A DNA stretch of 64,000 bases. Source: Diplonema japonicum. Its lineage: Eukaryota > Protista > Euglenozoa: Diplonemea. Both the position numbers and the translations under genes were made by a program. The notes under the pieces are model-generated. The model saw nothing but the letters and a program-made list of their open reading frames with translations. It was not told the origin of the DNA and searched no databases. The DNA lies in contig OZ025730.1 in the NCBI GenBank assembly GCA_964019335.1, positions 368,612 through 432,611 of the forward strand, in the 5' to 3' direction. How positions within the stretch are numbered: position 1 is the stretch's first letter; each line of letters begins with the position of its first letter. Below are positions 1-64,000 of this stretch, one piece after another.

Positions 1-158
1 GAAAAAAATAGAACAAAAAAAGGAAATCTACACACACGGGGGAGAGGAATGGGATCTAAAGAAAAAAAAATTGTACAATTTTATTTTCCCCCCAAAAGGG
101 AGTGAAAGGGAGAACAGATACAACAAGGTGGAGTAGGGGTCAGGGGTGGGGAGTGTAA

Positions 159-2868
159 CTAACGCCCGGTGTGAGTTTGAAAAGAGCGGTGTTCGGATCT
201 GAGCCTGGCTTCTTCTTCTTCAAGGCTGATCCTCTGCTGCCTCAGGCGGATCTCTTGGTCGATGAGTGGCTGCTCCTTTTCTTCATCGTTGTCGCGCTTC
301 AAGTTGTGCGACGCGTTTGCATCACATAGCTCCCTGTACTCTGTTTTCTTCATGTTCAGAACACCCTCCGACTCGGAGAGCCTCTCCTGCAGCACTGCTA
401 CCCTATCCAGAGACATCCTCAGCTCTTGGTCTTCTTCTTCCAGCTTCAACGTTTGCTTGTTCACTTCGTCACGGCTCTGTTTAATTGTTAAACTATGTTT
501 GTTTCCATACTCTTAGATGAGCAACGCCGCATTCTTCCTCTCTCGTTTGTGCAGTGGCAAGCGCCTGGGAGTGGGAAAGGTAAATATTCGTAGACATTCT
601 TCCCCCCCAACTAGACTATACCTGTTCGGAAACGGACAGCCTGTCCAAGGCGAGCTGGCTCTCATTCTTCGCGTTGTCAACGACCTGCGCCGCATCATCG
701 AGTTCCCTGTTCTTGGTGTCCACCTCGTGGTAGCTCTGCTCTTCCCTGTCCCTCTGCATCTGCACCACAAGTTGCTGCTCTTCGACCATCTTACGCAGCT
801 CTTCGAGACGTCGCTCCGCCGCTTTTGTCTCTTCGGACAACTGCTGAGCACGGAAGGTGGCATCGTCAACCCTAGCAAGGGCTTCGGCGTGCATGTTTTG
901 CTGCTTGCTCTGTGCTTCCTGGGTGTGTGCCAACTCTGCAGCTCTCTGGTTCACTGTCCCTCTTGCCCTTTCTGTTTCCTGCCTTGAAGCATCCAGCACC
1001 GCTCTTGAGTCCCTTTCGCCTGTCTTTGCAACGTCAAGCTCAGACTTCTGATTGTCAACTACTTGTTGAACATTAGCAGTCTGCCTGTCGGCTTCATTCA
1101 CTGCACACTGATCCTTGTGCACTCCTTCTTCCATCTCACCCAACACGCTCTTAAACACCTCACAGTCTGCCTTTTGTTCCTCGTCGATGGTATAGTCTCT
1201 GATCCTCACATACATGGCTTCGATCATCGTGGGGTACAGCTCGGCGAATCTCTCCCATTCGCCAAAGCTTAACAAATCGTCCTGTGGCAGTGTGTTATTC
1301 GAAATTGTTGAAGTTTTAACCCTTCAGATCCGAAAAGTGACCCTGCCTTCGTCTCCGGAGGGGTTCTCGGGGGTTACACAGGGGAAAATCAAAAAAAAAA
1401 GAAGAAGAAAAAAAAAATGTCCAAGGTTCACTGACTTTTTCCCCCAGAAATTCATATGACACTCGTTGGGCCCCGGTGGTTTGAATCCATTCCAGCCCGA
1501 GAAAAGGGAATTGGAAATTTTACTAGGATGTCATTTTGCGGGCGGTGATCAGACACGGATCTGAAGCTCAAACTCGTTTAAAAAATTGTCGAAATTAATC
1601 TCGATCTTGGCCTGATATGACACTCACACTGCCTATGGTCAGAAAGAGTCCATCAGACACACAATAGAAACTCTTCCTTGTGCAACAGGGTTCCAAGGAC
1701 AGGAATAGGGCAACCACGTGCCTGGTGGACAACTTTTGTATCAGGGGACTGGGTGAGTTCTTAATACAGTAATGTAATGCTTTGAATTGATGGAATTAAA
1801 AAAATGACCCTAGACGGAATCGAACCGCCGTTATTGGATTTGGAATCCAAAGTGCTACCGCTACACCATAGGGCCAACGTGAAAGATTTCACGGTCTAAA
1901 ATGTGCCTGTGGCCTTGTGATTTCAGATCGCCTGCATCTTGTCAAGCCAAACAGTCAGGTGATTTTAGTTTCAGGTGTCAAGTGTTGTTATTGTTAAACA
2001 GTCACACCTGGTTGGCATCAGCCTGCTGGAATAGCTTTGTGATGGTGAGAGGTTCAATGTTGACACGCGTCTTAAGGAAGAGTTGTCTGAATGAGTCGTC
2101 GTCGACTTGGGGCTTCTCGCCAAGCATGTTAGTGTAGATGAGAGTCAATTTCTCGCCGTGGGTGAGGGACTGCTGGACAGGAGCAAGGTGAACAGAAGCA
2201 GAAGACCCTGCACGGTGTGGAGAGAGGGACTTCTTCGAAATGCCCGCGGCGAGGGATGAAGCGCGGACAGAGTGGGCCGGGGATGCCAACCTGTGTGCAG
2301 TTGCGGAACCTGCCATAGGGGAGTGATGACGAACAGGAGACTTCGGGTGGGAATTGCTCAGCCTTGCTTCGCGTTTAGGGCTCACTGCAGGGCTTGCAGC
2401 CCTACTCTGCAAGGGCCTCTTGTAAGGAGACCCCAATCTGCTCCTTGTAGGCGTCCCAATTGACCTGACGGTTCTCACAGGACTCGAAGTCCTGCAGAGA
2501 CCCGCGGGCACAACATTGACAGGGGCAGCGAACTGAGGAGGGATTGGAGATGGTCTAGTGGGAGACGGTATCGGTCCTTGACTCTCTTTGTTCCAAGAAT
2601 CCTTCTGGAACAGGTAAATCTGGCAGTAGTCTCTCAGTTGGGAAGCTGACTTCAACTCAACCCACTTCCCAACGGGGTCGAATAGCTGCACGTAGTGTAG
2701 GTTGAAGCTTCCTGCAGGGACGCCAGGCCGCTTCCTTGCAGCAATCTCATCATTGAAAACTCCCACAGCACGGGCCTTGAGCTCACCAAGCGACGGTACG
2801 TGTGTGAACTCTAGTTCCCTGTTAATCTTCGAGCCAAACAGCTCCGCTGCTGCCAATATAACCACCAT
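159..2868 (-). CDS. BILBO1: BILBO1-like flagellar pocket collar protein (ubiquitin-like NTD, EF-hand, coiled coil); spliced: 2868-2008, 1281-622, 564-511, 476-159
   Basis: N-terminus (AAELFGSKINRELEF...KWVELKSASQLRDYCQIYLFQ...WNKESQGPIP) resembles the trypanosome BILBO1 NTD. GT-AG introns 1282-2007, 565-621 and 477-510 keep the frame and rebuild the EF-hand ADANQ|DDLLSFGEW. Confidence 0.85.
1805..1875 (-). tRNA. tRNA-Trp(CCA), inside BILBO1 intron 1
   Basis: Cloverleaf with acceptor GGCCCTA/TAGGGTC, anticodon arm TTGGA-TTCCAAA-TCCAA, T-loop TTCGATT and a downstream oligo-T terminator. Confidence 0.9.
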
Positions 2869-3071
2869 TTTTTCAGTGAGTGCCCTTCCTGTTCATGTGA
2901 AGAATAAAAGTATTATCACAGAAAAGTGTAAAAGGTTCGTGTGGTATTTACACTCACAAGAAATAAAAATGGATGAAAAAGCGGGAGAGAAAAGATATAT
3001 TACAGTGCGCAAGTAAGAACAAGGCCGTGGGGGGAAAAAAGCAATACATGAATATCTTTTTATCTTCTTTT

Positions 3072-4165
3072 CTAGGCTTGCGAAGTGGTTGATGTTGATG
3101 TAGTTGTGGTTTGCGCTTGGTTACCGATGGTGATGGAGGAATAGCTCGACCAGTCTTGCTGCAATAAAAAGATTTCTTCTTCTTCTTTGTTTTGTTCAAT
3201 TACATACCTCAGGATATGCCTCGTAGCAGCTGCAAGACGTGTCGGATACAAAACCAAGGTGTGAGCACAGTTCCGAACCGTTGTCGAAAATATCACCAAA
3301 CGTCCTCTCCAAGTGATCATAAATTGTGTTTCCACACACTTTCATGATAGTGTCGCACATCTGCGAGCACACTCTGATCTTGTTGTCTCGGTAGAACAAG
3401 GCTTGATCCGGCGAGCAAACCCAGCACGCAAGAGAGTCGAGCAACGAGCTGCACGAACCTGAAATGAACCGGTCGCCGCTTATGAGTTCTTGCAGCTTTT
3501 TCTGCTGCGTAGCTAGCGCGGCAGGTCGGTCGCAGCATGACAGACTGGAAAACTGTTCGCAAGCCCGCAGGTACGGTTCAGGCTTTGGAGTTTTCCCCCC
3601 AAAATATGTGCACCTCCTCCCGTTGCTGAATGTGGTCAAAATGGCCTCGTCGCCCTGACAAGGGGTAATGCTGGTGAGTGTTGGGTAATAGTTGAGCCCC
3701 ACGTTGCCCAGCATTGAGGAGAGGGATATGATGAAAAGCACCGGGACAACAACGAAGAGGGCAGCAAGGCACTTGTCTTTCCCAGTTCGCTCATCCTTTT
3801 TCTTAAGCACGGGATCGCGTCTTTGTCTCTCTATGTTTCTCCAACTGGTGTCGTAACTTGTGGCGTGATTCAGCCCCAAACCCAAGCAAAAACAGCAGAA
3901 GGCTAGGCCTAAGGCCGTTGTCAGCAAACCCTCCACCACGTTTGCATCGTGTCTATCCTGGTCTTTGTTCACCTTATCAAAGTACACGCTGCCTGTTATC
4001 AAGAAAAGCGATATTAGTGCACACCAACCCAACATAAACTGTAAAACAAAAGTTTCTTTTTTTTTTTTTATTGCATGCCTGTATTCTTGTTGTCTGTTCA
4101 GGTGACATTGTTGGTCCAACCACCTGCTTTTCATCTTCGCTTTGCGAGCGTTCTTCATCCATCAT
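3072..4165 (-). CDS. Membrane protein with ~3 TM helices and a Cys-rich folate-receptor/NPC1-like domain; spliced 4165-4079, 4038-3208, 3158-3072
   Basis: Hydrophobic segments plus CEQFSSLSCCD...CSSLLDSLACWVCSP...VCSQMCDTIMKVC. A 40-nt GC-AG intron and a 49-nt GT-AG intron preserve the frame. Confidence 0.65.
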
Positions 4166-4385
4166 TTATTCCTCTTTTTTTCGTATTCGTGTATAATGGG
4201 GTGGGGAGGTCAATGGTTCCAATCCCCTGAGAATATTGATATTTTTATCTTACCCACGTTGACATAACAAAAGAAGATGAAGACGAAGAAAATTGATTCC
4301 ACTTTTTTTCCACCCCCTTCTTTTTTTTGTGAAATTCTATTGACAATGGAGTGAATGAGAGGATGTCCACGTGGGAGAAAAAAAG

Positions 4386-4458
4386 TACCCCGTGAGGGAT
4401 TCGAACCCTCAACCTTTGGATTAGAAGTCCAACGCGCTATCCGTTGCGCCAACGGGGC
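4386..4458 (-). tRNA. tRNA-Arg(TCT)
   Basis: GCCCCGT acceptor 5' strand, anticodon arm TTGGA-CTTCTAA-TCCAA, T-loop TTCGAAT, followed by a T-run terminator. Confidence 0.95.
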
Positions 4459-4957
4459 TGACGATCGAAGCCCCGTCTCGATTCCGGTTTTTTACTATTA
4501 CATGGGGATTTCAGTTTGCAACAATGAAGACTGATTCGGATGTGGTGTTTGTAAAACAAAGGAAAGGGTGGGGAAGACAAACACAACTGTACAAGCATCA
4601 GGAAACATCGTTCAAATGCGAAACTCGGTCTTGCATTTTGGACTACAGGCCGCCATTGCACAATTAAGAAACGAAAAAGTTGTCTTTCGCCGCAAAACTT
4701 GATGACAAGAAAAGAGGTGAAATAAAAAAAAAAGGGGGGGGGGATGAACTATAAATACGACTTTCCGACTTTTTCCTCCAACTCTGCCCATTCCCTGCAG
4801 TGGGGAAAAAAAGGGAAAGAGCGAGGGAGAAACAAAAATAGGAAAAAAGAGGAGGAACAAAGGGAAAGGAGTGGACTAAATTATTACAGGTGCATGTGTG
4901 GGTAAACAAAGAAAAATCTATTAGAGGGAAGAGGAGGAGGAGGGGATTACTTCTTTC

Positions 4958-5868
4958 TTATGGACTTGTTGGGTAACCTCTACTGCTCCTGCCCATGTAC
5001 GAATGATGCCTTCGTCGGGTGCCACCTGCAGCAGAGCCGGAAAGGCGGGAAGAGGCGTATTTACCATGCTTGCTGCTTAAGGGGATATCCGCAGGCTTAG
5101 GGGTGGGTGTGACATGAAGACGGAGGAGCGCGTGGCCTGGGCGGAAAACATCGAGGTATAGAGAGGGGAACCCAGCCCCTGGAGTGGTCGGACAGGCAGA
5201 GAGGAGGGTATTTTTAAGGTCTCTCTTGGTGATCAGTTGCACTCCGTTCACTCTTCTGATGTAGTCCCCAGCCCTCACCCCCCCAAGGGCAGCAGGGGAA
5301 TCCTGCGTGACTTTCAGAACTTTAAGTCCGTCTGTACCTGACCACCTGTCCACGGTGATCTCAACCCCCAGAAAGGGAGGGTTCCCGCTTACAGTGGACG
5401 AGCTTGTTGCGGTGTTTGTGAAACTCGGTGTGACTGGAGTCCGAACATCAGTTTTCGAATCGTTTGACGACACTTTTTCGTCCTCTTCAATCCGCGAGAA
5501 GGTAATGGGGGCCCCTGCTGTCCAAGTGGCCGTCGGGTCCTCAGTGCGAGGAGTGTCACACTGTTTGGACCATAAGGCAATGTCAAGGACAACTTTTCCT
5601 GCCCGCTGCACATGCTCACGGAGTTTCCTCCCTTCAAGTGAGGGACCCTTCTTCCTTTCCATGCCAGATACACCCAAGCTCCCAGAGATGCTTGTTTGCT
5701 GTGGTTTTTTTCTTTTCTTTGTTCCCCCCTTTTCTTGTTCCATACCAGCCGAGGAGACGCCGAGATGCCGAGTCCGGGGTACCCACGCAGCAGGGACAAC
5801 GACGAGCCTCCAATAGCACCCTGCAAGGGAGGAACTCTAGTGATAGATACTCGTCCTGATCTCGGCAT
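4958..5868 (-). CDS. PDZ-domain protein; spliced 5868-5746, 5698-4958
   Basis: FLGVEI...GLKVLKVTQDSPAALGGVRAGDYIRRVNG PDZ signature; a phase-0 GT-AG intron at 5699-5745 joins two ORFs. Confidence 0.7.
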
Positions 5869-6025
5869 TTTTCGTTCGTTCGTGAGGAGGGGTTTTAAAG
5901 GGTGTTAATATGTACAGACCCTCCTGTGTGTTATGAAAGGTGCAACAAGAAAAGGGGGAGGGGAACACCAGGGAAAAAGAACAGAAACAATAGGTTAGGA
6001 GAGTTCTCTTTTTTTTTCCCCGCTA

Positions 6026-9000
6026 CTATTCTCTCAAAAGGTTTTGAAGAACGCTTTGCACGTTGGTAATGGGGCCCGGAGGGGGCATGCCCTCGAGGAG
6101 GGTTTCGTCTTCGCTCATGGGGCAGCCGCTGTAGCCTTTTTGTACAGATTGTTTGAAAGGGAAGATGGGATCGTGAGCGAACAGCGTACGAAGGTGTTCT
6201 CCCCATTCTTTTCCGCTGAGTTCGACCCAAGCTTGTCCGAACTTTTTGTAAAGTTCACAAAGGTCTGTTTTCGCAGTGGGGAGGTTGACACAGCGCGACG
6301 TTCCACCGAAAAGCAACGCGACAAGGTACCGAGCCGCATAGTCAACAGGCGTAGCATACAAGTCGTGACAATCAGGATTGATGCGGTACTTCTTGCTCAC
6401 AATAGTGGATCGGATTGCACGGATGCACCAGTCCTGCGTGTTGCAAGCTCCGGACAACGCGCACGGGGCAAGCAGGCCTGGCCTAACTATGGCAGACGAA
6501 GCCCTCGAGTTTGCAACCATCTTCTCAGAGACACGTTTAGTGGTTGTGTATCCACTAGTATCGCCGGCTTCTAAGACGCTGATGCTAGACACAAAGACAA
6601 GTCGCTTCTCCCTCGAGATCTTCAAGACCTCTCTTGTCCCGCCACAATTTGTTTCCTTGAGCTGGGCGTAGTTTTTTACGTGGTTCACCTCAGCAGCACA
6701 GTGCACCACTGCATCGCAAGCATCCACCACCTTGTCGGCCACCCCTAGGTTCTCCTCTTTCAAATCACCATGGACCCATGTCACCTTGCCTTTGACCCTT
6801 TCCTTGCCCTTCTCAGCACTTCTCGACACTGCAAATATCTTTTTTACCCTCTCATCATCCTCAAGCGCCTTCACGATGGCTGCCCCGTAGAACCCAGTGC
6901 CTCCTGTAACTAAAACCGTGCATTTTCCATTTAGAATGGGTGGTGGGTTGTCTACTGTCTCTTTCTGTACTCCGTCAAGCCATTTATGCACCTCATCTTC
7001 CTCCCTCACGGTATTGTGCTTGTCAGCGACTCCGCTTTCGTTCTCTTTTAGCGCATTAAGAAACTCTCGCAACGAGGCACCCCCCAACAGAAGAGTGATG
7101 GGGATGTCCTGTTTTCTGAGATCTTTAACTAGTAGCTGCGTCTGTATGGCAGTGATCGATGACCACGGGACAGCCTCCCATTCCTCGGACTCCTTATCGG
7201 TCGGGTCGGTTTGTAGGCATATTAATTTCGAAAGCGTTGCGAGAAGCTGTGTCTGTGTCGGGTCCTCGGAGGTTTCCATCTTCTTCAAGACGGTGTCGTA
7301 GCGCTCGCGGATTTTGCGGCGGCAGAGCTTTGAAGTGTCGGTGAGCGGGAGAGGCTCGGTGCTGCTGACGAGGTGGATTTTCTGAGGGATCTCGCATTGA
7401 CGAAGCTTGTGGTTTTGCGCTATTTTTTGAAAATCTGACAGCACATCAATTTCATCTCCGTGCACACCGCCACCAACCACGGCAATGCACACCACAGCGT
7501 CCATGTGGGAGTTGCCGTGGATGAAGCACTGCTTAATGAGGTGCGACTTCATCAGGACGTTCTCAATGGTCTCCGGCGAACACCACTCGCCGTTGGCCAG
7601 CTTGAAGATGGAGCTCTCTCTATCGATGACACGTATCTCAGTCGGCTTCTTGCTCTCGTCCACCTCCACAATGTCCCCCGTGCGGTAGTACCCATCCTTC
7701 GTGAACATCGCGGTCGTTATGTTTGTGTTGAGGTACCCAGAGAACATCGTTGGTGTTATGACACACAGTTCGCCCTTCGGGTACGGTTTCGTGGCTGTCT
7801 GGTTGTAAAGCTTGTACTTGATACCGTTAAGCAGCGGGGACCAGCCGTCTTGCGAAGTTTTCCCGAAGGTGATAGGGCCCGTCTCTGTTGCCGCGTAGTT
7901 CTCGGTCACGTAGCATGACGGGAAGATTTTTTTGAGCCACTGCATGACATCTCTGTTCGGCCGTGCACCGCCGCAGTTTAGAGACCTAATGCGGTGGCCC
8001 AGCATCTTTCGATACTTTTCGTTGTTCTCTTCTTCGTTCTCCGACGTTGTCTCCGCCTCATACGCCTTGTACAGAATACCCCAGATCTGCGGGACCAGGC
8101 CCAGCGAGGTTGGCGCGACCTCTTTGTAAATCTCGAAACCATTTTGAGACGCATTTGTGACGGCCAACCTCCCGCCTCGCAGCATAACTGTGAGGAGCGT
8201 GTACGGGGTTGACGACACCGAAATGGGGCTGTTCAGGATGGAGACGGACGTGAATCCAGTAGGGGAGTACGTCCCTGTGATCGAAACCTCTTTTAGGAAG
8301 GTTTCCTCTTGAATGACCGCACCCTTTGCCATGCCCGACGATCCAGAGGTGTACAGCACAAAGGTCGCCGTTTCTCTTGTTTTCTTGCACTGCAGACACC
8401 GGTCGTAGTCACAGATGACGCACGCATACATCACGCCTTCGATGCAGTCGTTGCACTCGTTGCACACCAGGTCCCTTTCGACTGCAGAGCTCCGCAGCAT
8501 CGGATGCCCTGCAGGGCAGATCCCACTCTCGCAGCACTGCTTGCAGATATCGAAATCGCAGTCGTGGCACCCCATCTCCGAGAACTGCATCGCCGTGTCG
8601 CATAAATCGCACTTGAAATATACCTGATACCCGGGCTCCTGCACCTCTGGGGGAGGTATTCGGTGCAAAAGCCTGTGTCCGTTGGGGCAACGGCTCTCCA
8701 GAGTCCTCCCTCCTCCTTTGGACACCAATGTTAATCGGAAGTTCTCGCCCACGATCTCATTGGCCGTCAGCATTCCTTGGAGGACCCTATCACCGAGAAT
8801 GAGCGTGGCTTGTGTGTTGTCTGCCGAGATTTCAAACGTGCATGCCTTCAGGGTCTTCTCATGCAGGTATCTACCAGTTCCTGTGAGGTGTGAGACACGG
8901 ACCAGCAGCGTGCTGTTGTCGAGGACTCCGACGTAGGCCTTCTCAGGGTCGTGCAGCGGTTTGCACGATAGGCAGTATGCTGCAGAGCAACACGGGCATG

Positions 9001-9811
9001 CCCAGCGGAGCTCCATGCTCACTACTCCGCACTGGTGACATTTCCACCCGTTCGAAGGAGATGTGTCGATGAGCGACATGAAGGTCTTGTTTGAGCGCGA
9101 GTGCAGTGCAGGGCACGGTGGGTTGGCTGTGATGAGACCCTTCTGGGTGTCTGCAGGCGAGTCCTCGATGAAGAGACGTGCGTCGTCGATGTTCAGAACG
9201 TTCACAGGGATCGATTGCTGGACAGCTTCGGAAGTCAAAAACGCAAAGACCTCAGGAACAGAGGTGATGACAGCCCCGATGGGCCCCTTCGTCTGCAGCT
9301 CTGCTAGGATGGTCGCGTAGTCGGCAAGCTTGAAGTTCATCGATAACGGTACGGCAGTCAGACCCAACACCATGCAGGCCAGCAGGATAACTATGTAGTT
9401 CAGGGAGTTCTCGGCAACCACGCAGATAAAGGCATGCGCAGGGCAGCTCGCCCCTAGGTAGTACCCCAACGTCTTCAGCTTCCTGTTGATATCCCCGAAG
9501 GAGTACCATATCCACTCCGTGTCCTCTTTCACTCCCAAGCAGGGCCGCATGGCGTACTCCCTCAGCATTTCTAATATGATTCTCGACAGGCTCTTTCCCT
9601 TGAGGCTGATCCTGCCACGGTCATCCGGATCGACCCCTTCGTCCACCACTTCTTCAGACGGCACCTTTTCCCATATTTTCCTCTCCCGCGGGTCATACAC
9701 GTCAACACATTCCTTACCCGCTGCGGTGTACGGCTCGCTTACCACGATGCCCTGGAAGCCTTCTCGGTTCTTGAACTCTTTCACGAGACGGTCGTTCTTT
9801 GGCGAGGTCAT
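6026..9811 (-). CDS. Carboxylic-acid-reductase/NRPS-like enzyme (adenylation, carrier, thioester-reductase) with Cys-rich zinc-finger insertions
   Basis: A-domain motifs YTSGSSGMAKG, ENYAATETG and YYRTGD; putative carrier Ser region WSSITAIQ; SDR motifs VTGGTGFYG, HCAAEVNH and GYTTTK. Confidence 0.85.
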   Translation of the reverse strand: MTSPKNDRLVKEFKNREGFQGIVVSEPYTAAGKECVDVYDPRERKIWEKVPSEEVVDEGVDPDDRGRISLKGKSLSRIILEMLREYAMRPCLGVKEDTEWIWYSFGDINRKLKTLGYYLGASCPAHAFICVVAENSLNYIVILLACMVLGLTAVPLSMNFKLADYATILAELQTKGPIGAVITSVPEVFAFLTSEAVQQSIPVNVLNIDDARLFIEDSPADTQKGLITANPPCPALHSRSNKTFMSLIDTSPSNGWKCHQCGVVSMELRWACPCCSAAYCLSCKPLHDPEKAYVGVLDNSTLLVRVSHLTGTGRYLHEKTLKACTFEISADNTQATLILGDRVLQGMLTANEIVGENFRLTLVSKGGGRTLESRCPNGHRLLHRIPPPEVQEPGYQVYFKCDLCDTAMQFSEMGCHDCDFDICKQCCESGICPAGHPMLRSSAVERDLVCNECNDCIEGVMYACVICDYDRCLQCKKTRETATFVLYTSGSSGMAKGAVIQEETFLKEVSITGTYSPTGFTSVSILNSPISVSSTPYTLLTVMLRGGRLAVTNASQNGFEIYKEVAPTSLGLVPQIWGILYKAYEAETTSENEEENNEKYRKMLGHRIRSLNCGGARPNRDVMQWLKKIFPSCYVTENYAATETGPITFGKTSQDGWSPLLNGIKYKLYNQTATKPYPKGELCVITPTMFSGYLNTNITTAMFTKDGYYRTGDIVEVDESKKPTEIRVIDRESSIFKLANGEWCSPETIENVLMKSHLIKQCFIHGNSHMDAVVCIAVVGGGVHGDEIDVLSDFQKIAQNHKLRQCEIPQKIHLVSSTEPLPLTDTSKLCRRKIRERYDTVLKKMETSEDPTQTQLLATLSKLICLQTDPTDKESEEWEAVPWSSITAIQTQLLVKDLRKQDIPITLLLGGASLREFLNALKENESGVADKHNTVREEDEVHKWLDGVQKETVDNPPPILNGKCTVLVTGGTGFYGAAIVKALEDDERVKKIFAVSRSAEKGKERVKGKVTWVHGDLKEENLGVADKVVDACDAVVHCAAEVNHVKNYAQLKETNCGGTREVLKISREKRLVFVSSISVLEAGDTSGYTTTKRVSEKMVANSRASSAIVRPGLLAPCALSGACNTQDWCIRAIRSTIVSKKYRINPDCHDLYATPVDYAARYLVALLFGGTSRCVNLPTAKTDLCELYKKFGQAWVELSGKEWGEHLRTLFAHDPIFPFKQSVQKGYSGCPMSEDETLLEGMPPPGPITNVQSVLQNLLRE

Positions 9812-9917
9812 ATTCTCTCCCTTTCCCCCCCCCCCCCCCCCCACCCTGGTGGGATAGTAAAGGAGCACGGGGGAAAAGGGAGTATGGAAGAAGGAGTATG
9901 TGCCTCCTCGGTGTTAA

Positions 9918-10382
9918 TTAAAGCTCTTCCTCACATGTGGGGACCGCCCCGTTGCTCTTCTCATATATAGTCGTGTCCCTCTGTGGGGTGACTTCTGCAT
10001 CTTCCCCGGACTTCAGTTTTCTGTAATACCACGATGTTTGTGCTTTGCAAGGCCATTGTGTGAAGCCTTGGCTGGCCACTGAGCTGTCAGCCTCTACCCA
10101 GAACAGACAAGGTACGTGATCGTTCTCTTCTGGGCAGGCCAGAGTGGTGGGCTCTCCGCTTGTGAGGCGATATGCCCATGCGTCGTCCAGCATGTCCATT
10201 GTGTCGACGGGGCTCGGCGAGGGTTCGATCCTGTCTGTTTTCCCCTTCTTTGTGGACACCTCTCCTTTGTTGTAGGCGTCGGGTGTTTCCAATATAGGCA
10301 ACCCTGGTATGCCTTGCTTGGGGAGGCGTGCACCCGATGCACACCACACGAAAAGAATCACTGTCGAGCAGAGTGTTCGCAT
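9918..10382 (-). CDS. Small secreted protein, divergent paralogue of the 11554 and 14096 genes
   Basis: Signal peptide; LACPEENDHVPCLFWV matches LTCPPDADNVPCTFYV in the neighbouring genes. Confidence 0.6.
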   Translation of the reverse strand: MRTLCSTVILFVWCASGARLPKQGIPGLPILETPDAYNKGEVSTKKGKTDRIEPSPSPVDTMDMLDDAWAYRLTSGEPTTLACPEENDHVPCLFWVEADSSVASQGFTQWPCKAQTSWYYRKLKSGEDAEVTPQRDTTIYEKSNGAVPTCEEEL

Positions 10383-11340
10383 TTTGTTTGGTGTGTTTTT
10401 TCTTTTGCTTTTCTTTTTCCGTTACCCCCTGTTCTCGTGTCTTCTTTAAGGATACAGGTGAGAGAGGGGTTGGGGGGGGAAAAAGTAAAATTAGAAGCTC
10501 TTCTTCTTCGCTTTCCACAAGTTATGCGTTAGTGCGCACTCCAAGAGAAGAGATAGAAGAAGAGCAAGATGGAGGAAAAGAAAGGGGGTGAACAATGCCG
10601 GGAACTAAAGGACGGCACAAAACTAAAAAAAGAAAATGAAACAGGGAGAGGTCGGGTCTTTTGGAAGATGGGAAACGCAAAAAAGAGAAAAAAAAAAGAA
10701 AAAAAAGAGGGGACAATCAAGTTAGTTCTCTCTCTTCTTTTTTTCTTTTCTTTTTTTTACCTCTCCGCTAAGCAGTTCTTCTTCTTTTTTTTTTTTCTCT
10801 TTTGTTTTGTTGAATCTTCAAACCCTAGAACGAAGGGGCAGGGGTGAAAAAAAATTGATAATTGAGATCCACCAGATACTTTGAGTAAGCTTTTTTTTGA
10901 ATGAAATCAGGTATTTTCTTGTCGCTTTTTTTTTTTTCCCACTCCCCCTTTTTTTTTCCTTTTAAATTTTCCTCCATCTGCTTCATTTCTTTTAGTTTCC
11001 CAAGGGAAACCACGACAGAAAGAAAAAAGGAGGAAAAAAAAGCACAAAAAAAGGGGGGGGGGAGAAGAAAACGAGAACGGGGCAAACCGTGCAGGCAAAG
11101 CAAACAAAATAAATATTAAAAAAAAGGCTCTCTAAGGCACCAGGGATAAAAGGGAAGGGGTCGCACATCAGTAAAAAAAGAAAGAAAAAAAAAAAAAAAT
11201 AGGGAAGTAAATAAAATGAGTGTATAAAGGGTTTTATTTCCTCCCGGCTGCCAACTCCTCTCCAATTACTTCTTTCAATTTTTTCCCTCTCATTGACCCT
11301 ATCTAAAGAGTAAACGGAGAAAGAAAAAAAAGGAAAACCT

Positions 11341-11377
<37 letters not shown>

Positions 11378-11553
11378 CCAGTAAAACTTTAAAAAAAAAA
11401 TAAAGGAAAGAGACAAAAAAAAGGAGATGGCACGGACAAGGAAGAACAACAACAATTTTTTTTTTTAAATCTTAAAAAAAAAAAAAAAAAAAACGGGGAT
11501 AAAAAAAAAATCAAAATAAAGTACGTATTCCTACTCTACTTTATTGTAGCAGC

Positions 11554-12276
11554 TTACCTACCACCGACCATGGGAAGGCACACGCACTTCGCTCCAGTGG
11601 CGGGAACGGGCCCGTGGAACTTCCCACACATAGGCTTCTCGATGCAGGTGTTGGAGGCAGCGTCCAGGACACACTTGTCGTCGACTGTGCACCCAGGGGC
11701 ACCACGGTTCGAGCACTGCTGTCCGATGGAAAGCTCGAAGATGGCAGCGTACATGGGCTCAACACCCACTGGGATCTTCTTGACGGCAGAACCAGCAGCA
11801 AGTTCAATCTTGTAGGTGGTGGTGGGGTTCGCCACACCATTCTTCAGGTAGTAAGGTCCGCAGGACCCGGCACTGAACCCACTGGACAAAAGCACATCAG
11901 GAAGGTTGCCGTAGTAGCTACCGCATGACCCACAGTGGTACAGAACGACGTAGAAGGTGCACGGGACGTTGTCTGCGTCTGGAGGGCACGTCAGCATCAG
12001 CTCCCCCTGGTTGGACTCGAAGCTTACAACATGAGCGGTCGACCAGTGCAGCCACTCGGGGACCCTTGTCCATGTCTCACCAGCAGCTCCCACCTCGATC
12101 TTCGTGTCCACCTCCACATTCGGGATTGGCGACCCAGAGCCCCATGTCACTGTGCCCTTGTTCGGGGGGCCAGGTCTGCCACCAGCAGGACCACTCGGAA
12201 GCGAAGGGAGGTTCGGAAGACCCGGAAGGTTGGGCAGCACCCCAACAGCCAATGCGGTAATCACAGCCTGCAACAT
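11554..12276 (-). CDS. Secreted Pro-rich/Cys-rich protein (lineage-specific family)
   Basis: Signal peptide and LP repeats; GGRPGPPNKG, PEWLHWSTAH, GSCGP and CIEKPMC are shared with 14096-14860. Confidence 0.75.
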   Translation of the reverse strand: MLQAVITALAVGVLPNLPGLPNLPSLPSGPAGGRPGPPNKGTVTWGSGSPIPNVEVDTKIEVGAAGETWTRVPEWLHWSTAHVVSFESNQGELMLTCPPDADNVPCTFYVVLYHCGSCGSYYGNLPDVLLSSGFSAGSCGPYYLKNGVANPTTTYKIELAAGSAVKKIPVGVEPMYAAIFELSIGQQCSNRGAPGCTVDDKCVLDAASNTCIEKPMCGKFHGPVPATGAKCVCLPMVGGR

Positions 12277-13338
12277 TTTTTTTTTTTTTTTTGTCTGTTT
12301 TTTTTTTTTTTTCCCCCTAGTTCATAGTACTTTTCGAAGAGGGGAAAATAACAAAAATAAAAATAAAAATGGGGAAAGCAGGGAGGGGAAGTAAGAAAAA
12401 GAAGGTATGCACCGTCTTTGAATCCAGTCTTGTCCGGGTACTGGTGGGTGGGCTCAAGGACACCTTCATCACAGCAAGGGTTTGAAAGGGAAAAACGGGG
12501 AAATGGGTTTCATTGTGAAGTGCCGTCTTGTTCCTAGATTCTGGCTTTCCTTTCCCTTCTGTAATCGGTGCGAGCACCACCCACCGTACGTCTTCTTCTT
12601 CTTTTTTTTTTTTTTTTTTTTTCTGAGTGCACAAAAATTTCTCCCAGACGTTAAGATGTGTCTATTCCTTTTATCGCTGCATACAATCAAAAAGGGGCTG
12701 GGCAGTGGGGAGGAGAGGGAGGGTGTTTTCCTGTTTATTAAAAAAAAAAAGAAAGGAGAAAAAAAAAAAAAAATAGCTTATTAGTTTCTGGTGAATAAAG
12801 CATTCAGCAAACAAAAGCACCTACAAGGGAAGGGAGCGAAGAAGAAAAAAAAAAGAAAGAAAGAAAGAAAAGAAGAAGAAGAAGAAGAGGGGAAAAAAAA
12901 AAAAAAGAGAGGCAGACCAACAACTTGTGCGTTGCGACAAACCTCAATATTTTTCTTCTTTAATCTACTGGAACGTGAAGAAAAAGTTATTTCTTCCCCC
13001 CCCCTTTTTTTTCTTCCTTTCTTTTTTATCTCTCGTTTCATTTCCCCTCCTCCCGTGCTCCTTCCTTTTGAAGGGCAAGAATGGGGAAGATTTCCCCCAA
13101 TCTATTAGGTCGGCAATACAAATAGGTCAATAGATGGAAGCTTGGTTACTTGTTGGCAGTAAATAGCTATTGTTGTCGTCTACTTTTTTTTTGCTTCTAT
13201 TTTTGGCCTGAACAACGAGAAAAAAAAACTTTTTTTTTTATGTCAGGAAAAAGTATTTTTAGAGACCAGATTTTCATTTTCTATGTTACTGGGTGTGGTT
13301 ATGTGTCTGCTAGCAGATTGTGTCATTTTTTTGTCTTA

Positions 13339-13382
<44 letters not shown>

Positions 13383-14095
13383 GTTCATTTGTACTCGTTT
13401 CTTCGCCTAAGAAGTTCTTCATAAAAAACCAGACAAAAACAAGCTTTTGGTCTCTAAAAATAGTTTTTTTCTTAAAAAGTTTTTTTTTTTGTCAGGTTCC
13501 AAAGAAAAAAAAAAATAAAAAAGGCTCGCAGACAGGTTCGCGCAGAGTTGAGTGAGTTAAAAAAAAAAGCAAGAAAAAAAGGGGGGGAAGCCATGTCCGT
13601 CCGTCTGGGCTCTTGCAGGTACCTCTCAAAGAACACCTGTACGCTGCATGCCCTGTTATTGTGATGTAAACATTTTTTTTTTTAAATAGATTCAGGACTC
13701 ACATAGCATAGTCACGTTGAAAGAGAAAAGAAGGGGAAAGGGGTGGTGTGGGAAGACTAGAGAGACGTGCAAGAATTTTCTTTTTTTTTAAAAAAAAACT
13801 TTTCTTTCTTCTGATTTTATTGTTGGATGAAATTTCTTTATTTTTGTCTACTCTTGACTTTTTTTTTTTTTTTTGATTTTTATTGACTTTTTTTTTTCTT
13901 CATCTTTCTTTCGATTATTCTTTCTTTTTTTTTTTTTCTTTAAAAAAAAAGAAGAATGGAGGGAAAGAAAGAATAACATATTACTTGAAGGTGAGGGGAA
14001 GGGGAGGGGAATACAACAATCACTCCTAAACCCCACTTAAAGGGTTGAAAAGACATTTTGTTCTTCTTTTTTTTTTTCAAATAGCTTTCAGGCTC

Positions 14096-14860
14096 TTAGA
14101 TAGAATCACCTCCCCCTGTCATGGGGATGTCAAGACAGAAGCACTGGCCAGTGCCCTGGACAGGCCCATGGAACCTGGGGGGGCACATGGGCTTCTCGAT
14201 GCAAGACTCATTAGGGGCGTCATAGACACACTTCTCATCGTTCTGGCAGCCAACACTGCCGTGCCTGGAGCACTGCTGGTTGATGGAGAGCTCGAAGATG
14301 GCAGCCGCGAAGAGGTTCTTAGTGAGAGGGATTTCAAGATCTTTCCCTGCCCTCATTTCGTACTTGTAGGTAACGGTGGGGAAGGTCCTTGTCTCCTTCT
14401 CGATGTAGCCGGGCACGAAGCGGGGCCCGCACGACCCAGCAGTAAAACCAGAGCTGAGCAAGGTACCAGGAAGACCGCCGTTCAAGGACTGCAGGTTGGA
14501 GGCGGCCTTGCAGTGGACGCAGTTGTACAGGACCACGTAGAAAGTACACGGGATGTTGTCGCCGCCGTCCAGAGGGCAGCTCAGTTTCAACTTCATCTCC
14601 GAAACCCCGAACTTCACCAGATGAGCAGTAGACCAGTGGAGCCATTCCGGGATGCCCACCCATTTCGCCTGCCCTGTGAGATCCTCTACCATTGTTAGCT
14701 GGTTCACCTCCTTCTTGTCAATGGAGGGGCCACCCGTTACCCACTCCACCTTACCCTTGTTGGGTGGTCCTGGTCTCCCACCGCTCCCGGTAGTGGGCAG
14801 CGTGGGCAGGGTGGGCAGCGTCGACAACGCCAGCATTGCGCATGTGGTCGCGAGCATCAT
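14096..14860 (-). CDS. Secreted Pro-rich/Cys-rich protein (paralogue of 11554-12276)
   Basis: Same motifs in the same order as 11554-12276. Confidence 0.75.
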   Translation of the reverse strand: MMLATTCAMLALSTLPTLPTLPTTGSGGRPGPPNKGKVEWVTGGPSIDKKEVNQLTMVEDLTGQAKWVGIPEWLHWSTAHLVKFGVSEMKLKLSCPLDGGDNIPCTFYVVLYNCVHCKAASNLQSLNGGLPGTLLSSGFTAGSCGPRFVPGYIEKETRTFPTVTYKYEMRAGKDLEIPLTKNLFAAAIFELSINQQCSRHGSVGCQNDEKCVYDAPNESCIEKPMCPPRFHGPVQGTGQCFCLDIPMTGGGDSI

Positions 14861-14981
14861 TTCTTAGTTTGTTATGGTTTCCTTTACAGGGGGGATTTTG
14901 TTATAATTTTTTATATAATTAGGCGAGACACTGAACGCCACCTTTCCCTTGTTTAGTGGAAACAACAACTGGAGAATCCAC

Positions 14982-15247
14982 GCTGGAGGAGATGGCAGCT
15001 AGGCTGAGTCGTCACGAAGAGGCGCAGGCAGCACGCGAGCAGCAGGCACTCCAGGCACAGCAGCGAGGCTCTACGCACATAACGAAAGGGAAGCACTAGT
15101 ACAGGCGGTCTCCATCACGAGGGCGGAGTCCCATCGAGCTCGATCCGAGTCGAGAAAGTTGCATTCGTCTGTGGCAACCAGGCTGGAGGAGATAGCGGCT
15201 AGGCTGAATCGTCAGGAGGAGGCAGCAGGCACTCCAAGCACGGCAGC
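14982..15247 (+). repeat. Imperfect direct repeat, probably a relic of a mobile-element ORF
   Basis: gctggaggagat.gc.gctaggctga.tcgtca...gcagcaggcactcca occurs at ~14982 and ~15182; encodes LEEIAARLNRQEEA on the strand opposite to host genes. Confidence 0.45.
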
Positions 15248-15498
15248 TAGCAACCGAGACCCTACGCACTCAACAGATGGAGGAGGACAGGTCACAGATG
15301 GTGTATCAGATGCAAGCGTGAGGAAACGGCACACAAAAAAAGCCTCGTTGCTGACTTGCAAAAACTGACGCAACACAAAAGGGGGAGGGAGAAGGGGGGA
15401 AATTACTTTTAGCAATAACATTGTGGTGTACTTAGGGTAATGAAGAGGTGTGTATCTTATGAATATCTTGTCTTTTACTTTTTTTCTCTCTTTTTTCT

Positions 15499-16281
15499 TC
15501 ACAGTTTTCCCGATCCAGGTCTTGCCGCCCACCACTTGAGAAACTCTTCGAAGTTTACGGACTCTCCTTGGAACACCTCGCGGGTGGCCTCTAAGATGGG
15601 CAGCGGGGCATCATATCCCAGCAACGCGCTGATATGGGGGAGGTCGGTTTGTATGGTGCAGACGCCTGTTGACTTCGTCAGCGTGTGGAAGAGGTACGCC
15701 AGGTACCGTCTCTCGTAAGGGGGGTATAGGATGTCGGGGTCGGAGGCTTGAGCGACACGTGAGGCCAAGGAAGCATGGGTGGTCTCTAGGTAAACCTGTG
15801 CAAGCCAAGATTTAAGCTCATAATACATGTACCGATAGGAGCTGACAGCTGTCTCAAGATCCTCGAGGCTGAGCTCTGCGACTCTTTCTTCGAATGGCGT
15901 TCTTTTGATCAACTGCCAAGTGTACCTGCTTGCAAGGCCACCGATGTACCTGGCTGTTAGCATTGCGGCGAGAACTTTTCCAGTCGTGCCTTCAGCGTTG
16001 CCTTTTGTAGCCCGCCACCATTTGCAAAAATCCACAAACGAGAGACATTCAGTCTCCTTCCCAACCAGCTCTGCTGTGTACTGGTTGACTCGCTCTTCTG
16101 TTGCCGTGCTGTCAAAGGACCGCAGCATCTGGTCCAACTCCTTCAAATCGATCTTCGCATCCACACTGCTGTCGTATTCAAGGAATATGTCCAACAACAC
16201 GCATTCGTCACTGTTCAGTTCTTCCCTTGCCCATCGCACTGCCTTGATGCAGGCTTCCTCCAGCCCCTCCCGTGTAGACAT
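15499..16281 (-). CDS. EF-hand-containing protein
   Basis: FLEYDSSVDAKIDLKELDQML, LSFVDFCKWW and VNFEEFLKWW EF-hand-like motifs. Confidence 0.7.
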   Translation of the reverse strand: MSTREGLEEACIKAVRWAREELNSDECVLLDIFLEYDSSVDAKIDLKELDQMLRSFDSTATEERVNQYTAELVGKETECLSFVDFCKWWRATKGNAEGTTGKVLAAMLTARYIGGLASRYTWQLIKRTPFEERVAELSLEDLETAVSSYRYMYYELKSWLAQVYLETTHASLASRVAQASDPDILYPPYERRYLAYLFHTLTKSTGVCTIQTDLPHISALLGYDAPLPILEATREVFQGESVNFEEFLKWWAARPGSGKL

Positions 16282-16701
16282 TGGAGCTGTTGGGGAAACT
16301 AATCAATGTTTCACTAAGAGTGAAAATTAAAATAAAGAATGAACATGGGGAACACAGGGAACGGGGTAGATTTTGGGGTCTTTTTATTTTCTTTTGAAAA
16401 AAAAAGAGAAGAAAAGAAATACAAAAAAAGATAAAAACAAGAGAGGGGGGAAGACAAGGAGAGAAAATGGGGGGGGGGGGTACGGTAGACGTTTGATTTC
16501 TCCTTTCATTGTGAGGAAAAGACGAAGAAGGGGACAAGGAAAAACAAAAAAGAAATGTTAACAATTGGGTAAAAAAAAAAGATAAAAACTATACCGGATA
16601 AAAGGCTTATTACAACAACGAGGAAAAAAAGAAGCGGGGCAGGAGGGGCATCTATAAAGGAGTTTAATCTAATTTTTCGTTCTCTTCGTGCGTCGCTATC
16701 T

Positions 16702-19700
16702 TCATATGGGGGGGAGATGCCACACTTCGTGAATGACGCCCGAGAGCATGTTGCAGACAATGTAGGGCTGCCCTGACTGGAAGGAAAGGAGGTACTTTCC
16801 CCCGTTCCAACTCAAAACAGTGAAGGATAAGATATCAACAATCTCTTGAGGGGTAGGATGAGGCCTCCCCTCGGTAGCCTTGTCGAAGACTGCCTGAAGA
16901 AACCTGTTGTCGACCTGAGTAGTATCCATTTTAGCAAGGACTGTCCCCACCTCTTCGTGCAGCGGGGGATTATACACATCCCTGGCTTCTTTTTTGCACC
17001 TTGCAGTGAACTCGGCCAATATGGGGTCTCTCAAAGGCAGCCCCCTCCATGCACCGTTCACACTTTCCGTAGGTTGACAACCCATCAACTGCATGTGCTC
17101 GAGGATTCCAGGGTTGGGAAGAGACTAAGATATTTTTTTTTCTTGAAGTGTGATGAATACCTTTGTGGCGTCAGAGGAGAAACACGGCACTGAACCCAGT
17201 AAAGCATCAGGGGCGGGGAGCCACATCCCTGGGAATGGTTCAGGGCTGTAAGAAAAAGGTTTTTAGAAATGGTAGACTTCTCTCACACCTTAACACATCA
17301 TCGCCCTCGTAGCTGTTCAGGTACCTAGCAAAAACCGCACCGTCGCCCGCGTAGACGGACAGCCCCAGGTCAAAGGTATTGATTTTGTCGAGTAAGATAG
17401 GCGGCTGCGACACCATCCCAGCTATCTCTGCAAGGGTCTCTGGAGGAACCGCTAGCGTGCCACTCGGCTGGAGCGCTGCCTCAAGGGGTTCCTGGGACAC
17501 TCTAACCCACCCTTGGGGAGACCACATTGCCCAGGAAGGCACCGGCTTTCCCCACATCGGAGTCACAGGGGATTTCAGCCCGGGGGCTTCTTGGGCGTGT
17601 AGCGGAAAGGGCACATCTTCTACAGGGTCGTTGTTGTGATGGCTCATCGACGACTGCTTTGTCAGGGACAGGGATTGGGAGGATTTCCCTTTTTTTTCCT
17701 GAATTTTTTTTCCCTCCCCTCTTTTTCTTTTTCGTTCATACCCCTCCCAGCTGTGCGTACGCTGACGAGTGCTCCGAGAACGACGTCTCACACGAAGATA
17801 CATGAGAAGGAACAGCAGTCACCTGTTAAAAAGTTTTATTAATAATAATATTTCGGAACAGGGGCGATTTTCTGGGATCGAACGAAAAGAAAATAAAAAC
17901 ACATTCCGTGTGAGTAGCGCTGGGGAAGGAAAAGTGAAAACACACGAGGGTGTGTGGCTGCTGCCCACCTCCATGTGGTAAAACCCTGGCAACGCGCAGG
18001 CAGTGATAGCGGGGAAACAGAGTTGCGTTCATTAGAACGAAGACTGGAACTGGGGATGGGATACCGGCTTTGAACGCCGAGACTGCTGTGGGAAGAAGGT
18101 AGTTTATAAGGGGCTTATGTGAAAGGGGCCTCCAGCGGTCGTACGAACCCGTGTCCGAGAGCTTCGGCGTCAGCAATTTCTGCTCTTCCTTTCGGGCGGA
18201 GGGTCTGGCTGTCAAGGTGGCTCTGGACATGGTGGCCGCGCTCCGGAGCGAGCACCCCACGTTGGCAGACAGCCGGCTGTCGATCTGTACCGACTCGCTC
18301 TCTCTCCTTGATCAGCTGAGGGCAGGTCCTTCGCGGCAGAGGGAGAGGCTCGACCACGAGACCTGGGAACTGCTGGCGGCACGTGCACAAGGTGCACCAG
18401 TCATTCTCCAGTTTGTGCCGTCCCACTGCGGGGTTCCTGGCAACGAGGCGGCAGACAGGCTGGCCGGGGAGGGCACGAAGCGCGAGCTGACTCGCCCCTC
18501 TCTCGACTACAGGTCGGTCAGGGCCCTGGTCCGTCGCCAGATTCAGCAGAGGTCTGCGGTCATTGTCGGGGAGGTGGCCCCGAGGTACGCGAGGGCCACG
18601 GGGCTCCGAGCGGCGTGCTTCCCCCAGTCCCTCCCCAGGCTAGCGGAGACGGTCATCTCGCGGCTGAGGGTAGGGCACTCCGCTCTCTTCTTCGGCTTCC
18701 TGCAGGCGGCTGGACCGAACAGGAAGAAGGCTGAGCTCAGCTGTCCAGCGTGTGGAGCTCGGATGTCCAGGGAGCACGTTGTTGGGGGGTGCGCTGTGGT
18801 TGGACGGGGTTCGCTCGACGCTCCCAATGGACGCCCCTCGCTGGTGGAGTGCCTGTCAAAACGCGTGACGCAGGTATTCACCCTCATCGCCGACTCTGGC
18901 TTGCTTGACTGGGCCAGATCCGGGGTCTTCACGTCGCCGTCTGCGGCAACGGCAGGTACCGCTGCCCCTTCGTTCATCCCGCCGGCTGTCTCCCTTGACG
19001 CCGGCCCTGCGGCCCCCGTGTTGCGCTGAAGTGAGTAGGGTGAGATCAACATTTCAATTCTTTTAGTGCTTACGTTCCCTTCCCCTCTCTTCCACTCCCT
19101 CTCATCCTTTTCTTTATCATCATCCGGCGTCTGGCCTTTCACTTACCAGTATGCCCGTCCCCTTTTAAACTTTTAAATTTTTAAAATTAACATCCTCTTG
19201 TTATCGTGTGCCCTGACATTGTAGTCAAAAACGGATGGCCCGGCCTACTCTGAAGTTGCCCAGATGAGTCCTCTCATCTTCGCACGAACGAGTGTGGTAC
19301 GGCCATCCCCTCCCCCCGCCAGCCGGAGTGCAGCGGGGAGAGCAAATGCTTCCCCTATCATCCCCATGCGCACACGCACACTCGCTTCCCCTTTTGATTT
19401 TGAGAGATTTTACTCTCACCCTTTCATGTTTCGCTCAATGGAGCAAATCCCTCTCGAGGGGGCCAGTTCCGGTCACCAGAGGTCCCAGTTGAGAAAAACG
19501 ACGAACTGGGGTCAAGGTCCCCGTCCGAGTCACGTAGGTCTACGGCTTGGAATTAAAGTAATTCAGCCCTCTTCGGCTGTTCCAAACAGGTGCACGGGTT
19601 GGCGGAGTCCACAGCTCCATCTGATTGCAGAAGAACTGGTCTTCGCCCTCCCTGTAATATTTCCATGCTTCCCTTCACCTTTCCCCTTCCCAGGTGTTGC

Positions 19701-22700
19701 TCCCCATGGTGGCACCTATTGGTATTTTGGAAAAAAAAAAAAAACAGCGGTCGTAAGTTCCCATGGTCTAGTTGGTTATGACGTCGCCTTAACACGGCGA
19801 AGGTCTCCGGTTCGAACCCGGATGGGAATATTTTTTTTGTATACCTGCACTTTGTGTTCTGGGTTGCTTTGAACCTGCGAGAAGTCACCAGCTTCAGATA
19901 CACTTTTGTGTTCAATATTCTGTGCAGTTGAAAACCGAACATCCATTGTCAAGGTGTCAGTGATTGAATATTCTTTCTCCTTCTCAATAGGCTGCAGGGC
20001 GAGATTCGTGTGAGACCTTAGGGTGTCATCCGGCTGCTGCGTTGAGACAGAGAGATCAGGCCGGAGGGTAGCTTGCTGTGATCCTACTGATACCTCAGGA
20101 ATCTCTTGTCGCGACCTAATCGAAGTTTCTGCTTGGGAGTGCATGAGGTCGGCGTGAGCTGACTGTTGTGATACAGATGATTCTGCACGCTGTGAAGGGT
20201 CTAGAAAGTGCGACTGCTGCGACCTAACTGATGTCTCTGCAACTGCTCCGTGCATGGATGGCTTCTGCGGGACAGACGTCTCGGACACCATCCGAGAGTG
20301 CGTCGACGGCACTTGTTCGGAGTTCCGCAGAATGGGTGCTTGCTGCGAATGAAGCGATGCACCTCTCGCGGACGCTTGGGTCTCTGAATCGTCAACAGGT
20401 ATGGAGTGCATGGCAGAGTGTGCCGAGGGTTGAAGAGTTGACTGTTGAGATCTCATTGTAGTTGGGGGCACTTGAGGCTGCTCGGAAGACATCATGGACG
20501 CTTGCTGCGATCTGAGGGACACATCAGCAGGCCCTGTTGTTCGAGAATGGTGCATGAGCCCTTCGGGTTGTGTTGAGTGCTCGGATCTTGCAGACACCGC
20601 CTGCTGCGTCGAGTGAGCAGAGGTGCCTGCTTGCCTCTCCGAGTGAGCTGTCTGCGACGTCATCATCTCCTCTTGCTCCGGCTGAGACCTCATTGACACA
20701 TCCGCCTGTGAGTGCATAGGGTCTGCCAGTGCAGACTGTTGTGAGCGAGCAGATGCTTGCGACCTCATTGATGTCTCTGCTCGCAACTGTGACTGCTGCA
20801 TAGAGTGGACTGAGGGATCGACGACCTGCGACCTCATTGATGTGTCGGCATGATGGGTGGAGTGGACAGAGGGGTCGATGGTGCCCGACTGCGACCCTAT
20901 GCCCTGCACCTGAGATTGCGAGTGCTGCATAGAAGGTTCGTGCTCAGACCTCATGGACGCCTGCATTGTCGATGCATCGACAGCTTCCCCCACATGCTGT
21001 GAATGCTGCTGGGATCTCATCGACATGTCAGCCTGTTCGGAACGCATAGAGTGTGCAGACATATCAGGCTGATGTTGCGAGCGGTGTGACCTGACCGATG
21101 CATCAGCCTGCTGCTCAGAGCGCATGGAGTGCGCAGACCTCATTGACGCTTCGGGCTGCTCGGAGCGCATGGAATGCGCAGAGATATCGGGCTGTTGCGA
21201 CCTCATTGATGCTTCGGCCTGCTGCTGCGACCTCATTGATGTTTCGGCCTGCTCGGAACGCACGGAGTGCGCAGACCTCATTGACACTTCGGGCTGATCG
21301 GAGCGCATGGAGTGCGCAGAAATATCAGGCTGCTGCGACCTCATTGACACTTCGGCCTGCTGCTCGAAACGCATCTGTTGCTGCGATCTGATTGATGTTT
21401 CAGGCTGCTCAGAACGCATGGATTGTGCAGACATATCGGGCTGCTGCGACCTCATTGACACTTCCGCCTGTTGTAATCTCACTGATGCCTCAGTTTGCTG
21501 CTGCGACCTCATTGATGCTTCAGCCTGCTCGGAGCGCATGGAATGGGCAGATACTTCAGCTTGCTGCTGTGACCTCATTGATGCCTCAGCCTGCTCGGAG
21601 CGCATGGAATGAGCAGATATTTCAGCTTGTTGCTGCGACCTCATAGATGTTTCAGCCTGCTGCTGCGACCTCATTGATACTTCAGCCTGCTCGGAGCGCA
21701 TGGAATGCGCAGAAATATCAGGCTGCTGCGACCTCGTTAACGTTTCAGTATGCAGCGAGTGCATCGAATATTCCGGGATGGTGTGTGAAGCTTCGTCCTG
21801 CTGGGGGTCACGAATAGAGTGGGCAGTGCGCTGTGATAGAGCAGCTGGCATTGTGGCACTGTGTTGGGTGGCGGCCAGGTCTTCTACTTCAGCAGCTATG
21901 TCATTGAGGCGCTGCTGGGGGGTTGCCAGGATAGAGCTGGGTGGGTTTCGATTTTCCGCAAGAGCGAGCTCTCTTTGGAGGTCCCGTATGGTGGCATTCT
22001 TCTCTTCGATGGTCTTGTTGAGCTCGGCAATGATCTTCCCGCTCTCGGATATCATCTGGTCCTTCTCAGTGAGCATCTTCCGCAGCTCTTGCACTCTATC
22101 TCCAGTGTGCTGCAGGTTGATCTGGTCACTGTCGTGTTGCGTCTGCAAGATGGATGACTTTCTTGAGACGGACGCCAGCTTCTGGTCTTTGTCACCGAGA
22201 TCGTTGGATAGCGTGCGTACCAGTTCCTTCAGCTGTGTGGTCTCCTCTGAGTGCTTTGAATGGAAGCTGCTGTTCTGCAGAGTGCCGATGACTTCTTTGA
22301 ACTCGTCAATCTGCGACCTGAGTGTGCTCTCCCTGTCTGCCGCCTCGCGCTGCGAATGTTCCAAGTTGGATCGGGAGACAGCACGCTCGTGTTCGAGTTC
22401 TGCACGAAGTTGGCTGGTTTCGGCTTGGTGGTCGTTCTGGGTCAATAAATCCTTGAGCTCCCGAACCTCTTGCTTGCGCTCGTCGCGCTCTCTTTCAAGC
22501 ATCTGAAGCAGCAGTGTGGTATTCGCGTCTGAGGTCTGCGTTGCGGGCACGACAGGACGCGGTACCATGCTTGGAACATCAACTCCGTGCTGCTTCAGCT
22601 GGGAGATGAGGTCCATGACATCGGTGGCAGAGGATTTGCTTACCTTTGCAATAACTACGACGGCGAAAGAGGCCACCACCATCCCAGCACGGAGTCCTGG

Positions 22701-23000
22701 TCGCCTCTTCCGCGGCTGCAATGCTCTATTCACCTGCTCGTAGTGACCGTGGCCCTGTGGTGACAGGGGACCTCCACCATAAGGAGAGAGAGCCATTTCA
22801 GGAAACTGAAGTTGCTTAACTAGGTGTGCATTCACTGTGTCGTGTTGCCTTTGATACGTTGCGAGGTCATCTCTCGTAGGCGTAGGGTTGCGAGGCCGTT
22901 GGGGGGAGATGAGCCGGAAATGATTCTTTGCTGTGTGTTGCATTTTCCTTGCCACCCCCCTCCCCCTTGTGAGTGTAAGAATGAGCATGAATAGCAGCAT
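16702..23000 (-). CDS. Large coiled-coil and repeat-rich protein; exons ~23000-19845, 17822-17742, 17656(or 17653)-17289, 17245-17161, 17124-16702
   Basis: Four GT-AG introns join three predicted ORFs and two small exons without a frameshift. Intron 17823-19844 contains tRNA-Val and a LINE fragment. The start codon is uncertain. Confidence 0.7.
18144..19744 (+). mobile_element. 5'-truncated copy of the RNase H-bearing non-LTR retrotransposon, with poly(A) tail and 11-bp TSD
   Basis: Near-identical to the 3' part of 29734-36420 (RNase H, CCHC finger, 3' UTR). CAGCGGTCGTA flanks it at 18133-18143 and 19745-19755. Confidence 0.92.
19757..19830 (+). tRNA. tRNA-Val(AAC)
   Basis: GTTCCCA/TGGGAAT acceptor, anticodon arm TCGCC-TTAACAC-GGCGA, T-loop TTCGAAC, followed by oligo-T. 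Confidence 0.95.
20100..21780 (-). repeat. Coding tandem repeats (SMRSQQ / ISAHSMRSEQ)
   Basis: Many degenerate copies of gacctcattga and gagcgcatgga within the ORF. Confidence 0.85.
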
Positions 23001-23062
23001 TGTGCTGTTTGGCTAAAAGGTTAGAGAAACAAGAAGAAAAAGAGTCTAAGAGTGTCTAAAAT

Positions 23063-24220
23063 CTAAACCTTTGGAAACAGCAAATACACCAGCATCTCGA
23101 AATCCTTCTGAGTGAGCCTTCCTGAAGTCGACAGCGACAGAGCAGCAGACTCCGCCTCTCTGGGGTCGAAAGCGATGTTAAAAGCTTCTAAAGCTAGGAT
23201 ATAGTCGGAAAGAATACTCGGGTCACCTTCCTCAGCATGCCGGTGGAAAACAGATTGTATGAGGAATGAACGTTGGTTAGCAGGAGGAGTCGAGGATATT
23301 GTTAGAGTGGCTGATGCTGGTTTCCAGCCACCTTCCCCATTCAAGACTACCCAACTCAGATCCAAACTCATAGGATACATCCCTCCATGGGGCAGGGTTG
23401 TCATCATCCACCCTGCGTCCGCACCTATGGACTCCATGGGCCCTGTCAGCCACGAGCCTTTTGTTGTGGTGTACAATGCTGAGTCAGTTTCTTTGCATGT
23501 CCAGAGCGGGTTCCCCTTCCACCTGTCTCCTTCTATGAGCTGGTAGCATCCACTTCCCTGCCCTGCACCGCATATCCATATTTCTTGTGGCGGGATGGGA
23601 TTTGCTTCTACGAAGGTTGTAACATCACCTGCCCAACCTCTGTCGGTATGGATTAACCATTGCGATGTCCTGCAGGGTGGCATGGACCCATGTGCTTCGG
23701 TGGTGACAACCCTCCCTGTGTCCTTCGGGCATCCCAAGGACCCGACCATCCATGCTCCAGAGGAGGTGCTGTAAACCCAGTTCCCGGACCCGATCCAGTA
23801 TGGAAGATTGTTGTGCTTCAGAGAAGAGATCGAATAGAAACCCGCAACATCAGACTTTTCAGAAGATACCACACGAAGGGCAACGGGGAAGGGCATGCTG
23901 GGGTGTTCCGGTGGTGCGGGTGGTGCGTATTGAGGCTCCTCGGGTTTTGGTACCTGTGGTTCGTGTGTCGTTTGAAGAATAGACGTTGTTTGTTGGACCA
24001 CTTTTCGCAGGCGTGGCTCACTCACGTGGGGCACCTCCAACCCTTGGATCTCCTGCTCCAGCTCTGCAATCCGCCCTAATAGAATGTCTTCCTCATCCTC
24101 CACTACCACCTCAACTTCAGGGGTTCCTGACAGGGTGTGTCCGAAGTGCTGCCTTTCCCGGAGACCACTTTTTAAACTGTCAATGTTCCCATTTATAATT
24201 TCCCGAGTCGTGGTGTGCAT
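23063..24220 (-). CDS. Hypothetical protein with two Trp-rich repeated domains and a C-terminal EF-hand-like segment
   Basis: Repeated GxY...W...LYST..GxW...PHG..P..W pattern; GRLTQKDFEML near the C-terminus. Confidence 0.6.
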   Translation of the reverse strand: MHTTTREIINGNIDSLKSGLRERQHFGHTLSGTPEVEVVVEDEEDILLGRIAELEQEIQGLEVPHVSEPRLRKVVQQTTSILQTTHEPQVPKPEEPQYAPPAPPEHPSMPFPVALRVVSSEKSDVAGFYSISSLKHNNLPYWIGSGNWVYSTSSGAWMVGSLGCPKDTGRVVTTEAHGSMPPCRTSQWLIHTDRGWAGDVTTFVEANPIPPQEIWICGAGQGSGCYQLIEGDRWKGNPLWTCKETDSALYTTTKGSWLTGPMESIGADAGWMMTTLPHGGMYPMSLDLSWVVLNGEGGWKPASATLTISSTPPANQRSFLIQSVFHRHAEEGDPSILSDYILALEAFNIAFDPREAESAALSLSTSGRLTQKDFEMLVYLLFPKV

Positions 24221-24509
24221 CCCTTGCTTGCGGTGTGGTGGTGACGTTTTTGTAACGAGAAGGAAATGGAACCACAATAAATAGTGAGAGATTTTGAATA
24301 GAAATCTAGAAGAGGGAAAAAAAAAGGGTGGGGAGGAGGTAACATGCAAAGCTAGCACAGCACACCATTGCTAGCTGCTCTCCACACTGCACAGAGGGCA
24401 TGTCGTTATGTGGGGAAAAGAGAAGCTGGCCTCTTTTTAAAAAAGAGCCCCGCAATACACCCTTTTTTTGTGGGCAAGACGGCGGACTTTTCTCTCCTTT
24501 TCTTTATGG

Positions 24510-24556
<47 letters not shown>

Positions 24557-24689
24557 GTTTTCCTCTTTTGGTTTCTTTCCTTTTTTCTTTTTTTGAAAAA
24601 GGAACTATTCATGTGGATGTGTGTGAAAAGAAATGAAAATAAAAAAGGAACAATCTAAGTAGGATAAAAAAGAGGGAGGGTGGGGGGTA

Positions 24690-25462
24690 TCACATGCTCA
24701 TGGAACTGGGTGCCATGAGAGACGCCCTGCATCCAGCGATGAAAGTTTGAAACTGTTTAGTGAAGATTTTTTTTTTCTCTTCTTCCCCTCATTATTTTTC
24801 TGCCTCTCATTCATACCTTGTTCCGCGTCCCCATGCGCCCTTTGATCCCGTTACCAGCAAGGCACTTCATGACTTCTTCGTAGATATCTGTCACAGGAAG
24901 CGATCCGCAGTCAATCTTTTTTTTTTTCTTTCTTTTTTTGTCTTGTTTGAGTGGTCCTTACCTCAAGTTCGTAATGCGTACCAAACTGGTACATCACTTC
25001 ATCGAGCTTCACGGTGACGGCACCGGATGCGAAGATTGCCTTCCCAGTCTGGAATTTTTTTGTTCTCCCCTTCCCTTTCTTCAGCCATACCATCCTTTCT
25101 GTCTTGAACCCACCAAGGTATTTCAGCGAGGCAACGGAAGCCTGTACAGAGGGCACCAAAGGGAGGAGAAGGGTAGGTTTGGAAATAGCTTCACGTGCGT
25201 CCTCCACTGAGAGCTTCACGGTCTCTGAGAATCTGCACGCCGCACCTTGTTCGATTTCTGTATGGGACTTGATGTTGATTTCAGCAGAGGTGGACTTGAT
25301 CCGCAGCCTGAACATAACCCCCTGTCCTGCGAGCTCCTCGTTGGGGCCGTCGAAGAAATAGTTCTCAAGGGTGTCCGATGTGTAACCCTCTCCTTTGAAC
25401 ACTTCGACAGCCCTGTCAAAGTCCCCCCTGGTCTCCAGTACAACCTTAGCTTCGATCTCCAT
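24690..25462 (-). CDS. CYTH-domain triphosphate tunnel metalloenzyme (TTM3-like), spliced
   Basis: MEIEAK, ENYFFD, FRLR, LGGFKTER and LDE...YELE motifs; downstream exons IDCG...GTRNK and FQTFIAG complete the domain. Confidence 0.8.
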
Positions 25463-25565
25463 TTTTTTTTTTTTTTCTTCTCTCCTTTTTAAAATAAAGT
25501 TTGCTCGTCCGTCGTGCACGCATCAAAAAAAGTTTTTAAGCAGAATCACTAAAGGGTAAAGGATA

Positions 25566-25788
25566 CCGGATTTGGACTTATTACATACCATATAAAGTCC
25601 CTCAAATTGGCTAAAAAACTGAAGAAGGTACATAGTAAATACGGCACATTATATTTACAAAATATGAAAAATCTCCAGAAATAGCACTCCTGCACGGAAA
25701 GCACACAAGTTGAGTCCAAAATCCGAAAAAAGTACGTGGTACTTTATATGATTCATAATAAACAGGTGCATAATAAGTCCAAATCCGG
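25566..25788. mobile_element. MITE (Tc1/mariner-pogo type) with TA target duplication
   Basis: TA-CCGGATTTGGACTTATTA ... TAATAAGTCCAAATCCGG-TA perfect inverted termini; inner IR catataaagt/actttatatg. Confidence 0.8.
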
Positions 25789-26407
25789 TAAAGAGAATCG
25801 AATTATCTTTGGTACGAAGGGTAAATAAGGAGAGATGAGGGCTGCTATCTTTCACAAGAAGTCCTTTTTTTCTTTCTTTTTTTTTTCTCCCCTCCTTTCT
25901 TTCCTTTCCCCCTTCTTCGCCCCTTCATTTTCCCAACTTTTTTTTCATTCAGGGATTTGCTTTGGTTGTTGTATTTGAAAGCGAGATAATAGATCAGGGT
26001 TCAAGATGAACTTGCTTAATCACACGGCTCATGGTGTCTTATTTACCCCAAGGATCAAAAGTAAAATAAATTCTCTCGTAGGGGGGGTGTTTTTTTTCTT
26101 CGAAAATCACAAGGTGACATTACTTTTCTTCTTCTCCACTTTTTTCGTCCCCTTTCTTAAATAAAAATAAAAGTTTTCTTTCGACCTTTCTCCTGCACTG
26201 AATTTCTACATCGCAAAGAAAAGGAAAATAATAAATCAAACACGGAACGCTCAGACTTTTGAGCTGGGGAAAGAAAAAAAGGGGGGAATTTGACATAACA
26301 AATAAATAACAGAATTGGGGAGGGGAATATAATGAAGATCATATCACAAGGAGGAGGATGCAATTTATGGCAACACAAAGAACTAAAATCCTGAACTGGG
26401 GAAAAAA

Positions 26408-26478
26408 TGCGTAAACCGGGAATCGAACCCGGGCCGACTCCGTGGCAGGGAGCCATTCTACCACTAGACCATTTACGC
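26408..26478 (-). tRNA. tRNA-Gly(GCC)
   Basis: GCGTAAA/TTTACGC acceptor, anticodon loop CTGCCAC, T-arm CCGGG-TTCGATT-CCCGG. Confidence 0.95.
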
Positions 26479-26613
26479 GTATAATCCCCGGCCCCAGTTA
26501 TTTCTAATCAGGCTGAATTTCCTCGTTTTAAAAAGCAGAAATATTAACAATAAACAGTGGTGAGAGGGGACAAACTAAAGTGCAAGGGACTAAGAGAAGA
26601 AAAAGGAAAAACT

Positions 26614-28710
26614 TCACAAAATTACTTTCATTTGTCTGACATTTCGTCCTGGAGTGCTGTACTTAGGGACAGGTGCCACACAAGGTGCGACAACGTACGT
26701 GAGGGACACAGGCTCTTTTCTGCCGATGGGGACGGAAGGCTTCGTGCCAGGTTGATTTGGTGTTCCGTTTGGCCTGCCTGGAGGATCAGGGTGGTAGGTG
26801 GGTAAAACTGGTTGTTGTGGATACTCCAGCACTCGTAAGGGATATGAAGACGACGAGGTGGCAAGCACAGGTGCTGCTGCTGCTGCAGCCGCCGCCGCCT
26901 CTTCCAATTTCCCTCCAGTTTCCCCATCGAAGATAGGTGACCCGAGTGGCACTGTCATGTACTGATCTCTTAATTGGAACACTGACAATCTCGGACCCAA
27001 AGAAATTCTCCGTTTGTGTCTTTCCATTTGTCTGTCCAACCGCTGCTGCCATTGCTCTGTTTTTAAGGCATCGTCGACAGGCTTTCCGCTCTTTTCACTT
27101 TTCTTTTCGACTTCTCTTTTCGAAGAGGGTGACCGTGGTCGCAGCAACCCACGCCGGAGCGCTTCTTCTTTTTCTTGTTTCTCTCTATATTTCTCACGTT
27201 CCTTTTTACCTTCTTGCTCACGTTGGACAGTGGCCACGGTGCTCGATGGCGCGTTGACTTCCTTAGCAACATCAATGAACTCCTCATAAAGGAGTTGGAC
27301 ATCAGGATCTTTAACAGGATACACCCTTCTGAAACCGTGGAGGAGACTGTCTTCTTCATTCTGCTTTTCCCTCACAAAGGCCTCTTGCCTGGCTCGCTCC
27401 AGCTCTGCCTCTTCTTTTTCAAGTTCTTTAACTTCGGAATCGTCACCACCTGATTTCTTCGAAGCCACACGTCTTGATTGTGCTTCCATTCTCCGCTTGA
27501 ACTCTCCTTTGTCGCGCTCTTTTTCTCTTGACCTGTCATCCTGCTTGAGATTCAGGATCTCCACCACTTCTGATATTAATCCCGTTTTGATACGGTCGTC
27601 TAGCGGTGTGTATGAGTTGAAGGATGGGGAGTGGTTCACCTCAAGTAGCCATGGTTTCAAAGACTGATCCAATAACAAATCGAACCCTAAGATCTCAAAG
27701 CATGTGTACCCGTCGTTATTGTGTGGAAAGCACGAGGTATACACATGAGACAACATCGGCTGCGCTGCAAGGAGGGTGCTCACGACGACCTTGTCGATCC
27801 GGTCCCAAATCTTTTCGGGGTCCTGCCCTTCTTCGACGAGCCATTTGTTCAAAAAGGAAAAGTCTCGTTTGTGGCCAACGTCGCCTGTTTCTGCATCGTC
27901 GTTAAATACAAAATTCTCGGACACACGATTGATAGCGTAATTTGTCAAGTGCATCTGCAGGTCGTGCAGGTTGTCCTCACCCGGTTTCAGATATTTCTGC
28001 GTGCACAACCTAACCAGCCCCTCGTCGAACATGAAGATTGAAGGGTTCTTCACAGATGTCACTAGTGCATAGCATCGCAAATCAAATTTTTTGTCCTCGA
28101 TCAAAAGCGGTCGAGCGATGTACTCTTGTATGACAGCGTCCTCAAGGATGTCTTCTGGGAGGTCTTGTGGATCTTGTGTTAAAAAGATTCCCTTCCCTTG
28201 AGACCCTGCCGATGGCTTCACAATAAAAGTTTTCTTCTGCGGCAGTGTAGCGGTGTACTTGCGAAATTGGTTCCTCTCAGACCGAATGGACCACGTTCGT
28301 GGTGTGAACGAGTAGTGTTGTGGGAACGCTTTCTTCATCTTCGACAGGGTGTTGGAAAGCTGTACTTTTCTTGATATTATATGCATGGAGGGGAAATGGT
28401 TGATTCTCTGCCAGTTTTGAAGCTTCATGACTCTAAATATTGCAACCGAGCTGTCGGTCCAAAACAGATTAAAATCGCCTTTTTCGCCGTCTTCGTTCAG
28501 GTCTTCCACCCAGTCGTTCTCCGCCGCTACCTTCCGTACAATGTCGTATTTACAATATGTCGTGTTGATTACTACTTTTTTTCTTTTTCTCTTCCGTTTC
28601 TTCTTTGCCTCCCCTTTCTCCAGCTGTTTTGCCTCCCTCACAGGTCTCCTTTTCGGAGTTGACAAAGGACTCTCCCCATAATATTCTTCATTGTTCTCTG
28701 GGTCTTGCAT
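26614..28710 (-). CDS. Tubulin polyglutamylase, TTLL6/7/13-like
   Basis: WQRINHFP, KPSAGSQGKGI, KFDLRCY, MHLTNYAIN, CFEILGFDLLLD and WLLEVNHSPSF motifs. Confidence 0.92.
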   Translation of the reverse strand: MQDPENNEEYYGESPLSTPKRRPVREAKQLEKGEAKKKRKRKRKKVVINTTYCKYDIVRKVAAENDWVEDLNEDGEKGDFNLFWTDSSVAIFRVMKLQNWQRINHFPSMHIISRKVQLSNTLSKMKKAFPQHYSFTPRTWSIRSERNQFRKYTATLPQKKTFIVKPSAGSQGKGIFLTQDPQDLPEDILEDAVIQEYIARPLLIEDKKFDLRCYALVTSVKNPSIFMFDEGLVRLCTQKYLKPGEDNLHDLQMHLTNYAINRVSENFVFNDDAETGDVGHKRDFSFLNKWLVEEGQDPEKIWDRIDKVVVSTLLAAQPMLSHVYTSCFPHNNDGYTCFEILGFDLLLDQSLKPWLLEVNHSPSFNSYTPLDDRIKTGLISEVVEILNLKQDDRSREKERDKGEFKRRMEAQSRRVASKKSGGDDSEVKELEKEEAELERARQEAFVREKQNEEDSLLHGFRRVYPVKDPDVQLLYEEFIDVAKEVNAPSSTVATVQREQEGKKEREKYREKQEKEEALRRGLLRPRSPSSKREVEKKSEKSGKPVDDALKTEQWQQRLDRQMERHKRRISLGPRLSVFQLRDQYMTVPLGSPIFDGETGGKLEEAAAAAAAAAPVLATSSSSYPLRVLEYPQQPVLPTYHPDPPGRPNGTPNQPGTKPSVPIGRKEPVSLTYVVAPCVAPVPKYSTPGRNVRQMKVIL

Positions 28711-28741
28711 TTTTCGCACCCTGTTGTTTGTGAAAAAGAAA

Positions 28742-28814
28742 TGCTCCCGGCGGGGTTTGAACCCGCGATCCCAGGCTCATAAGACCTGTGCCTTAACCAC
28801 TAGGCCACGAGAGC
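28742..28814 (-). tRNA. tRNA-Ile(TAT), intronless
   Basis: GCTCTCG/CGGGAGC acceptor, anticodon arm CAGGT-CTTATGA-GCCTG, T-loop TTCAAAC. Confidence 0.92.
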
Positions 28815-28830
28815 ATACAGCCCATATTTT

Positions 28831-29727
28831 AATAATAATAATAATAATAATAAATGTACCACTGTCGTGCGTAGCTAAAGGCTGGGGGGAGGGATAGGTG
28901 CAGGAGGCCTGAAGGGCCTCCTGCAAGTGAAAGGGGGAACGAGAGGGGTTGACAAATTTTTTGTAAAAGTTTAAAGAAAACCCTCCCACAACTATCCATA
29001 CGTACCGAGGCGGGAGGTGGGCAGGCCCGGGGGCTCCCAGCGTTCGCAACTGTGCCCACCTTCAACGTCCCTCGGCATCTCACCAGCCCGCATCGCACAA
29101 CAGCACCCTTTGGCCGAACCTCCGGGATTTCAAGGGGTGGGGTACCTCGTCAGTGCTCGTAGGCACACCGGCACGGAGGCATCCCCTTCAGCCGGTTTTG
29201 TTGGGCTGTGGAGCCTTTGGAAAATAAAAATGTAAGGAAAACATAACCAGAGAGGAAGAAAGAAGTTGGGGTGCACGACAGGGCAAAAAAAAGGGAAGAC
29301 ATGGGGGATGAGAGTACTATTACTAAAAAAGTTTAAATCTACTTCTACTTCTTGCCGGCCCGGCACAGCACGCCTCGCACCCAGCAGCACACGCCACGCA
29401 GACAGACCAGCGCACCTCCACCGCCACCAGTTCTCTTCCAGTGTCCCCGTGCACCCCACCGTCGATCCGTTTATCTGTACCCAGTTCGGCTACCGATCTG
29501 TCTGGCCTTCCAGTTGCGACAGGGCGGTCATTGCCTGAAGGGCGCCGGGATCAATCCGCGCGAGACCGGTCTCAGCCTCACGTCTCTCGGATGGGGTACG
29601 CTGGAACACTGGGCGACGCTGCCGCCCGCATCACACCACAACACAGCGGAACCAGCACAAACAAACCGTACGCCACTCACCAGCGACACCAGCCACAACC
29701 CACCGCTCCTGTTCACCCCACCGTTGT
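28831..29727 (-). mobile_element. Second, 5'-truncated retroelement with (TTA)n tail, inserted just upstream of tRNA-Ile
   Basis: Flanked by the direct repeat cccatatttt (28821-28830, 29728-29737); (aat)n run at 28831-28853; 11-bp hairpin at 28899-28925. Confidence 0.65.
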
Positions 29728-30455
29728 CCCATATTTTTTTTTTTTCAAAATACCAATAGGTGCCACCATGGGGAGCAACACCTGGGAAGGGGAAAGGTGA
29801 AGGGAAGCATGGAAATATTACAGGGAGGGCGAAGACCAGTTCTTCTGCAATCAGATGGAGCTGTGGACTCCGCCAACCCGTGCACCTGTTTGGAACAGCC
29901 GAAGAGGGCTGAATTACTTTAATTCCAAGCCGTAGACCTACGTGACTCGGACGGGGACCTTGACCCCAGTTCGTCGTTTTTCTCAACTGGGACCTCTGGT
30001 GACCGGAACTGGCCCCCTCGAGAGGGATTTGCTCCATTGAGCGAAACATGAAAGGGTGAGAGTAAAATCTCTCAAAATCAAAAGGGGAAGCGAGTGTGCG
30101 TGTGCGCATGGGGATGATAGGGGAAGCATTTGCTCTCCCCGCTGCACTCCGGCTGGCGGGGGGAGGGGATGGCCGTACCACACTCGTTCGTGCGAAGATG
30201 AGAGGACTCATCTTGGCAACTTCAGAGTAGGCCGGGCCATCCGTTTTTGACTACAATGTCAGGGCACACGATAACAAGAGGATGTTAATTTTAAAAAATT
30301 TTTAAAATTTTAAAAGTTTAAAGGGGGACGGGCATACTGGTAAGAGAAGGCCAGACGCCGGATGATGATAAAGAAAAGGATGAGAGGGAGTGGAAGAGAG
30401 GGGAAGGGAACGTAAGCACTAAAAGAATTGAAATGTTGATCTCACCCTACTCACT

Positions 30456-33400
30456 TCAGCGCAACACGGGGGTCGCAGGGCCGGCGTCAAGGGAGACAGC
30501 CGGCGGGATGAACGAAGGGGCAGCGGTACCTGCCGTTGCCGCAGACGGCGACGTGAAGACCCCGGATCTGGCCCAGTCAAGCAAGCCAGAGTCGGCGATG
30601 AGGGTGAATACCTGCGTCACGCGTTTTGACACTCCACCAGCGAGGGGCGTCCATTGGGAGCGTCGAGCGAACCCCGTCCAACCACAGCGCACCCCCCAAC
30701 AACGTGCTCCCTGGACATCTTTGCTCCACACGCTGGACAGCTGAGCTCAGCCTTCTTCCTGTTCGGTCCAGCCGCCTGCAGGAAGCCGAAGAAGAGAGCG
30801 GAGTGCCCTACCCTCAGCCGCGAGATGACCGTCTCCGCTAGCCTGGGGAGGGACTGGGGGAAGCACGCCGCTCGGAGCCCCGTGGCCCTCGCGTATCTCG
30901 GGGCCACCTCCCCGACAATGACCGCAGACCTCTGCTGAATCTGGCGACGGACCAGGGCCCTGACCGACCTGTAGTCGAGAGAGGGGCGAGTCAGCTCGCG
31001 CTTCGTGCCCTCCCCGGCCAGCCTGTCTGCCGCCTCGTTGCCAGGAACCCCGCAGTGGGACGGCACAAACTGGAGAATGACTGGTGCACCTTGTGCACGT
31101 GCCGCCAGCAGTTCCCAGGTCTCGTGGTCGAGCCTCTCCCTCTGCCGCGAAGGACCTGCCCTCAGCTGATCAAGGAGAGAGAGCGAGTCGGTACAGATCG
31201 ACAGCCGGCTGTCTGCCAACGTGGGGTGCTCGCTCCGGAGCGCGGCCACCATGTCCAGAGCCACCTTGACAGCCAGACCCTCCGCCCGAAAGGAAGAGCA
31301 GAAATTGCTGACGCCGAAGCTCTCGGACACGGGTTCGTGGGGGCGGGGGAGCTGCAAGAAGACCCCGGCACCGCCCCTCCACTTCTGGCGGTCCCGTACG
31401 ACAGAACCATCCGTATAGGCATGGATACCCGGTGGAAGGGCAGCCAGAGCCTCCACGGCCGCCTTCCGCTTATCCACGTCCGGCGACGAACGCGTGACCC
31501 TGCCGGGAAGGGCAGTTCTGAACTCCACCAGGAACGCGTGCCACGGTGCTACTTTGGGCGAGGCAGTCAGTAGCTCGAAGGTGTCGTACTTCCTGAAGCC
31601 TTCCTGCGTCGTCCACCCCTGCAGTCCGCAGCGTCGTAGCGCAAGGATACCCGCACGCAGCCACCCATTGCCCATAACGGTCATCCGCTTCTGCTCAAGG
31701 ACCTCGCGGTGAACCGGGGAGGTCCTCCAGCAGAACGACTTCGCCGTCAACACCGCCGCAGCTCCCTCAGCCATCTGTCGGAGGGGTAGCAGACCTGCCT
31801 CAGCAACAACCTTCGCCGTGCCCGAGCCGTGCCAACAACCCGAGATCAGCACCGCCGCTCTCTGGTGGAGCCCAACAAGCTCCTCCACCCTGCTGTCCCT
31901 GAGCCTGGCAAAGTAAACACCCATGCAGTACCGGAGTAGCGGGAGAACGTACGTGAGGTACAGAGATCGGAGCGTGGCCTTCTTGCACCCCCAGGTCGTG
32001 CCCGACAGGAGCCTTAGTACCCTCAGCCTCTTGTCAGCGCGCCTCAGGACATCCCCCGCATGCTCGTCAAACGTGAGCCCAGAGTCTACAGTGACCCCAA
32101 GATACTTCGCCGACCCACATAGAGGCAAGGGGCGAGCCGCCATGTAACCAATGTCGGACCTCCGGATGGCGGCGGGAATGTCGAAGGACCGTTTGCCACC
32201 CGCCTCCACGACCCGAAAGCCAGACAGCTCACGGACGCCAGACAAGGTCCCACAGGCCCCAACCCCAAGATTAAGGACAGGGTCCTGGAAGGCCCCCGGG
32301 CAAAGCGGGACACGCGACGAAGAGAAGTAGACATTAAGCCGCTTCTGATAGGGAACGCACACTGCCTGCGACTTGCTGGAGCTCAGCAGCATGCCCCGTC
32401 TCCCACACCAGCCCTCAACCGCGTCCATCACAGCCTGGGCCCCTCGCTCAAGACCAGCCAGGTCGCCCTGCCCGGCTGAGACCACCACCGCAACATCGTC
32501 GGCATAAAGAACCGACAGGTCCACCATCCCAACCAGCAACCTGGCTAGCTCGTCGACGTAGATGGTGTAAAGGACGGGTCCCAGCACAGACCCTTGGGGC
32601 ACCCCTCTCCTCACCTTCGTCGTCGACCCTCGCGAACGACCCACCGTGACCGCCGCCGTACGACCGCAGAGGAAGGAGCGCGTCCATTCGACGAAGGGCT
32701 CAGGGATCCCTTTCCTCCGCATCATGCCCAAGAGAGCTTCGTGCTGACCAGGTCAAACGCAGATGAGAAGTCAAACAGCAGGGCAGCGCGACAGACGCCG
32801 ACTGTCTTTGTTCCTCGACAGGCACCCGGTCAGGGACGCCACCTGCTCCTCCGTGGAGCGGCCCCTCCTGAAGCCAGCCTGGCTGTCGTGGAGACCCTCA
32901 ACTCCCGACGCGCTAGAGTCTAGGAGAAAGATAAGCCTCTCCTCTATCATCCTCTCAAGCAGCTTACAAAGACAGCTAGTGAGACATATGGGACGGTACG
33001 ATGCAAGCAACGTGGCGTCCTTCCCTGCCTTCGCCACTGGAACAATCACCCCCTTCTTCCAGGCACCCGGCACGATCCCCGCCTGCCATGAGCGATTGAG
33101 AAGCAGAAGTAGAACCCCGAGCGAGGGTTGGTCGAGGCGGAGAAGCATCTCCGCGAGGATGCCATCATCACCCGCTGCACTGCGTGTCTTCATCCTTCCC
33201 AGACCGCGGGTGAGATCATACACCGTAAAGGCGTGGCACCCAAGCACGTTCGTCGAAGGAGCTACGTCCACCGCGTCCCCATCACCACCCTGGCCGTAGA
33301 GCTTGCCGAAGTGAGCCCCCAGGTGGTCGGCTTTCGCCTTGTCCGTCACGAACCTCCCCTCGAGAATGGGAAGGTGCGGTCTGCGGTGTCTGCCGTCCAG

Positions 33401-34657
33401 CTTCTTCACCGCCCTAAACGCAGACCCGAGGTCCTTGCTCCGACTGAGGTCAGCCGCCATCTCACCCCAGGCCGCGCGCTTCGACTCGGTCATGAGTTGG
33501 TTTACCTCCTTGACCTTCGCCTTGTAGACCGCCGCCACGCTGTCGTCCTCAGTCTCAGCCGACTTGAGGAAGCGATCCCGCAGGGCGTTCCGTTCTTCGA
33601 AGGCGTCTTCGAGTTCGGCCGTCCACCAGGGGGTCGGGCCTCGTCGCACTCTGCAAAGCGGAATGTGGTCGTCAGCTGCATGCAGAAGAGCCTCTGTTAC
33701 CTCCTTCGTGAAGGAGTCAATGTGGGCCTTCGTGTCGATCTTGGTCAGAAGGGCAGCGGCGGCCGCGGTGAAGTCGTCCCACCTGGCCTTTTTGAAGTTC
33801 CAGGTAGGGCAGGGTCGCTCCGAGCAGTAGGCGTCCTCAAGCGGCAGGCGGAAGGAAACCGGGCTGTGATCAGAGCCCCACGTCCCCAACGTCCTCGGCT
33901 CCAGTTCCGCACAACGTCCCACCACCAGGTCCAGAACGCGTGGCGGTGAGTCCCGCGTCGGCTCGTCACGGTTGTTGTAGACGGTGTAGCCGTGGGTGTC
34001 AAGCCAGTCCCTGACCACGTTCCCCCTTTCGTTGGGCGTTGTCACCTTGGCATCCCAAGAGCTGTGGTGTGCGTTGAAGTCGCCAGCAACGATCGTGTTC
34101 TTCCCCACAGGTAGGCTGCCCGGCCGTAGGTACTCGGGGTCCCTTGTTCCTCTGCTTATACTCACAGGCGTGAGGTACACGTTGGAGAGGGTGACCGGGA
34201 CGCGCTTCACACAGGAGATCCTCACGTCTAATCGCTCAGTGACACTGTCACCTTCAGGGAGTACGAAAGGAGCTTCCTCCGAGGCAAGGCAGTCACGGAC
34301 ATACGTGATGACACCACCGCCTCTCGTCGCAGAGCCGTCCGTCACCGGTGTTGTGCGGTCCCTCCTGTAGGACGTGTATCCAGGCAGGTATGGTGTCTCA
34401 TGCCCCTCCCTAAGGTGTGTCTCCTGGATCATAATGATATCCAGCGTCAGTAGGACAGCGTGGTAGGACACGGTTGACCACTTGGCGGCAAGACCGTTGC
34501 AGTTCCAGGACAGGACCCTGAGTCCCTTCGGCTTCGGGGGTGGGAGCTTCTTAGGTGGACCGGGGTTCGTCTCAACCAGCCCAAGCAGCCCCAGCAGGTC
34601 CCTGGCCGACATCCGTTCAAGTAAGGAAGGGATCAAGGAAGGGAGGACGTCGTACAA
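30456..34657 (-). pseudogene. ORF2 (APE-RT-RNase H), frameshifted at ~32790, ~32745 and ~30628
   Basis: RT motif AALLFDFSSAFDLVS(H)EALLGMM is split over frames; a 4-nt deletion (gcct) relative to the copy at 18144. Confidence 0.85.
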
Positions 34658-34739
34658 GTGATGTGGAAGGTGTCTCCTCGGCTGTATGCGCGGGAGACCA
34701 GGAGAGGGGGCGTGGTCGTCGATCTGACGCCCCCCCTGC

Positions 34740-36377
34740 TCAGCGGGACCCCTTCAATTGGCAGGGGCGGGGGCCGGGCCCACAGAGGCTGCCCGTCCAC
34801 GGCCGGCCCCGTTGGGGGAAGCAGAGTCGCCAGCCAGCGACTGGGCGCGTCCCCTTCCGCCCCCTTGCTCCGTCGATGTCGAACGAGACGGGAGCCGAAG
34901 AGCCATGTCCTGGCCTTGGGGGGCGGGGCGTCGGCGACGATGAAGAACACGAGTTGCCTCGTGCCCTGGAAAACGCCGTGTCAGAGCGTCGGATGATGGA
35001 CGACGGCTTCCAACCGATGTGGTCCATCATCCCGTCGAAGGCTGCCCTGGTAACAGACAGCGGGGCTCCGGTGAGCAGGTACCGTCGCTTTGTCCTCTGC
35101 TTGGCGAGGGCCTCCCTCAGACGCTGCTCCGTCTCCGGCAGGCACCTCACGGTCCAACCCTTGCGATGGGCCACCCCCAGGGACAACCCGCCCAGTGCCT
35201 TCGCCAGCTGGAAGGCCTCCGCCCTCCCCTCCGCTACGATGGGCACGTAGGTGTACCCCCCGCGCCGCTCGGTCGTCCTGACCATGCAGCCGTCGCCCGA
35301 GGCCCGGAGTACCGCATGGACGGATGCCGCCGGGAGCCGCAGGCCCACCTCGTGGCTCCAGTGACGCGCCCGCGGCTCGTTCCCGTCGATCTTCTTCGGG
35401 CGGAAGATCGCCTGCTCCTCCACCGCCACGCCCTGGGTCGCGACGAGGTCCCGAACCCTGGCCTTCGCCGCGTTCACGCTGTCAGCTTTCACGCTGACGT
35501 ACACTACCTCAGAGCCGCCATCGAAAGAAGCGAGTGGGGTGTAGGAGGGGGGGTTCGACCCGACCGAGAAGGTGTGCACGGCCTTGTGCACGACACGCTG
35601 GCCGGCGAGCACGATGACGGTGCATGGGGTGGTCGAACCGGCAACCTCCGTCAAGAGGACGAAGGTCAGGGAGGCCGTGGGCCTCGCAGTGCGAATCGCG
35701 TCCACCTGCTGGAGGTCGTCGAGAGCGACGACGGCGCGGGGCACCTCCTCAGGGGGAGCAGTGTTGGTGTAGATGGGGGCGTCCCACGTGTCGGGGACCA
35801 GATCCCAGCGAGGCTCTGGGGCCGGTGCGGGAGCGGGGGCCGTGTTCTTCTCGTCGGTGTCAGAGTCCGACATGGGGAGGGCGGTGTCGCAGGCAGCGGC
35901 AGTAAGGACGGCAGTAGACCACACGGCAGCAGTAGGGGCTGGAGCCGGAGTAGGAGCAGTGGTGTCAGCAGTAGAGGCTGGAGCAGGCGCAGGAGCAGTG
36001 GTGTCGGCAGCAGCAGTCCTCATCCTCGCCCTCCTGACCTCTGGCGTGTCGACCGTGAACGAGGTGACAACGCCCGGCGACTCGCTAATTAAGACGACAG
36101 AGTCGTCGGAGCCCGAAGCAGCGGCGGCGGCGGCGGTGGCAGCGTCAGCAGCTGCTGCCTTCTGTCTGGCCCTTCTGGCCGCCTTCTTCCCTTGCCCGGG
36201 GGAGGGTGTCACCACCGGCGTGACCCCCTCTGCGCGCTTCCTCTCCACCTCCTCGCGCGTGCGCTTCGCCCTGGCGGCGGCGTTGTCCTTTACCCGCTCC
36301 CCGCGGGCTTTCTCCAGGATTTCCTCTGTCCTGGACTTGTGGTGCGGGGGCCTCTTCTTCTTGCTGGAGGTCGACAT
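34740..36377 (-). CDS. ORF1 (gag-like, basic and Ala/Pro-rich) of the LINE; probable frameshift near 34950
   Basis: Long GC-rich ORF starting MSTSSKKKR directly upstream of ORF2. Confidence 0.65.
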   Translation of the reverse strand: MSTSSKKKRPPHHKSRTEEILEKARGERVKDNAAARAKRTREEVERKRAEGVTPVVTPSPGQGKKAARRARQKAAAADAATAAAAAASGSDDSVVLISESPGVVTSFTVDTPEVRRARMRTAAADTTAPAPAPASTADTTAPTPAPAPTAAVWSTAVLTAAACDTALPMSDSDTDEKNTAPAPAPAPEPRWDLVPDTWDAPIYTNTAPPEEVPRAVVALDDLQQVDAIRTARPTASLTFVLLTEVAGSTTPCTVIVLAGQRVVHKAVHTFSVGSNPPSYTPLASFDGGSEVVYVSVKADSVNAAKARVRDLVATQGVAVEEQAIFRPKKIDGNEPRARHWSHEVGLRLPAASVHAVLRASGDGCMVRTTERRGGYTYVPIVAEGRAEAFQLAKALGGLSLGVAHRKGWTVRCLPETEQRLREALAKQRTKRRYLLTGAPLSVTRAAFDGMMDHIGWKPSSIIRRSDTAFSRARGNSCSSSSPTPRPPRPGHGSSAPVSFDIDGARGRKGTRPVAGWRLCFPQRGRPWTGSLCGPGPRPCQLKGSR

Positions 36378-36783
36378 GTTTCTTTTCTTTTCTTTTCTTT
36401 TCTTTCCTTTCTTTTTCTTTACAGCGAGATACACGTATATCTTCGCCGAAGCAGACACAGACGTTGTGTTTGCAATGTGGGAACTGGTAACTGCACATTC
36501 AAGGGATGTGGAAAGGCACTTGAACAGAATAAGAGTCAGGAGGAGTAGGAGAAAGAATCTTCGCTTTGAACTATGACGCTCATGAAGGAGATACTGGTGG
36601 TCTACGCGATGAGAGACCAAGGGTGGGTAATCTCCATGATCACAGAGAATGCGCCGCTGGATGATTGACGACAACGTTTTCTCGTTTTACAAAAAAAAAA
36701 AAAAAAAAAATAAGAGAGTTATTCACAACTAAAAAGTGTCTATTATTTCAAAAAAAAGAAGATATCTATAAGAAAGCTGTGTT

Positions 36784-39700
36784 TTAGTTCATGTTAAGAG
36801 GCGAGCTGCTCTTGTTGTCCCTTCTGGTGGAACCGCCAGTACTATGCAAGGGGCGTTCTGAGGAAATACCAAAGCGACCGATGACCATTTCTTCAATATA
36901 AGGAAGGACAGAGCCACCATCAAAGGCTGAGGTGATGGCCGTGCTAGTTTGCCTTTCCTTGTTACCACAAATGTAGGCCGGAATTGGTTGATCTCCAAGG
37001 ATCACTACTAGTTTGCCACTTAGGTCGCCAGTGCTCACATTGCTATACGTGGGGTACACCCCCTTCACTTCCAATTGTGTGAAGTCCTTTGAGGGCCACG
37101 ACGGAGACACCACATCTTGGAATTCAAAGATCAGTGACTCTCGTTCCCATGACCTCCCGTGTCCTAGAATTGTTCTGCACGGAGTGTCCACCCGTAGCAC
37201 CCTTGGTCTGAATGCCCCCACCTGAAACGGCATGTACGAGGTGCTTGAGTACAGCGTCTCATCGCACAGTGGGATGGATGCGCCTCGCACTGTATTTTCC
37301 AACCAAACGCGTCGGCGATGCATCTCGATATCCGTTGCTTGGATGTGTGAAACGCCTTCCTCAGCACCAGACCACGACATTCCTCCGTCTGTGAAGTCGC
37401 GTAGGTAGGCATCATCCATCCACCATTCTTGTGTGTATTGGCACCAGTTAGGTTTGTTGTAGTACTTAGGTTCCATCCCAGCTCTGCAGCGTGTCACAGA
37501 TGCATAACGCTCAACGAGAGAGGATCGGTCTTGGCCTGTGGTATTCCTTATCATGTCACGTGGAGCAAGAAAAAGGATCCCCGAAAAGTGTTCGATGTCA
37601 CCCATGTTCAAAGGTGATATGGACACCCTCAGGTTAGAACCAGTGATCACCTCTGCTGTGGCCACCACCTTCAAGGGATGCCGCCTGCCTACAGGGACGA
37701 CCCACTCGCGCTGGCACCAGTATCTAAGGAGCATAGAGGGGTAATTGCTACATTGAAAAGTCAAAGAACGGCGAGACCAAGGCCGGCCAGTGGAAGGGAC
37801 GTCAAGTGCAGCCAAGCGTTCGGTGAAACAGCGTTCCATCACATCTTCGTAAGGAGCCACGAACACAGCAGCAAGAATGCCAGCGAACAGCACGCCTAGT
37901 GTCACATACACAGCCCAGAAATAGATCAAAGCCACCCACCCCTCAGAAGGATCGGCGATTGGCGATGACAACTGCGAGTAGCTCGGCCCTATGAGAAGGG
38001 CCTGCAGGGTGGTCTGCATTGCGTTGCCCATCGTGGCATAGCCAACAATCCCCGCACCAAATAGGTAGTGCCCTGCAACCGCGAAAATCAAACCCGTGGT
38101 CATATACAGCATCCCGAACACAAGCAACGGCCCGACGGCTGTGTGCAAGACCCTCGACACAATGCGTCCCCAGTGCGAACCTGCTGACACGAACCTGAAA
38201 ACCCTCAAAATTGACAATATCAACAATAAACCACCGAAGATAAGCATGACCCTGTAAACTGCATTTGTGCCGTCTCCGTCCTTGTTGTCAAGGGTGCTGA
38301 CCCTGCTGTGCGTCCTGCTCAGGGAGTGTGTGATGAAAAGTCCGGTGAACGTAGTAGCAAAAATGTAGAACACGAGCTGGTAGACGTTCCAGGGAGACGC
38401 GGTGAAGTAACCGAAGAATGACCGTGATCGGGAGCAGATCCGGTAGTACCTAACTGTCTCAACAGCAATCTCGCAGAACGTGACGACCAGCAGCACGATC
38501 TCGAAGCCCAGCCTGAAGCTTGACCGGTTCTCATCCGAGTCATACATAACAGCCCTTCTGGTTAAAAACAGTGTCCCTCCATGATCGGGACCAAAACGGT
38601 GGTCCTGCGTAGCTAGCGGTATCACGGCACCTGCGTCTGTGATGGTAAAGACTATTCTCTGAACTGAAATAGCGTCCAGGTTTGGGTTGTAGACGAGTGA
38701 GTTTGCTTCTAAAAAGGCTGTTTGCAGAGACAGCCAGTTTGCAGCTTGCAAATCGTTGATTGCGTCGACAGCTTCAGATGAACTTTGCAGCAGCCCTGCC
38801 TGCACCCACGACCCGCTTGTCGCGTTTTCAGGTGGAACCGTGACTACAGGGAAAACAGCCGCGAAGTCGTCGCCCCTTCCTTCTTTGGGAGTGTGGAACA
38901 TTTCTGGTACATCGACAGCTTCGTACCCCGCAAAAGCAGCATTTGAAAACCTATCAGAGTCAAAACACGTCTTCCCCTCTGCCGTTCGATACACCGCAAG
39001 ATTGTTCTTTTCAGTACAGTTGCCCACCTTGAGCCTGCGCTTCTGCCTGAGGTACGGCGTTGCAGCCAACGGGTTGAGCTTAAAGACATCAGTCTTCGGG
39101 AGCTCGCGGAACAAGATGGGAGCCCAGACTTGTCTGAGCCATGTGTAGATGTCGTCTATTGAGCGGACCGAGTCAAGAGTCCTGCCTGGGGAGAACTCCA
39201 TCCCAATTAAATTTGAGGTCAGTGTGGAGTGGAGAGGGTAGGTGTTGGGGGCGTCGATCTGCAGAGTAAGGATCGTGGCGAGAAGGACGAAATGACATAA
39301 GTAATACGCAGAGAGCATAAATCCCACGCGTTTCTTCTCTTCTTGATGGATGTAATTAGCAGCGTCAGAGATGTTCAGCGTCATCTCGGGTTGTGTATTG
39401 GTGTTGTCCTGCATGGATACCACGTCTTTGGCGTAAGTGCCCCCAACTGACCCAGACCTCCCCCTGTAAGACATAGGTGGGGGTGACTCAGGGTTGTCGG
39501 CAAGTAGCCCGCAGCTGTTTATTTCCGAGAGCCACCCCGTGACCAGACCCCCTGCAAATACATTTTGCACTTCTGCGTATCTGAGTCCTTTGCCGTCTTT
39601 AGTCGTATCAATGAAGTTGTACCACCTTGAGATCCAGTGGTCAGGGTCATTTTTAAACCCGTTCTGTAGCCTTTTTGCCTTCAAAGCCAGCTCCTGCCCT

Positions 39701-40041
39701 GTCACGTCCCACCGTGAGCGGTCTTCCCAAGATTCGTCGGGTGTCGTGGCCACCTTGGGTCCTAAGTCCACCAGCGCTGATGAGAAGCATTCAATGAAGT
39801 CGGTGAGGAACCTTCCCGCGACCACGACACCCAAGGCCCTTTTGTTCTCCATGTCATATTTGTTGAAACATTTAAATAGAATCGACCGCACTTCCCCCGT
39901 CTCTATCTCTCTCCCCACTGGCCTCGTCCCTTCCAATACTCCTGATATCGCCTCCAAGGGGTCTGGGTCCACCACAGCTGTTCCGATTAATATCCCAACC
40001 AACGCGTCTACGTACTCCGTCATGAGCTGTGTGTCCGACAT
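36784..40041 (-). CDS. Polycystin-2/TRPP-like cation channel with N-terminal EF-hand-like region
   Basis: Six-TM layout, TOP-like domain (PYLRQKR, LQAANWLSLQT, LVYNPNLD) and pore-region AGHYLFG...YATMGNAMQT. Confidence 0.75.
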   Translation of the reverse strand: MSDTQLMTEYVDALVGILIGTAVVDPDPLEAISGVLEGTRPVGREIETGEVRSILFKCFNKYDMENKRALGVVVAGRFLTDFIECFSSALVDLGPKVATTPDESWEDRSRWDVTGQELALKAKRLQNGFKNDPDHWISRWYNFIDTTKDGKGLRYAEVQNVFAGGLVTGWLSEINSCGLLADNPESPPPMSYRGRSGSVGGTYAKDVVSMQDNTNTQPEMTLNISDAANYIHQEEKKRVGFMLSAYYLCHFVLLATILTLQIDAPNTYPLHSTLTSNLIGMEFSPGRTLDSVRSIDDIYTWLRQVWAPILFRELPKTDVFKLNPLAATPYLRQKRRLKVGNCTEKNNLAVYRTAEGKTCFDSDRFSNAAFAGYEAVDVPEMFHTPKEGRGDDFAAVFPVVTVPPENATSGSWVQAGLLQSSSEAVDAINDLQAANWLSLQTAFLEANSLVYNPNLDAISVQRIVFTITDAGAVIPLATQDHRFGPDHGGTLFLTRRAVMYDSDENRSSFRLGFEIVLLVVTFCEIAVETVRYYRICSRSRSFFGYFTASPWNVYQLVFYIFATTFTGLFITHSLSRTHSRVSTLDNKDGDGTNAVYRVMLIFGGLLLILSILRVFRFVSAGSHWGRIVSRVLHTAVGPLLVFGMLYMTTGLIFAVAGHYLFGAGIVGYATMGNAMQTTLQALLIGPSYSQLSSPIADPSEGWVALIYFWAVYVTLGVLFAGILAAVFVAPYEDVMERCFTERLAALDVPSTGRPWSRRSLTFQCSNYPSMLLRYWCQREWVVPVGRRHPLKVVATAEVITGSNLRVSISPLNMGDIEHFSGILFLAPRDMIRNTTGQDRSSLVERYASVTRCRAGMEPKYYNKPNWCQYTQEWWMDDAYLRDFTDGGMSWSGAEEGVSHIQATDIEMHRRRVWLENTVRGASIPLCDETLYSSTSYMPFQVGAFRPRVLRVDTPCRTILGHGRSWERESLIFEFQDVVSPSWPSKDFTQLEVKGVYPTYSNVSTGDLSGKLVVILGDQPIPAYICGNKERQTSTAITSAFDGGSVLPYIEEMVIGRFGISSERPLHSTGGSTRRDNKSSSPLNMN

Positions 40042-40414
40042 CTTACTCCCCTTTCCTATCGCAGGTGTTCAAAAGTGTTTGGGATTATAAATTTTTTGGA
40101 CATAGAAGCAGGCGAGGTGTCAGGATTCAAATGCACATCGACAGAAGAGATAGAAATGCAAGAATGGTGCCTGGCTAAAACAGTGGAGAGAGATTTCACG
40201 CCAAGGTGGGGACATCTGCGACGCTGAAACACGGTTTACAAAAAGAAAAAAGAAAAAAAGAAAGAATTAAAAAAAGACATATAAAGCGCTGGTGACATTC
40301 AGGAACTACCAGCCACAAGGTGCCTGAAATGTTGTTGAAAGGGAAAGAAGGTAGAAAGAACAAACCGGCGGTTGGCTTGTTCGGAGGCGAGCGACGAGGG
40401 AAGCACTCTAAAAA

Positions 40415-41359
40415 TCAGAGTTTCCGTTTCTTAGCAGTGCCGCCCTTCCAATTGGGGATATGCTTGCATGGATCCTCCCTGATGGTCTTCAAGGCACCCT
40501 GTACAAACGAGGCTATGGGTGACGGCAGAGCGTCAAGAGCAAACCAACCAATGGCAGAGTGCTTGTGGGGCTCCATGTTCTTGACCTCTGTTGAGTCGAC
40601 GACTGAGGCAACATAACCGATGGCCACCCAGTTAGGAGAAGGAGGGACCTGGGTGGTTACATCTAGAAGGGTAGGGTTTGTTATGGTTAAGTTGACTTCT
40701 TCTTTTATCTCTCTCGCAAGCGCAGCTTCTACGTCTTCACCAAGTTCTATCTCACCCCCTGGCCGTGCCCATGTCCCAGGCTCAGACTTTGCTGTTTCGG
40801 ATCGTTTCACAAGTAAGACCTTGCCTTCGTCGTCGAACACAAAGGCACCGCAGCCAACCCCTACGAAGTCCACCCCAGGCTTGATGCGCCGCCTTGAAGC
40901 GACTCCAGACACGCAGAGCCTCTTTGCTTCCTCCGTCAACTCTCTGATGCTGCGGCATATCTTCAAGTCGGACCTCAAATACGCCACCCTTGCTTCAAGC
41001 TCTTTGTTCGGCTCTTCGAACCCCACAACTAAATCGCCGTTTTTACCCAAGATCACCCCCAGCTCAAGTACTGAGATCTCCCCTGCCCCCTCCGATTTTG
41101 CCGGGAACCAAAAGATAGGAACGGAGCATGTTTTCGTTATCCAGTTCAGCTCCCACTTGACCTGGCCCTTTAATTGGTCTTCTGTCATTCTCTGATACGT
41201 CTCCCTGTCGAGCACAGGGTCCGCAACCTTCACCCCCGCATCTCTTAAAGCTTCTCTTACTTCCTTCCGCCAGTCCGGTGTAGTGGGGCCTGCTAGAAAC
41301 GCCATCTTGTCATCGGTTCGGTTGGACGCGGGAGGGTCCGAGAAAGGTGTGAACAACAT
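40415..41359 (-). CDS. Nucleoside-2-deoxyribosyltransferase-like and Nudix hydrolase fusion
   Basis: FLAGPT..DWR, QVKWE, FWFP and ISVLELG; Nudix box PGGEIELGEDVEAALAREIKEE; NUDT15-like VGVG and NMEPHKH. Confidence 0.8.
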   Translation of the reverse strand: MLFTPFSDPPASNRTDDKMAFLAGPTTPDWRKEVREALRDAGVKVADPVLDRETYQRMTEDQLKGQVKWELNWITKTCSVPIFWFPAKSEGAGEISVLELGVILGKNGDLVVGFEEPNKELEARVAYLRSDLKICRSIRELTEEAKRLCVSGVASRRRIKPGVDFVGVGCGAFVFDDEGKVLLVKRSETAKSEPGTWARPGGEIELGEDVEAALAREIKEEVNLTITNPTLLDVTTQVPPSPNWVAIGYVASVVDSTEVKNMEPHKHSAIGWFALDALPSPIASFVQGALKTIREDPCKHIPNWKGGTAKKRKL

Positions 41360-41560
41360 ATTCAGATCTCCTTTTTCGTGCGTATTATTCTTGCGCCGTC
41401 CACGTTGCTTGGTAATATTAGTAGACTGAAAGGGAAAGCAGAAGGCTAGTAAGGCAATAACTCCTTTCAAGGTTTCACAGAGATGTTCGGAACGCAAAAA
41501 CACGTCGCTTTTCTTCTAGTTTCTTGTGATATTTTTCCCCTCCCCTCCTCCCCCCGAAAA

Positions 41561-42232
41561 TTATTGCGCAAATTCTTTGTTGTACGCTCTGAGAGCTGAC
41601 TTATCTACAAAACATAGACAGATCGTCTTCAAGGGGGATTCTGTGCCTCGCTCTTCGATCGCCTGCTTAACTATTCTTGCTGACAATGGCACAGGGAAAG
41701 CATAGAAGCCGCAGCCAAGCAAGGGGATTCCGATAGTGGTGAAGTTGTGAGTAGTGCAGAGTGCAAAGGAGGACCTATAGCAAGCGAGCAGAGCGACGGG
41801 GTCCGGAAGAGATGTGTCAGGGTCAAGAAGAGGGGCAACTGTGTGAATGACAAACGACGCTGGGAGGTGGTAGCCTTTCGTTAAAACGGCTCGACCCACT
41901 TCACAACCGTTGTGAGTCGCACATTCACGAACTAGGTTCGACCCAGCCCTGTCGTGGATGGCCTTGTCGACCCCACCCCCGCCGAGCAGGCTCTCGTTTG
42001 CCGCGTTCACCACACAGTCAAGAGCCAGATTTGCAATGTCACTCATCACAAGAATGACTTGCACACCTCCTACGTCGACAACGGTACCCTCGCGCTTCAA
42101 CTTCTCTACGCCAGTCCCTTCTGTCTTGCTCTTCCATTCCTTTAAAGGCACTTCATAGTCAGCCTTGTCGGCATCCGTTTCAAACTTGGCAGTACGGTAC
42201 TTTTCCTTTGCCGCTTCGTAATACGAACTCAT
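41561..42232 (-). CDS. Macrodomain ADP-ribosyl hydrolase (MacroD/YmdB-like)
   Basis: VVNAANESLLGGGGVDKAIH, TKGYHLPASFVIHTVAP and GCGFYAFP. Confidence 0.9.
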   Translation of the reverse strand: MSSYYEAAKEKYRTAKFETDADKADYEVPLKEWKSKTEGTGVEKLKREGTVVDVGGVQVILVMSDIANLALDCVVNAANESLLGGGGVDKAIHDRAGSNLVRECATHNGCEVGRAVLTKGYHLPASFVIHTVAPLLDPDTSLPDPVALLACYRSSFALCTTHNFTTIGIPLLGCGFYAFPVPLSARIVKQAIEERGTESPLKTICLCFVDKSALRAYNKEFAQ

Positions 42233-42620
42233 CTTTGTTCTTTGTTCTTTGTGTATCCTTGTGTCTTGCCATTTGGGATACCGTGTATTATTAATATTGA
42301 AGAAAGAGAATAAAGTTGGAAGAAGAAAAAAAGAATCATGAAATAATACGAATAAAGGGCCGTGAGGGTTGCTGGAAAACAACCGAGAGATTCCGTACAC
42401 CGTGCAAAGGAACGACTAATGGTGACGGCGTGTAGATGTGAAGGTTCGTTTGAGCCATTACCATGTGCCGAGGCAAAGGTAAAGTGAAGAAGTCCATGCC
42501 CTTCCAACGGTCTCTTCCGCATGAGGATATCCCGAGGAGTCTAGGACTGTACCTATAACTTATTATGTGAATGTGAGTGAGACAGGAGACAGGCAAAAGC
42601 GGTTGCTGTGCCTGTTTGAA

Positions 42621-45014
42621 CTATTCTTCTTTCTCCACATCCCCTAAGGGCGCCGCGAACTCAGGTGAGTGCGGCAGCAGCAGAGGTGGGACGTCATCGC
42701 CCTCAGGTGACGACGGTAGGGAGTGAGATCCTGGACTAGCAAGTTGCTGCTCAAAACCATCAGCAGCGGGAAGCTGCACTGAGAGGAAGCTTGGGGTTCG
42801 AACAGGTCGTGGGGGAGGGGACTGCAGGTTTAAGCTGACAATACTGGCCGTCCCCGGGTACGCATTCCCGCCGAGCATGGCGACGATAGCTTGGTTCTGC
42901 TGGACCAGCGTCTCAACCTGCGCGTTGATGCTACGCGTTGTTCGCTCTAACCTCAGCACACTTTCCTCGACCCTGCGGATCCTGTCATCGGTTTCACCTC
43001 CGATCTCGGAGTGAAAAGCTCTTGATGTCGCCACCGCCGGCTGGATGGCCCTCCGAATACGAGGCAGCGCAGCTCTAGATGAGCCACCATCCGACCCCAT
43101 AGAGTCAGTGTCTGCCCTGCTGCGAGACTGATTGTCATGGGCTCTGGGGGTGCCGGGATCAGTATTACTGTTGTAACTATTGCCCAGCGTGTTGTTTGTT
43201 GGAAGCAGAGTGAGCTTCACACACCCGTCATCTTCAAAGCATTGATCCGCATGGTGTATACTCTGTGCGTGTTCACCATTCACAGACACTAAAAGCATGC
43301 CCACACGAATACCGACCCTGTCAGCAGCGCTCCCTGGTTCCACACTGTCGACATTGAGCACGCCAGTGTCAGACTCATCCCACACGATGCCTAGAAGGTC
43401 CTCTATGTCTTCTTGTTCAAGATCGAAGCAGATCCCAGCATCGTTCGTGATCTGCCTTTCTTCCATAAGCTCTTTTACTGCTGCATGAAGATCTTCGTGC
43501 TTCAAGATCATTCCGGAGAACTCTCTTCGCTTCAGCCGGAACAATTTGCAGTACGTCAGCGTCCCCACGTTCGCCGTTCTTTTATTGTCGGTTAACAGTG
43601 CCATTTCCCCAAAGAACCCCCCTGGTTTGATGATCCCCCAATGCGCGCCTTCTGAAGATGTAACCTCTGCTATTCCATGGGCTTGGAAGTACATCTCCTT
43701 TCCCTCTTCACCTGCCTTAATTATCTGGTGTTCCGGCTCCAGGATACAAACGGCTAACGCATTGGCAAGGTCTACGCGGCACATCATCGATAGCTGCTTG
43801 AACATGGGAACCATTCCGATAACCTCGATCTTTGCAAAGAGCTCTACACGTTCCTTCATGAGCTTGGGAAGGGTTTGCAGGACTTTCATTACACCGCCAC
43901 CGACATCAGAGTGCAGCTGGTGGTACTGGAAGGCAAGAACTTCATTGGCGAGCTGATCAGGGATGTGGTAGATTTCCAAAACGGAAAGGGTTTCCTTCAT
44001 CTTGTCGGCGCGGTCTGACTGCAAGTCGCCTTTTTGCATTTTGGAGGAGATTTTTGAGATAACTAAACCTTGGACCACCACACCAATGATAAACAAGACG
44101 GAAGCGAAAAGTTGTTTTCTTGTGCTGTCCACCTCGACATCACCATAACCCACCGTTGTTACTGTATACAGTGTCCAGTACAAGGCTTGCACATATGAGT
44201 AAGACGCGCTGGTGGTTCCTTTGACGCCTTCCTTGTTCAGCATCATCCAACATACTGAAATCCCGTTCACTGCCATTGCGCAATAAAACACCAGCTTCAG
44301 CATCGGTACCACTGTGAAATAGTATTTCACAGACTTTGGACGCAGCTTCACAGGAGTGACAACCTGGAACAGCTGGGGGATTGATGAGAACTTCAGGACT
44401 TTAAGATGCATGAGCGCTAGATGTGCCCAGTCTCTTTCAAGAGAGTCACTTGAGGTAACCAGCAATGTGACAATATCAAAGGGAAGGGCGGCACAGAGGT
44501 CCCTGAAGAACTCAACAGATGTGAGATAGCGAGACCTGATTTGGGGGGGATCGTCAATCAGCAAGGTTCCATCAAGAAATGCTGTTTGAAGTTTGAGAAA
44601 GATATCTGCCACGAAGACCACGGTGCAGATGATCTCGGTGATGTCGTGGGCGAGCATGCCACCTACGAGGTGCTTCCTTGTCATTGCATATTGACAGGGC
44701 ATGAACATGCCGTAGTACGAGAGACACAGCAGGATCAAGGTGTCCCAGTACCACAGTCTCATGTCATCGGGATGCAAAGACACGGACTCCATCGCTTCCT
44801 CCAGCCTTGCAAGCGTTTTGTCGGATTTCGACAACGTCTGCACTGGCTTGCTATTTACACCAAACGCCCCAGATTCATATTTTTTCGACACTCTTCTCTG
44901 GTACATCCTGCTCTCGTCGCCCTTTTCACTTGTATTGCAACTCCTATCATATGCTGGCGACCTCGGCTCGCTGCCAAGTCCATCTGAGAAAGAAAAAGAC
45001 ATTAACCGGGGCAT
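42621..45014 (-). CDS. Cyclic-nucleotide-binding K+ channel (KCNH/CNG-like) with C-terminal PDZ-like domain
   Basis: Filter TVTTVGYGD; CNBD FFGEMALL..KRTANV; PDZ-like LGIVW...VEPGSAADRVGIRVGMLLVSVNG. Confidence 0.9.
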   Translation of the reverse strand: MPRLMSFSFSDGLGSEPRSPAYDRSCNTSEKGDESRMYQRRVSKKYESGAFGVNSKPVQTLSKSDKTLARLEEAMESVSLHPDDMRLWYWDTLILLCLSYYGMFMPCQYAMTRKHLVGGMLAHDITEIICTVVFVADIFLKLQTAFLDGTLLIDDPPQIRSRYLTSVEFFRDLCAALPFDIVTLLVTSSDSLERDWAHLALMHLKVLKFSSIPQLFQVVTPVKLRPKSVKYYFTVVPMLKLVFYCAMAVNGISVCWMMLNKEGVKGTTSASYSYVQALYWTLYTVTTVGYGDVEVDSTRKQLFASVLFIIGVVVQGLVISKISSKMQKGDLQSDRADKMKETLSVLEIYHIPDQLANEVLAFQYHQLHSDVGGGVMKVLQTLPKLMKERVELFAKIEVIGMVPMFKQLSMMCRVDLANALAVCILEPEHQIIKAGEEGKEMYFQAHGIAEVTSSEGAHWGIIKPGGFFGEMALLTDNKRTANVGTLTYCKLFRLKRREFSGMILKHEDLHAAVKELMEERQITNDAGICFDLEQEDIEDLLGIVWDESDTGVLNVDSVEPGSAADRVGIRVGMLLVSVNGEHAQSIHHADQCFEDDGCVKLTLLPTNNTLGNSYNSNTDPGTPRAHDNQSRSRADTDSMGSDGGSSRAALPRIRRAIQPAVATSRAFHSEIGGETDDRIRRVEESVLRLERTTRSINAQVETLVQQNQAIVAMLGGNAYPGTASIVSLNLQSPPPRPVRTPSFLSVQLPAADGFEQQLASPGSHSLPSSPEGDDVPPLLLPHSPEFAAPLGDVEKEE

Positions 45015-45148
45015 GGTCGCAGGGCATGTGTTAGTTGTGTGGCTATTTCCCTATCTTTTCTGTTTTACATGTTGCTCATGATACGACGCAGGTGTCACGA
45101 AAAGGTGCTTTTTCTTGTTTGTTTGGAAAAACAAAGCCAATTGCCCTC

Positions 45149-46645
45149 TTATTGAATCTTGAAGTCACGTGATTTTTTGCCTGATGAGGACCTGCACATC
45201 CAATGGCTCGCTGTAGGCCTTGTGATGTTGGTGACAACATCGCCCTTCCTTGGCGAGCCGACTTGTTCACGCAACCCAGTGACGTACTGGAAAGTCCGTT
45301 CTGATGCTTGCTGAAGTTGCTGCGCTTCTGCTATGGTTGCATTGCGTATGATACTTGTCATTTCAGCTTTTTTGCGGATATCTTCTTGCTGCTCTGCAAG
45401 CTCCTTTTGTCTCTTGAGTGCTTGGTGGTTCCGAAGATCTCTTTGCTGTTCTGCTCTGTAGTTTTCGCGCTTCACCCGCTGAGCCTCTTCCTCCGCAGCG
45501 TACTTCTTATTGATCTCAGACTGCTCAGCAGCAGCTTTCTGCTCTGCTTCTCTTTCTTTCATGTCCAACGTGGCCAGCATCTCAGGTGTGAAGACTGATT
45601 CGCCAAAATGCCGCAGCTTTTGAAGTTTCTTCGCACGTTTCTTCTTCTCTGTCAACACTATTTTCTGCACAGTCGTGTGTATGTTGGAGTCACTCTTTGG
45701 GTTGTTGTCTATTGCCAACCCATGTTTCTTTTCAAGCTGCTTCAGCTCTCGATGTTGCTTGTTCACTTCGGCTGCCTCCTGATATATCTTTTTTCTGTTC
45801 AGGGCCACTTGCAACTCGCGGTTTTTTTCAGCATTCAGAGCGACGTCTTGTTGTTTTCTTATTAGTTCGTTCTGTCGCTTTCTCTCCTCACGCACTTCCT
45901 GCTTCTTCTCATCGAGTACCTTCATGTCTCTCTGCATTTGTCGGGCAACATTGGTTTTGTACGCCACGATGCGCCCTTTTTCGTCGGTGTCGTGTTGCTG
46001 CTGCGACGCAAGCATCCTGTTCTGCATGGAAACAAATGTATCATCCATCGCCCTTTCCTCGGCAGTGCGCTGTTTCGTGAGCTCCATTTGCATCTCAAGT
46101 GCTTTTTTTTGCTGTTTTGCAATCTCTGCTGCCTTTGTCCTGTTGTTCTGCATCTCCTCTTTATATCTGGAGACATCGTTGTGCATCTTAACGGCCCACT
46201 CAGATTGTTCCCTTTTTTTTAGTTGCTCTCTTCGCGGGTTTACAGCAGGGCGCGGCCACAGGTCAGATAGAGATATCACGTTCCGTTGTGTTTTGTAGTC
46301 GCCATTAGCATTGTGTTGACCATCTGGAGGGGTTGGTATATAATCGCAGTGATTGACTGGGCGCTTCTCTTTACCTGGTTCTACTGGCAGGGTTTTAAGG
46401 CGTCTTGCTTGCAGCTCTTGGTTTTCAGCTAACCTTGCTTTTAAGATATGACGCACCTGCTTCATAGTTACCGGATTGTTCTGTTTCATCAACTTGTCCA
46501 AGGTGTCCTTCACCTTCTCCTTCATATCACGAGACACTGCAGACCCTGTTCTGATCTTGTAGTCTCTAGAAACCTTGTCGACAATTCGTTGTTTGATACA
46601 TTCCTCTCTTTTTTTCGTTCTCTCGAGCGTGTTCGCGAATTCCAT
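45149..46645 (-). CDS. Coiled-coil protein (possibly ciliary)
   Basis: ~500-aa ORF rich in K/E/Q/R. Confidence 0.65.
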   Translation of the reverse strand: MEFANTLERTKKREECIKQRIVDKVSRDYKIRTGSAVSRDMKEKVKDTLDKLMKQNNPVTMKQVRHILKARLAENQELQARRLKTLPVEPGKEKRPVNHCDYIPTPPDGQHNANGDYKTQRNVISLSDLWPRPAVNPRREQLKKREQSEWAVKMHNDVSRYKEEMQNNRTKAAEIAKQQKKALEMQMELTKQRTAEERAMDDTFVSMQNRMLASQQQHDTDEKGRIVAYKTNVARQMQRDMKVLDEKKQEVREERKRQNELIRKQQDVALNAEKNRELQVALNRKKIYQEAAEVNKQHRELKQLEKKHGLAIDNNPKSDSNIHTTVQKIVLTEKKKRAKKLQKLRHFGESVFTPEMLATLDMKEREAEQKAAAEQSEINKKYAAEEEAQRVKRENYRAEQQRDLRNHQALKRQKELAEQQEDIRKKAEMTSIIRNATIAEAQQLQQASERTFQYVTGLREQVGSPRKGDVVTNITRPTASHWMCRSSSGKKSRDFKIQ

Positions 46646-47114
46646 TTGCCTCCCCCCCCCCCCCCCCCCCCCTTCTTTTTTCTTTGACACTTGATCGAAG
46701 CCTAATCATTTTCACTTGTTGGGACACGAAAGCAAAAAAGTGCATTCAAGTAACCAAAGAAACCTGGTCTGACCCCTCCTAATGCCCAGGTTCAGTGCAG
46801 TTGTATTGAACGCATAAACCGGACTCAACGCAATATAGGGAGGGGGGTCCGAGAGGGGTCCCCTCCCTATAGTGGGGCATGACCTATGAAAGAGTCCATC
46901 AGGGTTGGACCTAAGTAGGCAATCATTTTATGACCGACATATAGCAGGGAAATAAAAAGGTGATACTAAGGCATAACCAGGATAGGGTCTCAATGAGACA
47001 ATGCTAATATTGTTGGCACCACCACATATCTAAGGCATCAATGGTGTGCTTATTCAGAATTTTGCAGAAAAACCAAAAAGAAAAGGGCCTCTTGCAGCCG
47101 AAAAAAAAACAACA

Positions 47115-47189
47115 GCGACCGTGGTCTAGTGGCATGACAGAACCCAGATATTCAAGGTTCCTGCCCGGGTTCGATTCCCGGCGGTCGCA
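47115..47189 (+). tRNA. tRNA-Gly-type gene with aberrant 11-nt anticodon loop (pseudo-tRNA or tRNA-like element)
   Basis: Perfect GCGACCG/CGGTCGC acceptor, A and B boxes, GAACC/GGTTC anticodon stem and T-run terminator, but the loop reads CAGATATTCAA. Confidence 0.75.
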
Positions 47190-47417
47190 TCTTTTTTTAA
47201 ACTCAAAATGAGACCTTAACACAACAATTTTGAAAAGTTAATTACTTTCAAGGAAAATGTCCGGAAGCAAACTCGGAAGTTTTTCCTTGCGGATATTTTC
47301 CTTCTTGGTTTTCCTCGTTTTAGTATTCAAGAATGGCAGAAAAAAATCTAGAGGGGGGTTTATTAAAGGGACCCAAATGGTTTTTTTCTCTCTTTTTTTT
47401 TTCCTCGTTTTCTTTTT

Positions 47418-49767
47418 TTACCCCTTCAGGAGCTGAACTTCCTTTTTCAATGAGTCATTCTCTCGGCGTGTTTCGTCCAATTCTTTTTTGAAGCTGTTTT
47501 TTTGCACGTTAATCTCGCCCATTTGCACTTTGAGCACTTTTATCCTGCTCGAATTTTGCCTCTTCAGTTCTTCGACCTGTGTTTTGATAATCTTAACTTA
47601 AACATCATACCTCCTGACTGCCCCCCTCAATTGGTTTGATTGTCTGTTTTTCTGCTTGAAGAGTCTTGCACAAAATGGCAACTTTCTCCAGTTGCTTGAG
47701 CCTATTGTGGTACTGTGCAGTGACAGTGTCGCAGGCAACTGTGACCTCCTGCACAGTTGCTATCGTTGTCTCGAGTGCAAGGTTGCCAGCACTTTCTTCT
47801 GTTGGTTTCTGGCATGCGTTTCTAAGGAGCTCGTTCTGGGCCTGCACAGTATCTCGTTCAGCTTCAGCATCAGCAACTCTGTCCTTTAAATCTTCTAGAT
47901 GCAAAGTGCTGTTCCGCAAAGCATCATTTTCATTTTGCATATTTCGAACCTGTGCTTCAAGAGTTGTTTTCTCTGCCTCCACGTCTGCCAGCTTGTTTCT
48001 TAGAGTTTGTATGTCCCCAACTTGCTCTTCTAATTGCGCGATCTTCATAGATATTTTGTCTTCATCAGATTTTGTAACGAGAACCGATTCTTGCCTGCTC
48101 TCCGCTTTATTCAATTTATCCTTTAAGTTCTCTGCCTCTAGCGTTGCTCTCTTAACTTGCGCTTCCAACTGGAATATTGTCTCAGTAGCCTCATTCTCCT
48201 TATCGGATTTAGCTGAGAGCAACCCATTATTCTGTACTTCCAGTGCTTCTATTGTCGTTTCCGCTTCGACAAGCTTATCCATCAGGTTTTTATGTTCTCG
48301 CTCAGCTTTTTGAATGTCAGCTTCGAACTGCACCGCTCTCGCTGCTTCTCTGGTTTGCTCCTCGCCAGACTTTAAATAAAGATAGCTCTTTTCATCTTTC
48401 TCGTTCGCAAGTTCGTCTTGAAGATCTTGGACTTGTGCCTCTAGTTGGGTTATCTTTGCAGATTCTTTGGTTTCTTCGTTCGACTTTGCTAAAAGAACGT
48501 CGGTAGCATTCCTGTCCTTCTCTATGTTGTCTAGCTTGCCTTGAAGCCTCTGGATATGTGCTTCTAGCTCTGTTGTTTTCGCAACTTCCTCGAGCTGTTC
48601 GTTGGATTTTGTCAGAAGTATGCTGTTCTGAGCCTCAAGAGCCTTTTTCCCGTTCTCTACTTCATCGAGCCTTTCCTGTAAGAGCTGCATCTGGGTCTCG
48701 AATTGTGCCACTTTTTCCAGCTCTTGGTCACTGTCAGCCAATTTGTTCTTTAAAGCACTAAGTTCCGTTTCGAGCGCTTTCTTTTCGTTCCACATGGTCT
48801 GGGCTTGTTTTTCCAGGTGGGCCACTGTCTGTGCACTGTCTTTAACAGACAAGAGCGTGCTGTTTTGTAGCTTGAGCGCCTCGTTCTCGGCTTCTACTTC
48901 AGCAAGGGTCTCACGTAAGTCTTCCACAAGACGCGGGGCTGTGTCAATGGATTGGTTCACACGTGTCGTGAGTTCGGCTGCAGTGTTCTCCGCCTTATGA
49001 AGCTTTTTAAGGGTTTTGTGCGAGTCTTTAAGAGCATCTTCTACAAGCTTGACTATCGTAGGAAAGTCGGAGTCCAAAGGTGCCTTGATAAGCGCCCCAA
49101 AAGCCCAGATCTGGTTTTCCAACGTTGCAGCATCCGAAGAAGGTGGTTGCTGCTGCTTTTCCAACCTGCGCAGTAGTTCTGAGTTCTCTTTATGCTGCCG
49201 CTGCATGGCGGTGATAGCATCTTCAAGAGACTTCCTGAGCTTGAATATCTGGGTCTCAGACTCTGCAAGCTTATGATCTAAACTGCTGATGACTGAATCC
49301 TTAATCTCGATAGTATGCTTCAGGAGGGTTGCGTCTCCGCTCGACTCTTTTGCGGATTCATGTGCCTTTTTCAATTCCTTGTAGTTCTGTCCCGTTACTG
49401 CCAGCTCTGTTTCTGCTATGTGCAGATTTTTCCTAAGATTGTGTAGTTCTTCCTCAACTTTCCGCAAACTGTCAAAATGTTGGTCTTCCAGTTTGCAATA
49501 TTCCGCCTGCCAACTCTTCTTCATGCTCTCTATGCGTTCTGCGGCAGCAGCTTCAAACTTGGCTCGCATTTGCTCTAGCTTCTTTGCATAATTGCTCTCC
49601 TGTGCTTCCACTTTCACATTCTCGCTCTGGTTTACATGAGGGGTTGACTTCTCCTTCCGCGCTCTCCTCTGCGTACTGTGTACATCCAACGCCAGTCTGG
49701 TCAGATCTGAGGATATCTCTTTATCCTTTGCATGGATGCCCCTAACCTGGGCCTCCAGGTACGACAT
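47418..49767 (-). CDS. Long coiled-coil protein; spliced 49767-47611, 47576-47418
   Basis: Heptad-rich 720-aa ORF; a 34-nt GT-AG intron continues in frame into VEELKRQN...LLKG*. Confidence 0.75.
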
Positions 49768-49961
49768 TTGTGCCCCTAACCTGTTTGCTTTTACAATATG
49801 AGAGAAAGAATATGAGAGAAAAATTTACCAACCTAAAACATACAAAAGAGAATGTAAGTAAAAATACACACATAAAAACATACAAATGAGAATGTAAGTA
49901 AACAGCCTACCAAAAGGGTATTCTCTACTGGATCAGGATCTGTGTTGTGTTGACTTGATTG

Positions 49962-51239
49962 TCAATCATACCCAAATGCCTGGGGCCTATCTTGTCTCAT
50001 GCTGCTTTGGTATTCTTCTTGCAATCGTGTAGGCCCGTCTCCGTATCGATAAACAGCAACACCGCTTCTTCCGCCTGCTGGTGTAACCATCTCTGTTGGG
50101 TTTGTGTGAACCTGTCCGGGTCCTCGACGCCTAGGGCCGGTTTGATTTTGAGTCCCGGGGTGACTCAGAGCTGTGCCGCCTTCACCGGTGAGACCTCCCC
50201 AAGAAGGTTGATTTTGACTATCAATGTTCCCAGTGCCAGGGCTGCCCTGTTGCCTCTTAGCTACTCGTGCAAAAGGAAGCGGCGACGATTCATAAACTCC
50301 TCCCGGAAGGGGTTCGTAAGGGCTCCTCCCACCACCGCCACCTCCACCTCCACCGCCACTACCACCTAGACCACCACCTCTTCTTTCATGCCCGCTATAC
50401 ATCCTGTCGTTTCTGCCGCCGTAGTCTTCATTACCGCTCCTTCCACTTCCACTCCATTCTGTGTGCCCAGGAGAACCTGGTTGTCTGTTCAAGTAGGAAT
50501 GTGGGTATGTCTTGTTCAGTGTATGAGAATGCGTTGGTAGATTCTCGTGTTCTTGAGGCGGTGCAACCTCTCCCATTTGTGGCTGCCTCATTCCCTTAAA
50601 AACGCCTGCCCTCGCTGCCTGTTCTTGGTAAGGCTCCAAATCATTTCGATACTCGTAGGAACGGATGGGGTCATGGAATTTCCCGTTGGGAGTAAGGGGG
50701 GCTGGGACAGGGAGTTGGTAGGGATTCAGGGCATTTGTTGTCATGAGTGCAGACTGTTGCTGCTGCTGTTGCTGTTGCTGGTGTTGATGTTGGTGTTGAT
50801 AGTGGTGTATGTGTTGTTGTTGCTGCTGGAGTTGTGGGTGCTGTGCCACCGATGGGGCATTTCTTTGAGAAGGCATTATACCATGATTGCAATTGGGGCA
50901 ACGGCCGAACTCTTGCTTTGTGTGCTGGGGTGCATACTGCTGCCTCAACTGTTGTTGATATGGCACACGCTGGGGCTGGGGGGCGTGTGTTGACACATGC
51001 TGGGGCTGGAGGGCGTGGGTTGACACATGCTGTCGTTGAATAACTTGGTTAGGCATTGTGCTCTTCTGTGATTGAGCTGCGTTCCACATTTGCATCGGTA
51101 CTTGTTGAGAGCCTCCACCACTGCTGTAAGTCACCACACCACGTGCTCCTGTCACTCTTAACTGACTCAGCGGTACACTTGCATCTTGCAGCATCTGCTG
51201 TTCAGGATGGATGCCCAGATCATATCCTTCCTGCTGCAT
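49962..51239 (-). CDS. Gln/Gly/Pro-rich low-complexity protein (exon structure unresolved)
   Basis: 425-aa ORF with polyQ and polyG tracts. Confidence 0.55.
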   Translation of the reverse strand: MQQEGYDLGIHPEQQMLQDASVPLSQLRVTGARGVVTYSSGGGSQQVPMQMWNAAQSQKSTMPNQVIQRQHVSTHALQPQHVSTHAPQPQRVPYQQQLRQQYAPQHTKQEFGRCPNCNHGIMPSQRNAPSVAQHPQLQQQQQHIHHYQHQHQHQQQQQQQQQSALMTTNALNPYQLPVPAPLTPNGKFHDPIRSYEYRNDLEPYQEQAARAGVFKGMRQPQMGEVAPPQEHENLPTHSHTLNKTYPHSYLNRQPGSPGHTEWSGSGRSGNEDYGGRNDRMYSGHERRGGGLGGSGGGGGGGGGGRSPYEPLPGGVYESSPLPFARVAKRQQGSPGTGNIDSQNQPSWGGLTGEGGTALSHPGTQNQTGPRRRGPGQVHTNPTEMVTPAGGRSGVAVYRYGDGPTRLQEEYQSSMRQDRPQAFGYD

Positions 51240-53413
51240 TTTCTTTTTTTAGTTCTACCCACCTAGAGAAAATTTATTGCTGACATAAGGAACAAAATAA
51301 ACAGAATTGTAGCTCACTTTAACCTGATCCACACAACGACCTATCTCCAGGGGGTCTAATCAATTCACAGAGTCATTGCCCTTAGGTACAAGAACGTTGA
51401 AAATGTAGTGGGAAAAAAGCCGCATGTAAATAGAGGGTTAAACTTCCAGGGGGTGGGTTCCATTCCCTTCCTCCAAACTGGAAATCAGAATTTGGCGGAA
51501 CAGCGGAACCAGAACGAGGCAGGACAAGGAATTGCTTAGTATGCGCTCTTTTCCTTTTCAATCGATTGTTATAAATGTATTTATAAAATATAGCATGCAT
51601 TCGATGGCACTGATCAAGCGACTGGCATCTTCCGAAGAAGGGCCTCCCCACCAGGTTGAGCAGAGGATGCCCTGGAGCGGCCGTTCCAGTCTGATCATGT
51701 CACACTATAGTATATTTCCCAGCCATGGCACCCCTGTAATCTTCTCCCACTCAGGCACTACCGGTGATGACCGACATGGAGGTCAACAGTGAAAAACACA
51801 TCTGATGTACTTCTTTATATTTCCATATTTCTGTGTAATCCCCACCACCCAATAACATGAAAGAGGTAAAGGGGGGGTGCACCTCAGCCGCTTTTGCTTT
51901 CCACATTGTGTCCTTAATGCATGCGGTGTGCAGCTCAATCCCAGCTGGTGCTGTTTACTGCCTGTTTGTTCCTGAGCATCTGCAATTCTTCCACTGGTGA
52001 TGACTGACCAAGTGGGTGGAATAAGGAAAATAAATGATTTAAAGGAGGCTGGTGTTGGCGCCCTACACAAGACTGTCGACTTGATTACAGCAGTGATGGG
52101 TGAATCCTAATTAGGACTAGACCAGACTGGACCAGACCGGACCGGATCCAGTGTGAATTTCGACCCAATTATGCCAGACTGACCAGACTGGACTGAACCG
52201 GACCGGACTGAACCAGACCGGACAAGATACAACCACAACACTACATCCCCCCCTTTTTTTTTTGCTGCAGAGTTCAAATGTATAAACAGATGTCTACAAG
52301 AAAAGATGGTGAAATTTATTGTAAAAACCCACCCATAGGTTAGACACTTCCTTACTTTTTTTGCTTGGGCCTTGGAGTGCTAGGGGGGGTTTTGCTTTTG
52401 GGACTTGGCTCAGATGACGACCTGGGGAGAGGGGTATGTGTTTGGAGATGCTGGTACCTTAGGCGTTTCTTTGGTGTGGCCAGGCCTCCAGATAGTGATG
52501 GGTGAATCCGGTCCGGTCCGGTGTACCCAATTTACCGGACTGACCGGACTGACCGGATCGGCCAGACTGACCGGATCGGCTGGACTGACCAGACTCGAAA
52601 ATTTTCTGCAATTTTTGACACACCTGCAAACACTTTTTTTTCAAATATTTTTGGACAATGATTTTTTTTTTCCTTTTTTTTTTTTTTTTTTTTTTTTTTC
52701 TTCTTCTTCTTCTTTGTACCACAGACATGCACAGCTCCATCAAGCCATTTGCACCTATCTACTCCAGTATGTCCGGAAATGTTGTATTTGGATGTAACCC
52801 GGCTGTGGTGATCGACGTGGAACGTGACATGACAACCCGGCCGTGGTGAGAGATATATGAGTTAAAGGACCTGCACAAGACTACTTGATTACAGGGGGTA
52901 CACCACAGCCGAGTTGTAGCTTCTTCTGCGTTCCGTGTCGTGTCCTTAATGTGTGTGGTTCAGCTCAACCCCAGCCGGGGCGTCCCGGGTAACCAAGATT
53001 CTGCTCATGCAGGGGTGGGTCGTTTTGTTCCCTTCTGCCAAACTGAAAAGTCGGAACTTGGTGGAACAGCGGAACTGGAACTTGGCAGACAGGGAATTCC
53101 TAACCTATTTTTTTTTTTTTCTTTTTCCCCCCCCCCCTTTTTTTTTCCTCTTTGCATCATCAAGGTCGAAAGTGGTGACTATATCACCACAACACTGACA
53201 GCACAATATTCCGTGTCGTGTCCTTAATGTGTGCAGTGTGCAGCTCAACACCAGAGCATCTGCAATACGTTCCTCCACTCGGGTGCTACCAGTGACTGGG
53301 GTGGGTCGTTCCGTTCCCTTCCGCCAAACTGAAAAGTCGGAACTTGGCGGAACGGCGGAACCAGCGGAACCGGAACTTGGCGGAACATGGCGGAACAGGG
53401 AATTCCTTGCCTA

Positions 53414-53444
<31 letters not shown>

Positions 53445-54657
53445 TTTTTTCATTTTTTTTTTCCCCCCCCTCTTTGCATGGGAACTGGCGGAACGTGGTG
53501 GAACATGGTGGAACTGGCGGAACATGGTGGAACTGGTGGAACTTGGCGGAACTTGGCGGAACTTGGCGGAACTTGGCAGAACAGGGAATTCCTTACCTAT
53601 TTTTTTTTTTTTTCTTTCCCCCCTTTTTTTCCTCTTTGCATCATCAAGGTTGAAAGTGGTGACTATATCACCACAACACTGACAGCACAATATTCCGTGT
53701 CGTGTCCTTAATGTGTGCAGTGTGCAGCTCAACACCAGCCATGGCACCCCTGGTAACCAAGATTCTGGGCCTGTGTAATTTGCTGCCAGTTCATCACCCT
53801 GAGCGTCTGCAATACGTTCCTCCACTCAGGCGCTACCGGTGATGACTGACATGGAGGTCAACAGCGAACAACACTTCAGATGCCCTTCTTATATTTCCAT
53901 ATTTCTGTAATCCCCACCACCCAATAACATGAAAGAGGTAAAGGAGGGGGAGACCAATGACAGGGGGTGCACCTCAGCCGCTTCTGCATTCCGTGTCATG
54001 TCCTTAATGCATGCGGTGTGCAGCTCAACCCCAGCTGGTGCCCTAAGTAGTTTACTCACCCTGAGCATCTGCAATTTGTTCTTCCACTCAGGGCTACAGG
54101 TGATGACCGGCCAAATGGATGGAGGAAAATGCCTGTTCATTGTGTTGGTGGTGCCTGCACAAGAACTGTTAACTTGATACAGGGGGGGCACTGCAGCCGA
54201 GTTGTAGCTTCTTCTGTGTTCTGCGTTGTGTCCTTAATGTGTGCAGTGTGCAGCTTAACCCCAGCCAGAGCAACCCAGGGCAACCAACATTCTGTGCTCA
54301 TGCAGTTTGCTGCCAATTCATCACCCTGAGGATCTGCATTATGTTCTCCCACTTGGGCACTACCAGTGATGACTGACAAGGAGGTCAACAGCAAACAACA
54401 CATCTGATGTACTTCTTATTTCCATGTTATCCCCCCACCTGAAAATAACATATAGGAAATAAAAGGTTTTTTTCATTATTATTATTGTGCACCAGGAGGT
54501 GCACATTGTGACGCCTGCTTTTCCCTGTGCAGCATAGTGGTACATGTTATAAAACACGTGCCATGTTGTGCACTGTGTTGTGCACCCTGTGTTGCATACA
54601 TTGTGTGCAATGTCAGGTATGCCATACATGGTGTAAAATAAGTCACAACACACCACC

Positions 54658-57600
54658 TCGAAAATTCACAGTGTTGGGGTGGTTTGTGGGGTGGACCAGC
54701 CAGACCCCTCAGACCAGACTGCCCACCTGATTACAGGAGGGTGCCTTGGCTGAGTTGTTGTGTGGTGTTATTGTCTTCTTCTTCTGCGTTTTGCATTGTG
54801 TCCTTAATGCATGTGGTGTGCCAGCTTTGTTGGCAAGGGTAATATGGGATGTGGCATTTTAAGGGGAAGTAAATCACTTATTCCCACTTTTAAGGGCTGG
54901 AATGACCTCAGATGGCTAAAAACAGTCAAAATACCCCATCTCTAAAAAAAAAATTGAAGGGGTTGGGTACATTTTTTCGACAATGAGACCCATTTTTTCA
55001 CTTCAACTCCAAAAATCTCATTAATAACTAGTTAAATTGGCAAGCAGTATGACAGGGATTGACTTCTTTTAAGGGTGATTTTACCCCCCCTTTTTTTTCT
55101 AGGTTTTAGGTTCTATGTCAATTTCACCCATAGAATGTTGCAAAAAAAATCTTCTGGATTTTTTACACTGCAGAATTGGGTTAAAAAGGTTAAATCTACC
55201 TATTTTTCATAGTTTTTGGCCAATTTATTAAGGGGAATTTTTGGGTAAAAAAACAGTAAAATCAGTGTTGGTAAGGGCTCTACCAGAGGGGAAAAATTTT
55301 TTTTTTCCAAAAAAATAAAAAAATCTCTATTTTGAGGGTGCCTAAGTGCCATGTGGCCTCAGAAAAGAAAAAATTTTTTCACCCCCCCAAGGAAAATTTC
55401 CCTTTGGAAAAATCCCAAAAAATGGCAAAGTCAGCCTTGGTAAGGGCACTGCTAGGGAAAAAAAAATTTTTTTTTATAAAAAAATAAAAAAAAAGTCCAT
55501 TTTGAGGGTGCCTGAGTGCCAGGTGACCCCAGAAAAAAAAAATTTTTTTTCAGCCCCCAACAGTGTTGGTCAGTCCTGTCCTGTCCCCTAAAACGGAATA
55601 CAGGCCTGGATGGGACTCATGGGACTCTCCCCAACACTGTCATTATTTTTGATAGTTTTGCAAATCCTTGATTTTTTTTTTTGACATACATGATGTGTTT
55701 ACCCAGGGTTGGTCAGACCAGACCCAGTCTGGTAAAACCGAAAATACAGGTCTGAGGGGTCTACTGACCAGTCTGGCCCCAACTTTTTTTTTCCTTTGTC
55801 AAAAAGTTTAACGTTGGGCTGCAACCTATTGCTAGGTACTTGTCAATCTGCATCCCCAGCTGCTGCTGATCTGCCATCATTTTTCGCAATTCAGCGAATG
55901 GGATGAGGTGATCCAGCAGTGTTTCACAGTGTGACCAAGTCTGAAAGTTCTCCAGTTGATACTTTGGGATTCAGAAAAGTATACAACCTGATACCAAGAA
56001 ACAACATGTTTTGTTTAGCCCTTGCTTTGTAAACCTTGATGACTTCAGAGACTGTCATTGAGGTCGAGTTCCACTTTGAAGTCTTGATGTATCTTTTGTA
56101 AGGTCTATCATCTTGCAAAAGTAGCTGTTCTTCCCATCTGACATACTAATGCCAAGGATGCTTTGACGGTTTATTGTGGCCCCATCAACAAGGAGGTACA
56201 CATTCTGCCCTTGGAGCCTGTTTAGGACAGCAGTGTATATCTCCTGTCCAAGTTCAACAACACAGCTTTGCATGTGTTTCCTGCTGATTCCTTTCAATTT
56301 GCCTACATTGAAAAAAGCTGTGAAAGAACTTTCGATCACACAAAACGAACGGCAGGCAATACAGGCAAAGGAAAATGGACACATGATCCACCATACTCAG
56401 GGCTTGCATCTCTTGGACAACACATCTCTTTGCTGTGAGATTTGAGCCTTGAGAATGAGGCGAACCCTGTGACAGCAACAGCTTTACAGCTTACATTTCA
56501 CTGGACTGCACTTTTCTTTCACCGGCTTGGGGATCTTTGCAGCTGTCTTCTTCTTCAGCTTTTCTGCCAATTTTGCTTTTGCACCAGGGCTGTGTCTGCA
56601 CTCCTGCTGGGTTGATACTATGTGCATCACCAACAGACCATGTCTTGTTGTCCCAGATGGATGTCTTGGGTGTTGTAGAACATTCCTTGGCAGGTGCTTC
56701 CAACATGACTAGTGTGTATCCAGACGAGGTGTGTGTTGCCTTAGGTTGTAAGGCTTCAGCCTTCAGAACTTTGATGGTGTCTTGTAGCTCTGTGATTTGT
56801 GCTTTTGCAAGACCAAGTTTTGCCATGGTATCACAAAGCTGGTATGGGTTGTGGTCCTCAAGACAATAAACCCGTTCATCTTCCACATTCAGGGGGAAGT
56901 GGTGCAGGTACCCAGGATCCTGTGCATACTCACACAAAACAGCAACACCTGGCAAGATGCCAACAATCTTCCCATCCCAGACAGAAACCATGTTGTCCTG
57001 TGTTGGTTTCTTGTGTCGCTCCCCTCCAGTGCCCCAGAAGTGGGCTCTGAAGGTTGTGCCTTCTCCTTTCCCCTTCATGAAATGCAACATTTCATCATGG
57101 CTGAGGCCATTCTTGTTGCCAGTCTGGGTAAGGTCTTGTGTTTTCACATATTTCTGTGAGAACACAGTTGATGCCTTTTGTGTTAAGATGCATCCATTGA
57201 TGCTGCCACTGCTGCTTGTACTTGAACTTTCTCTTTTGCACTTCTTTATTTTATTTATTTTTTTTTTTTTTTTCAAATGTTTAAACCTTTCTCTTCATTT
57301 TTGTATTGATTTCCTCCTCTTCTTCCTCCTCCTCTAGTTCAGATTTCAGGGAGGGAAAAAAATTTTTTTGAATCAATCTAAGGGTGTTTTTGGCCACTTT
57401 TTTTGGGAGGAAAAACAATTGGACACTATTTTTTTTTTTTTTTCCAGCACCCCATGCACCCAATAAAGTACAGTAAAAAAAAGGGGGGTAAATACAAAGA
57501 ATGAGAAGGGTAAGTTATAAAGGAGAGAAAACCAACAGATAGACCATTATTAGGCCTGATATAGGTACCCTTATGGAAAAAAATCAATTTCTCTGAGGTA

Positions 57601-58088
57601 AAAAACCACTTTTCAGGTGTTTTTGACCACTTGTTCATGTGAAAAATATTTTTTTTTGGGCACCTTTTTTTTGACCCCCAAACTTCTCACTTTCACCCCA
57701 CTTCACTAAAAGCCTCTGTTAAGGCCTAGGATAGGTACTTTTGAGAAAAAAAAATTTTTTTTTTGGAAAAAAATCAATTTCTGGGTGTCTTTGACAACTT
57801 TTTTTGGGTGGAAAAAAATTTTTTTTGGACACTATAAAAAAAAATTTTTTTTTGCCCACCCCCCCTGCCCCCCTGGATTTGCCCCCCCATGCCCCCCTGA
57901 AAATCTCAGGGGGGCAACCCATTCTCATAACAACACTGGTCACAAAGGCCCAAATTTAGGCTGGGGCTTGCATTTTTTTGGCACTTTTGGTTTCAATGGT
58001 TCAAAAAAAGAGGTCCTAGGTTTGGGTGGGATTGCGGGACTGGTGGTCTGAGGGGTCTGGCACACAAACCACCCCACAAATTTTCGAC
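54658..58088 (-). mobile_element. Degenerate hAT-like DNA transposon region
   Basis: Imperfect inverted repeats at ~54658-54722 and ~58033-58088; CAGTGTTGG/CCAACACTG-type ends; transposase-like fragment VYLLVDGATINRQSILGIS (56055-56384). Confidence 0.45.
56491..57100 (-). pseudogene. Possible retroelement ORF1/gag-like relic
   Basis: VWDGKIV...EY..DPG...HFP and IWDNKTW patterns reminiscent of euglenozoan retroelement ORF1s; strongly CpG-depleted. Confidence 0.3.
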
Positions 58089-59137
58089 ACACATGACAGG
58101 GGTGGGTTGTTCCATTCCCTTAAACTGAAAAGTCGGAACTTGGTGGAACAGCAGAACTGGTGGAACCAGAACTTGGTGGAAATTGGTGGAACAGGGAATT
58201 CCTTACCTAATTTTTTTTTTTTTTTTTTTTTTAGCGTCCCCACTCCTGCCTGCAACGTTGTTTAAAAGATTTCCAGTTCAAAATTTCTTCCTTTCTTTTC
58301 AGTTCTTTCTTGTAAATGCTTTGCAGCATGGTTACTTCACTCCTTTCCCCTGCCTCTGCTGCCGAAAAAGTGGGAAGTTGTTGTTACTATAGTTGTTGTT
58401 GCCATTGTTGTTGTTGTTACCCTTCTTCCCAGTGTCTGGATAGGCCCTGTACTGCTGTTGTTGCTGTTGCTGTTGCTGTTGCTGCAGCAGATCATTTAGG
58501 TCGATGCAGGAGCCTTTTGATGGGGGCTACCCTGGGCTGGAATACGTCTGACGATGGTTGGTTCATGGTGGCGTCCTGCTGTTGTGGAAAAAAAAAATTA
58601 GGTAAGGAATTCCCTGTTCTGCCAAGTTCCACCAGTTCCACCACGTTCCACCATTTCTACCAGTTCCACCAAGTTCCAGTTCCACCATTCTGCCAAGTTC
58701 CGACTTTTCAGTTTGGTGGAAGGGAATGGAATGACCCACCCCTGCCCAGAGCACTGGCTAGGGTTGAGCTGCACACCACATGCATTAAGGACACAACATG
58801 GAATGCAAATGCAGCCGAGGTGCACCCTGTCACTGGTTTCCTTTACCTCTTTTATTATTGGGTGGTGGGGATAACACAGAAATATGGAAATATAAAGAAG
58901 TACATCAGATGTGTTGTTCACTGTTGACCTCCACATTGGTCATCACTGGTAGTGCCTGTGTGGGGGAAGATTACAGGGGCACCATGGCTGGGGTTGAGAC
59001 ACATTAAGGACATGATGTGGAACACAGAAGAAGCTACAGCTAGGCCAAGGTGTGCCCCCTGTAATCAAGTAGCAGGAAGAGATGGAAGGAGAGGCAAGGT
59101 TACAAAAGGACTCTTCCCTGGAGCTGGCAGTGAGCGA

Positions 59138-60820
59138 GACGATAGGCTGCCATCGGGCCGACCTGACCCATCCACCAGTAAGTCATGTACTGTAGTGCAG
59201 AGGAAGCGGAAATCTGCCCTGCACTGCGTTTCCTTTCTATCCATAGCAGGAAGGCCTCCTCCTCCAATATCGTCAGATGCCATCTGCGTACCTGCTCCGC
59301 GAATTGCCAGCCCCTGTGAAGGACCGAGACCACCGAGTCTTGAGATTTGTAGTAAGTCCCCATGAACTCTTGCGTTTGCAGTAGTAGGGGTCCCACTTCC
59401 TCCTTTGCGATCGAATAGTTGTTTAATCGCGGCCGACCTTTCAGAGTCGCAGAGGGAGTGAGAAACGTTTTTGATAAATGAAAAAGAGGAGTGAGTGGGG
59501 GGAGGGAACCATTGACAGGAGCTAGAGAAGTACTGTTCTGATTGATACGAGTTAGGGATGGTGGATGAGTCAGCTGTCAATGCCTCACCTTTTTTGGACC
59601 CCCACCATGGAAGTAATTCAGTCTCTTTGAGGGTTCTGACCTAAGAGGTTCCAACTTTACCACTGCTGCCAGCCGAGCCGCGGTGCTGATGACATTGCCA
59701 TCAACCTTCATCCATTCCAATCTTTCCAGCCTTTCCTTGTACACCAAGGCCCTTTCCATGCCGGATTGGCAATCTGGAGCCTTAGCCCTGATATGGCAAC
59801 ACTCCAGCTGGACCATGAGATTGTGCACCAGTGGAAACAGGGCCTCCCCTACCATGGCAAAGAGCAGGAAGATCTGCATCAGGTACCAGAACAACCTACA
59901 AACATCATGTTCATGTCCACGTTCAGTGTCCCAGGCATCCTCCAGGATCGGTCTGTAGTGAGTCTGGATGTTTCCAAGGAGCTGATGTCTGAGATGGGCG
60001 TGTGTGACGTGTCCAACCCAGGATGTCACTCTTCTGGTGTCCACTGAGTACAGAAGCTTGTCTGGCACCAGTCCTGCTTGGCCCCCTCCCAGGCCTGTGT
60101 GGCCTCCTCCTAGGCCTGCTTGGCCCCCTCCTGGGCCTGTGTGGCCTCCTTCCAGGCCTGCTTGGCCCCCTCCTAGGCCTACTTGGCCTTCTCCTCAACC
60201 TGTGGGGTTGGAGGATCCCTCCTGGTCTGCAAGACCCAGACTCTTGAGCCCCCCTGGGCTGCTCAAGAATGCCCTGAAGGCGCCCATCAGCCCCTCCGTC
60301 AGGATGGGGGCCTGTTTCTCCTCCCTAGCAGGGGAACCCAGCAGCACCAGAGGTTCGCCCTCCTTCTGGACTGCCCATAGACATCGGGGGCAGATCCAAC
60401 CCCTGGAGCCCAGGTCCTTTAGAAGGTGCATTCCGTCTCTTTTGTGAACCTGCTTGAGGCACGCTTCATTGCCCAGGCAACCACATCAGGGGCAATGGAA
60501 CCCCATTTTGTGCTCCCAGTCACAGCCGGCAGCACAGTCCGGGTCCGCCGGCACCGCGGGGGCCCCCTCCAGGTATAGTATAACCGATAACTCCAACAGG
60601 TCGATGTCTGCACAAGCCATATTTTTTGTTTGTGCAAGCTGTTTTCACCTACAGTAGGGATAAACAGACAAGCTGCCTCTACTCTTTTTTGCAATAACAA
60701 TTCTTTTCAAAAATTTGTTTACTTGTTCCAGCAAAAAAGAGTCGGCTGATTGTTTGTGCAAGCCAGACCCCCCATATAGAGGAGGGTTAAGCGCCCAGGA
60801 ATACCATGGGGCACCAGCCT
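59138..60820 (-). mobile_element. Truncated second copy of the YR retrotransposon (inter-unit spacer, gag, 5' part of YR)
   Basis: 59138-60122 repeats 63016-64000 at an offset of 3878 bp. Confidence 0.9.
59577..60620 (-). pseudogene. gag-like ORF1 with N-terminal PHD-like finger and 21-bp repeats; two internal TGA codons
   Basis: One reading frame from MACADID to KKVRH*, broken only by TGA at 60486-60488 and 60195-60197. Confidence 0.7.
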
Positions 60821-62415
60821 CTACGTTTTCTTGGTGACCCACCTGCACTGCCAAGCCAGCCTAGTGTAGGCGTCGGCGGGGTTGTCCTTCGATGGGACGT
60901 ATCTCAGCTGGAGAGTACAATCCCGTTCCTGCAGTATGGATTGCAGCCTCGCGATCCAACCCATCGTCCCTTTGTCGAGCGCATATCCCCTTGCCATGGC
61001 CCCGATAACAGCCTTGTTGTCGCAGCCGGCCACAATGGCCAGACCGCTGCCTGCCCCTGACACGAGCTCCACGAGGCGTAACACCGCCACCAGCTCTTTC
61101 TCGAAGATCGGAATGTCCTTCCAATCCCGCGGAAACACGCCGCATGCGTAGCGGTCCTCGCCCACAGTGACACCCCATCCCAGCATGCTCGCGTCCGAGA
61201 AGGCCTCCACCGGATGTCTCGAGCGACGGTCCCAGACACACCACAAATTTTGGGCCAACTGTTCCGTCTCACCAGCCAGGCAAGTCCGTGTGTCCTTGTC
61301 CAAGGTAACCTCCGTCTCCCAAAAACTCTTCCGGCGCATGCACTGACCCCTTGAAGTGTGGGACATCCAGCGAAGAATCAGTACCACCCCCCTGAAGGGC
61401 CTCAGCGTAGCATGCCGTCTCCAAAGCAGGACGCCAGCGAGCCTCCACCACAGTCTAACCGGTGCCTCCCAAGCGCGCAAGAGTGTAGAAGCGGGCCCGG
61501 CCACCTTCTGCACCCATCTTGTACTCATTCGCCATCGCTTCTCCCTGAGATCGATCTCCAAACCGAGCGTCTCCATCTTGGAGCACGGCTCCACCCGGTC
61601 GCCAATCTCCACGCGAAACTCCGTGCACAGCGACTCGAATCTGGCACAGACCTGTTGCAAGGCGGCAAGCGTAGCAGCTCCAAACAAGTTGTTGTCTATC
61701 CATGCGTGATGACGAGCAGGAACGTCCTCCGTCGCTGCAGCACCCAAATAAGCATACCCGTTGAGCACCCTGCGGAGTCGCCCGATACCCCATGGGTAGC
61801 CTCATCAGCCTGAAGTAGGAAGGCATGTCGTCCCCCGCGCCTCGGATTCGGAAGGAAAAGAACGGCCTAACCGCCTCCGGTAAACCGAACTGGAAGAAAA
61901 AGGAGCGGAAATCGTACTCTGCACAGTACTCGCAGCTCATTAGATCGGCGATGATGTCCCGGTATGTGAGCAGGTTGCAGCTGGGCAGAGGCACGTCCAA
62001 AGTAGCGTTGTTGAAGTCCGTGCAGGCAAGGATAAAGCGCAGCCTCAAGGGATCCTTCTTCGGGACAGTGAACGTGGAGTGATACCACGGCGGAGGTCCT
62101 CGTTGACGGCTCGGTCAAACCCATCATCCAGAGGGAACGTGCGTGGGGTCGTAGCTTTTCGTTAGGGGGACCCGGAGACTTCCTAAAGGACTGCTTCACC
62201 ACGCTTCTAAGGAAATGGACGTCCGTCCACCATCGTAGAGAACCCTCCAGCCTCGGGAACCTGAGCAACAAGCCATCCGTGTCGATCGTGGAGGTGGGTA
62301 TTCTGTCGACCTCACCGATGTACGCCGCCTTCGGCAGCCGCACACTCGAACCCAGCTCCAGCCACGACTCCACATAATCATAGGTTCTGAACACGTCCGT
62401 AAGCTGACCGTCCAA
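60821..62415 (-). pseudogene. RT/RNase H ORF, frameshifted near 62100 and 61770
   Basis: RT and RNase H motifs are distributed across three consecutive frames. Confidence 0.85.
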
Positions 62416-62437
62416 CGCGGCACCGCCGGCTGAGACC

Positions 62438-63454
62438 TCACTGCAGGCTGGCGCCTCCCGCCCGTGTCTCCGCCGACGCCTGCCACGTCTCGGGAGGTAT
62501 ATATAACCTCGTTGTAGACGCCTCTGCGTGTCGAGCCATGCTCTGGGCCGCTCCTTCCCCCAGACGTCGCGCCACGTGAGTCAACGCTGCATGTCTTATG
62601 TCGTGAGCCGTGACGTTTAAGCTCTTCATCAGGAAACGGTTGTACGCTATGCGGGATATCGTTGGGAAGACCCTTCGGTCCGGTGTAGCCGACCGCTTCC
62701 TTCCTTCGATCCACCGCTTCGCAGGCCCGAATAGGTTTCCGTCCGACGGGACCACGACCCCCTGACCCTTCCCTTGTCGGTCGGTCTTCCCGCCAACCAG
62801 CATGATCAAGGTCTCCCCGGGGTGGGGGAACACGTGCCCTATTAGAAGACGTTCTACGTCCACGAACCGACCGGCCGTGCTCCATTGCAAGGACAGGGCA
62901 GCCGTCAACATGTCCTGCGGGGACGAGATCACACTGAGCACCTGCTCCCGTGACACCAGAATCCTCTGGCTTTCTAGGCGATGGTTGAAAACCTCCAGTC
63001 TCCCTTGGAGGGAACGACGATAGGCTGCCGTCAGGCCGACCTGACCCATCCGCCAGTAAGTCATGTACTGTAGTGCAGAGGAAGCGGAAATCTGCCCCGC
63101 ACTGCGTTTCCTTTCTATCCATAGCAGGAAGGCCTCCTCCTCCGATATCGTCGGATGCCATCTGCATACCTGCTCCGCGAATTGCCGGCCCCTGCGAAGG
63201 ACCGAGACCACCGAGTCTTGAGATTTGTAGCAAGTCCCCATGAACTCTTGCGTTTGCAGTAGTAGGGGTCCCACTTCCTCCTTCGCGATCGAATAGTCGT
63301 TTAATCGCGGCCGACCTTTCGGAGTCGCAGAGGGAGTGAGAAACGTTTTTGATAAATGAAAAAGAGGAGCGAGCGGGGGGAGGGAACCGTTGACGGGAGC
63401 TAGAGAAGTACTGTTCTGATTGATACGAGTTAGGGATGGTGGATGAGTCAGCTG
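62438..63454 (-). CDS. Tyrosine recombinase (frame open from the gag stop codon)
   Basis: Catalytic R...K...HxxR...H...Y arrangement; no stop codon between 63454 and 62440. Confidence 0.85.
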   Translation of the reverse strand, partial: QLTHPPSLTRINQNSTSLAPVNGSLPPLAPLFHLSKTFLTPSATPKGRPRLNDYSIAKEEVGPLLLQTQEFMGTCYKSQDSVVSVLRRGRQFAEQVCRWHPTISEEEAFLLWIERKRSAGQISASSALQYMTYWRMGQVGLTAAYRRSLQGRLEVFNHRLESQRILVSREQVLSVISSPQDMLTAALSLQWSTAGRFVDVERLLIGHVFPHPGETLIMLVGGKTDRQGKGQGVVVPSDGNLFGPAKRWIEGRKRSATPDRRVFPTISRIAYNRFLMKSLNVTAHDIRHAALTHVARRLGEGAAQSMARHAEASTTRLYIPPETWQASAETRAGGASLQ

Positions 63455-64000
63455 TCAATGCCTCACCTTTTTTGGACCCCCACCGTCAAAGTAATTCGGT
63501 CTCTTTGAGGGTTCTGACCTAAGAGGTTCCGACTTTACCGCCGCCGCCAGCCGAGCCGCGGCGCTGATGACATTGCCATCAACCTTCATCCATTCCAATC
63601 TTTCCAGCCTTTCCTCGTACACCAAGGCCCTTTCCATGCCGGATTGGCGATCCGGAGCCTTAGCCCTGATACGGCAACACTCCAGCTGGACCATGAGATC
63701 GTGTGCCAGCGGAAACAGGGCCTCCCCTACCGTGGCAAAGAGCGGGAAGATCTGCGTCAGGTACCAGAACAACCTACGAACATCGTGTTCGTGTCCACGC
63801 GCAGTGTCCCGGGCGTCCTCCGGGATCGGTCCGTAGTGAGTCTGGATGTTTCCAAGGAGCTGACGTCTGAGATGGGCGTGTGTGACGTGTCCAACCCAGG
63901 ACGTCACTCTTCTGGTGTCCACTGAGTACAGAAGCTTGTCTGGCACCAGTCCTGCTTGGCCCCCTCCCAGGCCTGTGTGGCCTCCTCCTAGGCCTGCTTG
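63455..64000 (-). CDS. gag-like ORF1, C-terminal part
   Basis: Homologous to 59577-60122; ends GGGPKKVRH*. Confidence 0.7.
   Translation of the reverse strand, partial: QAGLGGGHTGLGGGQAGLVPDKLLYSVDTRRVTSWVGHVTHAHLRRQLLGNIQTHYGPIPEDARDTARGHEHDVRRLFWYLTQIFPLFATVGEALFPLAHDLMVQLECCRIRAKAPDRQSGMERALVYEERLERLEWMKVDGNVISAAARLAAAVKSEPLRSEPSKRPNYFDGGGPKKVRH

What the first reader, a model, noticed from the sequence alone, without database searches (positions are those of the whole stretch)
63440..63475. Dual recoding switch: -1 frameshift and UGA readthrough at one gag junction
The minus strand reads CCA AAA AAG GTG AGG CAT TGA CAG CTG. The slippery heptamer A_AAA_AAG (63473-63467) is in the correct phase, and a -1 shift enters the long RT-side frame, which has a stop just upstream and no nearby AUG. 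Three codons later the gag UGA is followed by CAG-CUG, close to the CARYYA readthrough context, and then by the YR frame with no intervening stop and no AUG for ~70 codons. The junction is identical in the second copy (~59562-59597). One mRNA could thus yield Gag, Gag-YR and Gag-RT/RH in set ratios; I am not aware of this being described for YR retrotransposons.
Basis: partly seen in the sequence, partly recalled or inferred. Interest (0 to 1): 0.85.

Follow-up and report, generated by a model that had tools for sequence, protein, structure and literature searches.

The report
Frameshift site in diplonemid YR retrotransposon
At the end of the gag gene of a VIPER-like jumping gene of the marine protist Diplonema japonicum sits a conserved slippery A-run that most likely lets ribosomes slip back one base to make a Gag-reverse transcriptase fusion; the recombinase gene follows the gag stop in frame with no start codon of its own, but read-through of that stop is only one of several ways it could be made.

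Summary
On the minus strand it reads CCA AAA AAG GTG AGG CAT TGA CAG CTG, and the same 38-mer recurs at 59563-59600. The host is not a trypanosome. It is a diplonemid, Diplonema japonicum or a very close relative. The element is VIPER-like: gag, YR, RT/RH in that order, with split direct repeats.

The -1 frameshift half is well supported by comparison:
- The RT frame stays open across the whole YR gene in two diverged families (0 stops seen, 10-15 expected).
- It has no AUG for 119 codons in family A and 348 in family B.
- The only usable in-phase heptamer in gag, A_AAA_AAG, lies in the short overlap in families A and D, whose gag proteins are about 23% identical.
- Published T. cruzi VIPER has A_AAA_AAC, a 6-nt spacer and a 10-bp stem at the same place.
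- Family B lacks the heptamer and has RT in frame behind the UGA.

The read-through half is open. The AUG-less YR extension is truly coding and carries a conserved GRP motif. However, family B has YR in the +1 frame, the context after the UGA is not conserved, and T. cruzi has an AUG right after the stop.

No RNA or protein data could be obtained. The scan noted the same idea on another copy (s1-864499).

The parts
60626..64000 (-). Copy 1 of the family-A VIPER-like YR retrotransposon (element positions about 571-3931). Its first ~570 nt are lost beyond the contig end.
   Evidence: blastn of the full element from L016 onto the window gives 97.6% identity over 3380 nt. The contig ends at window position 64000.
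63455..64000 (-). C-terminal part of gag (frame 0), ending ...SKRPNYFDGGGPKKVRH*
   Evidence: Translation. It is homologous to the gag of families B (35% identity) and D (about 23%). No Pfam hit.
63467..63473 (-). Slippery heptamer A_AAA_AAG in phase with gag; the proposed -1 frameshift site.
   Evidence: It is the only in-phase A/U-type heptamer in gag. It is conserved in 7/7 family-A copies and 9/9 family-D copies.
63455..63457 (-). gag stop codon UGA, followed by CAG CUG.
   Evidence: It is TGA in all A, B and D copies.
62438..63454 (-). YR open frame of 338 codons, measured stop to stop, in frame with gag (stop at 62438-62440).
   Evidence: There is a weak Pfam Phage_integrase hit on the catalytic end. 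Homologues occur in D. papillatum, D. ambulator, Flectonema and marine metagenomes.
63242..63385 (-). AUG-less N-terminal extension of YR that is under purifying selection in the YR frame. It includes the GRP (AT-hook-like) motif at 63308-63316.
   Evidence: Family A versus family B gives pN/pS of 0.35-0.45 in the YR frame, against more than 0.9 in the other two frames. Fisher p = 3e-8. The GRP column is shared with five distant homologues.
63239..63241 (-). First AUG of the YR frame (codon 72), which is also the first AUG in any frame after the gag stop.
   Evidence: This Met is shared by families A, B and D, but the position is L or V in some distant homologues.
62196..63485 (-). RT-frame (-1) open frame overlapping all of YR. 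In this copy it is closed at 62196-62198 by a copy-specific deletion.
   Evidence: Its openness is non-random, with 0 stops seen against 10-15 expected. The amino-acid sequence is unconstrained, with pN/pS above 1.
60821..62150 (-). RT and RNase H coding region. In this copy it is broken by small deletions near 62400, 62088 and 61748.
   Evidence: RT motifs are seen in translation. Pfam RVT_1 matches weakly. It is 39% identical to the D. papillatum 'Pol polyprotein'.
60626..60764 (-). 3' split direct repeats: B1 (60733-60764), A2 (60626-60738) and a partial B2 (60626-60647). A2 also serves as A1 of copy 2.
59138..60738 (-). Copy 2 (element positions 1-1555), head to tail with copy 1, truncated within YR and carrying many CpG-to-TpG changes. 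Its heptamer is at 59589-59595 and its UGA at 59577-59579.

Best explanation
The window holds two dead, head-to-tail copies of a VIPER-like tyrosine-recombinase retrotransposon of a diplonemid (Diplonema japonicum or a very close relative). Its layout is gag, then YR, then RT/RH, with split direct repeats.

In the active ancestor, most ribosomes translating the full-length RNA stopped at the gag UGA. A fraction slipped back one base on A_AAA_AAG, three codons before the stop. These ribosomes continued in the -1 frame through about 350 codons of unconstrained linker that overlaps YR, and then into RT/RH. The product was a Gag-RT/RH fusion, as in the Gag-Pol of retroviruses.

YR is a separate product whose real N-terminus lies upstream of its first AUG. 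In this family it is in frame with gag directly behind the UGA, so it must be reached without an AUG. Read-through of the stop (giving a Gag-YR fusion) or re-initiation after termination are the leading options.

Shown: the anatomy, the selection on both frames and the conservation of the heptamer. Inferred: that ribosomes actually slip, how often they do so, and how YR is reached.
For: 1. Phase and frames are as claimed.

2. The RT frame is open across all of YR in family A and in family B, whose YR proteins are 61% identical. Zero stops are seen where 10-15 are expected, with P(0) at or below 2e-4 in synonymous-codon simulations. The third frame has 11-19 stops.

3. That frame has no AUG for 119 codons in A and 348 codons in B, so translation must enter from upstream.

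4. A_AAA_AAG is the only in-phase A/U-type heptamer in gag in both A and D. In both it sits inside the 31-64 nt overlap between gag and the -1 frame. Gag of A and D is only about 23% identical. All 7 A copies and 9 D copies keep the heptamer. Given local codon usage, encoding Pro-Lys as CCA AAA has a probability of about 0.05-0.09 per lineage.

5. A natural control: family B (3 copies) has no heptamer (TCA ACG AAG CGT TGA), and there the RT frame is in frame with gag behind the UGA.

6. Published T. cruzi VIPER copies, read by eye in Ribeiro 2019 supplement 10, have TCA AAA AAC in phase 10 codons before the gag TGA. This is followed by a 6-nt spacer and a perfect 10-bp stem, GGGGCUGCCG...CGGCAGCCCC. 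Their ORF layout (ORF1 1-1341, ORF2 1342-2359, ORF3 from 1218) is the same as here.

7. The YR extension is coding. pN/pS is 0.35-0.45 upstream of Met72, equal to the YR core at 0.345 (Fisher p = 3e-8). A GRP motif in it is shared with five distant homologues that have their own upstream Met.
Against: - No stable RNA structure is predicted 5-9 nt after the heptamer in family A or D (z-scores 0.35 to 1.1).
- AAG in the A site is not among the shiftiest sites for mammalian ribosomes. A_AAA_AAG is the bacterial optimum (Atkins 2016).
- The roughly 350-residue RT-frame linker shows no protein-level constraint.
- No RNA run was on offer, and the contigs laid on the window could not show spliced-leader joints.
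- All copies in this genome are damaged somewhere.
- A fourth, single degenerate copy (family E) has an in-phase A_AAA_AAG whose -1 frame closes after 99 codons in that copy.
- For YR, family B has it in +1, the base after the UGA is C in A, G in D and A in B, and T. cruzi has AUGs in both downstream frames at the stop (CAUGAAUG). That pattern points to re-initiation rather than read-through.
- The frame relations depend on exact homopolymer lengths in the assembly. These were checked against independent contigs for family A only.
Confidence: 0.58

Rival explanations
1. Full dual recoding. As well as the -1 frameshift, a set fraction of ribosomes read through the gag UGA and make a Gag-YR fusion, so that one mRNA yields Gag, Gag-YR and Gag-RT/RH.
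For: - YR follows the UGA in frame with no stop and no AUG for 71 codons in family A and 65 in family D.
- At least 48 of those codons are under YR-frame purifying selection and hold a conserved GRP motif.
- UGA is the stop in A, B, D and T. cruzi.
- UGA followed by C is a generally leaky context (my own knowledge).
- T. cruzi VIPER also has gag and YR in frame.
- An unchecked scan note reports UGA read-through in a LINE of the same genome (s1-862110).
Against: - Family B, whose YR extension is equally constrained, has YR in the +1 frame.
- The context after the UGA is not conserved: CAG CUG in A, GCC GCG in D, AGC GAA in B.
- No structure is predicted after the stop.
- UGA makes up about half of the local stop codons anyway.
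- ORF coordinates for other kinetoplastid VIPERs mostly do not place ORF2 in frame with ORF1.
- T. cruzi has an AUG immediately after the stop.
Confidence: 0.3
2. Termination-reinitiation. Ribosomes that finish gag at the UGA restart nearby without scanning far, in the YR frame and perhaps also in the RT frame. In the diplonemid families they would restart on a near-cognate codon such as the CUG at +4.
For: - In T. cruzi VIPER the stop is embedded in CAUGAAUG. One AUG lies in the RT frame and overlaps the UGA, and another lies in the YR frame directly after it (read by eye).
- Both downstream frames open at the gag stop in every family, whatever their phase relative to gag. This includes family B, which a phase-independent mechanism explains best.
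Against: - No AUG lies near the stop in A, B or D.
- Family D has no near-cognate codon close to the stop.
- Re-initiation does not explain why the A-rich heptamer is conserved, or why it is absent only where RT is in frame.
Confidence: 0.2
3. Processed sub-mRNAs. The polycistron-style primary transcript is trans-spliced (spliced leader added) in the pyrimidine-rich tract just after the gag stop. YR is then made from its first AUG (Met72), and RT from an internal AUG or by leaky scanning. No recoding is involved.
For: - Diplonemids trans-splice all mRNAs and transcribe genes in long co-oriented clusters (PMC10161547). The window itself shows 19 co-oriented long ORFs.
- All three families have a C/U-rich tract after the gag stop.
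- Met72 is the first AUG in any frame after the stop in A and B. It is shared by A, B and D.
- TransDecoder ORFs from D. japonicum transcripts start there.
Against: - The pyrimidine tract itself is under YR-frame coding selection, and the GRP motif lies upstream of Met72.
- The RT frame is kept open for 119-348 AUG-less codons upstream of any possible internal start.
- In B the first RT-frame AUG comes after several YR-frame AUGs, so leaky scanning fails there.
Confidence: 0.15
4. Cis-splicing across the stop. AAG|GUGAGG in the window copies and AAAAAA|GUGAGC in family D are 5' splice sites. Use of downstream AGs would remove the UGA and fuse gag to the YR frame or the RT frame.
For: - The conserved string around the heptamer resembles AG|GURAG.
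- In family A, AGs at +15 and +51 nt would keep the YR frame and one at +56 nt would give the RT frame. In family D a 111-nt GU...AG interval with a CUAUAAC branch-like motif is in frame (plus hand count).
- Diplonemids have GT-AG introns and a few GC-AG introns.
Against: - Five of the seven family-A copies have GCGAGG at this position.
- Family B has no such donor.
- The would-be intron of A and D includes sequence under YR-frame coding selection or homologous to it.
- Introns of 15-56 nt are not reported for diplonemids.
- T. cruzi has AAAAAAC GGCC, which is not a donor.
Confidence: 0.05
5. Transcriptional slippage rather than ribosomal slippage. The polymerase occasionally adds one A in the A6 run, producing an mRNA in which gag is fused to the RT frame.
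For: The conserved feature is a homopolymeric A run: A6 in the diplonemid and in T. cruzi, and A8 in a C. fasciculata copy. An inserted A gives the same fusion protein as a -1 slip.
Against: - Cellular RNA polymerases slip appreciably only on runs longer than about 8-9 (my own knowledge).
- The run is always in the X_XXY_YYZ phase, which transcriptional slippage does not require.
- T. cruzi has a stem at the canonical ribosomal spacing.
Confidence: 0.07
6. Nothing functional. The copies are dead, and both the heptamer and the open frames are chance or relics.
For: Every copy in this genome carries at least one disabling lesion. Family D shares a 1-nt loss in the GGKTD motif of YR.
Against: - The open RT frame is significant in two families.
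- The heptamer is conserved across families and across phyla.
- Element transcripts with three or more ORFs exist in the D. japonicum transcriptome (ORF names ending .p2 and .p3).
- Identity of 96-99% among family-A copies implies recent activity.
Confidence: 0.03

Closest known systems
VIPER of Trypanosoma cruzi (Lorenzi 2006; Ludwig & Krieger 2016, PMC5146736; Ribeiro 2019, PMC6681497)
   Same: - Gene order is gag, YR, RT/RH.
- The YR open frame has a near-identical length (338 codons here; ORF2 1342-2359 in the Dm28c copy, 335 aa in the Repbase consensus) and sits directly behind the gag stop in the same frame.
- The RT/RH frame is -1 and opens inside the end of gag.
- Split direct repeats are arranged A1...B1-A2-B2.
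- An in-phase A-rich heptamer lies a few codons before the gag UGA.
   Different: - The host is a diplonemid, not a kinetoplastid.
- There is no zinc knuckle in gag.
- The heptamer is A_AAA_AAG rather than A_AAA_AAC.
- No stem is predicted after the heptamer.
- There are no AUGs at the starts of YR and RT, whereas T. cruzi has both.
- The papers I could read describe the overlap but propose no recoding.
Gag-Pol (or Gag-Pro) -1 frameshifting of retroviruses and LTR retrotransposons, for example the A_AAA_AAC sites of HTLV and MMTV
   Same: A slippery X_XXY_YYZ heptamer lies near the end of gag. The pol frame is -1, opens just upstream and lacks its own start. The expected product is a minor Gag-enzyme fusion.
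   Different: - This is a different order of retroelement, with a tyrosine recombinase instead of an integrase.
- The fusion would carry about 350 unconstrained residues before RT, because the frame runs across another gene.
- No stimulatory structure was detected.
Gag-UAG/UGA-Pol read-through of gammaretroviruses (MuLV)
   Same: Family B of this genome has RT in frame behind a single UGA. In families A and D, YR is in frame behind the UGA.
   Different: No pseudoknot is predicted 8 nt after the stop, and the context is not conserved. In A and D the in-frame gene is the recombinase, not RT.
DIRS1-type elements with long YR/pol ORF overlaps (Piednoel 2011, PMC3266345)
   Same: There is an extensive overlap between the YR frame and the RT frame, and how both are expressed is unexplained.
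   Different: - DIRS1 has inverted terminal repeats, internal complementary regions and a methyltransferase domain.
- In DIRS1 the catalytic part of YR is the non-overlapping 3' end.
- That review states that Viper and Ngaro do not usually have ORF overlaps, which is not so here or in T. cruzi.
Bacterial A_AAA_AAG frameshift sites (E. coli dnaX, IS911/IS3 family)
   Same: The heptamer is identical. In IS elements it also fuses an upstream ORF to the downstream enzyme ORF.
   Different: The efficiency of those sites rests on a single bacterial tRNA-Lys, a Shine-Dalgarno-like element and a 3' stem. None of these is applicable or shown here.

Membership tests
VIPER-like YR retrotransposons (order DIRS) | Gene order gag-like, tyrosine recombinase, RT/RNase H on one strand | tested here: met
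   Translations and tblastn.
VIPER-like YR retrotransposons (order DIRS) | Tyrosine recombinase with the catalytic R..HxxR..Y region | tested here: met
   HDIRHAAL...ARH...TRLY is conserved with homologues. Pfam Phage_integrase matches only weakly (E = 0.0086, below the cutoff).
VIPER-like YR retrotransposons (order DIRS) | RT and RNase H domains | tested here: met
   RT motifs (FTVPKK, FFQF, LPMGY, WIDN) are seen in translation. Pfam RVT_1 gives E = 0.0018, below the cutoff. The region is 39% identical to the D. papillatum 'Pol polyprotein', which carries PF00078. RNase H was not tested separately.
VIPER-like YR retrotransposons (order DIRS) | Split direct repeats A1 ... B1-A2-B2 | tested here: met
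   A 113-nt A repeat and a 40-nt B repeat occur in that order in L016 and in the window. This matches the pattern Ribeiro 2019 gives for T. cruzi and C. fasciculata.
VIPER-like YR retrotransposons (order DIRS) | Phylogenetic grouping of RT or YR with kinetoplastid VIPER rather than with Ngaro, PAT or DIRS1 | not tested
   No kinetoplastid VIPER protein appeared in the sequence searches. No tree was built.
Canonical eukaryotic -1 programmed ribosomal frameshift cassette | X_XXY_YYZ heptamer in the zero-frame phase, inside the overlap of the two ORFs | tested here: met
Canonical eukaryotic -1 programmed ribosomal frameshift cassette | A downstream ORF in the -1 frame that has no initiation codon of its own and is kept open | tested here: met
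Canonical eukaryotic -1 programmed ribosomal frameshift cassette | A stimulatory stem-loop or pseudoknot 5-9 nt after the heptamer | tested here: not met
   No fold is better than shuffles in family A or D. Pseudoknots were not searched. T. cruzi VIPER does have a 10-bp stem after a 6-nt spacer (read by eye).
Canonical eukaryotic -1 programmed ribosomal frameshift cassette | Conservation of the site among diverged relatives | tested here: met
   Present in A (7/7 copies), D (9/9 copies) and T. cruzi. Absent in B, where it is not needed.
Canonical eukaryotic -1 programmed ribosomal frameshift cassette | A demonstrated trans-frame protein | not testable with these tools
   No RNA, ribosome-profiling or proteomic data could be reached.
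Programmed stop-codon read-through | A downstream in-frame coding region with no start codon, under selection | tested here: met
   In family A, 71 AUG-less codons follow the stop. At least 48 of them have pN/pS of 0.35-0.45.
Programmed stop-codon read-through | A conserved leaky context or 3' structure | tested here: not met
   UGA-CAG-CUG in A, UGA-GCC in D, UGA-AGC in B. No structure was found.
Programmed stop-codon read-through | The in-frame arrangement is conserved among relatives | tested here: inconclusive
   In frame in A, D and T. cruzi. In +1 in B and in the degenerate family-E copy. Mixed in other kinetoplastid VIPERs, judging by their published coordinates.

The most novel reading that the evidence does not exclude
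One junction serves two different recoding events. A -1 slip on A_AAA_AAG makes Gag-RT/RH, and read-through of the UGA three codons later makes Gag-YR. A single genomic RNA would then deliver both enzymes into the particle in fixed, low ratios. The scheme would be ancestral to VIPER-like elements of Euglenozoa and re-wired in family B, with read-through for RT and a +1 event for YR.
Probability: 0.22. Interest if true: 0.8.

Novelty: new variant of a known kind. Interest (0 to 1): 0.6.

Why it matters
How tyrosine-recombinase retrotransposons express their overlapping YR and RT genes has been left open since DIRS1 and VIPER were described. The papers I could read record the overlap but give no mechanism.

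This finding offers a conserved, testable frameshift site. It has a natural loss-of-site control (family B) and a textbook-looking cassette in the published T. cruzi VIPER. It also shows two further things. VIPER-like elements exist, and were recently active, in diplonemids. And the recombinase has a conserved GRP-containing N-terminus that these elements must translate without an AUG.

If the slip is real, it extends retrovirus-style Gag-Pol recoding to a third order of retroelements. It would also give diplonemid and trypanosome biology a native frameshift reporter.

Tried and rejected
1. RNA evidence. The look-up of sequencing runs listed no RNA run. Read laying on four runs returned only contigs of unknown kind, with no spliced-leader ends and no gapped joins at the junction. 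This is uninformative about transcripts.

Families B, D and E were therefore studied only in the 3.2-3.7 kb loci.

4. A gag protein search found nothing. Pfam found nothing in gag or in the RT-frame linker.

5. Folding downstream of the heptamer and the stop gave no significant structure.

6. The cis-intron idea was examined and set aside: GC donors in 5 of 7 copies, and coding selection inside the would-be intron.

7. UGA as a special stop was rejected as an argument. It makes up 10 of the 19 local stops.

8. ATG-free leader as evidence was rejected. About 8% chance expected, and less in a pyrimidine-rich tract, so it is not significant.

9. The ORF coordinates in Ribeiro's supplement 3 for C. 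fasciculata and Leptomonas are internally inconsistent on frames. I did not use them for frame arguments.

10. The T. cruzi and C. fasciculata sequences were read by eye only. No fold or translation of them was computed.

11. Lorenzi 2006 is not held, so I cannot exclude that a frameshift was already suggested there.
Full report
**Observation.** On the minus strand the window reads ...GGT GGG GGT CCA AAA AAG GTG AGG CAT TGA CAG CTG ACT....
- The gag-like frame ends at TGA 63457-63455.
- A_AAA_AAG (63473-63467) is in the X_XXY_YYZ phase of that frame.
- The same frame runs on after the stop for 338 codons. It encodes a tyrosine recombinase (HDIRHAAL...ARH...TRLY) whose first AUG is at codon 72.
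- The -1 frame has a stop 13 nt before the CCA codon, and is then open for 420 codons.
- The 38-nt junction recurs without change at 59563-59600. It occurs seven times in the genome, five times with GCG in place of GTG.

**Organism and element.** The YR frame instead matches Trinity ORFs of Diplonema japonicum (98% and 85% identity), D. papillatum proteins (44% and 40%) and a marine contig. Exact look-up names EukProt EP01064 Diplonema japonicum and shows that host ORFs of the window are in the same set. The window has 19 long co-oriented ORFs, as expected for a diplonemid (PMC10161547). Earlier scan notes name the same species.

The element has a 113-nt A repeat at its 5' end and B-A-B at its 3' end. 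That is the split-direct-repeat pattern reported for VIPER. The window holds two head-to-tail copies that share one A repeat.
- Copy 1 loses its first ~570 nt at the contig end. It has three small deletions in RT relative to the majority sequence seen in four public runs.
- Copy 2 is truncated in YR and carries many C-to-T and G-to-A changes.

Pfam sees only weak integrase and RT signals. The RT part is 39% identical to a D. papillatum 'Pol polyprotein' and 36% identical to Flectonema neradi transcript ORFs.

**Other families in the same genome.** A six-frame search with the D. papillatum YR protein gave three further lineages, which I oriented and mapped.
- Family D has 9 junction copies. Its YR is about 35% identical to family A and its gag about 23%. 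It has the same layout as A and reads ACT CCA AAA AAG TGA. The heptamer is conserved and in phase, the stop is now adjacent, and the -1 frame opens 31 nt before the end of the stop.
- Family B has 3 copies. Its YR is 61% identical and its gag 35%. It reads TCA ACG AAG CGT TGA AGC, with no heptamer. There the RT frame is in frame with gag behind the UGA. YR is in +1 and opens 95 nt before the stop.
- Family E is a single degenerate copy. It has GCA AAA AAG in phase in the C-terminal frame of gag, and the -1 frame opens 72 nt upstream. Its downstream frames are B-like and cannot be trusted.

**Is the RT frame really translated from the gag end?** I re-drew synonymous codons for the YR protein under host or element codon usage.
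- This gives 10-15 expected stops in the -1 frame. Zero stops came up in at most 1 of 5000 draws, for A and for B alike. The observed count is 0, against 11-19 stops in the third frame.
- That frame has no AUG for 119 codons in A and 348 in B.
- Its amino-acid sequence is unconstrained, with pN/pS of about 1.8. It is therefore a linker that is kept open, not a domain.
- The full-length Flectonema RT/RH ORF (958 aa) has the same roughly 550-residue R/G/S/P-rich leader. T. cruzi ORF3 (942 aa) likewise overlaps YR.

Translation must therefore enter the RT frame near the gag stop.

**Is the heptamer the entry point?**
- It is the only in-phase A/U-type heptamer in the gag of A and of D, and in both it lies inside the short overlap.
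- A 10-nt string, TCCAAAAAAG, is all that aligns there between A and D.
- Given local codon usage (AAA is 0.37-0.43 of Lys codons, CCA is 0.14-0.21 of Pro codons), keeping CCA AAA has a probability of about 0.05-0.09 per lineage.
- The site is missing only in family B, where RT needs no shift.
- In Ribeiro 2019 supplement 10, two T. cruzi Dm28c VIPER copies read, after the zinc knuckle, CGT CCA (or CGC CCT) TCA AAA AAC GGC CGA GGG GCT GCC ... CGC TCA TGA ATG CTG (read by eye).
  - This is A_AAA_AAC in phase 10 codons before the gag stop, one of the shiftiest eukaryotic sites.
  - A 6-nt spacer follows, then a perfect 10-bp stem GGGGCUGCCG/CGGCAGCCCC whose 24-nt loop holds the stop.
  - Published coordinates place it inside the ORF1/ORF3 overlap, with ORF3 in -1.
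- A C. fasciculata copy has an A8 run after its zinc knuckle. I could not verify its frames.

Against this, no structure better than shuffles follows the heptamer in A or D. AAG in the A site is the bacterial optimum, not the eukaryotic one.

I put -1 ribosomal frameshifting for RT at about 0.6. Transcriptional slippage and splicing are minor alternatives.

**How is YR made?** A, B and D share a Met (A's codon 72), which is the first AUG in any frame after the stop in A and B. The coding signal nevertheless runs further upstream.
- Between A and B, the 48 alignable codons before that Met have pN/pS of 0.35-0.45 in the YR frame. This is the same as the YR core (0.345). The other two frames give more than 0.9. 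Synonymous versus non-synonymous changes give Fisher p = 3e-8.
- A full HMMER scan found homologues from metagenomes and from Flectonema that carry this extension. They share a GRP (AT-hook-like) motif that aligns with A's TPKGRPRLNDYSI. Each has a Met of its own 10-85 residues further up, and the 'Met72' column is L or V in some of them.

So the D. japonicum elements must translate a YR N-terminus that no AUG precedes. Read-through of the UGA would do this in A and D, but several points argue against it.
- It cannot work in B, where YR is in +1.
- The base after the stop differs between families (C, G, A).
- No structure follows the stop.
- UGA is simply the commonest local stop.
- T. cruzi embeds its stop in CAUGAAUG. 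One AUG lies in the RT frame over the UGA and one in the YR frame right after it. That looks like termination-reinitiation.

Spliced-leader addition in the pyrimidine-rich tract after the stop is natural for this organism. However, that tract is itself coding in the YR frame. I leave YR open, with read-through at about 0.3, re-initiation at about 0.2 and sub-mRNAs at about 0.15.

**Limits.**
- No RNA run was available, and the laid runs are contigs.
- Relatives' DNA was seen only in a paper's supplement and read by eye.
- Frame relations in B, D and E rest on assembly homopolymer lengths that I could check only for A.
- Lorenzi 2006 could not be read. The accessible papers on VIPER, DIRS and recoding mention no frameshift in YR elements.

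**Verdict.** The feature is real. The anatomy was read correctly. The frameshift half is well supported by comparison and appears to extend to T. cruzi VIPER. The read-through half is plausible but not favoured as a general mechanism. It is a new variant of Gag-Pol recoding in an order of retroelements where none has been described, in a host group where such elements had not been reported. The same idea was noted by the scan on another copy of this family (s1-864499).

Noticed in passing
window 59138-60738 compared with 60626-64000; read-laying table 3: Copy 2 differs from the majority sequence of four public runs almost only by A where the others have G, and T where the others have C (about 70-80 listed sites). 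That is a C-to-T decay signature on both strands. The GTG in the window junction (GCG elsewhere) is one such change.
   Followed up: partly
L035:1915-1945 and L034 (family D, contigs C98 and C52): The family-D copies examined (L035/C98, L034/C52) share a G5 run where the YR motif FVGGKTD needs G6. This shifts both the YR frame and the RT frame by one. It is either a shared lethal mutation in the family's last master copy or a systematic homopolymer error in the assembly.
   Followed up: partly
L023:1344-1350 (family B, contig C25): U_UUA_AAC lies in phase with the YR frame 106 nt after the gag stop of family B. A -1 slip there would lead from the YR frame into the RT frame. About 1.5 such heptamers are expected by chance in an ORF of this length, so it is probably chance.
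   Followed up: no
Ribeiro 2019 supplement 10, T. cruzi MBSY01000682 and MBSY01000506: Published T. cruzi VIPER copies carry A_AAA_AAC, a 6-nt spacer and a perfect 10-bp GC-rich stem. The gag stop lies in the loop inside CAUGAAUG, which has AUGs in both downstream frames. I found no paper that comments on this.
   Followed up: partly
L016:3693-3797, and window about 63950-64000 and 60100-60200 (minus strand): Gag contains 21-nt tandem repeats that encode a glycine-rich heptad (QAGLGGG/HTGLGGG). Copy number varies between element copies.
   Followed up: no
L015/L021 about 2890-3090 (contig C115): A run of N (withheld sequence or an assembly gap) interrupts the RT region of this copy. It is followed by 78-nt periodic repeats and a long T run.
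   Followed up: no
window 1-52000, minus strand: Nineteen ORFs of 250 aa or more all lie on the minus strand, interspersed with tRNA genes. Other scan notes place retroelements next to these tRNA genes.
   Followed up: no
P0001 (D. japonicum transcript ORF): This transcript-derived YR ORF contains a 36-residue stretch that is the RT-frame reading of the same DNA. The transcribed copy therefore carries two compensating frameshifts, so damaged copies are transcribed.
   Followed up: no
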